This document shows positions 1 to 64,000 of a DNA stretch of 64,000 nucleotides, piece after piece (the stretch's first letter is position 1; the number at the start of each line of letters is the position of its first letter). Where the stretch lies: positions 5,792,001-5,856,000 of the forward strand of contig CM000151.3 of NCBI GenBank assembly GCA_000004695.1, in the 5' to 3' direction. The position numbers were made by a program, and so were the translations under genes. Source of the stretch: Dictyostelium discoideum (taxonomy: Eukaryota). The notes beneath the pieces were generated by a model that ran no database searches, was not told where the DNA came from, and saw nothing but the letters and a program-made list of their open reading frames with translations.

Positions 1-1
1 A

Positions 2-163
2 CATGCTATCCTATTAGCTGTTGGTGGTAAATTAACTGATCCTCAAGGTAATGATATTATTTACTCAACCGATCCTGAAAAAATTGAAAATAAAAATGGT
101 ATAATCATTACAATATCAAATCATCAAAAGTATATTGATTTATTAAAAAATTTTAAAAATTAA
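2..163 (+). CDS. 3' terminal fragment (last 53 codons) of a gene that starts upstream of the window; product not recognised
   Basis: Frame 2 is open from the window edge to TAA at 161..163. It reads a plausible globular peptide (HAILLAVGGKLTDPQGNDIIYSTDPEKIENKNGIIITISNHQKYIDLLKNFKN) and is followed by AT-rich 3' flank. Confidence 0.35.
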   Translation, partial: HAILLAVGGKLTDPQGNDIIYSTDPEKIENKNGIIITISNHQKYIDLLKNFKN

Positions 164-1236
164 AAAATTAAAATATATTTCAAAATAATAAAATAAAATA
201 AAATATCCCATAAAAAAAATGTAAAAATAAAAAAAAAAATAAAAAAAATAAATCCTTTAAAAAAATAAAATAACCCTTTAAAAAATTAATTATTTCTTTT
301 TTTGGTTTCTTTCGGAAAATCTTTTTACTCAAATAAAGGAATTTTCCTAATCAATAATCTTAAGATGAAAAAAAAAAAAAAAAAATTGGGTATTTAAAGT
401 AGTTTTTTTTAATCATTTTTATAGTTTCAACTCACCACATCCAAGATACTCCTTACTCAAAATAGGTAAATAATAGTTGTAATTATTATTATTATAAAAA
501 AAAAGATAATTTCTAAAATCATTTAAAAAGATTTATAGAGTAAAAGTTAAATTCCAAGTTCCAAGTTTCAAATGTCTTAACAAATTAAAAGAGTTTGCTT
601 GTTATCTGTGGGTGGCCAAAATTTTTAAAAAAAAAATTAAAAAAATGATATTGTTTGCCTAATATAAATCGGTACTGATCCAATGTTAGAGAAAGGAAAG
701 ATTTATCTATGCACTATGACATTGTAGATTGGTAGATAATTATATTATTACGACAATTGCCAATTTTTTTTTTCTTTTTTAAAAAAAAAAAAATCAAAAA
801 AACAATTTTTTATGTCTGGATAATATTTTCAAGCCAGTGCTTTTTTAATTCCAAAAAAAAAAAATAATTATTTAATTTATTAATAATTATACAATAAATA
901 AATTAAGAAAAAGTAATTTAATTTTTTTTAAAACAATTAAATGTTCCAATTAAAAGAAATTTATGCTATAAATTTAAAATTATAATAATAATACTTAATA
1001 TTTACTTTATCTTTTTATTTAAACCTTTTTTTTTTTTTTTTTTATAATAAATTCGTCCCTAGGAAAATATTACCAAAAATAAGTATATGTATTTTTATGG
1101 TTTGAAATAAAAATTGATATTTTATTTTTTAAAAAAACAAAAATGGAAAAATAATTTTTTGATTAATTCAATTAAATAAATATATAAAATTGTTGTTTGT
1201 AAAAAAAAAAAAAAAAAAAAAAATGAGTAGGCCAGT

Positions 1237-1276
<40 letters not shown>

Positions 1277-1307
1277 TTTTTTTATATAACATTTCACACT
1301 AAAAGTT

Positions 1308-2005
1308 ATGGAACAACAGCAACATCATAATTCTTTTTTTGGTAAATTATTACTTGGATTACTTGGAAAAAAAACATTACCAAATTCAACAATCTCATCA
1401 CCATGTTCACCTTCATTACCAGAATCAACAATTCAATGTGAACCAACATTTATATCAACATCAACAACAATAGATAATAATAAAAATAATTCAAGTTCCT
1501 CTTCTTCACCAATATCATCATTAAAAATTATTAATAACACTGAAAATGAAAATGAAAATGAAAATTTAATTAATGAAATAACAAATACATCTTTATTACC
1601 AAGTAGTGTTGAAAAAGATGAAATCTATATTAAAAAATTAGCAGTTAAATTTGTTGATGATTCAATTCCAACAGAATATGAAAGAAAGAAAGTATATAGT
1701 AAATTTAGAAAACAGTTAAATGAAAACGATGATAAAGAAATGGTATTTAATGAATTTTATAATAAAACTAAACATTTCTATCATGATAACAATATAAAAG
1801 AAGATATTCAAAATTTAATTAAAATAAGGCCAATTCAATTTTTAGAATTAAAAGAAAGAGAAATTCAAAGAATTGAAAATTCATTAATCGATTTCCCACA
1901 ATATAAAGATAAATTATTAAATTTGGTTGAAAATATTTTAAATCCATTTGAAAATGATTTTTTAAAAAGTAAATTATTAATACCTCCACACCCCCACCAC
2001 CCCTC

Positions 2006-2039
<34 letters not shown>

Positions 2040-2060
2040 CTAATTTTAAACATAAATTAA
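1308..2060 (+). CDS. hypothetical Ser/Asn-rich protein ORF; possibly the 5' exon of the downstream SIR2-like gene (see findings)
   Basis: The 250-codon ORF has an ATG start. The last ~25 codons translate a poly-T tract (FFFFFFFF), which typically means read-through into an intron. The ORF is in the same frame as the 2199 ORF and separated from it by a single stop. Confidence 0.4.
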
Positions 2061-2198
2061 GATATTGAAGAAATTTATCCAAAATTATGGTTATATAGTA
2101 AAACAAAGAAATTTATAATTTCAAATAAAATTTATATTTATAAAAAGGTTAAAGATGAGGCATTTAAAGAATTTGGAGAATATGTTGATAAATTAATA

Positions 2199-4113
2199 AT
2201 GATAAATCAAAATAGAGAATTTGAAAATGAAAAAATAAAGCAATTTAAAAAATCTGGTAAAGATACATATCTATTACCAAAAAGAATTATAATTGGTGCA
2301 GTTTTACCACCAACAATGAATAGAAATCAACATGAAAAAGATCAATTCTTTGTATTAATATTTATAGTTTATTTAATTCAAAATTCAACATTATTTTCAA
2401 TTTCAAAATTAAATTTTATAAATATAATTAAAAATACTATAAAATATTTATATATTGATAATGATGAAGATTTAAAAGAATTTATAAAAATTAATAATGA
2501 CGATAATGAAGAAGAAGAAGAAGAAGATGATGATGATGATGATGAAAAAGAACATGAAAAAGAAGATGATGATGATGATGATGAGGATGATGATGAAGAA
2601 TTAAATAATAATTATAAATCATTAATTAAATTATTAAAAAGTGGTGATTATTATTGTTTAACAGGTACTGGTGTATCAATTGGTTTAGCAGAATCATATA
2701 TTTCAATATTAACATGGGAAGGTTTAATTAATAGTATATCAGAGGAATATTCATCATCATCAAATAATGAAGATACATTATTAAAACATTTAAATGAAAT
2801 GATTAGTAAAAAAGAGATAACATTAGTTGAAGCAGTTGATTTATTAAATTTAAATTATAATTCAAAAGGTTTAGATTATAAAAAAACAGTTTATAAAATT
2901 TTAAATAATGCACAACCAACCATATTTTCAAATCCATCACAATCAATTGCAGAGATTATTAGATCATTATCAGTACCAATTATAACCACAAATTACGATC
3001 ATCTATTGGAAACCTGTTTAAATAGACAATCATTCGATTCAATTGGTACAAATAAACATGGTAATAAATTCAATGACTTTAAAGATCATCGTGAAAAAGT
3101 TTACCATATTCACGGTTCAATGGATAATATCGATGGAATTTGTTTATCTAGAGATGAATATACACTATCAACACCATTTTTCTTATCAACTTGTGCACAA
3201 TTAAGAAATAAATCATTTTTCATTCTTGGGTTTGGTTCAGGTTTAACTGATGATCATTGGTTACCATTTTTAAAACATTCATCTGTAAATCATTATTGGA
3301 TTTGTTCAAAAGAATCTTTAATTAATAAAGGTACTAGAGAATTTGCACTTTCTTCAAATCAAATTACAAATGTTAGAATAGTTGAATATTTACGTGAAAA
3401 TTCTTCTTCCTATGTAAATTTCCTTTGGAAATTGGTTTTTAACTCAAATGTTGAACAAATTACATTTTCAAATACTTTAACCATTAATCAAATTTCAAAA
3501 TCTTTTAATTTAACATTATCTTGGGATTCAATAAATTCAAAACTTTTACATCATAATTCAACAACTTTAAATAATATTGATAATGATAATAATTATAAAA
3601 ATAATAATAATGAAAATAATGATGATAAACAATTATTTTACTATGAAAATGTTTTTATTAAAAAATTAAATCAATCAATTACAAATAATTATTATAAAAA
3701 ATCGTATGTTTTTTTTTTTTTTTTTTTTTTTATTTCTTAATTTATCATATTTATTAATATTTTTTTTTTTTTTTTTTTTCTTAAAAAAAAGTAAATCAAT
3801 TAAAGTTTTATTTTTTACAAATGATATAAAATTAATAAATTGTAAACCAATATTTATAGCTGGTGGATTTAATCATTGGAAAAAAGAAAAAGTTGAATTT
3901 ATAAAGAATGAAAAAACAATGTTTTATCAATTCGAAATTACTTTACCAGTTGGAAAAAATTTTTATCAGTTTTCAATTGATAATGACTTAAAATTAGTTA
4001 TTAATCAACCAACTGGAAAATATATAATGGATGAAAAGAAATCTGATCATTATTTAACTAAAAATATAATTGATTCCCAAATGAATCCAAATCCAATAGA
4101 ATTAAAATTTTAA
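2199..4113 (+). CDS. SIR2_2-family (FAM118/ThsA-like SIR2) domain protein with C-terminal AMPK-beta/CBM48-type carbohydrate-binding domain; exons 2199..3703 and 3792..4113
   Basis: SIR2_2 hallmark motifs are present: CLTGTGVSIGL (GAGxS-like Rossmann start), IITTNYDHLLE, VYHIHGSMDNIDGICLSRDEYT, SFFILGFGSGLTDDHW. A GTATGT donor at 3704 and an AG acceptor at 3790/3791 give an 88-nt intron that joins in phase to the 3706..4113 ORF. That second exon encodes IFIAGGFNHW...FYQFSIDNDLKLVINQPTG, matching the AMPK beta glycogen-binding domain (VYLSGSFNNW...YKFFVDGQW...P). An acidic D/E linker precedes the SIR2 domain. Confidence 0.6.
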
Positions 4114-4326
4114 AAATAAATTTAAATTATTATTATTATTTTATTTTTTTTTTTATATAAAATTACATTTTTTTTATTTTTTTTATTTTTTTTTTTTATT
4201 ATTTATTTTTTTTTTTTTTTTTCTTTAATTTCTATAAATTTGATTATAAATTTTTAAATATTTTTTTTTAATGAATCGAACTTCATTTTTTTTTTTTTTT
4301 TTTTTTTTAAATTTTATAATTTGTTT

Positions 4327-7194
4327 TTAAATTTCTTCATCATTATCAATATTATTTTTATTTTTACCTCTATTTAAAATATATTTTTCTTGTTCAATAT
4401 TTGAATTAGTTGGTGATAAATGTCTACGAACAAATTTAAGAGTAAAATCTGGAACTAAAGCAATGAAAATCATAATGATAACCATTACATAGAATTTTAA
4501 TAAATGTAAAGCGTAAATGAAAACCCAATACATATTTGGAATTTGTGTGATGATACTGCTATCAACCAATGAGATTACTAAATAAACAATTACGGAACCC
4601 CAAATACCAATATGGACGATGAAATTCCAATGTTTAATTTCAATAGCAGCCTTTAAGAGAATTGAGAGCACAGCAAAGGTTGCACAGAAACTACCAGCCA
4701 ATTCTTTACCACCAATTCTACCCCATTGATTAACCATATCACCACTACCATCTAAAAAGAAGTAAAGACCAAAAAAGAATACAACACTATGATATAGTGC
4801 ACCAATTAACCAATTTAAAATAGAACGATATTGGAAGAGATGACAATCTTGAACCTCTTTAAATAGATGTGGATTCTTTGGAATGATTTTTTCATTTACA
4901 TCTTTTTCAAACAATGCCATGAAATAAGGTGGAACTGAAGTCATAAGAATATTGAAAGTGGTAACGATCCAACTATCGTATAGGGTCATAGCTGTCCAAC
5001 CTGAATAAATGGAGAACCAAAATTGACATAAAAAGAATGCCATATTCTTATAGAATGAATATTTGATACAAAGTGAATTACGAACCATTGAATAACGACC
5101 ATGAACCGTAATTAAACGAGCTAAATGACGGAATCTTAAAAGTGCATAATCAGAGGCACGGGCAGCTTGAGTACCTTCATTACCGAAAATACCAACACCA
5201 ATATGTGCCTCTTGAATCATTGAAACATCATTTGCACCATCACCAATGGAAAGACAAACTTCTTTAGTGGATTTCTTAACCAAACGTACAATCAATGCCT
5301 TTTGGAGTGGTGTGACTCTACATGCCACAACTGAATGACATTTTGCTGCAATCTTTAAGAAATCAGCACTATGATCTTTTAATACAAAGGTCAAAGATTC
5401 ACCATTGATAACCATTGAAACTTTTTTATCAACTTGAGTTTCTGGATCAATGAAATTTTCAATTGCCCTCTTAATTTGAGTACCACATTCTTCAGTTGAT
5501 TCGGCGTTAATAATAATGATTGGAATTTCTGGTACTAATAATTTACAAGAGTAACCGATATTAATTGCTGTCTCTTGTTTATCACCTGTAATAATCCAAA
5601 CTTTAATATTTGCTTTCAGTAGATAATCAATAGTTTCTGGTACACCATCTTGTAATTTATCTTCGATAGCAGTACAACCAACCAATTCAAAACCACGTTC
5701 AATTTGATCATTCAATCTCTCCATTTCAGCTTCACGATCATGAATTAACGTTGATGCTTCATGATATTGTTGTGACCAATTTGAATATTCTTCTTGAGAA
5801 ATTTCACGTTTTGCTAAAATTAATGTACGTAAACCTTCACGTGAAAATTGTGAAATATGTTCTTTAGTTTGTTCTAATAATTCTGAATTACTTTCTTTTT
5901 CTGATAAACGTTCCATCATAATTGAATCTGCACCTTTTGAATAAAGTATAATTTTACCTTTTTTTTTTAAATTTGTTAATTGTGGTGGTGGTGTTAATAA
6001 ATTACCGTCAATATCAGTTGTTGAAGAATCATCAATTGGTGTTGTTTCAGTTGAATTATTATCATTATTTTCATCTTCTTCTCTTAATAAAATTGACATT
6101 CTACGACGATCAGAAGAAAATTCCATAATTGCTAATAATTGATATTGTTTATCTTCACCCATTACTCTAATTTGAGCATGAGTTGAAGTACGATTTATAA
6201 ATTCAAATTGATTAATTTTTGCACAATCACATAATGCAATTTCATCTGGTGATTGAGATTGGTAGGTGATTTTACCAGTTTCTTCATTAACATCTGAAAC
6301 TGCAGCATGACAAAGTGACATATTCAAAAGGAATTCTCTAATTGATTCTTCATTTTTAGTTTTTGATGTAACTTCATCCAATAGTTGTTGATTCATTGCG
6401 CCATCAAAGCAAGTACCATTAATTGAACATTTTGAAAATAACATTCTATTCTCTGTTAATGTACCTGTTTTATCTGAAAATATATATTTAATTAATGCTA
6501 ACTCATCATTTAAATTTGAATTTTTTACAGACATATATTTATTTAAAATCTTTGATTTCTCTTTTTTTGCCACAATATTTGATAATTCAATATCACCATT
6601 TGGTGATATAGTTGTAGTTGTTGTTTTATCTTCATTTTTAATTTTTAATTCTTCTTGTGGTTGTTCAATTTGTTTTTCATATTTTTTATTTTCTTTATAA
6701 CTCATTTTAACATCCCTTATTATAATAATAAAAAATTAAAAATTAATATAAAATTTATATAATAATAATATTTAATAATTAATATACAAACCATTCCATA
6801 TATTTTGCTTGTGAAACTTTTACAACTTCTAAAGTTACCATTAACGACATTGGAATTAAAAATGATAAAATTGCAAAATATGAAACGAAATTTTTAACAA
6901 TTGTAAAACCTAAAGAATCAAAATCAGATCGAAGATACCAAGAATCTCTTGCAGTATTAAATTCAAATAATGATGATAAAACAGTTGCAATAATTACTAA
7001 AACAACTTTAAAACAAAAAATACCAATTACCGATCTACCTAATCTAGTTTCAATTGTTGAAAATTTACTTGGTGGATTCTTTTGATTTAAACTTAATTTT
7101 GTATCTTTACCACAATAAAGTACAATACCAATTATAAAATGTGTATTTCTTAATCTTGCACCCTAAAATATGTATGAATATTAATATTATTTTT

Positions 7195-7230
<36 letters not shown>

Positions 7231-7964
7231 ACACTCACTCTTAACATTAATTGTTTTTCTGATAATGAAAAGGTTGAATTATCATTTTGAAGAGTGAATT
7301 TACCTTTAAATTTATATAAATTATTATTTGGTAATTCACATTCAATATTTGCATTTAAATCTAAAAGTTGTTCTTGAGTGAGTGAATTTGTTTCTTTAGC
7401 GGCTTTAAAAAGTTTAAGATTAGTTTCACCATCCAATTGACTAGTTTCAACATAACAAATGCCATCTTCAAGATTTGATGATAATACTAAAATATCTGAT
7501 GGAAATGCTTGATCGTTATCAATTCTAATGAAATCACCAACACAAATATGTTTACTTTTAATTAACCTGAATGAACCATCTCTATAGACTTGGTATTGGG
7601 TATAATTGGATGCTTTATCAGCTTTATATCTACGATAATCCTCAAATGCTTCCTTTAACGCTGTCACAACCAATACGAATATTAATGGAAGTAACGAAGT
7701 AACTGGTGACAAGGGTGAAACTTGTGGGATCAATGTAATCACACAAATAGCCGCGAAATAAATATTTGTAATCCTTTTAAATTGTTCAAATAAATTCTTA
7801 AATATAAAATTATATCTTGTATATTTTGTTGTTGAAATATCATTTGATTTATATCCTTTGCTTTTATTTACATCATTTTCTGTGGTTTTATTTGGTCTAA
7901 TCTCTATAATTGGATATGATGGTCTAGCCTTCTTTCTTCTAATTTTTAATTTTCCAAGTTTCAT
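4327..7964 (-). CDS. P4-type ATPase (phospholipid-transporting flippase), 3 exons: 7964..7239, 7162..6792, 6715..4327
   Basis: DKTGTLTENRM phosphorylation motif and GDGANDVSMIQEAHIGVGI hinge are present. The N-terminal exon has the P4 signature TTKYTRYNFIFKNLFEQFKRITNIYF. The middle exon is absent from the ORF track; it is bounded by GTGAGT (7238 down) and AG (7164/7163) and encodes GARLRNTHFIIGIVLYCGKDTKL... (actuator domain). Donor/acceptor phases match (0/0, then 2/1). The C-terminal exon carries the predicted TM helices. Confidence 0.8.
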
Positions 7965-8394
7965 TTTTTCCTTTTTTTTTTTTTTTTCTTTTTCCTAAAC
8001 AAAAATGAAAATATTAAAAAAAAAAAAAAAAAAAAAAAATTATCACTTTGCGATGATAATAATTTTAAAATCTTAATATTTTATATTGATGAGAATTATT
8101 TTTATTTAAAAAAAAAAAAAAAAAAATTAAAAGAAAATGATTTTAAGATTTTCAGAATAATTCAGACAATTAATGATTAATTATGATTAATTGTGATTTT
8201 TTTTTTTTTTTTTCTGATATTTTTTTTTTTTTTTTTTTTTTTTGAAATTTTATTTTTGGGTCTTGTTATTATAATTGTAATTACTAATCACCTACCTATA
8301 AATAAAAATATCTTATAGTTATTTTTGTAAAAAAAAAAAAAAGAAAAAAAATTAAAAAAATATAAAAAAAAAAAAGTTGTGACTAACTGTTTTG

Positions 8395-8431
<37 letters not shown>

Positions 8432-8439
8432 AAAAAAAA

Positions 8440-8560
8440 AAATTCAAAAAAAAAAAAAAATCGATTTGCAAACACATTTTGGTGTTAGCCCAGAACACCA
8501 CGCAAAACAAAAATCATTTTTGGCGGCTGGGTGGACGTGAAAAAATGTGTTTTTGAGGTC
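8440..8560. other. isolated GC-rich island with inverted-repeat/hairpin potential in an otherwise >85% AT intergenic region; candidate small ncRNA gene or regulatory element
   Basis: tcgatttgcaaacacattttggtgttagcccagaacaccacgcaaaacaaaaatcatttttggcggctgggtggacgtg. It contains the inverted repeat GGTGTT-agcccag-AACACC and a GGCGGCTGGGTGGACG block, and is flanked by poly-A/T. Confidence 0.3.
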
Positions 8561-8902
8561 CTTAAAAAAAATAAAATTTAAATTAAAATTAAAAAAAATA
8601 AAATAAACAATTTGACAACAATGGAATTAAAATGAAAATAAAAAATAAAAATAAATTAAAAATAAAAATAAAAATGAAAAATAACAGCATTAATTAAAAA
8701 TAAAGATATAAAATATTTTTTTTTTTTAAAAAAGTTAATTTCTCTCAAAAATAAATTTTTTTTTTTTTTTTTCTTGGTTTGGAAAAATAAAAAAGTATGG
8801 AAATTATATAATAGTTTCAGTCAAAAATTTATTATAAAATTGACACAATATTCTCCCCATCTAATTATTTTATTATAGGATATTATTATTATAATAGTTT
8901 CA

Positions 8903-12775
<3,873 letters not shown>

Positions 12776-12926
12776 TTTAATTAATAAAGATTGGATTTAT
12801 AAACTTTTGACAATTTGTGTGGGGTGGGAGGTTTTTTGTTGGTTTTTTTTTTTTTTTTTTTTTTTATTATTTTATTTTTCACAATTTAAGACCTAATTTA
12901 TTATTTATTTTATATTAAAACAAATA

Positions 12927-12959
<33 letters not shown>

Positions 12960-13415
12960 ATAAAACACAATAAATAAAAGAGGAGAGGGAGGTGGGGGGA
13001 AAAGTGCTAAAAAAAAAAAAATTGTTAGAATTAAAGGGTCCCTAATTTTTAATAAAAAAGAAATAAAAATAAAATAAAATAATGATAATGCAGTATAAAA
13101 AAAAATAAAAAATAAAGATTTAATAAATGAAAATATTAATTAATAATAAACAATTTAAATGTAATTATATATATATATGAAGAAGTGTAGATTAATTTAA
13201 AAAATTAAATAAAAAAAAAATTATAATAATCTCTTTTTCTTTCTTTTTTTTTTTTTTTTTCGGATGGTTTTTTTTTTTATTTTATTTTTATTTTTTAATT
13301 AATAATAAATAAAGAAAAAGTACAACCAATACGACCATGGATATCCATACTTGTAAAAATGACAACATAAGTTATTAATGATAGTGATAATAAATAAAGG
13401 GAGAGGAAAAAATCA

Positions 13416-13473
<58 letters not shown>

Positions 13474-13520
13474 ATAATAATAATAATAATAATTGCAATT
13501 GGTTTATTAATTTTGTATCA

Positions 13521-13553
13521 GAGTGTGAGTGTGAGTGTGTGTATGTGTGTGTG
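13521..13553. repeat. (GT/TG)n microsatellite
   Basis: gagtgtgagtgtgagtgtgtgtatgtgtgtgtg. Confidence 0.8.
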
Positions 13554-13665
13554 AATTTTTGCATTTTAATGAGTGAAAATAAATGAATAGCATCTTTAAC
13601 AGTTTATACAATCTTTTTTTATTATACATACTTTTATTTGTAGTTAAAAAAAGAAAATAACGTTG

Positions 13666-13696
<31 letters not shown>

Positions 13697-14037
13697 GTGT
13701 CTGTCAGTAACGAAAAAAAAATTTTTAAAAAAAAAAAAATAAAAAAAAATAAAAAAATAAAAAAAATAAATTTAAAAAAATAAAATTAAAAAAAAAAATA
13801 TTAAATAAAAAAAATGTTTTAGTATGATTTTAATACCTCATTAACTATTTTTTTAAAAAAAAAAAATTGGTGGATTTCTTTTTTAAGGATAATTAAATAA
13901 AAATAAATAAAAAAAAAGGGAATTGATTAATTTATTTATTTACCCCCAATCCACAAGCTCACATTCGCACTTAAAAATACGGTTATGGTTAAATTAGTAT
14001 GTGTATTTTTAAAAATTCTTTATTATTTTATATTTTA

Positions 14038-14074
<37 letters not shown>

Positions 14075-14238
14075 CAATAAAAGTTTAATTAATTAAATAA
14101 TAGTATTTTTAAATATATAACCTAATCAGTTTGTTGTTACTTATTTTTAGGAAAGTTTTTTTTTTTTTTTTATTTGTGGTGTTTATTATTTTAATTTTTA
14201 TTTTATTTATATTTAAAAGACCAAACTATTTTTATATT

Positions 14239-14275
<37 letters not shown>

Positions 14276-14626
14276 ACCCTAACTTTTTTTAGAATTTCCA
14301 ATAAATTTCAATTTTTTTATTTTTTTATTTTTTTTATTTTTATTTTATTTTTTTATTTTATTTTTATTTTATTTTTTTTTTCTTTTAAATTTCTTAACAT
14401 AGAATCCTGCAAATGATAAACTATAATCAAAGCAAATAAGTTTTCTTTGTAAAGAATTTTTTTTATCAATATCAATAAATTACAATAATGGATTCAAGTT
14501 ATAATTATAGAAAGCTTATTTGTTTACAAAATAGTAGTGACGACCATAATAATAATAAAATAAAACAACAAAATTTTAAAAGATTATTCTCTGAATTTAA
14601 AAATATATTAGAGTTTAAAACAATAA

Positions 14627-15304
14627 ATGACGATAACAATAACAACAACCAATAATAATAATAATAATTTTGAAGAAACAAATGATGAAATAAATATAAA
14701 TATAATAAAATCATTAACGAATCCAAATGAAGAAAAAGAAATTACAAATAAACAACTATTACAAATCATTACTAATAATTCAATAGAAAAAATCATAAAT
14801 AAATATAAAGATAAAATAATAAACTACCAATTTAATGATTTTATTAATAAAGAAAATAAATCATATCCAATTGTATACTTTTCAGAGATTCAATTATTTT
14901 TAATTCAAAATATTAAAAATTTAAATTGGTATTTCTATAATAATAATAAAAATAATAAAAATAATAATAATAATAATAATAATATTAATAATAATAATAA
15001 TATTAATAATTTAATACCGTCAATAGCAATAACAATTTTAATATCATTAAATAATAATAATAATGAAATTAAAACATTTATAAATTACCAAATTGGTTCA
15101 TTTAAAAATAATAATAATAATTATGATAATGGTTCATTTATAGCAAATGAATTTAAAAAGACATTTAATGAATTATCAGATTATTATTATATAGTAAATA
15201 AATCATTTAATAAATGTTGTTTAGAGTTTATAAAATATATTAGAAATCATGAATATCAAGGTACTTTTGAAATTCATGTTTCAGTTGATTCGAAATCATC
15301 TTTA

Positions 15305-15337
<33 letters not shown>

Positions 15338-16015
15338 GAAGAAAAAGAGGAAGAAGAAAAAGAGCAGCAACTTGACAATAATAATAATAATAAATATATT
15401 GAGGAATTTAAAGAATTTTGTAAAGAAAATAAATTAAAATCAATTTTAATTGAATTATCGAAAGGTGAATTTTCAAATCAAATGATGACATCATCACATC
15501 ATCATTCAGCTGATTTATTTAGTGTTCAATTGAAAGCTTATGAAATTGCTTTCAATTTATTGGTAAAAGGTTATAATGTTTCAAGATTAAAAATTGAAAT
15601 TTTAGCATCATGTACTGGTGTACCTGAATCAATTGAAAAACATTTACAATTATCACCTTCAAATTATTTTGAATTTCATATAAAATTATTATTACCAATT
15701 TTAAATAATAATAATAATGAAAATAATTATAATAATAATGAAATTATTAATGGTAATTTAAATTTATTAAAAGAAATTATGAATAAACATAATGGTCATT
15801 TATCAAGAAACTCGTTCAAAATTTCTTTAGATGAAAAATTTGCTGAAAGATTTGTAACTTTAAGAATGTATTCAATTGGTAGAGATATTGCAACTGATAG
15901 ATTCGAATCTTGTAAAAATGAATTATTATTTAATAATTTTAAAATATCAACTTCACACAGAGAATATTCAATCTATGATTCAAATATTAATTTAGATATT
16001 GGTTGGATTGAATAA
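14627..16015 (+). CDS. hypothetical protein (462 aa ORF), N-terminus uncertain
   Basis: Long ORF with Asn-rich inserts and a non-repetitive, globular-looking C-terminal ~250 aa (…GTFEIHVSVDSKSS…LKAYEIAFNLLVKGYNVSRLKIEILASCTGVPESIEKHLQ…). No domain recognised. A short in-frame-shifted ATG ORF at 14488 (MDSSYNYRKLICLQ…) could be an upstream exon. Confidence 0.5.
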
Positions 16016-16251
16016 ATAAATAAATAAATTAAATTAAACAAAAAAAAAAAAAAATGAAAAAAAAAAAAAAATGAAATAAGTGATCACCTATTTCCCTATT
16101 TCATGGAAATGGAAAATATTTTATTTTTTTTATTTTTGTTTTTTATTTTTTTTTTTTTTTTATTTTTATTTTATTTTTATTTTTATTTTTATTTTTTTTT
16201 TTTTTTTTTTTTCACGACTCGGTTTCATAAAAAAAAATTTTTTTATTTTTA

Positions 16252-16282
<31 letters not shown>

Positions 16283-16488
16283 AAACGATTCTCGATTTTT
16301 ATCTATCTCTTTTTTTTTTTTTTTTCTCTCTTTGAAAGTGTTAATTATTTTTATAAAAAAAAAAAAAAGAGGTGGTGATTTTGGTTTGGTGTTTTTATAA
16401 AAAACAAATTTATTCAACCAAAAAAAAAATAAAAAAAAATAATAATAATATAAAAAATCATTTAAATAAATATATAAAAAATTAAAAA

Positions 16489-21651
<5,163 letters not shown>

Positions 21652-22129
21652 ATTTATAATATAAAAAAAAAAAATAAAAAATAAAAAAAATAAAAAATAA
21701 AAAAATTAATATAAAATAAACAAAAGAATTATTTAAATTTAACACAACTACCAATTAATAATAATATTATTGTTGGTGAAGTCAATAATAATAATAAATT
21801 TTTTAGTAATAATAATAATAATATTATAGTAATAATAATACCTTATTAAATTTTAATAATAAATATAATTTAATTTCAAATAAAAATTATTTTAAAAATA
21901 ATAATTTTTTAAATAATAGAAATTATGGTAAAACAACACCATTCGGAAATCCATCTTTTTCGGATATAATTAAAGATAGTAATTTTTTATTATTAAAAAA
22001 AGATTATGATGATTATTTCCATTTAATTAAAACAAATATTGGTTTAAAATTATTTTAAAGAATGTTTATATTACAACTGCAATTGCATTCACTGGTACAA
22101 TTTTATCAGGTTTAATATTTTCCCAATTG

Positions 22130-22840
22130 ATGATCGGTAGTCCACAATCGTTGCCAACTGCACTGGGATTGGGAGTTGGTGGATCAATGTTGTCCTTAAT
22201 ACTTTGCAATATGCAACAACCTACATATACAACTTATGACACCATTTGGGATGGTCCATTGGATAATAGTGTAAAGAAACCAATTTTAAAAAGTGTTGAT
22301 AAAAGTGGTAAAAGTGTAATAGAGTTTGAAGAATTCAGTAAATCGGTTATACCAATTACAGTTGCCAATTATTCAACGTTACATAAAATGGCATTCGTTT
22401 CATTTTGTGTATTCAATGGAATTTCACTATCACCCACTTTCGGATTACTACCAGTATCTACATTTTTGGGGGTCGCAGCTTTAAGTGTATTCGTTACTGG
22501 TGGTAGTGTTTTTGCTGCATTAAAGATGAAACCTGATAGTTTAACCAAATATAAACCAATACTCTATGGTAGCTTGTTTGGTCTTTTCGGATTGGGTTTG
22601 GTTTCAATTGGTACTTCAATAATGATGGGTGAGAATACTTTCACCCGTTTCGCTCAAGAGTTTGATCTCTATTTTGGTCTTGCTTTATTCACTGGTTTAA
22701 CTGCTTTAGATACTCACAATGCTGTCAAAACTTTTCAAGAGGGTAAACCAGATTACATTAGAGTTTCAATTGATCTATTTTTAGATATTTTAAATATTTT
22801 TGTTAGACTTTTAAGAGCTAGAAGTAATAGCAATAAGTAA
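22130..22840 (+). CDS. Bax inhibitor-1 / TMBIM-family multi-pass membrane protein (first ATG 22130; probable additional 5' exon)
   Basis: C-terminal motif DTHNAVKTFQEGKPDYIRVSIDLFLDILNIFVRLLRA matches the BI-1 signature (DTQ…GDxDYI…LyLDfiNiF…L). Six to seven hydrophobic helices are predicted. The ORF track's 22127 start is a TTG; the first ATG is at 22130. The in-frame sequence upstream (NVYITTAIAFTGTILSGLIFSQL, from 22061) looks like the conserved first TM (HLKKVY…). Confidence 0.6.
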   Translation: MIGSPQSLPTALGLGVGGSMLSLILCNMQQPTYTTYDTIWDGPLDNSVKKPILKSVDKSGKSVIEFEEFSKSVIPITVANYSTLHKMAFVSFCVFNGISLSPTFGLLPVSTFLGVAALSVFVTGGSVFAALKMKPDSLTKYKPILYGSLFGLFGLGLVSIGTSIMMGENTFTRFAQEFDLYFGLALFTGLTALDTHNAVKTFQEGKPDYIRVSIDLFLDILNIFVRLLRARSNSNK

Positions 22841-22841
22841 A

Positions 22842-22898
<57 letters not shown>

Positions 22899-23543
22899 GT
22901 GGATAAAAAAAAAAAAAAAAAAAAAAGAAATAAAAAATATGGTATTAAAATTTGTAAATAAATAAATAAAGTTGTTATTAAATTTAATCAAATAACAAAT
23001 TTTATGGAAGAAGATATTTTCCAATTTTTTAGAAAACAAACAAAAAAAAAAAAAATAAAAAAAAAAAAAATATTATTTGAAAATCTGGCAAACGATCGAA
23101 TGTCAAAAATTGTTGGATATTATTTTATAAAAATCTGAAACCTATTTTAAAAATTTTTTATCTTGGTTTAATTTAAATAATGTTTTGAATTGGTTTTATT
23201 AAAAAAAAAATTATTTTTTATTTTCAAAAGTTATATATAATTTTTTTTTTTTTGTTTTAAAATGATTATTTTAAAAAGTTTTGTTTTTTTTTATTTTTTT
23301 ATTTTTTTATAAATATTAAAATTTAAAGAAATTATCATGTGATTATTTTAAAATTCAATCAAAATAAAAGATATTATTTTTTAAAAATATCTTTTTCGCC
23401 AAAAAAAAAAAAAAAACCGTCGTTTGTGTAAAAAATTGAAAACGGACCTTATTTTTTTTAAAAAAAAAAAAAAAAAAAAAAAGCATTTAATACATTTCGA
23501 TAAAATTCAAAATCAAAAAAAAAAGTTACCTTTTTAACAAAAA

Positions 23544-26897
<3,354 letters not shown>

Positions 26898-27252
26898 AAG
26901 AGATTATTTTAAATCAATTCTGTTGTATTATTATTGTTTTTTACTTCCAAAAAAAAAAAAAAAAAAAAAAAATTTGATCAAAATGATTATAATAAAAACC
27001 GCAGGGGTTATTTTTAAAAATAATTTGAAACAATTCAGTGATTTCATTTTATTATTATTTTTTTTTTTTTCTTATTTTTTTTTTGTTGGTTTTTTTTTTT
27101 TTAATAATTTTGTAAAATAAAAATAACTCTTAAAAATTACATGTTCTATTATTATTTTAAAATTTGTAAATAAATAAATAAATAAATAAAAAAAAAAAAA
27201 AAAAATAAATAAATAAATAAAAATAAATAAATAAAAAAAATTATACAATAAC

Positions 27253-27398
<146 letters not shown>

Positions 27399-27465
27399 TG
27401 TTATTAAAAGAAGTAATCACATCTTTAAAAATGATTTCCATTCTATTAATAAAGAAATTGATTCA

Positions 27466-27678
27466 ATGAAAGAAAATAATGAAAAAAAAGAGGATAAAAT
27501 TTTTCAAGAAATTAAAAAATTAAAATTAGAAATGGAATTATTAAGAAAGGATAATTTATCATTTAAAACAACAATACAATCTCTATCAGATTCTATAAAT
27601 AGTTTGTCAAGTGTTGAATCAAAATATGATTCTGACATTTATTACAATGACGATGAATATTCAACTATCTACTTGTAA
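27466..27678 (+). CDS. small ORF (70 aa, coiled-coil-like); doubtful gene
   Basis: ATG ORF MKENNEKKEDKIFQEIKKLKLEMELLRKDNLSFKTTIQSLSDSINSL… No homolog recognised; may be an exon or spurious. Confidence 0.2.
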   Translation: MKENNEKKEDKIFQEIKKLKLEMELLRKDNLSFKTTIQSLSDSINSLSSVESKYDSDIYYNDDEYSTIYL

Positions 27679-27989
27679 AAATAAAAATAAAATTGTATAA
27701 ATAAAAATAAAAATATAATTGTATAAATAAATAATGTAAATAAAAATAAAAAAATAAAAAATTTAAACTTTAAATGAAAACTTTAACTTTATTTTATTTA
27801 ATTTTTTGTCTCTAATTTTCTAATCTTGGATACCTTTATTTAAATTATAAAAATTATAAACTATTTAAATTTTGAGAAATTAAAAAAAAAAAAAAAAAGG
27901 GTTAAAATTTTAAGTTACCTTAATTAAATGAAAATAATAAAAAAACATTAATAATGATAGAGATTAATTTTTATTGAAAAATATAATAT

Positions 27990-29284
27990 TGAATTATTAT
28001 TTAGTTGGAAGTTGTTGAAATTTTTTTGAGGAGGTAGACTATTAGGGTATGTTAATAAATCATTAAATCCCATATGTGTAATTTATTTTGTAACATACAC
28101 TGCACAATATTATTGAGCATCATTGCAATAATATTCAAAAAAAAGGTTATCCAACGGTAACGGCCTGAGGGTATTCGATAAATATTTCTATTCTTGATGT
28201 CCATAGAATTTCTATAAAGTAAATATACAACAGGAGTTATATGAACTATAAGAGTATATGCAGAAAAAAACCTGGAGCATCATTTTTTCACATTTAAAAT
28301 TGGATTGACCAATGAATCTTTACCATATGAATATACACCCACAATATTTGTGGAACCCTGTCTTTAAGAATTGAGGAATTTCTTTTTAAAATGTTTTAAA
28401 TCGATTTCTGAAATATAGTTGGTAATTTCTTTATCATTTCTCTTTCTAATTCTCTTAAAAAAATTAATAAACTTATAAATATTAATAAAAAGAGATGTTT
28501 AATCTGGGAATATGCTTTCATTTCCCCGAATTCAGATCCTGGTTGATCAACCTTACTAAAAGAAGATACAACAATACTATCAAGTGAAATTCCTGGATCT
28601 TGACTATTTCTTTACGTTGGGCAGTACCTAAAGCTCAACTCGAAATTGAAAGACGATACCAAGGGAACCACTAGAGCAGAGTACTTGGGTAAATTTGGTT
28701 AATTGAACGGTTTCTGTAGCTGTGTTCATTTTATACGAAAAAGAGAAAAAGGGTTTGTAAGATTTAGAATTATAATTGAAATCCAAAGAGAAAAAACTTC
28801 TTTTTGCTGAAATAGTCAGTGGGCATGTTACAATTTTGATAAATTGTCACAGATGGAAACTCTAAGTTTTAATGAAATGTTGTATTACACACTTAACAGT
28901 CATTTCTTTTTTCTCCTTGACTTCGAACCTGTGATCTTATTTTTTTTAAAGACGAAAAGGACAGACCCCTCAGGGAGTTGAACCCTGGACCAACTGCTAA
29001 CTTCTAACGTTTTGGAGACAATTACAATAAACCACTATGCTAAGGAGTCTTTGAAAAATAACGGAATGAAACACTTTGCTAAGCAGCCATTTTATACACA
29101 AGCGGTTATAAAAACATTAAGAATCAAATCAAAGCAACGGCCAGAAGAACAAAATAAATTAGACTCACTAATCTCGCTAAAGCTATTACAATTTAGCAGA
29201 CAATGGAACTCACCTCTTCACGCAATAGAACTTCCTAAACATCTCAAAAAATACAATAATTCACTCAGTACTTTCTATAAATAA

Positions 29285-29358
<74 letters not shown>

Positions 29359-29797
29359 GGAACCAAGTTAATCAGAAAATTTCCAGATTTTTAACTTTTT
29401 AAAGTAAAATAAAAAAATAGAAAGAAAAAAAGATGAAAATTACAAACAACACCACAAATATTAAGCAACACAAATGCCTACAAAAAATAAGTGAAATTGT
29501 GGATAAAACTCAAACAAAAAAAAAACAATTCAAATATGTCATCAACATCAATCATTAAGCTGATGATAAAATAAAAAAAGATTTGGAAAAAAATTTGGAC
29601 AAAAAAGATGTTTTAATCAAAAGTAATAATACAATTCAAAATTCCAAACAAAAAAAAAAAAAAAAAAAAGTAAACTACACAACCCCTCTTTTAGAGACCC
29701 TGTAAAAAAAAAAAACTAAAAATAAAATGAGATTTAGCATCTCAAGCAGAAGCAACTAATAATTGCCTTATCCAATTCAAAAAAAAAAGAGCCATTT

Positions 29798-29841
<44 letters not shown>

Positions 29842-30340
29842 ATACAACCTTAAAAGGCACCTGTAATATTTAATAATAAAATGAGATATCTCAAGAATAA
29901 GCAACTAAAAATTGCGTTATTCCATTCTAAAAAAAACGGAGCCATTTTTTGGAGAAAATTACAAGAAACCACTATGCTAAGTTGTCATCGAAAAATAAGT
30001 GGGTGAAACACTATGCTAAGGAGTCATCGAAAAACCAAATGGGTGAATTTCAAGTGAAAAATGAGATCGAAAAAAACAACCAACAACAATCCTTTTTTTG
30101 ATTTTTTCATTTTTCATATAGAAAGACTTAAAAAAAAACCTGGAATCAAGTTAAAAATCTGGTAATTTTCTGATTAACTTTTTAAAGTAAAATAAAAAAA
30201 ATTAAAAAAAAATAAAATGAAAATTACAAACAACACCAAATATTAAGCAATACAAATGCATACAAAAAATAAGCGCAATTGTGGACAAAACACAAATAAA
30301 AAAACAATTCAAATATGTCATCAACCTGATGTTTTATAAC
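27990..30340. mobile_element. ORF-free cluster of degenerate, partially repeated units with poly(A) boundaries; most likely decayed retroelement fragments (TRE-like non-LTR 3' ends in tandem). Family not determined
   Basis: Composition shifts from the ~85% AT flank to ~60-65% AT. Three unit boundaries each consist of an oligo(A) run followed by the same head motif: cctggagcat (28271), cctgggaacc (29355), cctggaatca (30139). A 69-nt poly(A) lies at 29285..29353. An internal ~200-bp segment is duplicated (29354..29570 and 30139..30340), and ~80-bp segments are duplicated (29010..29090 vs 29945..30025; 29700..29800 vs 29860..29950). No ORF exceeds 90 codons on either strand. Confidence 0.4.
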
Positions 30341-30784
30341 AATCAAAGCCTGTTAAATTAAAAAAAACTATAAATAAAATGAGAACAAGTTACAATTCAT
30401 TTTATAACTAAAATACAACTAAAATACAACTTAAATACAAATAAAATGCAAACTACATAAAAAAAAAAAATCCAGCCAAAAACTTTGATTCTAAGGTTTC
30501 GTAACCATTTTTTGAATATATGCCTCTTCCAATTGTCAATAATTTAATAAAATTTTAGAAAAAAAAAAAAAATATTTTTTTATTATATACACCACTGAGA
30601 TTGGTCAAATTTATTTACTATTTATATTATATTTATTTATTAAAATTATTTATACATTAAAAATTAAATAACAATTTTGTTATCTTTTTTTTCTTTTTTC
30701 TTTTTTTTCTTTTTTCTTTTTTTTTTTTTTGATATATACCACCAACACTAGACATCTATTTAATTGATTTAATGTTTTTGTTTT

Positions 30785-30834
<50 letters not shown>

Positions 30835-30885
30835 TATAAAGATTATATTTTGATTTGTTTTGTTTTTTTTTTTTTTTTTTTCCCT

Positions 30886-31974
30886 CTAAATTTTTAATAA
30901 ATTTGGTAAATTACCATATTTATCCAATTTTTTACCCCAATTTTCCAATATTTTAGCGACAGTTCCTTTACCCAATTGATCGAAAGGAGGAACGATGAAA
31001 AGTTTAAGGATTTCAGTGATATTATCCATGATTGAAAGTTCTCTATCATTCTGATCTCCACGATGACCTCTTCCAGGTTTGTTTTTGGCACGAAGATGAC
31101 CCATAAAAAGGAAAGCAGTTTTTGGGTCAACCATTTTCAAGAGACCACTAATTAACAAATGAAGACAAGGAGTACCATCAATGAGTACTCTTTGACCTTG
31201 TTCATTACGTTTACATCTTCTAGAGTTTTCCATAGCATAGACTGGTATATGTTTTGGAGGATAATCATCTTGAGGCAATTGAGCCAAAATTCCAGCGAAA
31301 AATTTTCTAAATTGTAAAGCTCTTGCTTCATAATGTTTTTTCCAAGGACCGACGTCATCCTCCTCATCGAAACCATCATAGCAAGAATCTGGCAAGACAC
31401 TATTGGCATAAGTTAAAACCACGGCAGCATTTCTCCAAAGTTGTGGACCCAATTTCTCGGTGAATTGATTGATCACCAATTGATGAGCACCATCGAATCT
31501 TGTCTCTGTGAATTTCTCAACAAACAATACACAATGAATGGTTTTACCCGAGAGATATCTTTGAATTTTGATCATATTATTTGAATCGACCAACTCACCT
31601 TGTGAATCTAAAAAACCTGGTGTATCAATGATATTCAATTTGAATCCATTCACAACTCTACTATAGGTGAATGGATCTTGTGTGCATGATTCTGAGGAAT
31701 GTACGGGTATGTCAATGCCAAACACCGTATTCAATGTCGATGATTTACCAACACCAGTTCTACCCAATAATAGAACGTTACATTCATTTTGAACACCTTT
31801 TAATACTGCCAACATCTCTTGAAGCTCTTCAGTTGTCTCTTTTTCAATGGTTGCTCCATCGACACCTGGTTCCTCAAGTATTGATAAAAATGGATCATAA
31901 TCTTCTCCAATCTCTGATACATCCTCTGCTGTCATTGATGCATCTGTTGCTGTTTGTGTTTGTGTATTGGTCAT
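30886..31974 (-). CDS. AIG1/GIMAP-type (Toc34-like) GTPase
   Basis: G1 LLLGRTGVGKSSTLNTVFG, G3 IIDTPGFLDSQG, and the conserved downstream arrangement (…VVLTYAN…) typical of AIG1-family G domains. ATG at 31974 with an in-frame stop 36 nt upstream, so the gene appears single-exon. The antisense and overlapping ORFs at 31152..32221 are artefacts. Confidence 0.65.
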   Translation of the reverse strand: MTNTQTQTATDASMTAEDVSEIGEDYDPFLSILEEPGVDGATIEKETTEELQEMLAVLKGVQNECNVLLLGRTGVGKSSTLNTVFGIDIPVHSSESCTQDPFTYSRVVNGFKLNIIDTPGFLDSQGELVDSNNMIKIQRYLSGKTIHCVLFVEKFTETRFDGAHQLVINQFTEKLGPQLWRNAAVVLTYANSVLPDSCYDGFDEEDDVGPWKKHYEARALQFRKFFAGILAQLPQDDYPPKHIPVYAMENSRRCKRNEQGQRVLIDGTPCLHLLISGLLKMVDPKTAFLFMGHLRAKNKPGRGHRGDQNDRELSIMDNITEILKLFIVPPFDQLGKGTVAKILENWGKKLDKYGNLPNLLKI

Positions 31975-32216
31975 TGATTGTGTTATCTCTGATAATGATG
32001 TTAATGATAAACTATTCTCTGTTTTTGATGAAAGCGATGGTACACTATCATCTTTTAAAAATGATTTCTTTCTTTTATCTTTATCTTTATCTTTTGATGA
32101 TGATGACGATGATGATGATGACGATGATGATGATCCTGATCCTGATACATTTGATATTTTACTTGATTTTGGTGATGCTGATGATGATGATGATGATTTT
32201 GTTGTTTTACTCTTAA

Positions 32217-32258
<42 letters not shown>

Positions 32259-32474
32259 AATAAAAATAGAAATTAAAAATAGAAAATTAAAAATAGAAAT
32301 TAAACTTACTTTATAAGGATTAATATTAAACATTTTTAAACTTTATATATATCTTTCTCAATTATTTACACATAGAATAGTTTTAATTTTCTTTTTATTT
32401 GAACTATTATTTTTTTTTTTTTCTTTTTTTTCTTTTTTCTTTTGTTTAAAATAAATAAATAAATAAATAAATTT

Positions 32475-32507
<33 letters not shown>

Positions 32508-32592
32508 ATTTGATTTAATTTACTGTTCTATATTTAACTTTGGAAAAAGAAAAAAAAAAAAATTAGAAAATTAAAAATAAAAATAAAAAATT

Positions 32593-32626
<34 letters not shown>

Positions 32627-32842
32627 GGATGTTAATGATTGAATTCAAATAAAAAAAAAAAAAAAAAAAATGATTTTTGTGAAATCGGATTTTTATCACA
32701 AATCATGATTACCCATTATTTAGGATTTTATAAAAATAAATAATTTTAATTTATTTACCTTAAAATAAAATTTTTTATTAAAAAAATAAAAAAACTATAT
32801 TAATTAAATTTATATAAACTCTATTATTAATATTATTATTAT

Positions 32843-32873
<31 letters not shown>

Positions 32874-33840
32874 CCTGTGTGTGTGTTATGTAATTTTACA
32901 ATTTTATATTTTTGAATAAGTAAATAAAAATTAAATAAAATAATAGAATAAAAAAAATAAATAAAAAAATAAATAAAAAAAAATAAAAAATAAAAAATAA
33001 AAAAAAAAAGAAAAATATTTAAAAATAAAATAAAAATAAACTTTGATATTTAAAAATAAAGTTGTAATAGCAAAAATATTTTCCAACTATTTTTAATTAA
33101 ATTTTTTTATTGTTTTTTTATTATAATCAAATTGTTTTGTGATATCAATAAAAAAAAATAAAAAATAAAAAATAAAAAATAAAATAAAAATAATAATAAT
33201 AAAAAAAAAAAAATATTGATGAAGAGGACAATTAACTTATACAAAACATTTTTTTTTTCTCTATTTTTTTTTTTTTTTTTTTGTTTTTTGTTTTTTTTTT
33301 TTTTTTTTTGTTCTCTCTAATATTACACTTTATTAAAAAATTGTTTCTCCTAATTTTATAACCCACGCACACCATTAAATTTAGCACATATCACACACTA
33401 TATCACCCTCAAAAAAAAAAAAAGTTTTTTTATTCAAACACACACACACAAAACACACACCAAATTTTCGAAAACATATATAATTCATGATTTTAATTTA
33501 ATTTAATTAAATTTTTTAAGATATATTATTGCAATTAGTTTCAGTTTGTGTATGTAGCTATATGTGTACATGTATTTTTTTGAATTGGGTGAGTGAGTGA
33601 GGGTGTTTGTTTGTTTGTTTGTTTTTAATATCTTTATTCTAAACGTTATTTTTAATGAGTTTATTTAAAAACATAATGGATATATTATTAAAATCACAAA
33701 AATAACTACACACACAACCAACAATAACAACACACACGATGTCAAAATATTAAAAAAAAAAAAAAAAATTGGGAAAAAAAAAAATTCCTATTATTTGTAT
33801 ACAAAAAACTACTATCATCATTTTATCGTTATCTTTGTTA

Positions 33841-33878
<38 letters not shown>

Positions 33879-34781
33879 TATATTTATGATTTTTTAAAAA
33901 AAAAACCTAAATATCACACGCATATTTAGTTAACTGATATATCATAATAAAAGATCTATGATTGATATTGGATTGGATTGGATTGGATTTATGAATATTA
34001 AAAAAAAAAAAAAAAAAGTGGAAAAAAAAAAAAAAAAAAAGATGGAAAAAATAAATAAATAATAAATCAAAATGTATTGATATGGGGATTGGTGGTTTTT
34101 TTTTATTATTTTATTTTTATTTTATTTTTATTTTATTTTAAATAAAAAAAAGTTTGATGATAGTAGAAAAGGTTATTGTTTAATACCAAAACAAAAACAA
34201 AACATCAAAATGGAGTTTAATTGGTTAAAAGTTTTAAAAAAGAAAAAAAAATTATATATATAAATAGTTATATATATATATATAAAAAAATAAAAAAATA
34301 AAAAAAAATCTAATTGATCTAATTAAAAAAAAAAAGGTGGAATTATGATGTAGAGTCTTTCTTCCCTCATTTCCCAAATTATTATTACTTTTTTTTTTTT
34401 TTTTTTTTTTTTTTAATACTGCAAACTTTAAAGTTTGTTTGTCTGTCATTTGGTGAAAGTTTTAATGAAATTTGAAGATTGCCAATAATTTTTATAATGT
34501 ACCATTTTATACATTTTTTAAAAAACTAGGGTTCAATGGTATTGGAATGATTGTATTTGTAGTTTTTAAATGTGATTGTGATTATAGAAAAAAAAAAAAA
34601 AGATAAAAATAAAAAATAAAAAAAAAAAAAAAAAAAAAAAAAAGTTACTTTTGGGAAAAAGTTCTTCTTTTAATCAAATTATTAATTCTTTTTACACAAT
34701 TTACCACTACTTTTATTATTTGTAGGTTCGAATTATGGTTTATGTTTTTTTTTTTTTTTATTTATTTTATTTTCTTTTTTT

Positions 34782-34818
<37 letters not shown>

Positions 34819-34974
34819 TTTTCTTTATAATAAAAAAAAAAAAAAGCATCAACTTGAGCAGATAAAAATAAATTATTATTGAAAAAAAAATAAAAAAATA
34901 AAAAATTAAAAAAAAAGAATCAAGTGATTTTTTTTTTTTTAGATTTTTTGATTTAATTTTTACAAAACATGAAC

Positions 34975-35013
<39 letters not shown>

Positions 35014-35819
35014 AATAATATCTTCTTACCTGTTGTATTATTTTTAATTCAAATAATTTTTGTTTTGTTTTTTGTGATTATTATTATTTTGGTAAAGAGA
35101 TAATACAATATGCGTTTTTCTGTAAACTATAAATAAAAACGGTTTTGTTTAGTTTGAAAAAAAAAAATAAAATAAAAAATAAAAATAAAAAATAAAAACA
35201 ATCAAAAAAAAAAAAAAAAAAAAAATTATTTTTGTTTATTTTTTTTTTTTTTTTTTTCTTTGCGACAGAAAGCTTTAATCTGCACCGTGATAAACTGTTT
35301 TTTTTTTTTTTTTTGAAAATTTTTCAAAGTTTTAGTATTAAATATTTTTTTTTACACCAAAGATATCATAGTGACAATGGTTTTGAGAAAATAAAAATTA
35401 AAATGAGATCTGAAATCGAGCATTCAATTATTATAATTTTTTTTTTTTTTCTTTTTTTTTTTCAATAACAGGGAAAAAATAAAAATAAATATCTTCCCGC
35501 TTAAGGAGTTTATTTTTTATTTTTTAATTTATTTTTTAATTTATTTTTTCCCTTCACGCCATCCTACCAAACTCAGGCGTATAGCATTAGTTTTTTTAAT
35601 TTTTTTTTTATTATTTTTTTTTTTCCACACTTTTGACATTTTATTTTTTTTTGTTTAATTTTTTTTTTTTTCCTTAATGTTTTTTTTTTTTTTTTTTTTT
35701 TGATTTGTTTTGGAATGGATTTTTTTTTACCGAAACTTCTTTTTAAAGATAAAAATTGAAAATAACTTTTGATTAATTAAAATTAAATAATTGCAATAAA
35801 TTTGGGTAATAAAAAAAAG

Positions 35820-35820
<1 letters not shown>

Positions 35821-35904
<84 letters not shown>

Positions 35905-35940
35905 TTATTATTATTATTTTTATTATTTTTATTATTATAA
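35821..35940. repeat. (ATT)n microsatellite
   Basis: Roughly 35 ATT repeats with a few T insertions. Confidence 0.9.
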
Positions 35941-35986
35941 TATTATTATTTAATTTTTTATTATTATTTAGTTTTTTATTAGGCGC

Positions 35987-36018
<32 letters not shown>

Positions 36019-36168
36019 AAAAAGTTCTGAAAAATCATCGGCGACATTGTTTTTGTTAGTATTGCAAATCATCGAAAACTCCCTTTTTAAATGAAAAAAA
36101 AAAAAAGGTTTTAAAATATGAAAAGTATATACCTTAAAGTCTAATTAAATATGAGAACATTAATAATA

Positions 36169-36204
<36 letters not shown>

Positions 36205-36214
36205 GTTTTTTTTA

Positions 36215-36253
<39 letters not shown>

Positions 36254-36730
36254 AAAAATAAAACAAAAAATTTTTTTTTTTTCAACCACAAAATTTTTTT
36301 TTTTTTTCAATTTTTTTTTTTTTTTTTTTTTTAATAATCATATATTAAAATTCAATCCACCTATTTTAACAAAGAAAGATTAATATCTGCGATTGTGTGT
36401 GCGTGCGTCACAGTAACCAAATTAACGATAATATATAGCTACGACACACCACATCATTTTATATGTGTGCGTGTGTGTGTTTTCCTATATAATAATAATA
36501 TATGCAAATATTCAATATTTTAAAAAAATAAAATAAAAAATAAAAAAAAAAAAAAAACAATTTAATTAACATATATACACACTCCCATTTCATTATAAAA
36601 AAAAAAAAAAAAAAAAAAAATTTTTAAAATTTAAAATTAAAAAATTTAACGGAATTAAACACATAAAGTAATAACAATAAATAATATAATATATAACGAT
36701 ATTAAAGGTATATTTAACGATTTAAGAAAG

Positions 36731-36772
<42 letters not shown>

Positions 36773-36809
36773 ATTAAAATTAAAACAATAATAAAGAAAT
36801 AGATAAAGA

Positions 36810-43178
<6,369 letters not shown>

Positions 43179-43585
43179 AAAAAAAAAAAAACAATAATAT
43201 ATAAAAAACATTGATAGTGATGATTTAATTAAAAAAAAAAAAAAAAAACAAAACAAAACCATTTTATTTTATTTTTTCTTTTATTTATTTTTATTTTCTA
43301 TTTTAAAATATAATTATTTAAAAGTGGAATAGAAAAAATAAATAAAAAAGGAAAAGTTAATAAAAATATATAAACAAAACCATAAAGATTATATTAACCA
43401 TTATCTTAAATTACCATCAAATAGATATTTATTTTTTTATTTTTTTTTTTTTTTATTTTTTCATTTTATTTTTGTTTTTTTGTCCAAAAAAATTAAAACG
43501 ATCAAATTTGATTTTTTTTTTTTTATTTTTCATTTTTTTTTTTTTATTTTTCATTTTTTTTTTTTTTTTTTTTTTTTTTAATAAA

Positions 43586-46483
43586 ATGATAAGATCATCA
43601 ATAAAAAATAAAATAACAACAACAAAAAGTTTATCATGTATTTCATTAATAAATAGACAATATGGTACATCAACAAAAGAAGTACGTGAAACATTTTTAA
43701 ATTATTTTGAAAAAAATGGTCATAAAAGATTACCAAGTGGTAGTTTATTACCATATAATGATAATTCATTATTATTTACAAATGCAGGTAAAGTTTATTA
43801 ATATATAAATATATTTTTTTAAATCATAAAATTAATTATTAATATAAATAATATATTAAATATGATTTTTTTTTTAAAAAAAAAAGGTATGGTACAATTT
43901 AAAAATCAATTTACAGGTAATGAAGAATCAAAATATAAAAAAGTTACAACATCACAAAAATGTGTTAGAGCAGGTGGTAAACATAATGATTTAGATAATG
44001 TTGGATATACAGCAAGACATCATACATTTTTTGAAATGTTGGGTAATTTTTCATTTGGAGGATATAATCATTTTAAAAGAGATTCAATTCAACATGCATG
44101 GGATTTATTGACAAAAGAATATGGTTTACCAAAAGAGAGATTAGCAATTTCAGTTTTAGAGGGTGATGAAGAATCAGCAGAAATTTGGAGAAATCAAATT
44201 GGATTACCAAATGATAAGATTATGTATAAAGGTAGAGAGGATAATTTTTGGTCAATGGGTGATGGTCCTGGACCATGTGGACCATGTTCAGAAATATTTT
44301 GGGATCATGGTAAAGAAGTTGATGGTGAAAGATATTTAGAGATTTGGAATCTCGTTTTTATGCAATATAATAAGAGTGGTAAAGAAGGTGATGAGATGCC
44401 AGTTGACAAATTACCAATACCTTGTGTTGATACAGGTATGGGTTTAGAAAGAATGGCATCGGTTTTACAAGGTAAATTTACAAATTACGATATTGATTTA
44501 TTTCAAAATTTAATTAATTCATTCAAAGAGATTGTAACAATGGATGTTGGTAGAGCACAATTTCAACTTCAACAAGATCCACAAAGAGTTGAAACTGCCT
44601 ACAGAGTGATTGCTGACCATCTAAGATCAATTTCATTTTTAATTTCAGATGGTGTAATTCCATTCAATATTGGTAGAGGTTATGTATTAAGAAAAATTAT
44701 TAGACGTGCATTATCCTATGGTAAAATTTTAGGTTTTAATGGACCTTTTCTCTCAACTTTATTCCCATTATTAGAGAGGGAAATGGGTGATATTTATCCA
44801 CAATTAATTGAACGTTCAAATGAAATTAGAAATGTTATTCTAAATGAAGAGGGTACATTTTATAATGCAATTCAAAGAGGTATACCTTATTTAGAGGAAT
44901 TTGTTCAACAAAATAAATTAAATGAAGAATCATTATTTTTACTTTATAATACTTATGGTTTACCATTGGAAATGTCTCAAGTTAAAGCTAAACAAAATAA
45001 TATTGAAATTGATATGGATAAAGTTAATAAACTTATAGATGAAACTAGAGAACAATCAAGATTAACTTGGAATACATCATCATCATCAAGTGATCAAACT
45101 ACTCAACAAACTACTCAATTACCAGAGAAAACATTTTTATCATGGAAAAGTGATAATATTAAACCAAAATTCATTGGATATAATGGATGTGTTGAAAATG
45201 ATAATTCAAAAGTTTTAAGATCTCACTTTGACAATGATAGTCATTTGGTTTATTTATCATTAGATGAAACTCCATTCTATGGTACTTCAGGTGGTCAAGT
45301 TGGTGATGTTGGTGAATTAATCAATGTTTCAAGTGGTAAAAATGTTTATCGTGTAATTAATACAATTAAACCATATGAAGGTGGTTTAGTTTTAGTAGTT
45401 GAATGGGATCCTTCACAACAATTGGCTTCACAGGTTTATCAAGATTTAAAACAAGATTCATTATTGAATTGTAGAGTGGATCGTTCAATTAGAAATCAAG
45501 TTGCTGTTCATCATAGTGCTACTCATTTGCTACATGCAGCATTAAGAAATGTAATTGGCAAAAGTGTAGTTCAAGCTGGTTCATTGGTTGGTAGTGAATC
45601 ATTACGTTTCGATTTCACACATGGTCAAAAATTAACACCAAATCAAATTGAACAAATTGAACAATGGGTAAATGATGCAATTGCCAAAGATATAGCTTTG
45701 AATACCGATGAAATTCCATATGAACAAGCATCTAAAAATAGTGATACCCTTCAATTATTTAGTGAAAAGTATAGTGAATTGGTACGTGTTGTTAGTATAC
45801 CTGGATTCTCTAAGGAGCTCTGTGGTGGTACACATGTTGAACGTTCATCTTCAATTCATCAATTTAAAATTATAAGTGAAAGTAGTGTAGCAGCAGGAAC
45901 TCGTAGAATTGAAGCAGTGGCAGGTTTAGCAGCAACAAACTTTTTCAAAAATCATTATCAATTAGTTCATCAATTATCAAATAGTATAAATTCGCCAATA
46001 GTTAATTTCCAACAATCATTTGAACGTTTGGTAAATACAAATTCAAAACAAGAAAAAGAAATTTTCGATCTAAAATTAAAGATTGCTCAACTTTCATCTG
46101 TAAATTATAATGGTCAATACAAATCTGATAATGGTGGTGAAATGATACCTTTATCATTACATATTATCGATTGTGAAGATAAAAAAGCATTTACAAAAGT
46201 AACTGAAAACTTTGCAAAAGAATTCTCTTCATCACCAATTCAATTAACAATTAGTAAAGGTGGAAAAGTTTTATGTCAATTATTATCATCATCATCATCC
46301 TCATCCTCCTCATTATCAGCTGATACAGTTTTAAAACAATTATTTAAATCAATTGGTATGGGAAAAGGTGGTGGAAATAAATTAATGGCAAATGCTTCAA
46401 TTCAACCATTAAATAATGAAATTTTAAATTCAATTTTAAATTGGTCAAATGTTAACAACAATTATAATAATAAAAAAAATTAA
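43586..46483 (+). CDS. malaS: alanine--tRNA ligase, probable mitochondrial isoform; exons 43586..43787 and 43887..46483
   Basis: N-terminal presequence-like [28 protein letters not shown]. The class-II AlaRS motifs FTNAG|MVQFKNQF (split by a 99-nt GTAAAG…AG intron, phase 1), [35 protein letters not shown], the editing-domain [16 protein letters not shown], and a C-terminal [11 protein letters not shown] (DHHA1-like) region are present. Confidence 0.85.
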
Positions 46484-46828
46484 TTTTATTTTATACTTCT
46501 CTTTTTTTTTTGGAAAAGTTATTAAAAAAAAAAGTTGATCTGATGAGTATTTTTTTCATTTCAGCAATGATTTAATTTTATTTATTTTTAATTTGATTTA
46601 GCGTATATAAATAGGACACACAAAAACACACAAGTGATATATATATAAAAAAAAAAAAAATGAATGTAACCATTCTGTTTATTAGTTGAATAACATTCAA
46701 AAAATTTCACATAAAAAAAAAAAATATTTTTTAATTTTTTTTTTTAATTTTTTTTTTAATTTTTTTTTTTTAAATCTCAAACAAACACATTTAAAAGAGC
46801 GAATCAGAGTTCTTTTGTTCATTTTAAA

Positions 46829-49800
46829 ATGCAAAAAATAAAAGAGGGGTACAGGAGGAGACATGATTATATCATTCCTAAATTTATATCCTTTCAATCT
46901 GGATATCTCGATTTCTCATTTTATCAAGTATCGCTAAAAAATGTGAAGTATCTCGATTTATCATCGTATTATCAATTACACGCACCAAGAAGATTTCGAA
47001 AAATTGTGGAGTATCTAAATTTATCATATGGTCAATTACTCACACTAGGAACATTGCCAAAATATGTGATGTCTCTCGATTTATCATCATATAATCAACT
47101 ATTCACACCAGGAAGATTGCCAATTAGGGTGTCTCTCGATTTATCATCATATAATCAACTATTCACACCAGGAAGATTGCCAGATACTGTGGATTATCTC
47201 AAATTATCATCCTATAATCAACTATTCACACCAGGAACATTGCCAAATCATATGGTTTATCTCAATTTATCATCCTATAATCAACCATTAACACCTGGAA
47301 CATTACCAAATAAGGTGAAGTATCTCGTTTTATCATCGTATAATCAATTACTCACACCTGGAACATTACCAAATAATGTGAAGTATGTCGATTTATCATC
47401 ATATAATAAATTACTCACACCTGAAACATTACCAAATAAGGTGAAGTATCTCGTTTTATCATCGTATGATCAATTACTCACACCTGGAACATTACCAAAT
47501 AATGTGAAGTGTGTCGATTTATCATCATATGATAAATTACTCACACCTGGAACATTACCAAATAATGTGAAGTATGTCGATTTATCATCATATAATAAAT
47601 TACTCACACCTAGAACATTACCAAATAATGTGGAGTGTCTCGTTTTATCATCGTATAATCAATTACTCACACCTGGAATATTGCCAAATTATGTGAAGTA
47701 TCTCGATATATCATCATATAATCAATTACTCACACCTGGAACATTGTCAAATAATGTAGAGTATCTCGATTTATCATCATATAATCAAGTACTCGCACCT
47801 AAAACTATTCCAAATAATGTTAAGTGTCTCGATTGTCCATCTTATAAGCAATCACTCATATCTGAAACATTTCCCAATAGGGTTGGAGATCTCGAATTAT
47901 CCGATCACCCAAAACATGTCAATGATAACTGGGAAATTATTAAACCTCAAAAGAATATATCAGAAAATAAAGTTTATTATACCACCAAACATAAAAATGT
48001 AAGCATAATTATTTAAAATCACTTTAAATTTCCTCCAATCATTCAAATTAAATTTAATTAACCCATTGTTAATAGGCCAAGATTATAGATGTTTTAAATA
48101 TTTGCAAATGCTCTCTAAAGTTATATGGATATGTTAAAGATAGAAATAACGAATTTAACATTTATTTCGAATATATTGATAAAGCAATTCCATTATCTAG
48201 GTTATTGGAAAAGCTCAATAAAAAAGAACAATTTATTGTAGCTACTGAAATAATCAAATCAATAAAGAGTATTCATGAAATGGGTATAATTCATTTTGAT
48301 ATTAAATGCCAAAATATTCTTATTCTTTATGATGAAAATGAAAAAATGTTACCGACAGATTTTATTAAGATAATTGGCTTTGACCATTCAACATTAGATT
48401 CAGAAGTAAATTCAAATATTATTGGTGTAACAGAAACTCATATGGCGCCAGAAATTAAATTAAAAAATGGTAAATTAGGTTATAAATCAGATATCTGGAG
48501 TTTAGGTTGTACATTAATTGAAATTGTAGGTGGTAACCTAAAATTACTAGATATTAATGGTATTCCTTTAATTCCTGATCATTTATCAAATCTTTTTAAA
48601 AACACTATCCAACATTGTTTACAAATCAATCCAAATGCTAGATTCAATGCCAATGAATTGTACAACTATGTAATTAAAGACAGCATAATGGAACCAATAG
48701 AACCAATTTACCTTCCCAATCAATGTACCAATTTACCATTATTCAATGAGGTAATTGTTCCATCAGGTTTTTTTGGTATAAAATATTTAGAATTACAAGC
48801 CTACAATCAACCAATTGATAGTATATTTATCTTTAATGGTGTAGAGTATTTAATATTACAATCATTCAACCATCCTTTAGGTCCAGGTATATTACCAGAA
48901 AGTATTAAGTATTTAAAACTACCATCCTTTAACCATCCTCTTAAAGAAGGATCAATTCCTCGATCAGTAATACACCTTGTATTTAATAAATTTAATCAAT
49001 TTTCTCTAGATGAAATAAACTTAATTCTTCCAAAATTTTTAGACTTTGGTGATGCATTCGATATTGAAAAATATGGGATTTTAATTCCTGAAGATTCAAT
49101 CCTAACACTAAGAACTGGATTTACATTTAACCAACCCATTAATCAAAGATACATCCCTTCTTCAGTTACAGATCTACAATTATACAACTACAATTTAAAA
49201 ATACTACCCCATAGTATTCCTCGGTCAATAATAATGCTAACACTCGGTTCAAATTTCACTCACTTTGAATCATTATCAAATCTTCCATCATCAATTATCA
49301 ATTTGACATTCGGTTTCAAAAACAATTTTAAAATAGCGGAGTTAAAAAAATATATACCATCACATATCACATCAATAAACATCAATGGTAAAATAGTTAA
49401 TTTTAAAAAATCATCACCTTTAAACACATTTAATCAATCGACAGATAATATATTAAATAATAATGAGCATTTTAAGGAGGATTGGGAAATTATTTCAACA
49501 TTAGGAAGTGGCAATTTTGGAAAAGTATTTAAGGCAAGAAAAATCAATGGAATCATAAATGGATCAAAAGTATCGTTGTGTGCAATAAAAAAAATTGAAA
49601 AAAAAGATAAATTAAAAATTGTATGTATTCATATGAAAATTATATTTTTTTTAAAAACACTAACATTAAAAAACAATTAAATTTTAAAATAGAAATTATC
49701 AACAGAGGTTGAGATTTTAAATAAATTAAAAGATAATGAACATTCAATGAAATACTATGGTTATGGATACGATGAAGATGATAATCTATTTATTTATACA

Positions 49801-51021
49801 GAATACATTGAAGGTTCCACATCTATTTCAGACCTAATAAAAAAAAAACCAAATAATAGATTTGAAGAGGAAGAAATAAAATCTTTAATGATTAAAATTG
49901 TCAAAGCGCTAAGTAAAATTCACGAATCAGGTGTTATTCATCGTGATATTAAAAGTGATCACATCATTTTGGCTCAAGATAAAAATAATGAAACCATTGT
50001 AAAATTCATAGATTTTGGATTATCAAAACAAATTGAAAAGAATTCAAAGTATTATTCATTTGTAGGTACAGATTCACACATGGCACCAGAAGTTAAATTA
50101 CAAAATGGTAAAGCAGGTAGTAAATCCGATATTTTTTGTATAGGTTGCACAATGATTGAAATGGCTGGTTTGAATTTGTGCCATTCTGAAAGAGATGATA
50201 AAGGTATACCCTCAATACCAACACACCTATCCAATTCATTCAAAAATATAATTCAAAATTGTTTAAAGTTTGACACAAACGCTAGGCATAGTGTTGAAAG
50301 TTTAATTATTACCTTGTCTAATGTAAGGGTTAAATATAAATTACAAAGAAAGAAACCCATTCTAATTTTTTTTTAAAAATTTGTAAAAAATTTTATCTAG
50401 ATTCAAATTGAAGGCGATTCAGTATTTGAAAAGTATTTATCACCAAATTTAAAGAAATTAGAATTAAAAACCAATGAACCAATTTTATTAGGATCAATTG
50501 GTAATGAAATAAACTACCTTTCATTACCAATTTATAACCAAATGATAACACCAGGAGCTTTACCACCATCTGTTCAATATCTCTTATTTAATAAATTAAA
50601 TCAATACCTTGAATGTGATTCAATACCAGAATCAGTTAAATATTTAGATTTAGGTAATGAATTTGACATTGAAAAAAATGGAATTAATCTTTCAAACGAA
50701 TCAATATTAGTACTTAGATGTGGTTTTAATTTTACACAACCAGTTAGCCAAAGACTCCTACCTTATTCTGTAACAGATTTACAATTATACAACTATAATA
50801 TTAATTTAAAAAGAAACAGTATTCCAACATTAGTTACATCGCTCACTCTTGGTTCAAATTTCACAAACATCGAATCCCTTTCATTTCTTCCCGAAAATGT
50901 CAATAGTTTAGCAATAGGTATTAAAGATGAAGATGAAAAACTAACCAAAGAAATAGAAAAAATAATACAAACAAAAAAAAGCATTACCTCCTTTAAAATA
51001 AATGGAATACAAAGAAATTAA
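46829..51021 (+). CDS. FNIP-repeat protein containing two tandem protein-kinase modules (first degenerate/pseudokinase, second catalytically intact); exons 46829..47998, 48076..49620, 49693..50322, 50401..51021
   Basis: Four blocks of 22-aa FNIP repeats (…LSSYNQLLTPGTLPNNVKYLDLSSYN…; …SFNHPL…, …TFNQPI…). Module 1: WEII, but with no Gly-loop or VAIK, HFDIKCQNILI (HRD to HFD), GFD in place of DFG, retained HMAPEIK and SDIWSLGCTLIE. Module 2: GSGNFGKVF, CAIKK, HRDIKSDHIIL, DFGLSK, HMAPEV, SDIFCIGCTMIE. Introns: GTAAGC (47999)…AG (48075), 77 nt; GTATGT (49621)…AG (49692), 72 nt; GTAAGG (50323)…AG (50400), 78 nt. All are phase 0, and the ORF is continuous between kinase 1 and kinase 2. Confidence 0.6.
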
Positions 51022-51230
51022 TAAATTATTTAATATTTATTTATATTTTTCTTTGTTTTTTTTAAAATTATTTTGATGAAAAACTAACGTAATAAATAGA
51101 AAAAATAACAAAAACAAAAAAAAAAAAAGTATTACCTCTTTCAAAATAAATGGAATACAAATAAATTAATAAAATTATTTAATATTTATTTATATTTTTC
51201 TTTGTTTTTTTTTAAAATTATTTTGATTTT
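50981..51230. repeat. ~110-bp tandem duplication covering the 3' end and stop of the FNIP-kinase gene and its 3' flank
   Basis: aaagcattacctcctttaaaataaatggaatacaaagaaattaataaattatttaatatttatttatatttttctttgttttttttaaaattattttgat (50981..51085) is repeated with 3 substitutions at 51118..51225. Confidence 0.7.
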
Positions 51231-52030
51231 AAAATTAAATGTTTATCAATTGGTGAAAGTTTTTGATAATTATGAGATTGCATTATAAAGGATGGACTTA
51301 AAAATAAAACATTTGGATATTTTTGTTTTGTAATATCAAATAAACGATCCCATACAGTTTTATCAGTGATAATAAATTTGGTTGAATTTGTTGGAATTGA
51401 AGAAATTGAACCTTTATATGCTGTAATTAAACGAACAATATTCTTTCTTAAAGCTTCATCTTTTACGCTAAGATAAAATTCAAATCCCTCAAAAAATGAT
51501 GGAAGTGGATTTAAAATATCTAAATTGAAAGAAGAAAAAAAAAAAAAAATTAGATACTAAACTTTTTGAATTATAAAATATAAATATTATTTTAAACTTA
51601 CATTCTTTGCCCTTAAAATCGTGTGGGTTATTCTTTGGTAATTGAGTTGAACATTTTTCTGGAATAATAGAATCTTTGACTTGGTTTTTATTTGTAGTTG
51701 ATTGTGATGATTGTTGTGATAGTGATGATTTTTTACTATTGCCTTCCAAATAATCGTCAGTTGTTGATTTATTTGGAGAAGTTGGTCCATTTATTGTTGA
51801 TTTATTATTATTCTTACTATTATTTTTATTATTGCTGTTTTCATTATTTTCATTATCATTGCCATTATTATAATTATTTACAAGTCTATCAATTTCTTCT
51901 TTAATTTGTTCAGGTGTCATTAATACTGTATCATGATTATCAAATAATGAATCATCATCAAATTCGTCAAGTTTTTGTTGTTTTGGTTTATATGAAATCT
52001 TTTCTTCTTTTTCTTTTTTATCTTTGTTTT

Positions 52031-52062
<32 letters not shown>

Positions 52063-52937
52063 GTTGTTAATTGGGATTCATCATCATTATCATTATTATT
52101 TGTTTTATTCTTACTGCTACCGCTACTACTACTATTACTATTATTATTATTATTATTATTATAATCATATTCTTCATTATAATATTTGTTTGGTTTATAA
52201 GAAGGTGAAGATTTATAAGTATTATTATTATTATTATCAGATGAATGATGATTTTTTTGTTTTTTATGATATGGATTATGTTGAATTAAATCTCTATCAG
52301 GTTTATAACCATAAGTTCTTTTTAAATAATCCAAACCATCATTTAAGAGATCATCAACATTTTCATGAACATGATCATCCAAATGATCAGGATCTTTTTC
52401 TTTATCATCATCGGAAGCTTCAGATGAAGAGAAACTATTATCAATGAAACCATCATTGTAATCATAAACATTTGGTATATGACTATCATCATCACTATCA
52501 TCTGAACCTGGTGCACCTTTCTTTTTTCTTTTTTTACTTGTTGAATCTGTACTAATGGTTTTCTTTGCTTTTTTAGCTGATGCTATCTTTTCTGCTATAT
52601 CATCTTGTTGACCATCACTATCACTATGGTCATCTTGGAATGTATAGTTTTTAATTGGTAATCTTGATTTCAATTTATAACAATCTTCAATCCATTTTGG
52701 TTTAATTATTGAACCACCTGATTTTTGTGCAATTTTAAATTTATCTGTACCCCTAAATGGTGTCACTAGATGAGTTGCCTCTCTACACCAATCTGGTTTA
52801 TATCCAGCTCCCATCTCTAATGCTTTTTCACGAATTTCACCTCTTTGTGGATTTTGAATACCACCAATTACTAATACTACTCCTTTCTATATAAAGAAAT
52901 TTAAAAAAAAAAAAAAAAATTTAAAATTAATTATAAT

Positions 52938-52981
<44 letters not shown>

Positions 52982-53150
52982 TTTAATTATACATACTAAT
53001 AAATTACCGAATGGTGTTAATTTTTGTTGTTGTTTTGGTGTTGCAATAATTTGTAAATCATCACATTCTTCATCTGTTTCACCATCATTTGTATTTGTTA
53101 ATTTTTCTAATGATTTTCTATCAGTTGATTTAGTTTGATTTTCATTTTTA

Positions 53151-53188
<38 letters not shown>

Positions 53189-54253
53189 AATTTTAATATC
53201 TTGCATACTATCATCTTCATCACTTTGTTTTGGTTCAACTAATTTTGATTTTTGTTTTTGTTGTTGTGATGATTGTTGTGATGATTGTTGTGATGATTGT
53301 TTTTTTTGTTGTTGATCTAATTTTTTCTTAATTTCAATTTTCTCTTCTTCATCTTCTTCTTCAGTTTCAATTTCTTTTTCAGGTTCTTTATTTACACCTT
53401 TTGATTTTGATTTTTGATTAATAACTAAAACTTGACCAGGTAATGGATTTGATAACATTACAGTTGCAGATTTTGATAATTTCTTTGGTGTTGAAGAATT
53501 TGATCTCTTTAACTCTGGAATAAAGTTTAAAATTTGAGTTTTATCTGATTTCAATGGAATGTTTGGTTCAGATTCAAAACTTGTATCCATTAAATTTGAA
53601 GCTGATGTATCTGTTAAATCAATTTCATTGGAGATATCACCCAATTTCTCTGATTTTATTTGAGGTGTGACATTATTATTATTTGATGACGATGATGATA
53701 ATTTGGTTGTTGTTATTGTTGGTGTTGGTGTTGGTGTTGGTGTTGTTTTTGAAGGTGGTGCATAAATTTTAACTAATGAAATACCAAGATTATCATCTAA
53801 CCATGGTTGTGAACAAACAATTCTAACTCTTTCCCATTTTCTTGGTACTGTTTGTGATGAAAAATTACTAGTATTAAATGATTTCATACGATTTCTATTG
53901 GTTTTATTTGTAGTTTCACTTAGTGACATGAAATTGGTTAATGGTACCAATACTAAGAATTCTGTTGGCTCCCATGTAACTAATCCAACCAATACCTCTA
54001 TGAATGCTGATCCTGCATTTGTAATATCAATTTGATGAATTAAACTTGGTGTTGGAAATTGTAAATCTATAAATGCTTTACCTGTTTTATCTTTAGTTTG
54101 CCATATTCTATATGTATCATCCAATAAAACATTTGATGATTTATTATATTCACTCTCTGATGAACAACATGATACACTTAAATCAATTAATCTTGGTGGT
54201 TTTATTGGTGTTTGTGTCTGTACTTGTGTTTGTGTTATTATTTTTGTTGTCAT
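51218..54253 (-). CDS. xrcc1: XRCC1 homolog (DNA single-strand-break repair scaffold): N-terminal XRCC1_N domain, BRCT1 and BRCT2; exons 54253..52997, 52886..51602, 51519..51218
   Basis: The N-terminal domain aligns with human XRCC1: DTYRIWQTKDKTGKAFIDLQFPTPSLIHQIDITNAGSAFIEVLVG vs DTYRKWRAAKAGEKTISVVLQLEKEEQIHSVDIGNDGSAFVEVLVG, and RVRIVCSQPW vs RVKIVCSQPY. BRCT1 is KGVVLVIGGIQNPQRGEIREKALEMGAGYKPDWCREATHLV…W. A GTATGT donor (52996 down) and AG (52888/7) give a 110-nt intron containing (ATT)n. A GTAAGT donor (51601 down) and AG (51521/0) give an 82-nt intron leading into BRCT2 (FEGFEFYLSVKDEALRKNIVRLITAYKGSISS…KFIITDKTVWDRLF…). Phases match (0/0 and 1/2). Confidence 0.75.
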
Positions 54254-54436
54254 TTTATTAAAAATAATAATAATAAAAAAATAAATAAAAAAGATTATGA
54301 CAAAGATTTTATTGTTAAAAAAAAAAAAAAAAAAAAAAAATATTGTTGAAAAATAAAAAATTAAAAAAAAAAAAAAAAAAAAATTGATTTTTTTATTTTC
54401 TCAGAAAATAGTCTTTTCAGAATAAGATCATGGCTT

Positions 54437-54470
<34 letters not shown>

Positions 54471-54611
54471 AAATCTATATAGAATGAAATAAAAATCAAA
54501 AATAAATAAATAAAATAAAACAAATTAAAAAATAAAAAAACAAAACCAATCAATTCCCAAAATAGTTTTTTTTTAAAAATAGTTTTTTATATTTATAATT
54601 TATAATATAAA

Positions 54612-55506
<895 letters not shown>

Positions 55507-55866
55507 TTTAATTTTTTCAAAACACACATTTAAAAAAAAAAAAAAAAAAAAAAATTAAAAAAAAAATAAAAAATAAAAAATAAAAAATAAAAAAAAAAGT
55601 GAAAATATTAATAAATTAATTAATTTAAAAAATAAAATAAAAAAAAAAAAATAAAAAATCGAATCTCTTAATGTTTTTTAAAAAAAAAAAAAAAAAGCAG
55701 ATATTATTTTGTTTTATATATAAACTTTTAAAATGTGTTTAGAAAAAAAAAAAAAAAAAAAATAACACCCCACACACAAAAAAATTTGTTTATTTTTTTA
55801 ATTATTTTATTTTTATTTTCATTTTCATTTTAATTTTAATTTTTTATTTTATTTATTGATATTTAA

Positions 55867-58431
55867 TTAATCAAATTTAATATTAAAAATACGAACTGAA
55901 TGATCGACACTACAAGTAACGATTTGATAAGTTAATGAATTACCATTAATGGTTGGAGTATCTCTCCAACGAATTCTTCTAACATCTAAAGTGTGGGAGA
56001 TTAATGGTGAAATTGTATGAACACAAGTCCAATCCAAAGATTTTGGATTTGAAGTTGAGGTGGTGGATTTCCAAATTGTGATTTTACCATCATCCTCACC
56101 AACTGCCAATAAATGGTCACCATGTTCACCAGTGAATTTTGAAGATTTTGGAGCAAATTCAACACAAGTCACACCTGAACCAAATGCTGGTAATGTTGAA
56201 GCGCAGGCATTCTTTATGTCTTTAATATTGTCAAGATTCCAGACTTTTACCAACTTATCACGAGCACCAGTTGCAAAGAATTTATCATCATGACTCCAAC
56301 TTCCTGACCAAATGATACGACCATGTGACTTTGGTGCACTTATAACTTTGACAAATGGCTCCTCACTGTTTGAAGCAGAACGTTCCCAGAGTGTCCACAT
56401 ACGATCTCTACTTACACCCAATAGATATTTACTATTATGAGAGAATGATAAATTTACAACGGTAAGGGTATGACCTTTCAAGTTGGCACACTCTTTCCAA
56501 TTCGATACATTCCAAATACGAACTGTTGCTTGATCAGCTGATGATGCTCTACATGTTGATGCTAAATACATACCATCGGCACTACATGCAACTGCAACAA
56601 TTTCATTACCATGACCATAGAATTTATGAATTTCAGGCCAAAGACTTGATTGTAATAAATGTTCTTCAAATGGTGGTTCACTTAATACCTCTGGATTAAA
56701 TGGTATTTCATCTTCAAAATAACCAGTATCCATACCCTCACCACCACCACCCTCATCACCACCACCCATCTTCATTTTAATTGAATCTTCTGTATTTTCT
56801 TCACCATTACCATTATTATTATTATTATTATTATTATTATCTATATTTTCATTATAATCAGAACCACCTGTAAAATATGGTTTATTTGATAAACCTAATG
56901 ATGGTTGATTTGCAGCTAGTGGTCTTTGAGTACCATCATTCACAGGTTGAACTTTTGAAATATTTAATAGAGTATCAACAAAATTTTGAGAACCAACAAA
57001 TGCTCTCATAATTTTCTCTTCTGCACCTGAAACTATAACATGAGTTTTCTTATTAATAAAAGTGAAGCATTCTAAATCATAACCATGAATTTGTGGTCTA
57101 GCAATTTCATTCCATGAAATTATTTGTTGTTCTTTATTATTTTCTAAATTATTATTATTATTATTACGTTTCCACTCACTAAATAAACGTAAAGTTCTAT
57201 CTGTACTACATGAAATGAAATAACTATAATCTGGTGACCACATTAAATCTTGAACTGGACCAAAATGACCACTAACTACAATTTGTGGCTCCCAAAATGA
57301 TGATTTTTGATTTGTATTTTGTTTCCAAAAATGAAAAGCACCATTGTAACCATGTGAAAGGATATATTGAGAACATGGTGAGAAAACAGCACCATATTGA
57401 CCTAGAATATTACCACCCATATCACCAACTCTAGATTCGTCAATCCAAATACCAGTTGTACGATCTGGTCTCCATACGATTGCAGTTTTATCCATTGATG
57501 CTGAAATTAACATTTGTTCTTGAATTTTCTTACCAGTTTCTTGATCCCTTCTAGCTGGTGACCAATGAATTGAGTAAACCCAATCATCATGACCTGATAA
57601 AACTGCATCCAATAATATTATATACTTTACTGAATTACAATTGAATAAATAACCTTTAGTACTTAATGAAGTTACACCACTTAATTGTGTAGATAATGAT
57701 CCTAATAAATTGGCACCACCATTACCACTTTCATCCAATTGTTGTTGTTTTTGTTTCTCTGCTGTAAATTTAGAAATTTTCCATAATCTAATTTTAAAAT
57801 CTTGTGATGATGATGCTAATATTAATTCTTCTTCCTCTCCCTCTCCCTCTCCCTCATTAATTGTTTTAAATGATAATGATCTAATCCAATCTTGATGACC
57901 TTGTAATGACATTAATTTTTTAAATTGTAATGTTGCTGTGGTTGAATCTAAATTTTGAATATAAATATGAATTTTTGGTTCTAAACCACCAACTGCTAAT
58001 AATGGTATGGTTGTACCTGGAATGAAAGCAAGACTTGAACATTCCATACATTTTGGTGTGAAATCAATGGTTTGAATACATTCCCATTTTGGTAATGTAT
58101 CTGTATCTATGTTTTCTTTTGTTAATGATTCTCTTCTCCAAAGTTTAACTGTATTATCTGCTGATGTTGAACACATTAATAATGATCCATCTGGAAAATC
58201 TAAAACTGAAATATTGGTAACACTATCACTATGTCCTTTTAAAACTTCAACTACTTTATATTGATAATTTAATCCACCTTTAATTTGTTTCCATGATATA
58301 ATTGTATTATCTGATGAACATGATAATAATTCATTTTCATAACTAGAATATCTATTTTTATATTCTATTAATTAAAAAAAAAAAAAAATTAAAAAAAAAA
58401 TTAATAATTGAGAAGTGTGTGTGAATGTGTG

Positions 58432-58464
<33 letters not shown>

Positions 58465-58695
58465 GGGGGGGAGTTAATAATAATTACCTTCATTAATATT
58501 TGGTACCCAACAAATATGGTTTACTCTATCTTTGTGACCTGGTAATGTTGCTAAAACTTTTGATTGAATTGGATCGAATAATGCAATGAAATTTTGTGCA
58601 CCATATGCTGCAAGTTTATTTTGACCCCATACTAAACAATCACCTAAACAATTACATCCAACACTTATAAAATCAACGTCAGATGAAACATTCAT
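55867..58695 (-). CDS. elp2: Elongator complex subunit 2 (ELP2) WD40-repeat protein; exons 58695..58488 and 58364..55867
   Basis: The N-terminus GAQNFIALFDPIQSKVLATLPGHKDRVNHICWVP resembles ELP2 (…[25 protein letters not shown]). The body is multi-WD40 (…SADNTVKLWRR…, …SQDFKIRLWKI…, …DKTAIVWRPD…, …VRIWNVS…, …DKLVKVWNL…, …VRIFNIKFD at the end). Intron is GTAATT (58487 down)…AG (58366/5), 123 nt, phase 1. Confidence 0.75.
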
Positions 58696-58778
58696 TTTTA
58701 TCTAATTTTAATTGAAAAAAAAAAATAAAAAAAATAAAAATAAGAAAATAAAAAAATAATCCAATTTTCGTTTTTTTG

Positions 58779-58818
<40 letters not shown>

Positions 58819-59553
58819 ATAAAAATAAAAAAAAATAAAAATAAAAATAAAAATTAAAAAAAAACAATTAATTAATTTTTTATTAATTTTACAAGAAAGG
58901 AAAGATTCAATAATTGATCATCAAACCATTAATTCAAATTTTATAAATTTAATATATTTTTTTTTTTTTTTTTTTTGGATAAATTTTTGGGATTGAAAGA
59001 AAACTTGTATTTTTTTAAACCAATAATATTTTTTTTTCATCTCAGAGATAAATAAAACAAGAATTAATTTTATTATTTATTATTATTCATTATTATTTAA
59101 TTTTTTTTTTTTTTTTATTTTTTTTTTTTATAAATCTTTGGGGTGGAAGAAAATATTTTTTTCAAAAAAATTAAAAAAATTGTGATTTTCTATAAAAAAA
59201 ATTAATATAAAAAAACAATTGTTTTTTTATATTAAAGGATGACACTATAAATGTTGCATTTTTTATTTTTAGATATTTTTTTTATTATTTGCATTTACCT
59301 CAAAAAACATTCCTCTTTTAAAATAATAAAATAATAATAAACAAAATTGTAAAATTAACCAATTATATTATTATGAAAACTTATCTTTGCCGATTTATTT
59401 TTTTTTTTTTTTTTTTAATGTTTAAAATTTGTAGTTTGGGAAATGGCAAATCTACAAAAAAAATATGTAAAAATGAAAATGGAAAAAAAAGGTTGAAAAA
59501 ATCCTTAAAATAAAATATTTAATATACTGAAAAATTTGATTGGTTTATTTATC

Positions 59554-59596
<43 letters not shown>

Positions 59597-59634
59597 CTAT
59601 CTTGACACTAATATATATCAAAGAAGGTATTTAT

Positions 59635-60370
59635 CTATATTGGTTTAATTAAGCAACTAAAAATAAAAGGAGTATAAAATATAAAATGTAAATTAGTTTT
59701 TGTTATATATGGGGTTGTTTTTGTGTTAAAAAAAAAAAAAAAAAATATTTACCCAATTAATCCTTGACCACTCCATTTACGAGGAATTAATGAAGTTGAA
59801 ATAATTGAAGTACCTCTTGATAATTTTATTTGGATTGCTTTGTTTTCACTATTACGTACTATGGTAGCAATTGATTGAAGATGGTTTGAATTTAAATTAT
59901 CACCAACTTGTCTCTCTTCAAAAAATGGGCCAACTGTACCGAATTGGAAAATTAAATCACCCTTTTTCAAATTTGCTTTATCAGATGGTGATCCTTCTGA
60001 AACTAAATCAATATATACAAATGGAATACCAACTTTTTCAACTTCAACTTCAATTGGTTTTGGTTTTGTTTCTGTTTCCACTGTTAATGGTTTATCAATT
60101 TTCATTTCATCCTCATTATTATTATTATTATTATTACTTGTTGATGTTGTATTATTTATTGAAAAAGTTGAAGAAGATTGATTTTTATTTGTTGGTGATT
60201 TATGTAACTTTTCTAAATGAAATTCAATATCTTTCATTACTTGTTTATAATCATTTTGGATATGTGCAATTCTACTTCTTGCTTTTTTAACTTCAATAAT
60301 TAATTCTAAATGTGGAGACTAAAAAAATAAAAATAAATAAAGTAATAAATAAAGTAATTAATTAATTAAT

Positions 60371-60416
<46 letters not shown>

Positions 60417-60583
60417 TTGATTATAATTATTATAAATATTATTATAATAAATTTATTTAATCATCATAATTATTATAATTAATTTTAATTCCAAAAATAA
60501 ATATCAAAAAACGGATTTAGATATTTGGATATAGTTTAGTTCAAAAACTATTGATTGAAAATCATTCACCCACAAAACTTCAG

Positions 60584-60621
<38 letters not shown>

Positions 60622-61013
60622 TTTGAGAAAAAAAAAAAAAAATCTAATAAAAAAGAGAAAACTGATTTGAATTTGATGTAAATAATAATCAATCTTTTTT
60701 TTTTTTTTTTTTCCTCTTCTTTAATATATTTAAAACGTACAAAATATATTATGTTGTTTTTAATTGTGAATTGAAAACATAAAAAAAAATTTAATTAAAA
60801 AATTTTACTTACAGGATAACCTTCAGAATCAGTGAATGATCCTTTTAATCCAAAAGTTTTACCATCGCCACTCTTTAGGAAGTTCATTAAAGACTCAAGC
60901 TCCTTTTCGAGATCACCTCTTGTAACCATAAGAGTTTTAATTATAGATGCTTCATCTTCAATGACTGTTATAGAATGATCACTATTATTATTTTTATTAT
61001 TTATGTCTGTCAT
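59635..61013 (-). CDS. psmD9: 26S proteasome non-ATPase regulatory subunit 9 (PSMD9/Nas2/p27) assembly chaperone with C-terminal PDZ; exons 61013..60813, 60318..59753, 59656..59635
   Basis: Exon 1 is [46 protein letters not shown]…FTDSEGYP (human: …LVDCEGYP), ending at a GTAAGT donor. Exon 2 is [26 protein letters not shown]…, then the PDZ region [33 protein letters not shown]…[17 protein letters not shown] donor leads to the micro-exon (G)CLIKPI-stop, matching the human C-terminus WAGKGLLGCNIIPLQR. Intron 1 is 494 nt, which is long for this genome; intron 2 is 96 nt. Phases match. Confidence 0.65.
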
Positions 61014-61586
61014 TTTTTTTTTTTTTTTTTTTTTTTGATTGAAAAATGATTTTTTTTTTATTTTTTTAATTTTATTAAATTTTGTTCTCCCAATCATCGA
61101 AAATTTTAAAAAAAAAGTTTTTTTTTTTTTTTTTTTAGAACCCTTTTTGATTTCATTTAGATATGAAAAATGTGAAAATATTAAAAGAAAAAAAAAAAAA
61201 TTAAAATTTAAAATAAAATAAAATGAAAATAGTTGAACACGTGACACAAAATCTTTTGAAAATAGATTTCAATAATTGTGATTTATTTGTGATTTATAAA
61301 ATTTGTTATTTAATAAATTTATTTTTATTTTTTTTAAAAAAAAAAAATTTTGTTTCTTTTTTTTTCCCCAATCAATTCCAATCACAAACTAACAGATAGT
61401 ATATCTCTCTTTTAATCATTTAAATCTGTGTTCGTTGGAAAAAAAAGGTTGATATTTATTTTTTATTACAATTATTGATTTCGCAAAAGTTTTTTCTATT
61501 TTTTTTTTTTTTTTTTTATTTTTATTATTTTTTATTCACTTTTTTTTATTATCATTATTTTTATTATTGGCTTCTTCTTTCTATTT

Positions 61587-61632
<46 letters not shown>

Positions 61633-62198
61633 AACAAAAAGACTAACAATATCAAAAGACATCAAGAACCCACACAATCACACACCTTCAATTAATTAAA
61701 TTTTAAAAATAACAAAAAAAATTATAAAAAAAAAAAACCCCAATATAATTCCAACACACACACAATTGTCACACCATATTATATATCTAAAACCTATTTT
61801 TAATTAACCTCAAACCAATTTACTATAATTTTTTTTAAATTATTATTTTTTTTATTTTTTTATTTTGTTCTGGTGTTAATTATAGATTGTTTAAAGTTTT
61901 CTGCATATAAAGGCCAGTTGTTATTGTTAGTATATTTTTTTTTTTTTTTTTTATTTTATTTTTTTTTTTTTTTTTTTTTATTCCTTTTTTTTATTCCTAT
62001 TTTTTTATTTTTTTTTTATTTTATTTTATCTTCCTCCTTCACCAAATAACTAATCTAAATTTTTTTAATATATATATATATAAATATATATATTATTTAA
62101 TTAATTACCTGTAAATATAGTTTTTATAAAAATAATTTTCAACCGAATCAAAAAGAAATAAAAAAAAAACAAAAAATAATAATAATATAAATAAAAAT

Positions 62199-63022
62199 AT
62201 GTCCAATCCAAATTTAATATTGATTGATGATGACAAAGATTCAATTGAGGGATCATTAAAGGTCCCAAAATTAAATCTCAAAGCTTTAAATACAACATCT
62301 CCAAATAGAGGTAAAAATGTTCCATTAATAAAAACCAATGGAAATGTTTACCTATTGGAATCAACATTAATAAATAGTAAAAAAAGGGAATCACCAAAAG
62401 ATACAACCAATCCTGATTTAAAATCTTTTAAAAAATTTAGAGATAATAATCCTGTAAGTTATTATTATTATTATTATAATAGTTATTATTTTTAAAATAT
62501 TTATTACTTTATTTAAATTTTATTACTAATAATATATTTATTTCCATTTTTTTTTTTTTTTTTTTTTTTTTTATTCTTTTTTTTTTTATTCTAATTCTTT
62601 TTATTTTATTTTTTTAAAAACAGGAGGCTTTAAATACACCAACAACACCTGATGTCACATATAAAATGAATATGCTTTTACAAGCAAGCAGTTCACCATC
62701 GAGCTCCCCAAGTAACAGTCCTGGAAGAAACGTTGAATCAAAATCAAATTTAAATAATCTTTTACTTAACAATGATTCTGATAAAAATGATGAATCATTT
62801 GATTTGCCAAATAACTTTGTAACAAAGTTTAATTCAATTTCATCCTCACCATCCCCACCACTTCAACAAAATAATAACTGTAATAATAATAATAGTAGTA
62901 ATAATAATAATATTAATAATAATGTTAATAATAATAATAACAACAATAATAATAACAATAATATTAATAATAATGTTAATAATAATAATAATAATAATAA
63001 TAACAATAACAATAACAACAAC

Positions 63023-63056
<34 letters not shown>

Positions 63057-63058
63057 TA

Positions 63059-63090
<32 letters not shown>

Positions 63091-63145
63091 TAACAACAAT
63101 AACAACAATAATAGTAATAATATTAATATTAATAATAATAATCAC

Positions 63146-63182
<37 letters not shown>

Positions 63183-63297
63183 GTAGTAATAATAATAATA
63201 ACAATAATAGTAATGGTATTAATATTAATAATAACAACAATAATAATGGAAATAATAATTATAATGCTATCGGTAACAATAACAACATTCAACCACC

Positions 63298-63331
<34 letters not shown>

Positions 63332-64000
63332 ATTCAACAACAAATTCAACAACAACAACAACCAATAATGGTGAATGAACAAAAATGGACTGAATTACTT
63401 GAAGAATTCAGTACAATGAAACAAGAAAAAAATCAAATGGAAAGAGAGTATAAAAATCAAATTGATCAATTAAAGCAACAATTAAAACAACAACAACAGC
63501 AACAACAACAACAACCACCTCCATCAGCCAAGAGACCAATGTCAAGTAGAGGCATTTCATCAATTGGTATTAATGATCCAATTATAATACAAGATTATTT
63601 AATAAATGAGGTTAAAGTATTAAAATCAAAATTACAAGATAGCCAAAATCAAGTTCAAGATACAAATGCTGCAATCAAAAGTGTTTCATCCAAATTGGAT
63701 GAACTAAAATCAAATTTATTAGATTATAAACTACAAACTGATAGTCATTTTAATTCAATTGAAGAAAGATTACATAATTATGCATTGAAATTTGGAGAGA
63801 TTGATAAATTTATGTATCCACATTACTATTATCCAAATACTCCTAAAACTCCTGTATCACCTCATATGAATAATGGTGGTCAGTTAACCCCAAAAGATCC
63901 AAATTCACCCTTATATTACAATGATCCAAGAGTTCAATTATTATCAAATAAACAGTCTCAAAATTCCAATAATACAACTCCAATAATAACTGGTAACGGA
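62199..64000 (+). CDS. Q/N-rich coiled-coil protein, 3'-partial (runs off window end); exons 62199..62453 and 62624..>64000
   Basis: Exon 1 is MSNPNLILIDDDKDSIEGSLKVPKLNLKALNTTSPNRGKNVPLIK…RDNNP, ending at GTAAGT (62454). An AG at 62622/3 starts a frame-2 ORF that is open to the window end. It runs EALNTPTTPDVTYKMNMLLQASSSPSSSP…, then (N)~150 and (Q)n, then the coiled-coil MVNEQKWTELLEEFSTMKQEKNQMEREYKNQIDQLKQQLK…VKVLKSKLQDSQNQVQDTNAAIKSVSSKLDELKSNLLDYKLQ… The ORF track omits it because no stop falls inside the window. Confidence 0.5.

Follow-up and report, generated by a model that had tools for sequence, protein, structure and literature searches.

Positions 27990–30340 of the window, the whole 64-kb stretch of Dictyostelium discoideum DNA analysed here, hold repeated units, runs of A and a short inverted segment, without an ORF longer than 100 codons. 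Among the neighbours of the locus are a GTPase ORF and an EGF ORF. The locus raises the question of what kind of element left these units, and beside which target. An earlier note on this DNA had proposed decayed mobile elements of the TRE-type non-LTR class that have lost their reverse-transcriptase ORF. The repeats are indeed TRE remains, and the general class was right; the anatomy was wrong in four ways, so that the earlier reading is partly supported. The region is very probably a tRNA-Trp(CCA) gene with stacked TRE5-A fragments on its upstream side. Structures of this kind are already known, and this one is ordinary TRE5-A debris at the usual target spot.

The tRNA-Trp gene and its downstream side

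The target and its companion motif are as follows.

28963–29049, minus strand: tRNA-Trp(CCA) gene (ARAGORN; Rfam RF00005), its 87 nt identical in the orthologous loci L005, L006 and L007
28919–28929, minus strand: external B box (GGTTCGAAGTC), ~35 nt downstream of tRNA-Trp

ARAGORN places tRNA-Trp(CCA) at 28962–29050 on the minus strand. The Rfam model RF00005 matches at 44.8 bits (gathering score 29; E=1.2e-7) when permissive filters are applied to the sub-region, the anticodon loop carrying 14 inserted nt; a whole-window search at the gathering threshold was empty. The intron is ~13–14 nt long (roughly 28998–29011), and the internal B box, or T-arm, GGGTTCAACTCCC lies at 28973–28985. Three related genomes share the sequence at 100% identity, and in L008 the intron alone differs. 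The gene has the cloverleaf, a CCA anticodon and both internal boxes, A and B, and is conserved; judged by its sequence, it is genuine.

The earlier note saw no tRNA gene within 100 bp, considered that the target might have been deleted, and listed two B-box-like motifs that completed no cloverleaf. ARAGORN and Rfam instead put tRNA-Trp(CCA) in canonical orientation 46 bp from the first element; GGGTTCAACTCCC is its T-arm, and GGTTCGAAG is an external B box ~35 nt downstream. The external B box (exB) is a published concept (PMC5911963). Its GGTTCGA occupies the same place in L005–L008 despite diverging flanks, and a GGTTCGA-type motif is found +28 to +39 nt downstream in 10 of the 15 tRNA genes examined.

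On the downstream side, 27990–28918 gave zero matches in 150 kb of other loci, and the stop-free frames of 27990–28900 yielded no transposable-element hit in a protein search or Pfam scan, only a weak match to eS28. TRE3 and Skipper-2 are elements whose target is the downstream side of tRNA genes. [quoted passage not shown] Three head units had been counted in the region. By BLAST the head occurs twice (29346–29546 against 30130–30325, 85% over 205 bp), while 28271 shares only AAAAACCTGGA, and the motif as first written (AAAACCTGGRRYCA) fits 30135 only. In the window the 11-mer of the heads has three occurrences, where 0.26 would be expected; since two of these are homologous to each other, only one match is independent, and 28271 was rejected as a third unit of the cluster, its 11 nt being a chance match.

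The element next to the gene

TRE5-A (formerly DRE) is a tRNA-gene-targeted, L1-clade non-LTR retrotransposon of D. discoideum. Its ORF2 specifies an endonuclease, a reverse transcriptase and a zinc finger of the L1 clade, its ORF1 product is ~51 kDa, and a C-module of ~134–137 bp forms the 3' end, followed by an oligo(A) tail. In the published mechanism, integration is directed by Pol III factors on the tRNA gene, with TFIIIC on the A and B boxes and TFIIIB upstream, and target-primed reverse transcription takes place ~48 bp upstream with the 5' end always towards the tRNA. Integration takes place 40–54 bp upstream of the tRNA gene, the 5' end of the element facing it (PMC3159450, PMC5911963). 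The layout is AB-ORF1-ORF2-BC: one B-module (~290 bp) lies in the 5' UTR and holds the ORF1 start, and a second copy separates ORF2 from the C-module. This 3' B-module is specific to TRE5-A, TRE5-B and TRE5-C being without it; the 3' end of TRE5-C is likewise a C-module, with ~78% identity to the TRE5-A one (PMC3159450).

The element closest to the gene, copy (i), runs from the last 62 ORF2 codons through an internal A70, a 3' B-module, an A20 and a C-module to an A10 tail.

29096–29284, plus strand: ORF2 end, last 62 codons and stop; translation 98% identical to the C-terminus of P0001
29285–29354, plus strand: internal run A70, linking the ORF2 stop to the 3' B-module; equivalent A-run in L001–L004
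29355–29649, plus strand: 3' B-module (head 1), 86–93% identical to the B-modules of L001–L004
29670–29788, plus strand: C-module (29670–29778) and tail A10 (29779–29788), with an A20 run before them at 29650–29669

Copy (i) starts at 29096, its 5' truncation point, on the strand opposite to the tRNA gene, whose 5' end is at 29049; the gap is 46 bp and the 5' end of the element points towards the gene. Control elements lie 46, 48 and 48 bp from their tRNA genes. Copy (i) is collinear end to end with four independent copies beside tRNA-Met, -Gly, -Asp and -Val, and the five sequences compared (copy (i) and four reference copies) stay homologous exactly as far as ...CCAATTC(A)n. The alignable part of its C-module is 109 bp, the AT-rich start varying among copies.

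The ORF2 end is identical to the L002 copy at 189 of 189 aligned bases, and P0002 and P0005 are ~1000-aa D. discoideum ORF2 proteins with PF00078 (RT). An ORF1 start codon lies inside the 3' B-module at 29433, where it is non-functional; translated, 29433–29650 corresponds to residues 1 to ~72 of the 444-aa ORF1 proteins P0006–P0009, from at least four AX4 loci. The RT domain is absent from the window, and the surviving coding sequence amounts to the last 62 ORF2 codons and ~72 ORF1 codons, 98% identical to PF00078 proteins and to the 444-aa ORF1 proteins.

The A-runs reported right before both ~200-bp heads are present (A70 at 29285–29354, A9 at 30130–30138). The reading of the units as tandem poly(A)-tailed copies, each starting with the head, fails: the head is the TRE5-A B-module, which occurs twice in every full-length element and always follows an internal A-run in the four reference copies. 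Because the run matching 29285–29354 (~30–50 nt in L001, L002, L003 and L004) is internal in each of them, A70 is not a retroelement tail, and that candidate was rejected. The true oligo(A) tails are the A10 at 29779–29788 and an A8 at 29929–29936. L001 is a full-length AB-ORF1-ORF2-BC element, 48 bp upstream of tRNA-Asp and with a 13-bp target-site duplication (TSD), whose 5' and 3' B copies are 98.8% identical.

The assignment to TRE5-A is based on structure, published descriptions and unannotated genomic copies. The diagnostic features found here are the 3' B-module between ORF2 and the C-module, the C-module with oligo(A), the distance and orientation, and the TSDs. In module order, insertion 46 bp upstream with the 5' end to the tRNA, 5' truncation, short TSDs and many copies per genome, the locus resembles TRE5-A, from which nothing essential differs, all local copies being dead fragments. 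Compared with the other TRE5-A copies seen, the local internal A-run is 70 nt rather than ~30–50 nt, and in one local B-module a 19-nt hairpin loop is inverted.

BLAST across the 64-kb window places every copy of the head, of the C-type unit and of a tRNA-flank unit in one 1.3-kb stretch, and the 82-bp tRNA-flank repeat does look locally duplicated. These two points speak for local segmental duplication of non-mobile intergenic DNA, the single-copy case by which the earlier note would have been overturned. As an account of the repeats it is extremely improbable, since the head and C units recur, 78–93% identical, next to five unrelated tRNA genes at four further genome loci, and sit there within elements that have ORF1, an RT-bearing ORF2, tails and TSDs. 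For these two units the reading is refuted by those loci.

Nested insertions and outer fragments

Outward from the gene, copy (i) is followed by a second insertion, the original flank and older debris.

29085–29093, plus strand: left TSD copy (AGCCATTTT), inside the 46-bp spacer between tRNA and element; the string recurs at 29790–29798 and 29940–29948
29789–29804, plus strand: middle TSD copy (GAGCCATTTTTT plus a T-run), GAGCCATTTTTT itself at 29789–29800; right TSD of (i) and left TSD of (ii)
29805–29936, plus strand: fragment (ii), an A36 run, a TRE5-A/C-type C-module (29841–29928) and tail A8 (29929–29936)
29939–29950: third TSD copy (GAGCCATTTTTT), after fragment (ii)
29951–30062, minus strand: original upstream flank with tRNA-Trp 5'-exon-like copy b, a 39-bp unit and a partial third unit
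30063–30138, plus strand: second TRE5-A element, single A-module block (30063–30129) and A9 junction run; 82% identity to the L001 element start
30139–30331, plus strand: 5' B-module of the second element (head 2), 81–83% identical to the B-modules of L001–L004 and 85% to head 1
30340–30470, plus strand: decayed C-module-like remnant, ending in A12 (30459–30470) and fused to the truncated B-module

The TSD GAGCCATTTT is present in three copies that bracket the two inner insertions, (i) and (ii); by direct reading and alignment, (G)AGCCATTTT occurs three times around both. The TSD of (i) is only 9–10 bp long, against 13–15 bp in controls (13 bp in L001, 15 bp in L003). In two related D. discoideum assemblies, L005 and L006, the orthologue of the 46-bp spacer belongs to an upstream flank that is uninterrupted: the tRNA and flank are there, and 29096 to ~30290 is absent. 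This empty site was established from stringent matches and direct reading, lenient-scoring BLAST across the TRE block giving AT-rich noise only. Fragment (ii) is 75% identical to 29646–29800 and 81–84% to the C-modules of L001, L003 and L004, and we infer that it is older than copy (i).

Excising 29096–29950 leaves a clean 82-bp tandem duplication of two tRNA-derived units, b and c. Copy b occupies 29951–29986, the 39-bp unit carries a 17-nt tRNA 5' copy, a, at 30009–30025, and piece c lies at 29070–29088; the underlying 81-nt repeat (29010–29090 against 29947–30027) is 84% identical. From these alignments the 82-bp repeat appears to be a local duplication. In L007 (D. cf. discoideum) a 5'-exon-only tRNA-Trp copy stands upstream of the orthologous gene without any TRE, and because it shares both the base change and the end point of piece b, that piece looks ancestral to the locus. 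An origin of copy b from a microhomology deletion joining a C-module to a second tRNA gene was rejected; GAGCCATTTTTT is present three times, which favours a TSD followed by ancestral flank.

A tRNA-derived SINE or non-autonomous family, in which a tRNA-like head would move as part of the unit, was not found here: the pieces lie outside the TSD-bounded elements, and none of the four reference elements has them at its 5' end. It is quite improbable that TRE5-type integration has repeatedly left pieces a, b and c behind here as by-products, and that they are no incidental duplication. Such by-products might arise from staggered nicks so far apart that the target duplication extends into the tRNA gene, from aborted target-primed reverse transcription or from 5' transduction; the retrotransposon would then reshape and multiply A-box-bearing pieces of its own target.

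The A-module block of the outer element (30063–30129) shares 82% identity with the opening 84 bp of the L001 element (3993–4076) and with the internal repeat of that element at 4194–4290. Its 5' B-module includes the ORF1 ATG at 30217 and is cut off after ~190 bp. The distance from the start of the element is 76 bp to copy b and 37 bp to copy a, where ~48 bp is usual; neither L005 nor L006 has a clear orthologue of the A-B part, and both carry differently diverged B-like sequence at the outer position. Given the off-canonical distance and the lack of a clear orthologue, this element may have come about by separate insertion, recombination or gene conversion.

A further proposal is that 5' transduction or ectopic recombination brought in the outer unit 29951–30331 (pieces b and a with the A-B element) whole from a different tRNA-Trp locus. 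This would account for an outer element that sits off the canonical ~48 bp from any tRNA 5' end and for a block, 29096 to ~30290, missing as a whole from L005 and L006, and upstream-initiated transcripts could in principle take in flanking antisense tRNA sequence. We regard it as very improbable: the TRE-free copy in L007 makes piece b look ancestral, the b and c units form a clean 82-bp tandem repeat once the two inner insertions are removed, and tRNA pieces stand at the 5' end of none of the four reference elements.

In the remnant beyond the outer element, 30349–30384 resembles the C-module start at 29699–29732. The remnant is orthologous to 11986–11891 in L005 and 8122–7900 in L006, and is therefore older than the split from those genomes.

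The fragments might instead belong to TRE5-C, TRE5-B or an undescribed non-autonomous relative, which is unlikely. TRE5-C and TRE5-B share the target and orientation, and the related C-module of TRE5-C is close to that of TRE5-A (~78%); fragment (ii) and the 30340–30470 remnant are only 75–84% identical to the TRE5-A C-modules seen here, and the B-like sequence at the outer position of L005 and L006 is differently diverged. Against this, ORF2 and the C-module of copy (i) are separated by a B-module, a feature absent from TRE5-B and TRE5-C (PMC3159450), its ORF2 end is identical throughout (189/189) to a copy with the full TRE5-A layout, and the outer A and B modules are 81–83% identical to those of full-length AB-ORF1-ORF2-BC elements. 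The different, non-autonomous family offered by the earlier note likewise gives way, 29096–29788 being collinear with TRE5-A through ORF2 end, B-module and C-module. Copy (i) is assigned to TRE5-A, and fragment (ii) and the remnant could be TRE5-C, or TRE5-B, rather than TRE5-A.

The inverted loop and the order of events

One local B-module differs from the others in a short segment.

30148–30180, no strand assigned: inverted segment, a 19-nt loop (30155–30173) reverse-complemented between AAGTTAA and TTAACTT

The inversion between these heptamers, noticed earlier, is borne out as an observation: 30148–30180 is the reverse complement of 29365–29397 at 32 of 33 positions and matches L002 and L004 in the same way, and in the B orientation the loop reads AAATCTGGWAATTTTCTGA. 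It occurs in one B-module copy only, all other copies aligned or scanned having the head-1 orientation; a regular-expression scan caught 5 of ~10 B-module copies, and the rest were read from alignment and reversed BLAST hits. Folding of the inverted-repeat segment gave −3.3 kcal/mol (z = −1.4), a stability that is not significant, and we therefore claim no structural role for it. As the hairpin is weak, the mechanism is one that we infer, most likely a hairpin or a template-switch replication error.

Hairpin-loop micro-inversions flanked by inverted repeats have been described for template-switch mutations and chloroplast hairpin loops. The present case is like them in its exactly reverse-complemented short loop, perfect 7-nt inverted repeats and collinear sequence on either side; unlike them, it lies in the UTR of a dead retrotransposon, with an A/T-rich, thermodynamically weak stem.

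Homology, position, orientation, TSDs and the empty sites of related genomes are direct observations, and the order of insertions may be reconstructed as follows. An old element would have come first; what is left of it is one A-module block, B-module sequence of 190 bp and a decayed C-like tail (30063–30470), probably shrunk by internal deletion or recombination. A severely 5'-truncated copy, reduced to the C-module (29805–29936), would then have inserted and duplicated the target GAGCCATTTTTT. A third copy, 5'-truncated within ORF2 (29096–29788), would have used that site again, 46 bp from the tRNA, displacing the earlier fragments outward and duplicating AGCCATTTT once more. The flip of the 19-nt loop between its 7-nt inverted repeats would have come later, in one B-module.

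Such a stack resembles the solo LTR clusters of Ty1/Ty3 upstream of yeast tRNA genes, where reuse of a Pol III-defined target likewise yields an ordered series, and, as in other stacked insertions at Pol III genes, the newest lies nearest the gene and neighbouring insertions have a duplicated target in common. Unlike Ty1/Ty3, which are LTR elements integrated by an integrase, the elements here are non-LTR and use target-primed reverse transcription.

The importance of the locus goes little beyond correct annotation, together with a methodological correction: an intron-containing tRNA gene had been missed, and the internal A-runs of a modular retroelement had been taken for tails. It is a textbook case of how TRE5-A, in a genome dense with genes, returns to one safe site upstream of a tRNA gene, with the order of events recorded by nested target-site duplications and by empty sites in related genomes.

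TRE5-A sequence beside a tRNA-Trp gene

The cluster lies in DNA of about 22% G+C (window), where ordinary eukaryotic genes are found among the ORFs (RNA polymerase largest subunit, alanyl-tRNA synthetase, P-type ATPase and FNIP-repeat kinase); the adjoining AIG1-type GTPase ORF matches a Dictyostelium discoideum protein at 100% identity. The sequence thus belongs to the D. discoideum species group. An earlier note had read 27990-30340 as an ORF-free retroelement cluster with three repeated heads. No stop-free frame exceeds 100 codons, in agreement with the first point, and the retroelement character was correctly sensed but mis-dissected: the cluster consists of TRE5-A fragments at a tRNA-Trp gene.

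When the window was searched by BLAST with its own segment 27900-30600, the proposed head emerged as a two-copy repeat (29346-29546 and 30130-30325, 85% over 205 bp), together with a second repeat (29646-29800 and 29812-29950, 75%) and a third (29010-29090 and 29947-30027, 84%). The site at 28271 is not a head, its similarity to the other two being limited to AAAAACCTGGA. The expected count of this 11-mer is 0.26; it was found three times, but two of these sites are homologous copies, and the head motif as originally spelled matches a single site.

Concatenated stop-free frames were searched against a large protein collection and returned Dictyostelium proteins only. The frame at 29096-29284 is the C-terminus of ~1000-aa proteins with a reverse-transcriptase domain (P0002, P0005) and is 98% identical to P0001, while an ATG at 29433, inside the head, opens a frame corresponding to the N-terminus of 444-aa ORF1 proteins from four AX4 loci (P0006-P0009). 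DNA fetched around the ORF2 homologues yielded four reference loci (L001-L004). L001 holds a full-length element, separated by a 48-bp spacer from a tRNA-Asp on the opposite strand. It begins with an A-rich module containing a ~100-bp internal repeat, an A-run and a module with the ORF1 start codon, continues with ORF1, ORF2, an A-run and that module once more (98.8% identity between its two copies), and ends in an A-run, a ~130-bp terminal module, an A12 tail and a 13-bp target-site duplication. This layout is the one published for TRE5-A, AB-ORF1/ORF2-BC, with A-modules of 200 bp, B-modules of 290 bp holding the ORF1 start and C-modules of 134-137 bp; the 3' B-module is lacking in TRE5-B and TRE5-C (PMC3159450).

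The tRNA gene that the earlier note had missed within 100 bp is called by ARAGORN as tRNA-Trp(CCA) at 28962-29050, minus strand. A gathering-mode Rfam scan of the whole window missed it, and it appeared only with relaxed filters (score 44.8 bits, gathering threshold 29, E=1.2e-7), with a 14-nt insertion after the anticodon that corresponds to the intron. The 87 nt of the gene are unchanged in three related genomes. A B-box-like motif previously placed outside any cloverleaf, GGGTTCAACTCCC, is in fact its T-arm and internal B box. The other, GGTTCGAAG (28919-28929), lies ~35 nt downstream and is a good candidate for the ‘external B box’ that PMC5911963 describes at tRNA genes of Dictyostelium. 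Of 15 genes examined (that in the window and 14 others across L001-L008), 10 have a similar GGTTCGA-type motif 28-39 nt past the tRNA 3' end and ~55 nt away from the internal B box, nearer than the ‘~100 bp’ given in that review.

Inner insertions and the outer element

Features of the cluster (window coordinates unless a locus is named)
28631-28729, minus strand: eS28 (rps28) pseudogene half; complementary half at the same orthologous spot, L005 12632-12733 and L006 8757-8846
29070-29088: piece c, another 39-bp-type unit, in the 46-bp spacer
29096-29284: inner copy, ORF2 end; no mismatch to the L002 copy in 189 aligned bases
29285-29354: inner copy, internal A-run
29355-29649: inner copy, B-module; 86-93% identity to reference copies
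29650-29669: inner copy, A-run
29670-29778: inner copy, C-module
29779-29788: inner copy, A10 tail
29805-29936: A36 run, second, more diverged C-type module and A8 tail
29951-29986: piece b, copy of the tRNA-Trp 5' exon
30009-30025: piece a, first 17 nt of tRNA-Trp, inside a 39-bp unit
Before 30139: outer element, A9 run between A-module block and B-module
30139-30331: outer element, B-module, after the A9 run

The inner copy (29096-29788) aligned collinearly over its full length with the 3' part of each of the four reference copies. The five sequences are unrelated past its A10 tail, which thus marks the true 3' end. It begins 46 bp from the tRNA-Trp 5' end, on the opposite strand and with the element 5' end toward the gene; control distances were 48 bp (L001), 46 bp (L002) and 48 bp (L003), and the published distance is 40-54 bp in a fixed orientation (PMC5911963, PMC3159450). 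The A-run between its ORF2 stop and 3' B-module is pure A, 70 nt long where four other TRE5-A copies have ~30-50 nt, and behaves like an expanding mononucleotide microsatellite.

Immediately past the tail, GAGCCATTTTTT repeats the flank AGCCATTTT of 29085-29093, and GAGCCATTTTTT recurs at 29939-29950 after the C-module fragment. Three target-sequence copies around two elements argue for two successive insertions at the same site, of which the inner copy, nearest tRNA-Trp, appears to be the newer. At the orthologous locus of two other assemblies labelled D. discoideum (L005, L006), tRNA-Trp, the external B box and the proximal flank are as in the window and nothing matches 29096 to ~30290; both are effectively empty sites for that interval.

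The sequence at 29951-30062 is flank, not element. Beyond it, 30063-30129 matches L001 3993-4076 at 82%, the first block of the A-module. With this block and the A9 run ahead of it, the head at 30139 is a 5' B-module following a normal A/B junction. It stops after ~190 bp and is fused to a decayed remnant of C-like sequence (30340-30470, ending in A12), which is old, since it is orthologous to L005 and L006 sequence. Internal deletion, recombination between elements or conversion may account for the relation between the A-B part and this remnant. The outer element lies 37 or 76 bp from the nearest tRNA-like 5' end, a non-canonical distance.

An inverted B-module loop

The inverted segment noticed earlier was recovered by self-BLAST as a 33-nt reverse-complement match (29365-29397 and 30148-30180, 97%). 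The first head reads AAGTTAA-TCAGAAAATTTCCAGATTT-TTAACTT, and the second carries the reverse complement in place of the 19-nt loop, with one mismatch. The first orientation is found in all other B-module copies that were aligned or scanned, and L002 and L004 have the same heptamers, so the inversion is real and so far unique to the second head. The stem-loop has little stability (-3.3 kcal/mol, z = -1.4). The most economical, though inferred, cause of the inversion is a replication error of the hairpin or template-switch type.

Flanking DNA and related loci

Upstream of the gene, tRNA-Trp 5' pieces comprise two 17-nt pieces with the A box and one as long as the 5' exon. Removing the two inner insertions turns the 81-nt repeat (29010-29090 and 29947-30027) into an 82-bp tandem duplication, and with the TRE insertions removed the pieces fall into 39-bp and 82-bp tandem units. 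In D. cf. discoideum (L007), the orthologous gene has a copy of its 5' exon alone (8521-8556) 115 bp upstream, with no retroelement present; this copy shares a base change and end point with the window piece. From this comparison, the tRNA pieces look like a long-standing part of the locus. The 115-bp tandem unit carrying the L007 copy looks independent.

On the downstream side, neither TRE5-A similarity nor repetition was found in 27990-28918 by self-BLAST or comparison with the other loci, and protein and Pfam searches of its stop-free frames gave no evidence of TRE3 or Skipper-2. L005 and L006 share 27920-28111 and 28390-28601 (79-87%) and lack the intervening ~280 bp (28112-28392) that holds the supposed head at 28271; this segment is bounded on both sides by AATRTT. 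The genomes also differ at 28602-28899, where the window has the N-terminal half of an eS28 pseudogene (residues about 1-33, MNTATETVQLTKFTQVLCSSGSLGIVFQFRVEL*), 63 bp downstream of tRNA-Trp and in its orientation, and L005 and L006 have the complementary C-terminal half (residues about 35-67 plus 3' UTR). The outer flanks of the halves are identical, and the concatenated halves are collinear with full-length eS28 (E=1.5e-14).

Despite their label, L005 and L006 (GCA_054859355.1, GCA_054859385.1) diverge from the window far above within-species expectation, with genes 89-97% and intergenic DNA 76-88% identical. In the window, ~6 kb (21733-27723) with host-type ORFs (Bax-inhibitor-like, FG-GAP repeats and an EGF/teneurin-like 514-aa ORF) separates the RNA-polymerase gene from the tRNA-Trp region; it is missing from this interval in L005-L008, where the spacing is ~2 kb. 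In D. citrinum (L008), the tRNA-Trp orthologue (7977-8063) is oppositely oriented with respect to the GTPase and polymerase genes that flank it, and C-module-like fragments lie on its other side.

As TRE5-A fragments at a tRNA-Trp gene, the cluster represents a structure type that is already known and thoroughly studied; it is mildly unusual only in its inverted hairpin loop, in the stack of partial copies of the tRNA 5' end and in the splitting of the eS28 pseudogene.

Follow-up and report, generated by a model that had tools for sequence, protein, structure and literature searches.

A predicted pseudokinase and kinase joined in one reading frame of the Dictyostelium discoideum FNIP-repeat gene fnkE

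Judged by its sequence, the segment 46829..51021 of the window (the whole 64,000-nt stretch of DNA that was analysed; all coordinates are positions within it, on the + strand) is one protein-coding gene, identified as fnkE (DDB_G0275879) of Dictyostelium discoideum AX4. We consider it highly probable that its product carries two FNIPK units in frame, the first with a pseudokinase module (K1) and the second with a kinase module (K2); K1 may regulate or dock K2. The preliminary description of this DNA had read it as a single gene in which a degenerate pseudokinase precedes a related kinase, both flanked by FNIP repeats; its core claim is borne out, with FNIP repeats after each module, and agrees with the existing annotation.

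Gene identity and structure

The spliced 1321-aa product matches XP_643528.1 / UniProt Q552Z2 (fnkE; 100% identity, 100% coverage), which bears the name "Probable serine/threonine-protein kinase fnkE". The gene starts with the ATG at 46829, ends with the TAA stop at 51019-51021 and comprises exons 46829-47998, 48076-49620, 49693-50322 and 50401-51021, separated by three introns of 77, 72 and 78 nt that are all GT..AG and phase 0 and have 79-88% A+T compared with 68-74% in the exons. Along the product lie, in order, FNIP array A, K1 (aa 368-597), FNIP block B, K2 (aa 860-1115) and FNIP block C. The features are as follows.

46829..47998, + strand: exon 1 (aa 1-390), N-terminus, FNIP array A and start of K1; ATG at 46829, GTAAGC donor at 47999
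46952..47929, + strand: FNIP array A (aa 42-367), 15 units of 20-21 aa (LDLSSYNQLLTPGTLPNNVKY); TRF, Pfam FNIP E = 1.3e-61
47930..48696, + strand: predicted pseudokinase module K1 (aa 368-597), split by intron 1; Pfam Pkinase, motif table
47999..48075, + strand: intron 1, 77 nt, phase 0, between the K1 beta3 region and alphaC; GTAAGC..AATAG, 79% A+T
48076..49620, + strand: exon 2 (aa 391-905), remainder of K1, FNIP block B, linker and start of the K2 N-lobe; stop-free over 515 codons
48697..49410, + strand: FNIP block B (aa 598-835), homologous to block C; Pfam FNIP E = 3.3e-32
49411..49482, + strand: linker between unit 1 and unit 2 (aa 836-859); unit alignment
49483..50322, + strand: predicted kinase module K2 (aa 860-1115), split by intron 2; Pfam Pkinase, motif table
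49621..49692, + strand: intron 2, 72 nt, phase 0, between K2 beta3 and alphaC; GTATGT..AAATAG, 88% A+T
50323..50400, + strand: intron 3, 78 nt, phase 0, where K2 meets FNIP block C; without counterpart in unit 1
50401..51021, + strand: exon 4, FNIP block C (aa 1116-1321) and TAA stop; Pfam FNIP E = 1.7e-27
50932..51227, + strand: tandem duplication, 148-bp period, 2 copies; TRF, 89% matches

As judged by homology, fnkE is a member of the Dictyostelium-specific STE/Dicty3/FNIPK kinase subfamily, which is recognized by a STE-like kinase joined to FNIP repeats (PF05725) and by clustering with fnkA-D: the product has three FNIP blocks, its nearest solved relatives are STE20-type kinases, and the tree places both of its kinase domains among FNIPK units. 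The window yielded no further FNIPK.

One gene built of two units

The two modules are joined by exon 2, in which the coding frame contains no stop in 515 codons (P ~8e-21 from its composition), against 52 and 59 stops in the other two frames. Over 48700-49450 the G+C content is 0.23-0.33, the level of coding DNA, compared with 0.10-0.19 in true intergenic DNA and introns, and A/T-only runs in exon 2 reach at most 20 nt, as against 65 and 41 nt in the intergenic DNA on either side. Five other genes, in three D. discoideum-group assemblies and D. firmibasis, are modelled with this fused layout; across species the junction is open in six genes, with a dN/dS of ~0.3 for FNIP block B plus the linker. 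Genes P0002 and P0003 are syntenic with fnkE, lying between the alanyl-tRNA synthetase gene and a downstream minus-strand gene, which in locus L005 is an XRCC1/BRCT gene. It is true that the family norm is the single-unit kinase+FNIP gene (fnkA; D. dimigraforme P0035), and that the D. purpureum units standing in tandem form separate ORF sets, most with terminal stops, as would be expected if there were two genes or transcripts here, FNIP-pseudokinase-FNIP upstream and kinase-FNIP downstream, with the frame between them open by chance. Against the open frame, the composition and conservation of the junction, and the agreement of two independent annotations on the 1321-aa product, such an arrangement is extremely improbable, and we infer a single mRNA for fnkE.

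Unit 1 (aa 368-859) and unit 2 (aa 860-1321) align end to end at 47% identity (z = 41 against shuffles), with FNIP blocks B and C aligning through ...ITSININGK / ...ITSFKINGI and the linker (aa 836-859) sitting where unit 2 terminates in QRN-stop. The preliminary description had taken the unit to be a FNIP block followed by a kinase, which the alignment and the relatives contradict: as aligned, the repeated unit is a kinase with its downstream FNIP block, and the N-terminal 21-aa array (TRF: 63-bp period, 15.4 copies, 83% matches, 46936-47901) is a separate expansion. Alignment to other FNIP-repeat kinases, proposed earlier as a check, returned the same kinase-then-FNIP order, the standard FNIPK layout, in fnkA, P0035 and the D. 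purpureum units.

Introns 1 and 2, previously placed at a homologous position, are indeed both phase 0 and just before alphaC, but their aligned positions differ by 2-5 residues in a stretch rich in indels; their homology is plausible, though not exact, because single-unit relatives have the same intron. Intron 1 is kept in P0002, P0003 and P0004 and is missing in D. firmibasis, in which the K1 N-lobe is deleted, and intron 2 is kept in every one of the six fnkE-type genes as well as in the single-unit gene of D. dimigraforme. Since P0035 also has the K2/FNIP junction intron, and the ORFs of the D. purpureum units are broken at this point, unit 1 has probably lost it.

The earlier proposal of a tandem duplication followed by decay of the upstream copy, taken as a simple and recent internal event, is poorly supported. 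An NJ tree joins K2 to the single-unit P0035 (81%) and leaves K1 outside, K1+K2 alone receiving 6%; K2 is closer to fnkA (52% identity) than to K1 (40%); and K1 has Asn at the position of PKA N171, where K2 and P0035 have His in common. The grouping of K2 with P0035 and the Asn kept by K1 imply that the split is older or that two paralogous units were fused, and the K1/K2 split appears to predate the single-unit D. dimigraforme relative. That fnkE arose by fusion of two diverged FNIPK paralogues, or by a much older duplication, and not by recent internal duplication and decay, is nevertheless somewhat doubtful: a distance tree could misplace K1 because of its long branch, support for the clade K1+(K2+P0035) is only 56%, FNIP blocks B and C align end to end, and the two domains, named FNIPK-Ea and FNIPK-Eb, are sisters in the 2006 kinome tree, with Ea on a long branch (Goldberg et al. 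2006, PLoS Genet 2:e38, PMC1420674).

The D. purpureum gene P0007 was considered as a dual-domain ortholog and rejected. Its 12.8-kb model stitches together exons of several tandem kinase+FNIP units, most of which have their own stops, and it is not syntenic (PIP5K lies upstream); for these reasons it is not evidence for an old dual-domain gene.

Catalytic motifs of the two modules

Both modules match the Pfam Pkinase profile (PF00069, length 263) above its gathering cut-off of 31.7 bits, the outcome of a profile scoring that had also been proposed as a check. K1 scores 87.9 bits (E = 9.5e-25) over profile positions 46-259 only, leaving beta1-beta3 of the N-lobe unmatched, and K2 scores 153.8 bits (E = 7.4e-45) over positions 2-257. 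K1 has lost the Gly-loop by deletion and carries another residue in place of the alphaC Glu; H463-F-D465 (48292-48300) and G491-F-D (48376-48384, instead of DFG) occupy the catalytic motifs; D465, N470, APE, KSDIWSLG and NARF are retained. The motif table thus agrees with the earlier reading of a module without a Gly-loop, with HFD and GFD and with APE and subdomain IX preserved. That reading had also reported loss of the VAIK lysine, of which the motif itself is gone but the loss of the lysine is uncertain, K387 (YYTTK) lying at most one column from the aligned beta3 Lys. GFD reads GFK in P0003 and D. firmibasis, and the C-lobe motifs HxD, KxxN, APE, KSDIWSLG and NxRF are conserved in all six K1 copies. 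With a pseudokinase defined by loss of at least one of K72, D166 and D184, or of the nucleotide-binding loop, K1 is one as predicted from its motifs. Its best PDB matches are CDKL3, PAK1 and MST3/4. AlphaFold2 on K1 alone, run on the single sequence without an alignment, gave an unusable model (mean pLDDT 34.9, pTM 0.22).

K2 has GSGNFGKV (Gly-loop, 49504-49527), CAIK (K895, 49579-49590), TEVEIL, HRD (D990, within HRDIKSDH at 49939-49962), DFG (D1012, 50011-50019) and APE, and its best PDB matches are RSK N-terminal domains, TNIK, MST3/4 and MAP4K4. The catalytic-loop Asn (PKA N171) binds the second metal ion, and in K2 its place is taken by H995. The statement that K2 has every catalytic motif therefore stands for the Gly-loop, Lys, HRD, DFG and APE but fails at this Asn, and because it is missing the activity of K2 is not assured. 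The substitution is found in all six K2 copies (HRDIKSDH/HRDIK(G/C)DH) and recurs in P0035 of D. dimigraforme, whereas Asn is kept in fnkA and among the D. purpureum relatives. K895, D990 and D1012 are all present at K72, D166 and D184, the residues by which Goldberg et al. 2006 judge catalytic competence. Complementation of two half-defective active sites, K1 without the DFG Asp and K2 without the catalytic-loop Asn, was set aside as structurally implausible.

Selection on the two modules

K1 is under relaxed purifying selection, with a dN/dS of 0.4-0.5 compared with 0.25-0.35 for K2. Between AX4 and the syntenic P0003 the K1 value is 0.50 (0.30-0.86), between AX4 and P0004 0.45 (0.28-0.79), between AX4 and D. 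firmibasis P0005 0.41 (0.25-0.65), and between two D. firmibasis copies 0.36 (0.19-0.66); in the closest comparison, AX4 with P0002, it is 0.70 (0.27-2.05), an interval that contains neutrality. The K2 range, from AX4 against P0003, P0004 and P0005, is the lowest of fnkE in these comparisons. Because K2 of P0004 contains a 1-nt frameshift in an A-run that is masked by a predicted 55-nt intron, and may reflect a pseudogene or a homopolymer error, we weight the reading toward the syntenic P0003 and D. firmibasis. Relative to the fnkA outgroup, K1 has 46 unique changes and K2 has 17 (p = 0.0003); AX4 K1 lacks 6 aa (YIYEEY) found in three relatives, and in D. firmibasis most of the K1 N-lobe is gone.

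This faster change and progressive erosion, together with a dN/dS about twice that of K2 that reaches an interval including 1 in the closest pair, would fit a K1 that is a functionless relic without regulatory role, kept because a stop there would truncate the downstream kinase. We regard this as unlikely, since selection against stops alone would not restrain non-synonymous change, and yet dN/dS is below 1, with intervals that exclude 1, in the other four comparisons, and the C-lobe motifs persist in every K1 copy. Similar doubt attaches to the idea that both modules are dead and fnkE is a pure scaffold, the His in place of the metal-binding Asn abolishing Mg-ATP catalysis in K2. The constancy of that His among the K2 copies and P0035, as opposed to Asn in fnkA and the D. 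purpureum relatives, would suit a scaffold, as would the qualification placed on K2 activity in the kinome catalogue ('aq', 'lacks N171'; PMC1420674). On the other side, the Gly-loop, the Lys of beta3, the Glu of alphaC, the Asp of both HRD and DFG, and APE are all present in K2, which has the lowest dN/dS of the gene in the AX4 comparisons and is predicted active by the K72/D166/D184 criterion (PMC1420674).

A duplication at the 3′ end

The 3′ duplication, reported earlier as ~110 bp at 50981..51230, is real but differs in size and start: TRF gives a 148-bp period with 2.0 copies at 50932-51227 (89% matches), and a repeat search agrees. Copy 1 takes in the 30 terminal codons of fnkE together with its stop and 3′ flank, and copy 2 is non-coding. 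The syntenic relatives L001 and L005 have one copy each of the 148-bp segment, so the duplication is lineage-specific, but it leaves the reading frame untouched and is weak evidence for the earlier suggestion of a locus still rearranging.

A possible role for fnkE

The layout, a 15-unit array of 21-aa FNIP repeats followed by two standard FNIPK units apparently in one frame, allows us to propose how the protein may work. FNIP repeats form a leucine-rich-repeat solenoid, and FNIP-kinase fusions have been suggested to give specificity to phosphorylation (PMC9525666). We suggest that the FNIP solenoids of fnkE would be protein-binding surfaces that choose partners or substrates, that K2 would be the sole possible phosphotransferase, and that K1 would serve K2, by analogy with JAK JH2-JH1 or GCN2, in a regulatory or docking capacity without catalysis of its own.

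A more specific version, in which fnkE is a fast-evolving LRR sensor kinase whose array recognizes a changing partner and whose K1 relays to an atypical K2, we consider very unlikely. The partner could be, for example, an FNIP-type protein of a pathogen or giant virus, or else a ligand specific to a strain, and pseudokinase K1 would pass the binding event to a His-for-Asn kinase with unusual metal requirements. Among related genes the unit number of array A varies from ~3 to 24 (motif count), and its dN/dS is 0.5-0.74, a range that may partly reflect misaligned repeats.

As a discovery this has little weight, the gene, both domains and their predicted activities having been in the kinome catalogue and UniProt since 2006. 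It does offer a sound candidate for a pseudokinase and a kinase built into one protein, in an organism amenable to genetics, and the purifying selection on K1, the conserved Asn-to-His change in K2 and the evidence for an early split of the units may be of use to experimenters.

Comparison with known systems

The dual-kinase layout of fnkE is correct but already known. Goldberg et al. 2006 (Table S2, PMC1420674) list FNIPK-E as dual-domain, "partial kd/kd", with activity prediction "iq/aq" (inactive/active, both qualified), motifs HFDIKCQN/HRDIKSDH and GFD/DFG, the remark that Eb 'lacks N171', and starts at aa 368 for FNIPK-Ea and aa 860 for FNIPK-Eb. FNIPK-E (DDB0229870, DDB_G0275879, Q552Z2) is the same gene, with an identical protein and the same starts, motifs and activity prediction; beyond that entry we add the selection estimates, the ortholog and intron comparisons and the detail of the 3′ duplication. 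A literature search for fnkE, DDB_G0275879, FNIPK and fnkA-F turned up the kinome paper but otherwise nothing relevant, and gave no study on the function of an fnk gene.

The single-unit FNIPKs (fnkA-D; D. dimigraforme KAN0053051.1; the D. purpureum relatives) resemble fnkE in having a STE-like kinase followed by a C-terminal FNIP block, and P0035 and, judged by ORF breaks, the D. purpureum units have one phase-0 intron ahead of alphaC and another where kinase and FNIP block meet. They have one unit per gene with the kinase N-terminal, whereas fnkE has two units in frame, carries a further FNIP array at its N-terminus and is without the junction intron in unit 1. The AX4 gene fnkF_ps (DDB0203080, FNIPK-F) shares the dual layout, with motifs HFDIKCQN/HRDIKGDH, but is an annotated pseudogene and lies outside the window.

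An inactive N-terminal and an active C-terminal kinase domain recur in Dictyostelium (dual-domain section, PMC1420674), and the kinome paper itself draws the comparison with JAK and GCN2 (PMC1420674). Like JAK JH2-JH1 and GCN2, fnkE is predicted to have, within one polypeptide, an inactive kinase-like domain towards the N-terminus and a kinase domain towards the C-terminus. The likeness does not extend to homology at the family level, GCN2 giving only a weak generic kinase match in the PDB search (E = 3.9e-10): both fnkE domains are FNIPK paralogues nearest STE20-type kinases and, unlike the paired domains of JAK and GCN2, they are separated by ~260 aa of FNIP repeats and linker.

Gene model and product

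The gene at 46829-51021 (+), in a window of A+T-rich Dictyostelium DNA, opens at ATG 46829 and runs to TAA 51019-51021; splicing of its three introns (79–88% A+T, versus 68–74% in the four exons) leaves 3966 nt encoding 1321 aa. This product matches XP_643528.1 / EAL69690.1 / UniProt Q552Z2 (DDB_G0275879, D. discoideum AX4, annotated 'Probable serine/threonine-protein kinase fnkE') with 100% identity over 100% of the length, and the limits in the preliminary description are the exact CDS bounds of fnkE. Its reading of two kinase-homologous modules (K1 and K2) with FNIP repeats in one frame was borne out by splicing, Pfam and the fnkE identity. Scoring of both modules against the Pkinase profile, a check proposed beforehand, matched K1 as well as K2.

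Introns and domains of fnkE
47999-48075 (+): intron 1, 77 nt, GT..AG, phase 0
49621-49692 (+): intron 2, 72 nt, GT..AG, phase 0
50323-50400 (+): intron 3, 78 nt, GT..AG, phase 0
aa 1-367: FNIP repeats, Pfam E = 1.3e-61
aa 368-597: K1, Pkinase, 87.9 bits, E = 9.5e-25, profile positions 46-259 only
aa 598-859: FNIP repeats, Pfam E = 3.3e-32
aa 860-1115: K2, Pkinase, 153.8 bits, E = 7.4e-45, profile positions 2-257
aa 1116-1321: FNIP repeats, Pfam E = 1.7e-27

A single fnkE mRNA is strongly indicated by the genomic sequence. Exon 2, which begins within K1 and ends within K2, contains 0 stops in 515 codons (chance approximately 8e-21 from composition, and 5e-9 for 48700-49450 alone, the stretch in which a mapped transcript end would have pointed to two genes), and the other two frames hold 52 and 59 stops. 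The G+C content of 48700-49450 (0.23-0.33) resembles that of the remaining CDS, versus 0.10-0.19 in flanking intergenic DNA and introns, and the longest A/T-only run is 20 nt in exon 2 versus 65 and 41 nt in the flanks. Gene models from three other D. discoideum-group assemblies, and two from D. firmibasis, have the fused two-kinase layout too. Two of the D. discoideum-group genes (P0002 and P0003) are syntenic with fnkE, having an alanyl-tRNA synthetase gene upstream and, downstream, a large minus-strand gene (an XRCC1/BRCT gene at locus L005) followed by a peroxiredoxin gene. The neighbours of fnkE were identified by synteny with the annotated relatives' loci L001 and L005:

43862-46483 (+): alanyl-tRNA synthetase gene, upstream
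51231-54253 (-): XRCC1-N/BRCT-domain gene, convergent on fnkE, with its 3′ end approximately 210 bp from the fnkE stop (approximately 50 bp in relatives without the 148-bp duplication)

The 148-bp duplication is real and lineage-specific and leaves the fnkE reading frame untouched. Tandem Repeats Finder placed it at 50932-51227 (period 148 bp, 2.0 copies, 89% matches), so the stop-region duplication noticed earlier (50981..51230) stands, although not its size of ~110 bp. Copy 1 comprises the last 30 fnkE codons, the stop and approximately 60 nt of flank, and a non-coding copy 2 adjoins it. In the two syntenic relatives only one copy is present, and the sequence that succeeds copy 2 in AX4 comes next.

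A degenerate and a near-complete kinase domain

The predicted fnkE product is a single polypeptide that combines three FNIP leucine-rich-repeat blocks with a degenerate kinase-like domain, in which no normal ATP site can exist, and a second kinase domain that has the Lys/Asp/Asp triad, with His for the metal-binding Asn. K1 and K2 were compared by alignment with fnkA, PKA and the corresponding modules of five related genes. K1 lacks the Gly-loop and the alphaC Glu, which is substituted, and has HFD in the catalytic loop (D465 and the catalytic-loop Asn N470 retained) and GFD in the DFG position; it retains APE, KSDIWSLG and the subdomain XI Arg. The preliminary description was correct on the Gly-loop, HFD, GFD and APE, and the loss of the beta3 Lys that it also reported is uncertain, since K387 aligns no more than one column away. 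K2 has GSGNFGKV, CAIK, TEVEIL, HRD, DFG and APE, and its catalytic loop reads HRDIKSDH, with His995 in place of the metal-binding Asn (PKA N171); K2 was thus wrongly credited with every catalytic motif. All six fnkE-type genes in the comparison carry this His, as does a D. dimigraforme relative; in fnkA and the D. purpureum relatives the residue is Asn.

K1 has evolved faster, with 46 unique changes versus 17 in K2 (fnkA as outgroup, p = 0.0003), and it has continued to lose N-lobe sequence: D. firmibasis lacks most of beta1-beta5. AX4 lacks six residues, YIYEEY (47930-47960, aa 368-378), which lie between WEIIK and KPQKNIS in three other D. discoideum-group genes; the gap is a further small deletion in an already degenerate N-lobe. 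Judged from dN/dS (Nei-Gojobori, bootstrap intervals), the K1 C-lobe is under purifying selection, which lends some support, not strong, to a retained non-catalytic role. K1 dN/dS was 0.36 (0.19-0.66) when the two D. firmibasis copies were compared.

dN/dS of AX4 fnkE against related genes
Syntenic P0003: K1 0.50 (0.30-0.86), K2 0.25 (0.15-0.41)
P0004: K1 0.45 (0.28-0.79), K2 0.26
D. firmibasis P0005: K1 0.41 (0.25-0.65), K2 0.35
P0002 (closest): K1 0.70 (0.27-2.05), K2 0.20; too few substitutions to inform

FNIP/FGxxFN repeats form leucine-rich-repeat solenoids, and their fusion to kinases has been proposed as a source of phosphorylation specificity (PMC9525666). Catalysis would fall to K2, whose use of metals may be unusual, K1 may be a regulatory or docking domain, and the FNIP blocks could bind partners. 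Our literature search found no functional papers on fnk genes.

The duplicated unit and its introns

Residues 368-859 and 860-1321 align end to end (47% identity, z = 41 against shuffles). The match extends through the C-terminal FNIP blocks, to ...ITSININGK / ...ITSFKINGI, and the repeated unit is therefore a kinase with its downstream FNIP block rather than the FNIP + kinase order proposed earlier. The N-terminal FNIP array is a separate expansion, with fifteen 20-21-aa units and a 63-bp DNA period (83% matches).

Phase 0 is shared by introns 1 and 2, which lie directly upstream of alphaC in K1 and K2, respectively; their positions are offset by 2-5 aligned residues in an indel-rich stretch. 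Because the D. dimigraforme single-unit gene P0035 has a phase 0 intron at this position and D. purpureum units have an ORF break there, a shared ancestral intron is the simplest reading. Intron 3, at the kinase/FNIP junction, is also present in P0035, and the ORF of D. purpureum units is interrupted at this point; it is absent from fnkE unit 1, which therefore probably lost it.

Age of the duplication

The closest one-unit relative found is this D. dimigraforme gene:

L006:8001-10030 (JBTAPM010000013.1): single-unit kinase+FNIP gene, 616 aa, with the HRDIKSDH loop as in fnkE K2 and both ancestral phase-0 introns

A neighbour-joining tree (23 kinase cores, 199 columns, 100 bootstraps) recovered the K1 and K2 clades at 100% each, joined K2 to the D. 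dimigraforme kinase at 81% and K1 to that pair at 56%; K1 and K2 alone grouped at 6%. At the N171 position K1 has Asn, in contrast to the His common to K2 and the D. dimigraforme protein; the identity of K2 is 52% with fnkA and only 40% with K1, and no K1-like remnant was present upstream of the D. dimigraforme gene. Together these observations suggest, tentatively, either a separation of the units that predates the branching-off of the D. dimigraforme lineage or a fusion of two paralogous units, a scenario we hold to be possible but doubtful. Long-branch effects on K1 may have distorted the tree, and a 2006 tree places K1 and K2 as sisters (PMC1420674). A simple, recent tandem duplication followed by decay of the upstream copy finds little support in the 81% and 6% values.

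Related loci and other window features

Further kinase+FNIP loci and window features were as follows:

L004:4300-17900 (D. purpureum GL871089.1): tandem array of at least 4 kinase+FNIP units (+), most closed by their own stops, and one kinase fragment (-)
L003:10001-14814 (+) and 17883-21367 (-) (D. firmibasis CM069770.1): convergent fnkE-type genes, approximately 3 kb apart
L002:6585-6641 (D. discoideum-group assembly GCA_054859355.1): 1-nt A-run insertion in K2 of P0004, masked by a predicted 55-nt intron
25805-26678: 99-bp (33-aa) tandem array, approximately 9 copies, in + strand ORF 25353-26897 (TRF 82% matches at the 99-bp period; periods 201 and 300 bp fit too)
28962-29050 (-): tRNA-Trp (CCA), 89 nt, the window's sole tRNA gene by ARAGORN; longer than a typical tRNA, perhaps because of an intron

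The annotated 1120-aa 'dual-domain' D. purpureum protein XP_003288828.1 spans 12.8 kb and seems to join exons of different L004 units, and is therefore probably a chimeric gene model. A predicted D. purpureum protein, XP_003283808.1 (1438 aa), has three consecutive kinase+FNIP units with intact HRD loops (HRDVKSAN, HRDIKGDN and HRDIKGSN), and is either a recurrent multi-unit FNIPK fusion in the genus or another merged gene model. Synonymous divergence between the D. firmibasis copies falls from 0.19 (K1 and the FNIP block after it) to 0.08 (K2) and 0.02 (last FNIP block), which suggests recent gene conversion of their 3′ halves. The P0004 locus is not syntenic with fnkE (DOCK gene upstream); it could be a pseudogene, perhaps one corresponding to fnkF_ps of AX4, or the insertion could be a homopolymer sequencing error.

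Comparison with known FNIP kinases

The core of the preliminary interpretation is right; four details (duplicated unit, K2 completeness, duplication age and 3′ repeat size) are wrong. The two-kinase finding is a correct rediscovery of a known feature: Goldberg et al. 2006 (PMC1420674) entered the protein in Table S2 as DDB0229870, FNIPK-E, fnkE, and classed both domains as STE/Dicty3/FNIPK. Their alignment starts the domains at residues 368 and 860, identical to the starts found here, in their tree FNIPK-Ea, on a long branch, is sister to FNIPK-Eb, and they list a pseudogene laid out like fnkE, fnkF_ps. A kinase followed by an FNIP block, the unit repeated in fnkE, is how single-unit FNIPK genes (fnkA and P0035) and the tandem units at the D. 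purpureum L004 locus are normally laid out. Among the nine dual-ePK proteins of PMC1420674, an inactive N-terminal domain combined with an active C-terminal one recurs, an arrangement likened there to JAK and GCN2.

Follow-up and report, generated by a model that had tools for sequence, protein, structure and literature searches.

The question raised by this locus is whether the XRCC1 gene of Dictyostelium discoideum encodes the full three-domain scaffold, including a second BRCT domain (BRCT2) on a short exon. XRCC1 and DNA ligase III, DDB_G0283857, have both been reported in this organism (PMC8529158). The window analysed here is a 64,000-nucleotide stretch of D. discoideum DNA (assembly GCA_000004695.1, contig CM000151.3, positions 5,792,001 to 5,856,000), and all coordinates below count from its first letter. 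A sequence-only reading had proposed a complete three-exon model. All of its coordinates check out, and we could confirm XRCC1 as a three-exon gene on the minus strand, with junctions predicted from consensus signals, homology and comparative conservation:

54253-54251, minus strand: ATG start codon of the spliced model.
52997..54253, minus strand: coding exon 1 (aa 1-419; 1257 nt, phase 0), with the start codon, the XRCC1 N-terminal domain, the low-complexity linker 1 and the first four residues of the BRCT1 match.
52887..52996, minus strand: intron 1 (110 nt, GTATGT..ATAG, 4.5% GC), with an (ATT)n run inside.
51602..52886, minus strand: coding exon 2 (aa 420 to the first base of codon 848; 1285 nt), with BRCT1 and the long linker 2.
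51520..51601, minus strand: intron 2 (82 nt, GTAAGT..TTAG, 12% GC, phase 1), which splits codon Y848 as T|AT.
51218..51519, minus strand: coding exon 3 (rest of codon 848 to aa 947; 302 nt), including the TAA stop at 51220-51218.

The spliced coding sequence has 2844 nt (947 codons plus stop) and no internal stops, and the frame of exon 3 continues that of exon 2 exactly. Exon 1 begins with an N-terminus (MTTKI..) common to the orthologues, and the junction of exons 1 and 2, FGNLL|KGVV, aligns without gaps with human ELGKILQGVV. Both introns fit the spliceosomal type typical of Dictyostelium: short, bounded by GT and AG, extremely AT-rich and restoring the frame when removed. An alternative donor GT at 53007 was rejected; it would shorten exon 1 to 1246 nt, which is out of frame, and disrupt the ungapped alignment with human BRCT1. 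Plus-strand ORFs over the gene (e.g., 51914..52447) were also set aside as genes, being low-complexity mirror frames of an Asn/Thr/Ser-rich coding sequence. Exact matches in the protein collection were found neither for the 947-aa product nor for an 884-aa read-through product, the two raw ORFs or both neighbouring ORFs. The genes flanking XRCC1 are collinear with those in another D. discoideum assembly (GCA_054859355.1). Exon 3 itself lacks a start codon, and a convergent gene lies only ~200 bp away.

The identity of the gene, which had been read from its N-terminal domain, was borne out by profile and structure-database searches, which also located the first BRCT domain:

53765..54175, minus strand: XRCC1 N-terminal domain (aa 27-163; Pfam PF01834, E 2e-38, 132 bits against a cut-off of 21; PDB 1xna/3k75, E 1.2e-26).
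52677..53008, minus strand, a span that includes intron 1: BRCT1 (aa 416-489; Pfam BRCT, E 2e-21).

BRCT1 had been placed on exon 2, which is mostly correct, except that the Pfam match begins four residues before the junction (aa 416-419 are on exon 1). For aa 414-513, the best PDB match was BRCT1 of XRCC1 (2d8m, E 2.4e-25), followed by domains of the Rad4/TopBP1 type (1e-10). Human F67, E69 and V86, which we take to be the DNA polymerase beta-binding face of the N-terminal domain, align with amoeba F84, E86 and V101, and all nine dictyostelids in the multiple alignment share F84 and E86. Compared to human and mouse, Cys20 of the disulfide switch is replaced by Lys (K38). In human BRCT1, R335 and K369 form the phosphate pocket that binds poly(ADP-ribose) (PMC4538820). 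Their amoeba equivalents are R434 and K468. At a third position, human S328, presumably a further residue of this pocket, the amoeba protein differs from human and mouse in having Gly (G427), and two of the three human residues are thus kept. Across dictyostelids, K468 is invariant, position 434 is Arg or Lys, and the Ser position is Gly in all.

The product of exon 3 is a BRCT2 domain of the XRCC1 type, an assignment on which Pfam, PDB sequence matches, a confident structure model and comparative gene structure agree:

51242..51508, minus strand: BRCT2, XRCC1 type (aa 852-940; Pfam BRCT_2, E 1.8e-11, and BRCT).

When the full-length protein was compared with PDB, XRCC1 BRCT2 was matched at ~1e-7, and the exon-3 peptide alone retrieved only XRCC1 BRCT2 chains (E 4e-9 to 1e-8, with hits up to E 1 considered). 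The AF2 model of the exon-3 product had a pLDDT of 93.2 and the element order beta-alpha-beta-beta-alpha-beta-alpha. In a Foldseek search with this model, the top seven hits were all XRCC1 BRCT2 (TM 0.87-0.91, rmsd 1.2-1.5 A, E ~1e-9) and the next family followed at E 1.8e-5, whereas sequence identity to the structural XRCC1 BRCT2 matches was only ~27-28%. The earlier assignment of BRCT2 to the short third exon therefore stands.

The best explanation, which we consider very probable, is that this gene is the D. discoideum orthologue of XRCC1 and encodes a 947-aa scaffold (XRCC1_N, BRCT1, and BRCT2 on exon 3), whose repair roles we deduce from mammalian XRCC1 and residue conservation. By analogy, a single-strand break would lead ADP-ribosyltransferases to build ADP-ribose chains, to which XRCC1 would be recruited through R434 and K468 of the BRCT1 pocket. 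The F84/E86/V101 face of the N-terminal domain may contact the gap-filling polymerase or nicked DNA, and DNA ligase III would be held by BRCT2 together with the residues directly preceding it (KGKEYILNPLPSFF).

The last of these roles has an alternative, in which the gene is XRCC1 but its C-terminal BRCT is not mainly a ligase III anchor and serves instead for homodimerisation or for another partner. The ligase III of Dictyostelium has a macrodomain, absent from its vertebrate counterpart (PMC5087659, PMC8529158), and could reach breaks by this domain of its own. In mammals, XRCC1 BRCT2 homodimers use nearly the same hydrogen-bond network (PMC3177190). Among the mouse BRCT2 interface residues R562, G569, N568 and E570 (PMC3177190), N568 and E570 are not conserved in the amoeba (K883 and S885), and the match of exon 3 to Pfam LIG3_BRCT is weak (E 0.15). 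However, the central Arg and Gly of the interface are kept as R877 and G884 and are invariant in dictyostelids. The KGKEYILNPLPSFF residues are likewise invariant in all nine dictyostelid sequences, and residues at this place favour the heterodimer in mammals (PMC3177190). In addition, the presence of BRCT2 tracks that of ligase III when plants are compared with animals (PMC6728418), and Dictyostelium has both. We therefore regard a BRCT2 that is not mainly the ligase anchor as unlikely, and an XRCC1 scaffold whose BRCT2 would hold ligase III as the preferred reading.

Both linkers of this scaffold are long, of low complexity and rich in Asn, Ser, Thr, Lys and Asp. Two islands were recognised within them:

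53063..53086, minus strand: linker-1 island DGETDEEC (aa 390-397), in which T393-D394 is invariant in nine dictyostelids.
52428..52553, minus strand: linker-2 island (aa 531-572), with a basic SKKRKKKG cluster, an acidic SDDSDDD cluster and an invariant PNxYDxNDxFID motif.

Further linker motifs invariant in Dictyostelia include DGLDYLKRTYG after BRCT1 and a T739-x-x-hydrophobic site. The basic cluster of linker 2 is a putative NLS-like element. In vertebrates, a CK2-phosphorylated S/T-D-E just before BRCT2 is the site to which PNKP, aprataxin and APLF attach by their FHA domains. Between BRCT1 and BRCT2 no T-D/E-x-D/E motif was found in the D. discoideum protein or its five closest relatives, whereas D. 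purpureum, Cavenderia, Acytostelium, Heterostelium and the protein P0009 carry one 35-40 aa ahead of BRCT2; in species outside the discoideum clade it has the form T-D-E-D/E. As read from these alignments, the canonical FHA-docking T-D-E site before BRCT2 has been lost in the discoideum clade and kept in other dictyostelids and in vertebrates. The amoeba protein lacks the S-T-D-E found just before BRCT2 in human and mouse and has T-D-E-E before BRCT1 instead, a site conserved in all the proteins compared. Whereas the sequence-only reading had expected PAR-binding or phospho-regulatory motifs in this linker, the PAR pocket that is known lies in BRCT1, and the T-D-E-E site is a candidate phospho-motif. 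T393 of this site is a candidate CK2-type phosphothreonine and FHA-docking site, and when phosphorylated it may dock FHA-domain end-processing factors. A broader possibility is that partner docking on XRCC1 was rewired in this lineage, with FHA proteins such as APL, a PBZ/macrodomain protein, or the macrodomain ligase III bound through lineage-specific linker motifs and not through the vertebrate sites; we consider this unlikely.

A different concern is whether BRCT2 reaches the protein at all. If intron 2 were retained or rarely spliced, the main product would be the 884-aa read-through, with a poly-Phe tail in place of BRCT2, and exon 3 would stay outside the translated region. As had been noticed earlier, the mechanical ORF (51489..52814) continues through intron 2 into poly-Phe as far as 51489. 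However, the intron has a canonical donor (GTAAGT), a canonical acceptor (TTAG) and a GC content of only 12%, and the claim that an 82-nt GTAAGT..AG intron leads to the third exon gains from the conservation of its position in relatives. D. purpureum, Cavenderia and Heterostelium share intron 2 in both position and phase, and the first two also share the position of intron 1, the orthologue gene models in these comparisons being predictions themselves. The junction residues KGKEY|I (K844-I849) are identical in nine dictyostelid proteins. Read-through of intron 2 meets a stop after 9-39 residues in four of five genomes, and the resulting tails are mutually unrelated. Compared to relatives, intron 2 shows 4-21 gapped columns with frame-breaking indels, whereas the exons diverge more slowly; exon 3 is free of indels when compared with the three closest relatives, and third-position differences are the largest class (10/14, 15/25 and 43/76). 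Together with the confident fold of the exon-3 domain, these observations make a mainly unspliced product very improbable. A further possibility places exon 3 outside XRCC1, as a frame left open by chance or the remnant of a different BRCT gene, and can practically be dismissed: the lack of a separate start codon and the nearby convergent gene would fit it, but the PDB matches of exon 3 are all XRCC1 BRCT2, every orthologue has a C-terminal BRCT2, its frame joins that of exon 2, and an open frame of 99 codons in DNA of 24% GC has a chance of ~1e-4 as estimated from base composition.

The three-exon XRCC1 gene may be compared with known systems. Its domain order is that of human and mouse XRCC1 (PDB 1xna and 3k75 for the N-terminal domain, 2d8m for BRCT1, and 1cdz, 3pc6, 3pc8, 3qvg and 6wh1 for BRCT2), and each amoeba domain has its XRCC1 counterpart in human or mouse as the best PDB match. 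Features kept from these proteins are the Arg and Lys of the PAR pocket, the residues corresponding to F67/E69/V86 in the N-terminal domain, and the LPxFF lead-in to BRCT2. At 947 aa, the amoeba protein is longer than the animal XRCC1 proteins recovered here (~520-650 aa) because both of its linkers are long.

Orthologues were found in other dictyostelid genome assemblies and species, including D. discoideum (ACTFIW_004797), D. citrinum, D. firmibasis (RB653_002461), D. purpureum (DICPUDRAFT_79761), Cavenderia fasciculata, Acytostelium subglobosum and Heterostelium album. They show 98% to 41% identity, an identical domain order and the same two intron positions and junction residues; the lengths of repeat tracts vary, and in Cavenderia and Heterostelium the BRCT2 region is interrupted by an additional intron. 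In the closest dictyostelid relative, the neighbours of XRCC1 are also the same. Plant XRCC1 (Arabidopsis AT1G80420, rice OsXRCC1) is likewise a scaffold with a central BRCT1 in base excision and single-strand break repair but has no BRCT2, which agrees with plants having no ligase III (PMC6728418), and fungi have no XRCC1 (PMC3969565). To this extent, the view that both BRCT domains are uncommon outside animals holds. It has to be narrowed, since the full three-domain architecture occurs in every dictyostelid genome sampled, in the non-dictyostelid amoebozoan Pelomyxa schiedti and in one metagenomic protein. The P. schiedti protein (KAH3767938.1, 769 aa) likewise contains XRCC1_N, a central BRCT and a C-terminal BRCT, and was among the best non-dictyostelid matches of exon 3, with only 33% identity over BRCT2.

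The existence of this gene is no new finding. Dictyostelium XRCC1 and ligase III already appear in reviews (PMC8529158), and three-domain orthologues, with the BRCT2 exon included, are already annotated in related dictyostelid genomes, as is one in Pelomyxa. Because the gene was already known and annotated in related genomes, we regard the finding as an ordinary one. Its practical value is a checked XRCC1 gene model with both junctions placed to the nucleotide. For ADP-ribosylation-dependent repair, Dictyostelium already serves as an established model organism, and R434, K468, T393, R877 and the KGKEYILNPLPSFF lead-in could guide mutagenesis of amoeba XRCC1.

On the minus strand, three segments join into one open XRCC1 reading frame (2844 nt, 947 codons and a stop, no internal stops) opening at 54253 with an ATG whose context is AAAATG. 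The sequence-only reading had proposed these exons, and all of its coordinates were correct:

54253-52997, minus strand, exon 1, 1257 nt
between exons 1 and 2, minus strand, intron 1, 110 nt, GTATGT..ATAG, 4.5% GC
52886-51602, minus strand, exon 2, 1285 nt
between exons 2 and 3, minus strand, intron 2, 82 nt, GTAAGT..TTAG, 12% GC
51519-51218, minus strand, exon 3, 302 nt including the stop

Mechanical ORFs gave a first frame of 438 codons after the ATG, entering an (ATT)n tract, and a second (52814-51489) ending in a poly-Phe tail. Both removed segments look like Dictyostelium-type introns in sequence, with GC contents of 4.5% and 12% compared to 24-28% in the exons. A simple-sequence (ATT)n tract occupies 52940-52985 in intron 1. 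The first splice site is fixed by the alignment with human BRCT1, which is gap-free over the exon 1/2 junction (FGNLL/KGVVLVIGG versus LGKILQGVVVVLSG; slash, junction). Intron 2, in phase 1, interrupts a Tyr codon (T/AT). The predicted junctions of the three-exon model are very well supported.

A Pfam profile scan of the product recovered the expected XRCC1_N (residues 27-163, E 2e-38, 132 bits versus a cut-off of 21) and two BRCT domains, BRCT (BRCT1, residues 416-489, E 2e-21) and BRCT_2 (residues 856-940). When searched against all PDB sequences, the N-terminal domain matched XRCC1 1xna/3k75 (E 1.2e-26), BRCT1 matched XRCC1 2d8m (E 2.4e-25) and BRCT2 matched XRCC1 3pc6/3qvg/3pc8/1cdz (E about 1e-7). 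The placement of BRCT2 on the short third exon was supported by sequence, predicted fold and structural neighbors. At E<=1, the 100 residues from the exon 2/3 junction onward matched only four different sequences in the PDB, all of them XRCC1 BRCT2 (4e-9 to 1e-8). The 99 residues wholly encoded by exon 3 were modeled with AlphaFold2 from a 23-sequence alignment; the model had a mean pLDDT of 93.2 and the element order strand-helix-strand-strand-helix-strand-helix. Foldseek ranks 1-7 in PDB were all XRCC1 BRCT2 (E about 1e-9, TM 0.87-0.91, rmsd 1.2-1.5 A), and the next family, PARP4 BRCT, was weaker by four orders of magnitude.

The closest database protein was a 948-aa "hypothetical protein" of a D. 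discoideum assembly (98% identity over the alignment), followed by proteins of D. cf. discoideum, D. citrinum, D. firmibasis, D. purpureum, Cavenderia, Acytostelium and Heterostelium, all with an identical Pfam domain set. At the second junction, K844, G845, K846, E847, Y848, I849, P852, L853, P854, F856 and F857 were invariant in 9/9 sequences. Mapping of the D. purpureum, Cavenderia and Heterostelium proteins back to their own genomic loci revealed an intron at the place of intron 2, with one residue split (696/698, 660/662 and 736/738, respectively), and the position of intron 1 was likewise matched.

Window versus four relatives in DNA alignment: intron 2 columns (matches, mismatches, gapped); exon 3 differences at codon positions 1, 2, 3
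D. discoideum ACTFIW assembly: 78, 0, 4; 0, 1, 1
D. citrinum: 58, 14, 21; 3, 1, 10
D. firmibasis: 36, 36, 21; 10, 0, 15
D. purpureum: 40, 27, 21; 19, 14, 43

As expected for an intron next to a coding exon, only the GT(A/G)GT and TAG ends of intron 2 were preserved across relatives; exon 3 had no indels in ACTFIW, D. citrinum and D. firmibasis. Read-through of intron 2 stops after 9-39 residues in four of five genomes (the window and three other species), with mutually unrelated tails. In the fifth, ACTFIW, the intron (6668-6745 of its locus L004) is 78 nt long and has no in-frame stop, so that its retention would add 26 residues and still reach BRCT2. An extra short intron within the BRCT2 coding region was observed in Cavenderia fasciculata (locus L001 6531-6889, after residue 697) and Heterostelium album (locus L003 5465-5820, about residue 773), and its absence from the window and D. 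purpureum implies intron gain or loss within Dictyostelia.

Lys, Ser, Asn, Thr and Asp are abundant in both linkers, in agreement with the composition previously noted. Poly-Asn, poly-Thr and Ser-Gln repeats occur in their coding sequence (including 53140-53180, 52040-52080 and 52130-52170), and these tracts vary in length among close relatives as whole-residue indels in the protein alignment. Four linker islands are conserved across Dictyostelia:

residues 390-397, DGETDEEC
residues 531-572, STDSTSKKRKKKGAPGSDDSDDDSHIPNVYDYNDGFIDNSFS
residues 596-613, VDDLLNDGLDYLKRTYGY
residues 746-751, QIKEEI

We also scanned the linkers for T-[DE]-x-[DE]. This motif was present about 35-40 residues before BRCT2, a position comparable to that of the vertebrate FHA-docking site, in D. 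purpureum, Cavenderia, Acytostelium, Heterostelium and the EukProt sequence P0009, but not in the window protein or the five proteins closest to it. The motif before BRCT1 is present in all of these proteins. This is a modest observation on a candidate FHA-docking site.

The window is collinear with the ACTFIW assembly (about 93-95% nucleotide identity), and XRCC1 is flanked by an AhpC/TSA-type (redoxin-type) gene upstream and a convergent FNIP-repeat gene downstream:

54616-54783, minus strand, AhpC/TSA gene (also L003 1257-2710 and L004 2830-3651)
50542-51021, plus strand, last coding part of the FNIP-repeat gene (Pfam FNIP E 4.8e-20)

XRCC1 has the AhpC/TSA gene as its upstream neighbor in D. 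discoideum, D. citrinum, D. firmibasis and Heterostelium album as well; the pair is therefore conserved across Dictyostelia. The counterpart of the FNIP gene in the related D. discoideum assembly encodes a protein kinase with FNIP repeats (1405 aa); D. citrinum and D. firmibasis instead have an alanyl-tRNA synthetase-like gene downstream. Between the convergent genes, about 148 bp are duplicated in tandem (50929-51077 and 51075-51223). The duplication spans the last XRCC1 codons with the 3' flank, as well as the FNIP-repeat gene's 3' end; of the two copies, the one closer to XRCC1 is diverged and stop-bearing. In contrast, the related assembly has one copy (L004 7039-7187), and the two gene ends are only about 50 bp apart.

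An exhaustive HMMER search of 1.84 billion representatives with the exon 3 peptide identified 36 proteins at E<=1e-3, six of them dictyostelid. The best other matches included an 889-aa metagenomic protein and "DNA repair protein XRCC1 [Pelomyxa schiedti]", each combining XRCC1_N with one central and one C-terminal BRCT; the remaining named matches, among those looked up, were all animal. A 1903-aa EukProt sequence of Synstelium polycarpum (P0125) had its match confined to peptide residues 1-40 (65% identity) and probably represents a gene prediction that is fused or mis-spliced. BRCT2 and ligase III are missing from plants (PMC6728418), and XRCC1 is missing from fungi and C. elegans (PMC3969565); thus, the full architecture is patchy outside animals, yet it is general in Dictyostelia. 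The idea that a two-BRCT XRCC1 is uncommon outside animals holds only approximately: all sampled dictyostelid genomes have one, and so does Pelomyxa schiedti. A passage of PMC8529158, citing Pears et al. 2012, states that D. discoideum has XRCC1 and ligase III. The BRCT2 exon is already part of public annotations of related genomes, and the three-exon XRCC1 with this exon is correct and already known.

Residues F67, E69 and V86 of the XRCC1 N-terminal domain, which are required for Pol beta binding, correspond to F84, E86 and V101 in the window protein, and this conserved face may contact Pol beta; the redox-switch Cys20 is replaced with Lys. Mammalian XRCC1 is brought to breaks by binding poly(ADP-ribose) in the phosphate pocket of its BRCT1 domain, and R335A/K369A weakens recruitment (PMC4538820). 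The equivalents are R434 (Arg or Lys in dictyostelids) and K468 (invariant), although Gly replaces the pocket Ser; these residues suggest that the amoeba protein could be recruited to breaks in the same way. R562 and G569, the Arg and Gly at the center of the interface in the mouse XRCC1/ligase III dimer (PMC3177190), correspond to invariant R877 and G884 in the amoeba BRCT2, whereas R558 is replaced with Lys and N568 and E570 are changed. In mammals, residues directly before BRCT2 favor heterodimer formation with ligase III (PMC3177190). In the amoeba protein this lead-in spans the splice junction, and no other part of the linker is as strictly conserved. D. discoideum is reported to have a ligase III, DDB_G0283857, which bears a macrodomain (PMC8529158, PMC5087659). 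By analogy, a BRCT-BRCT partnership between BRCT2 and ligase III is plausible in Dictyostelium.
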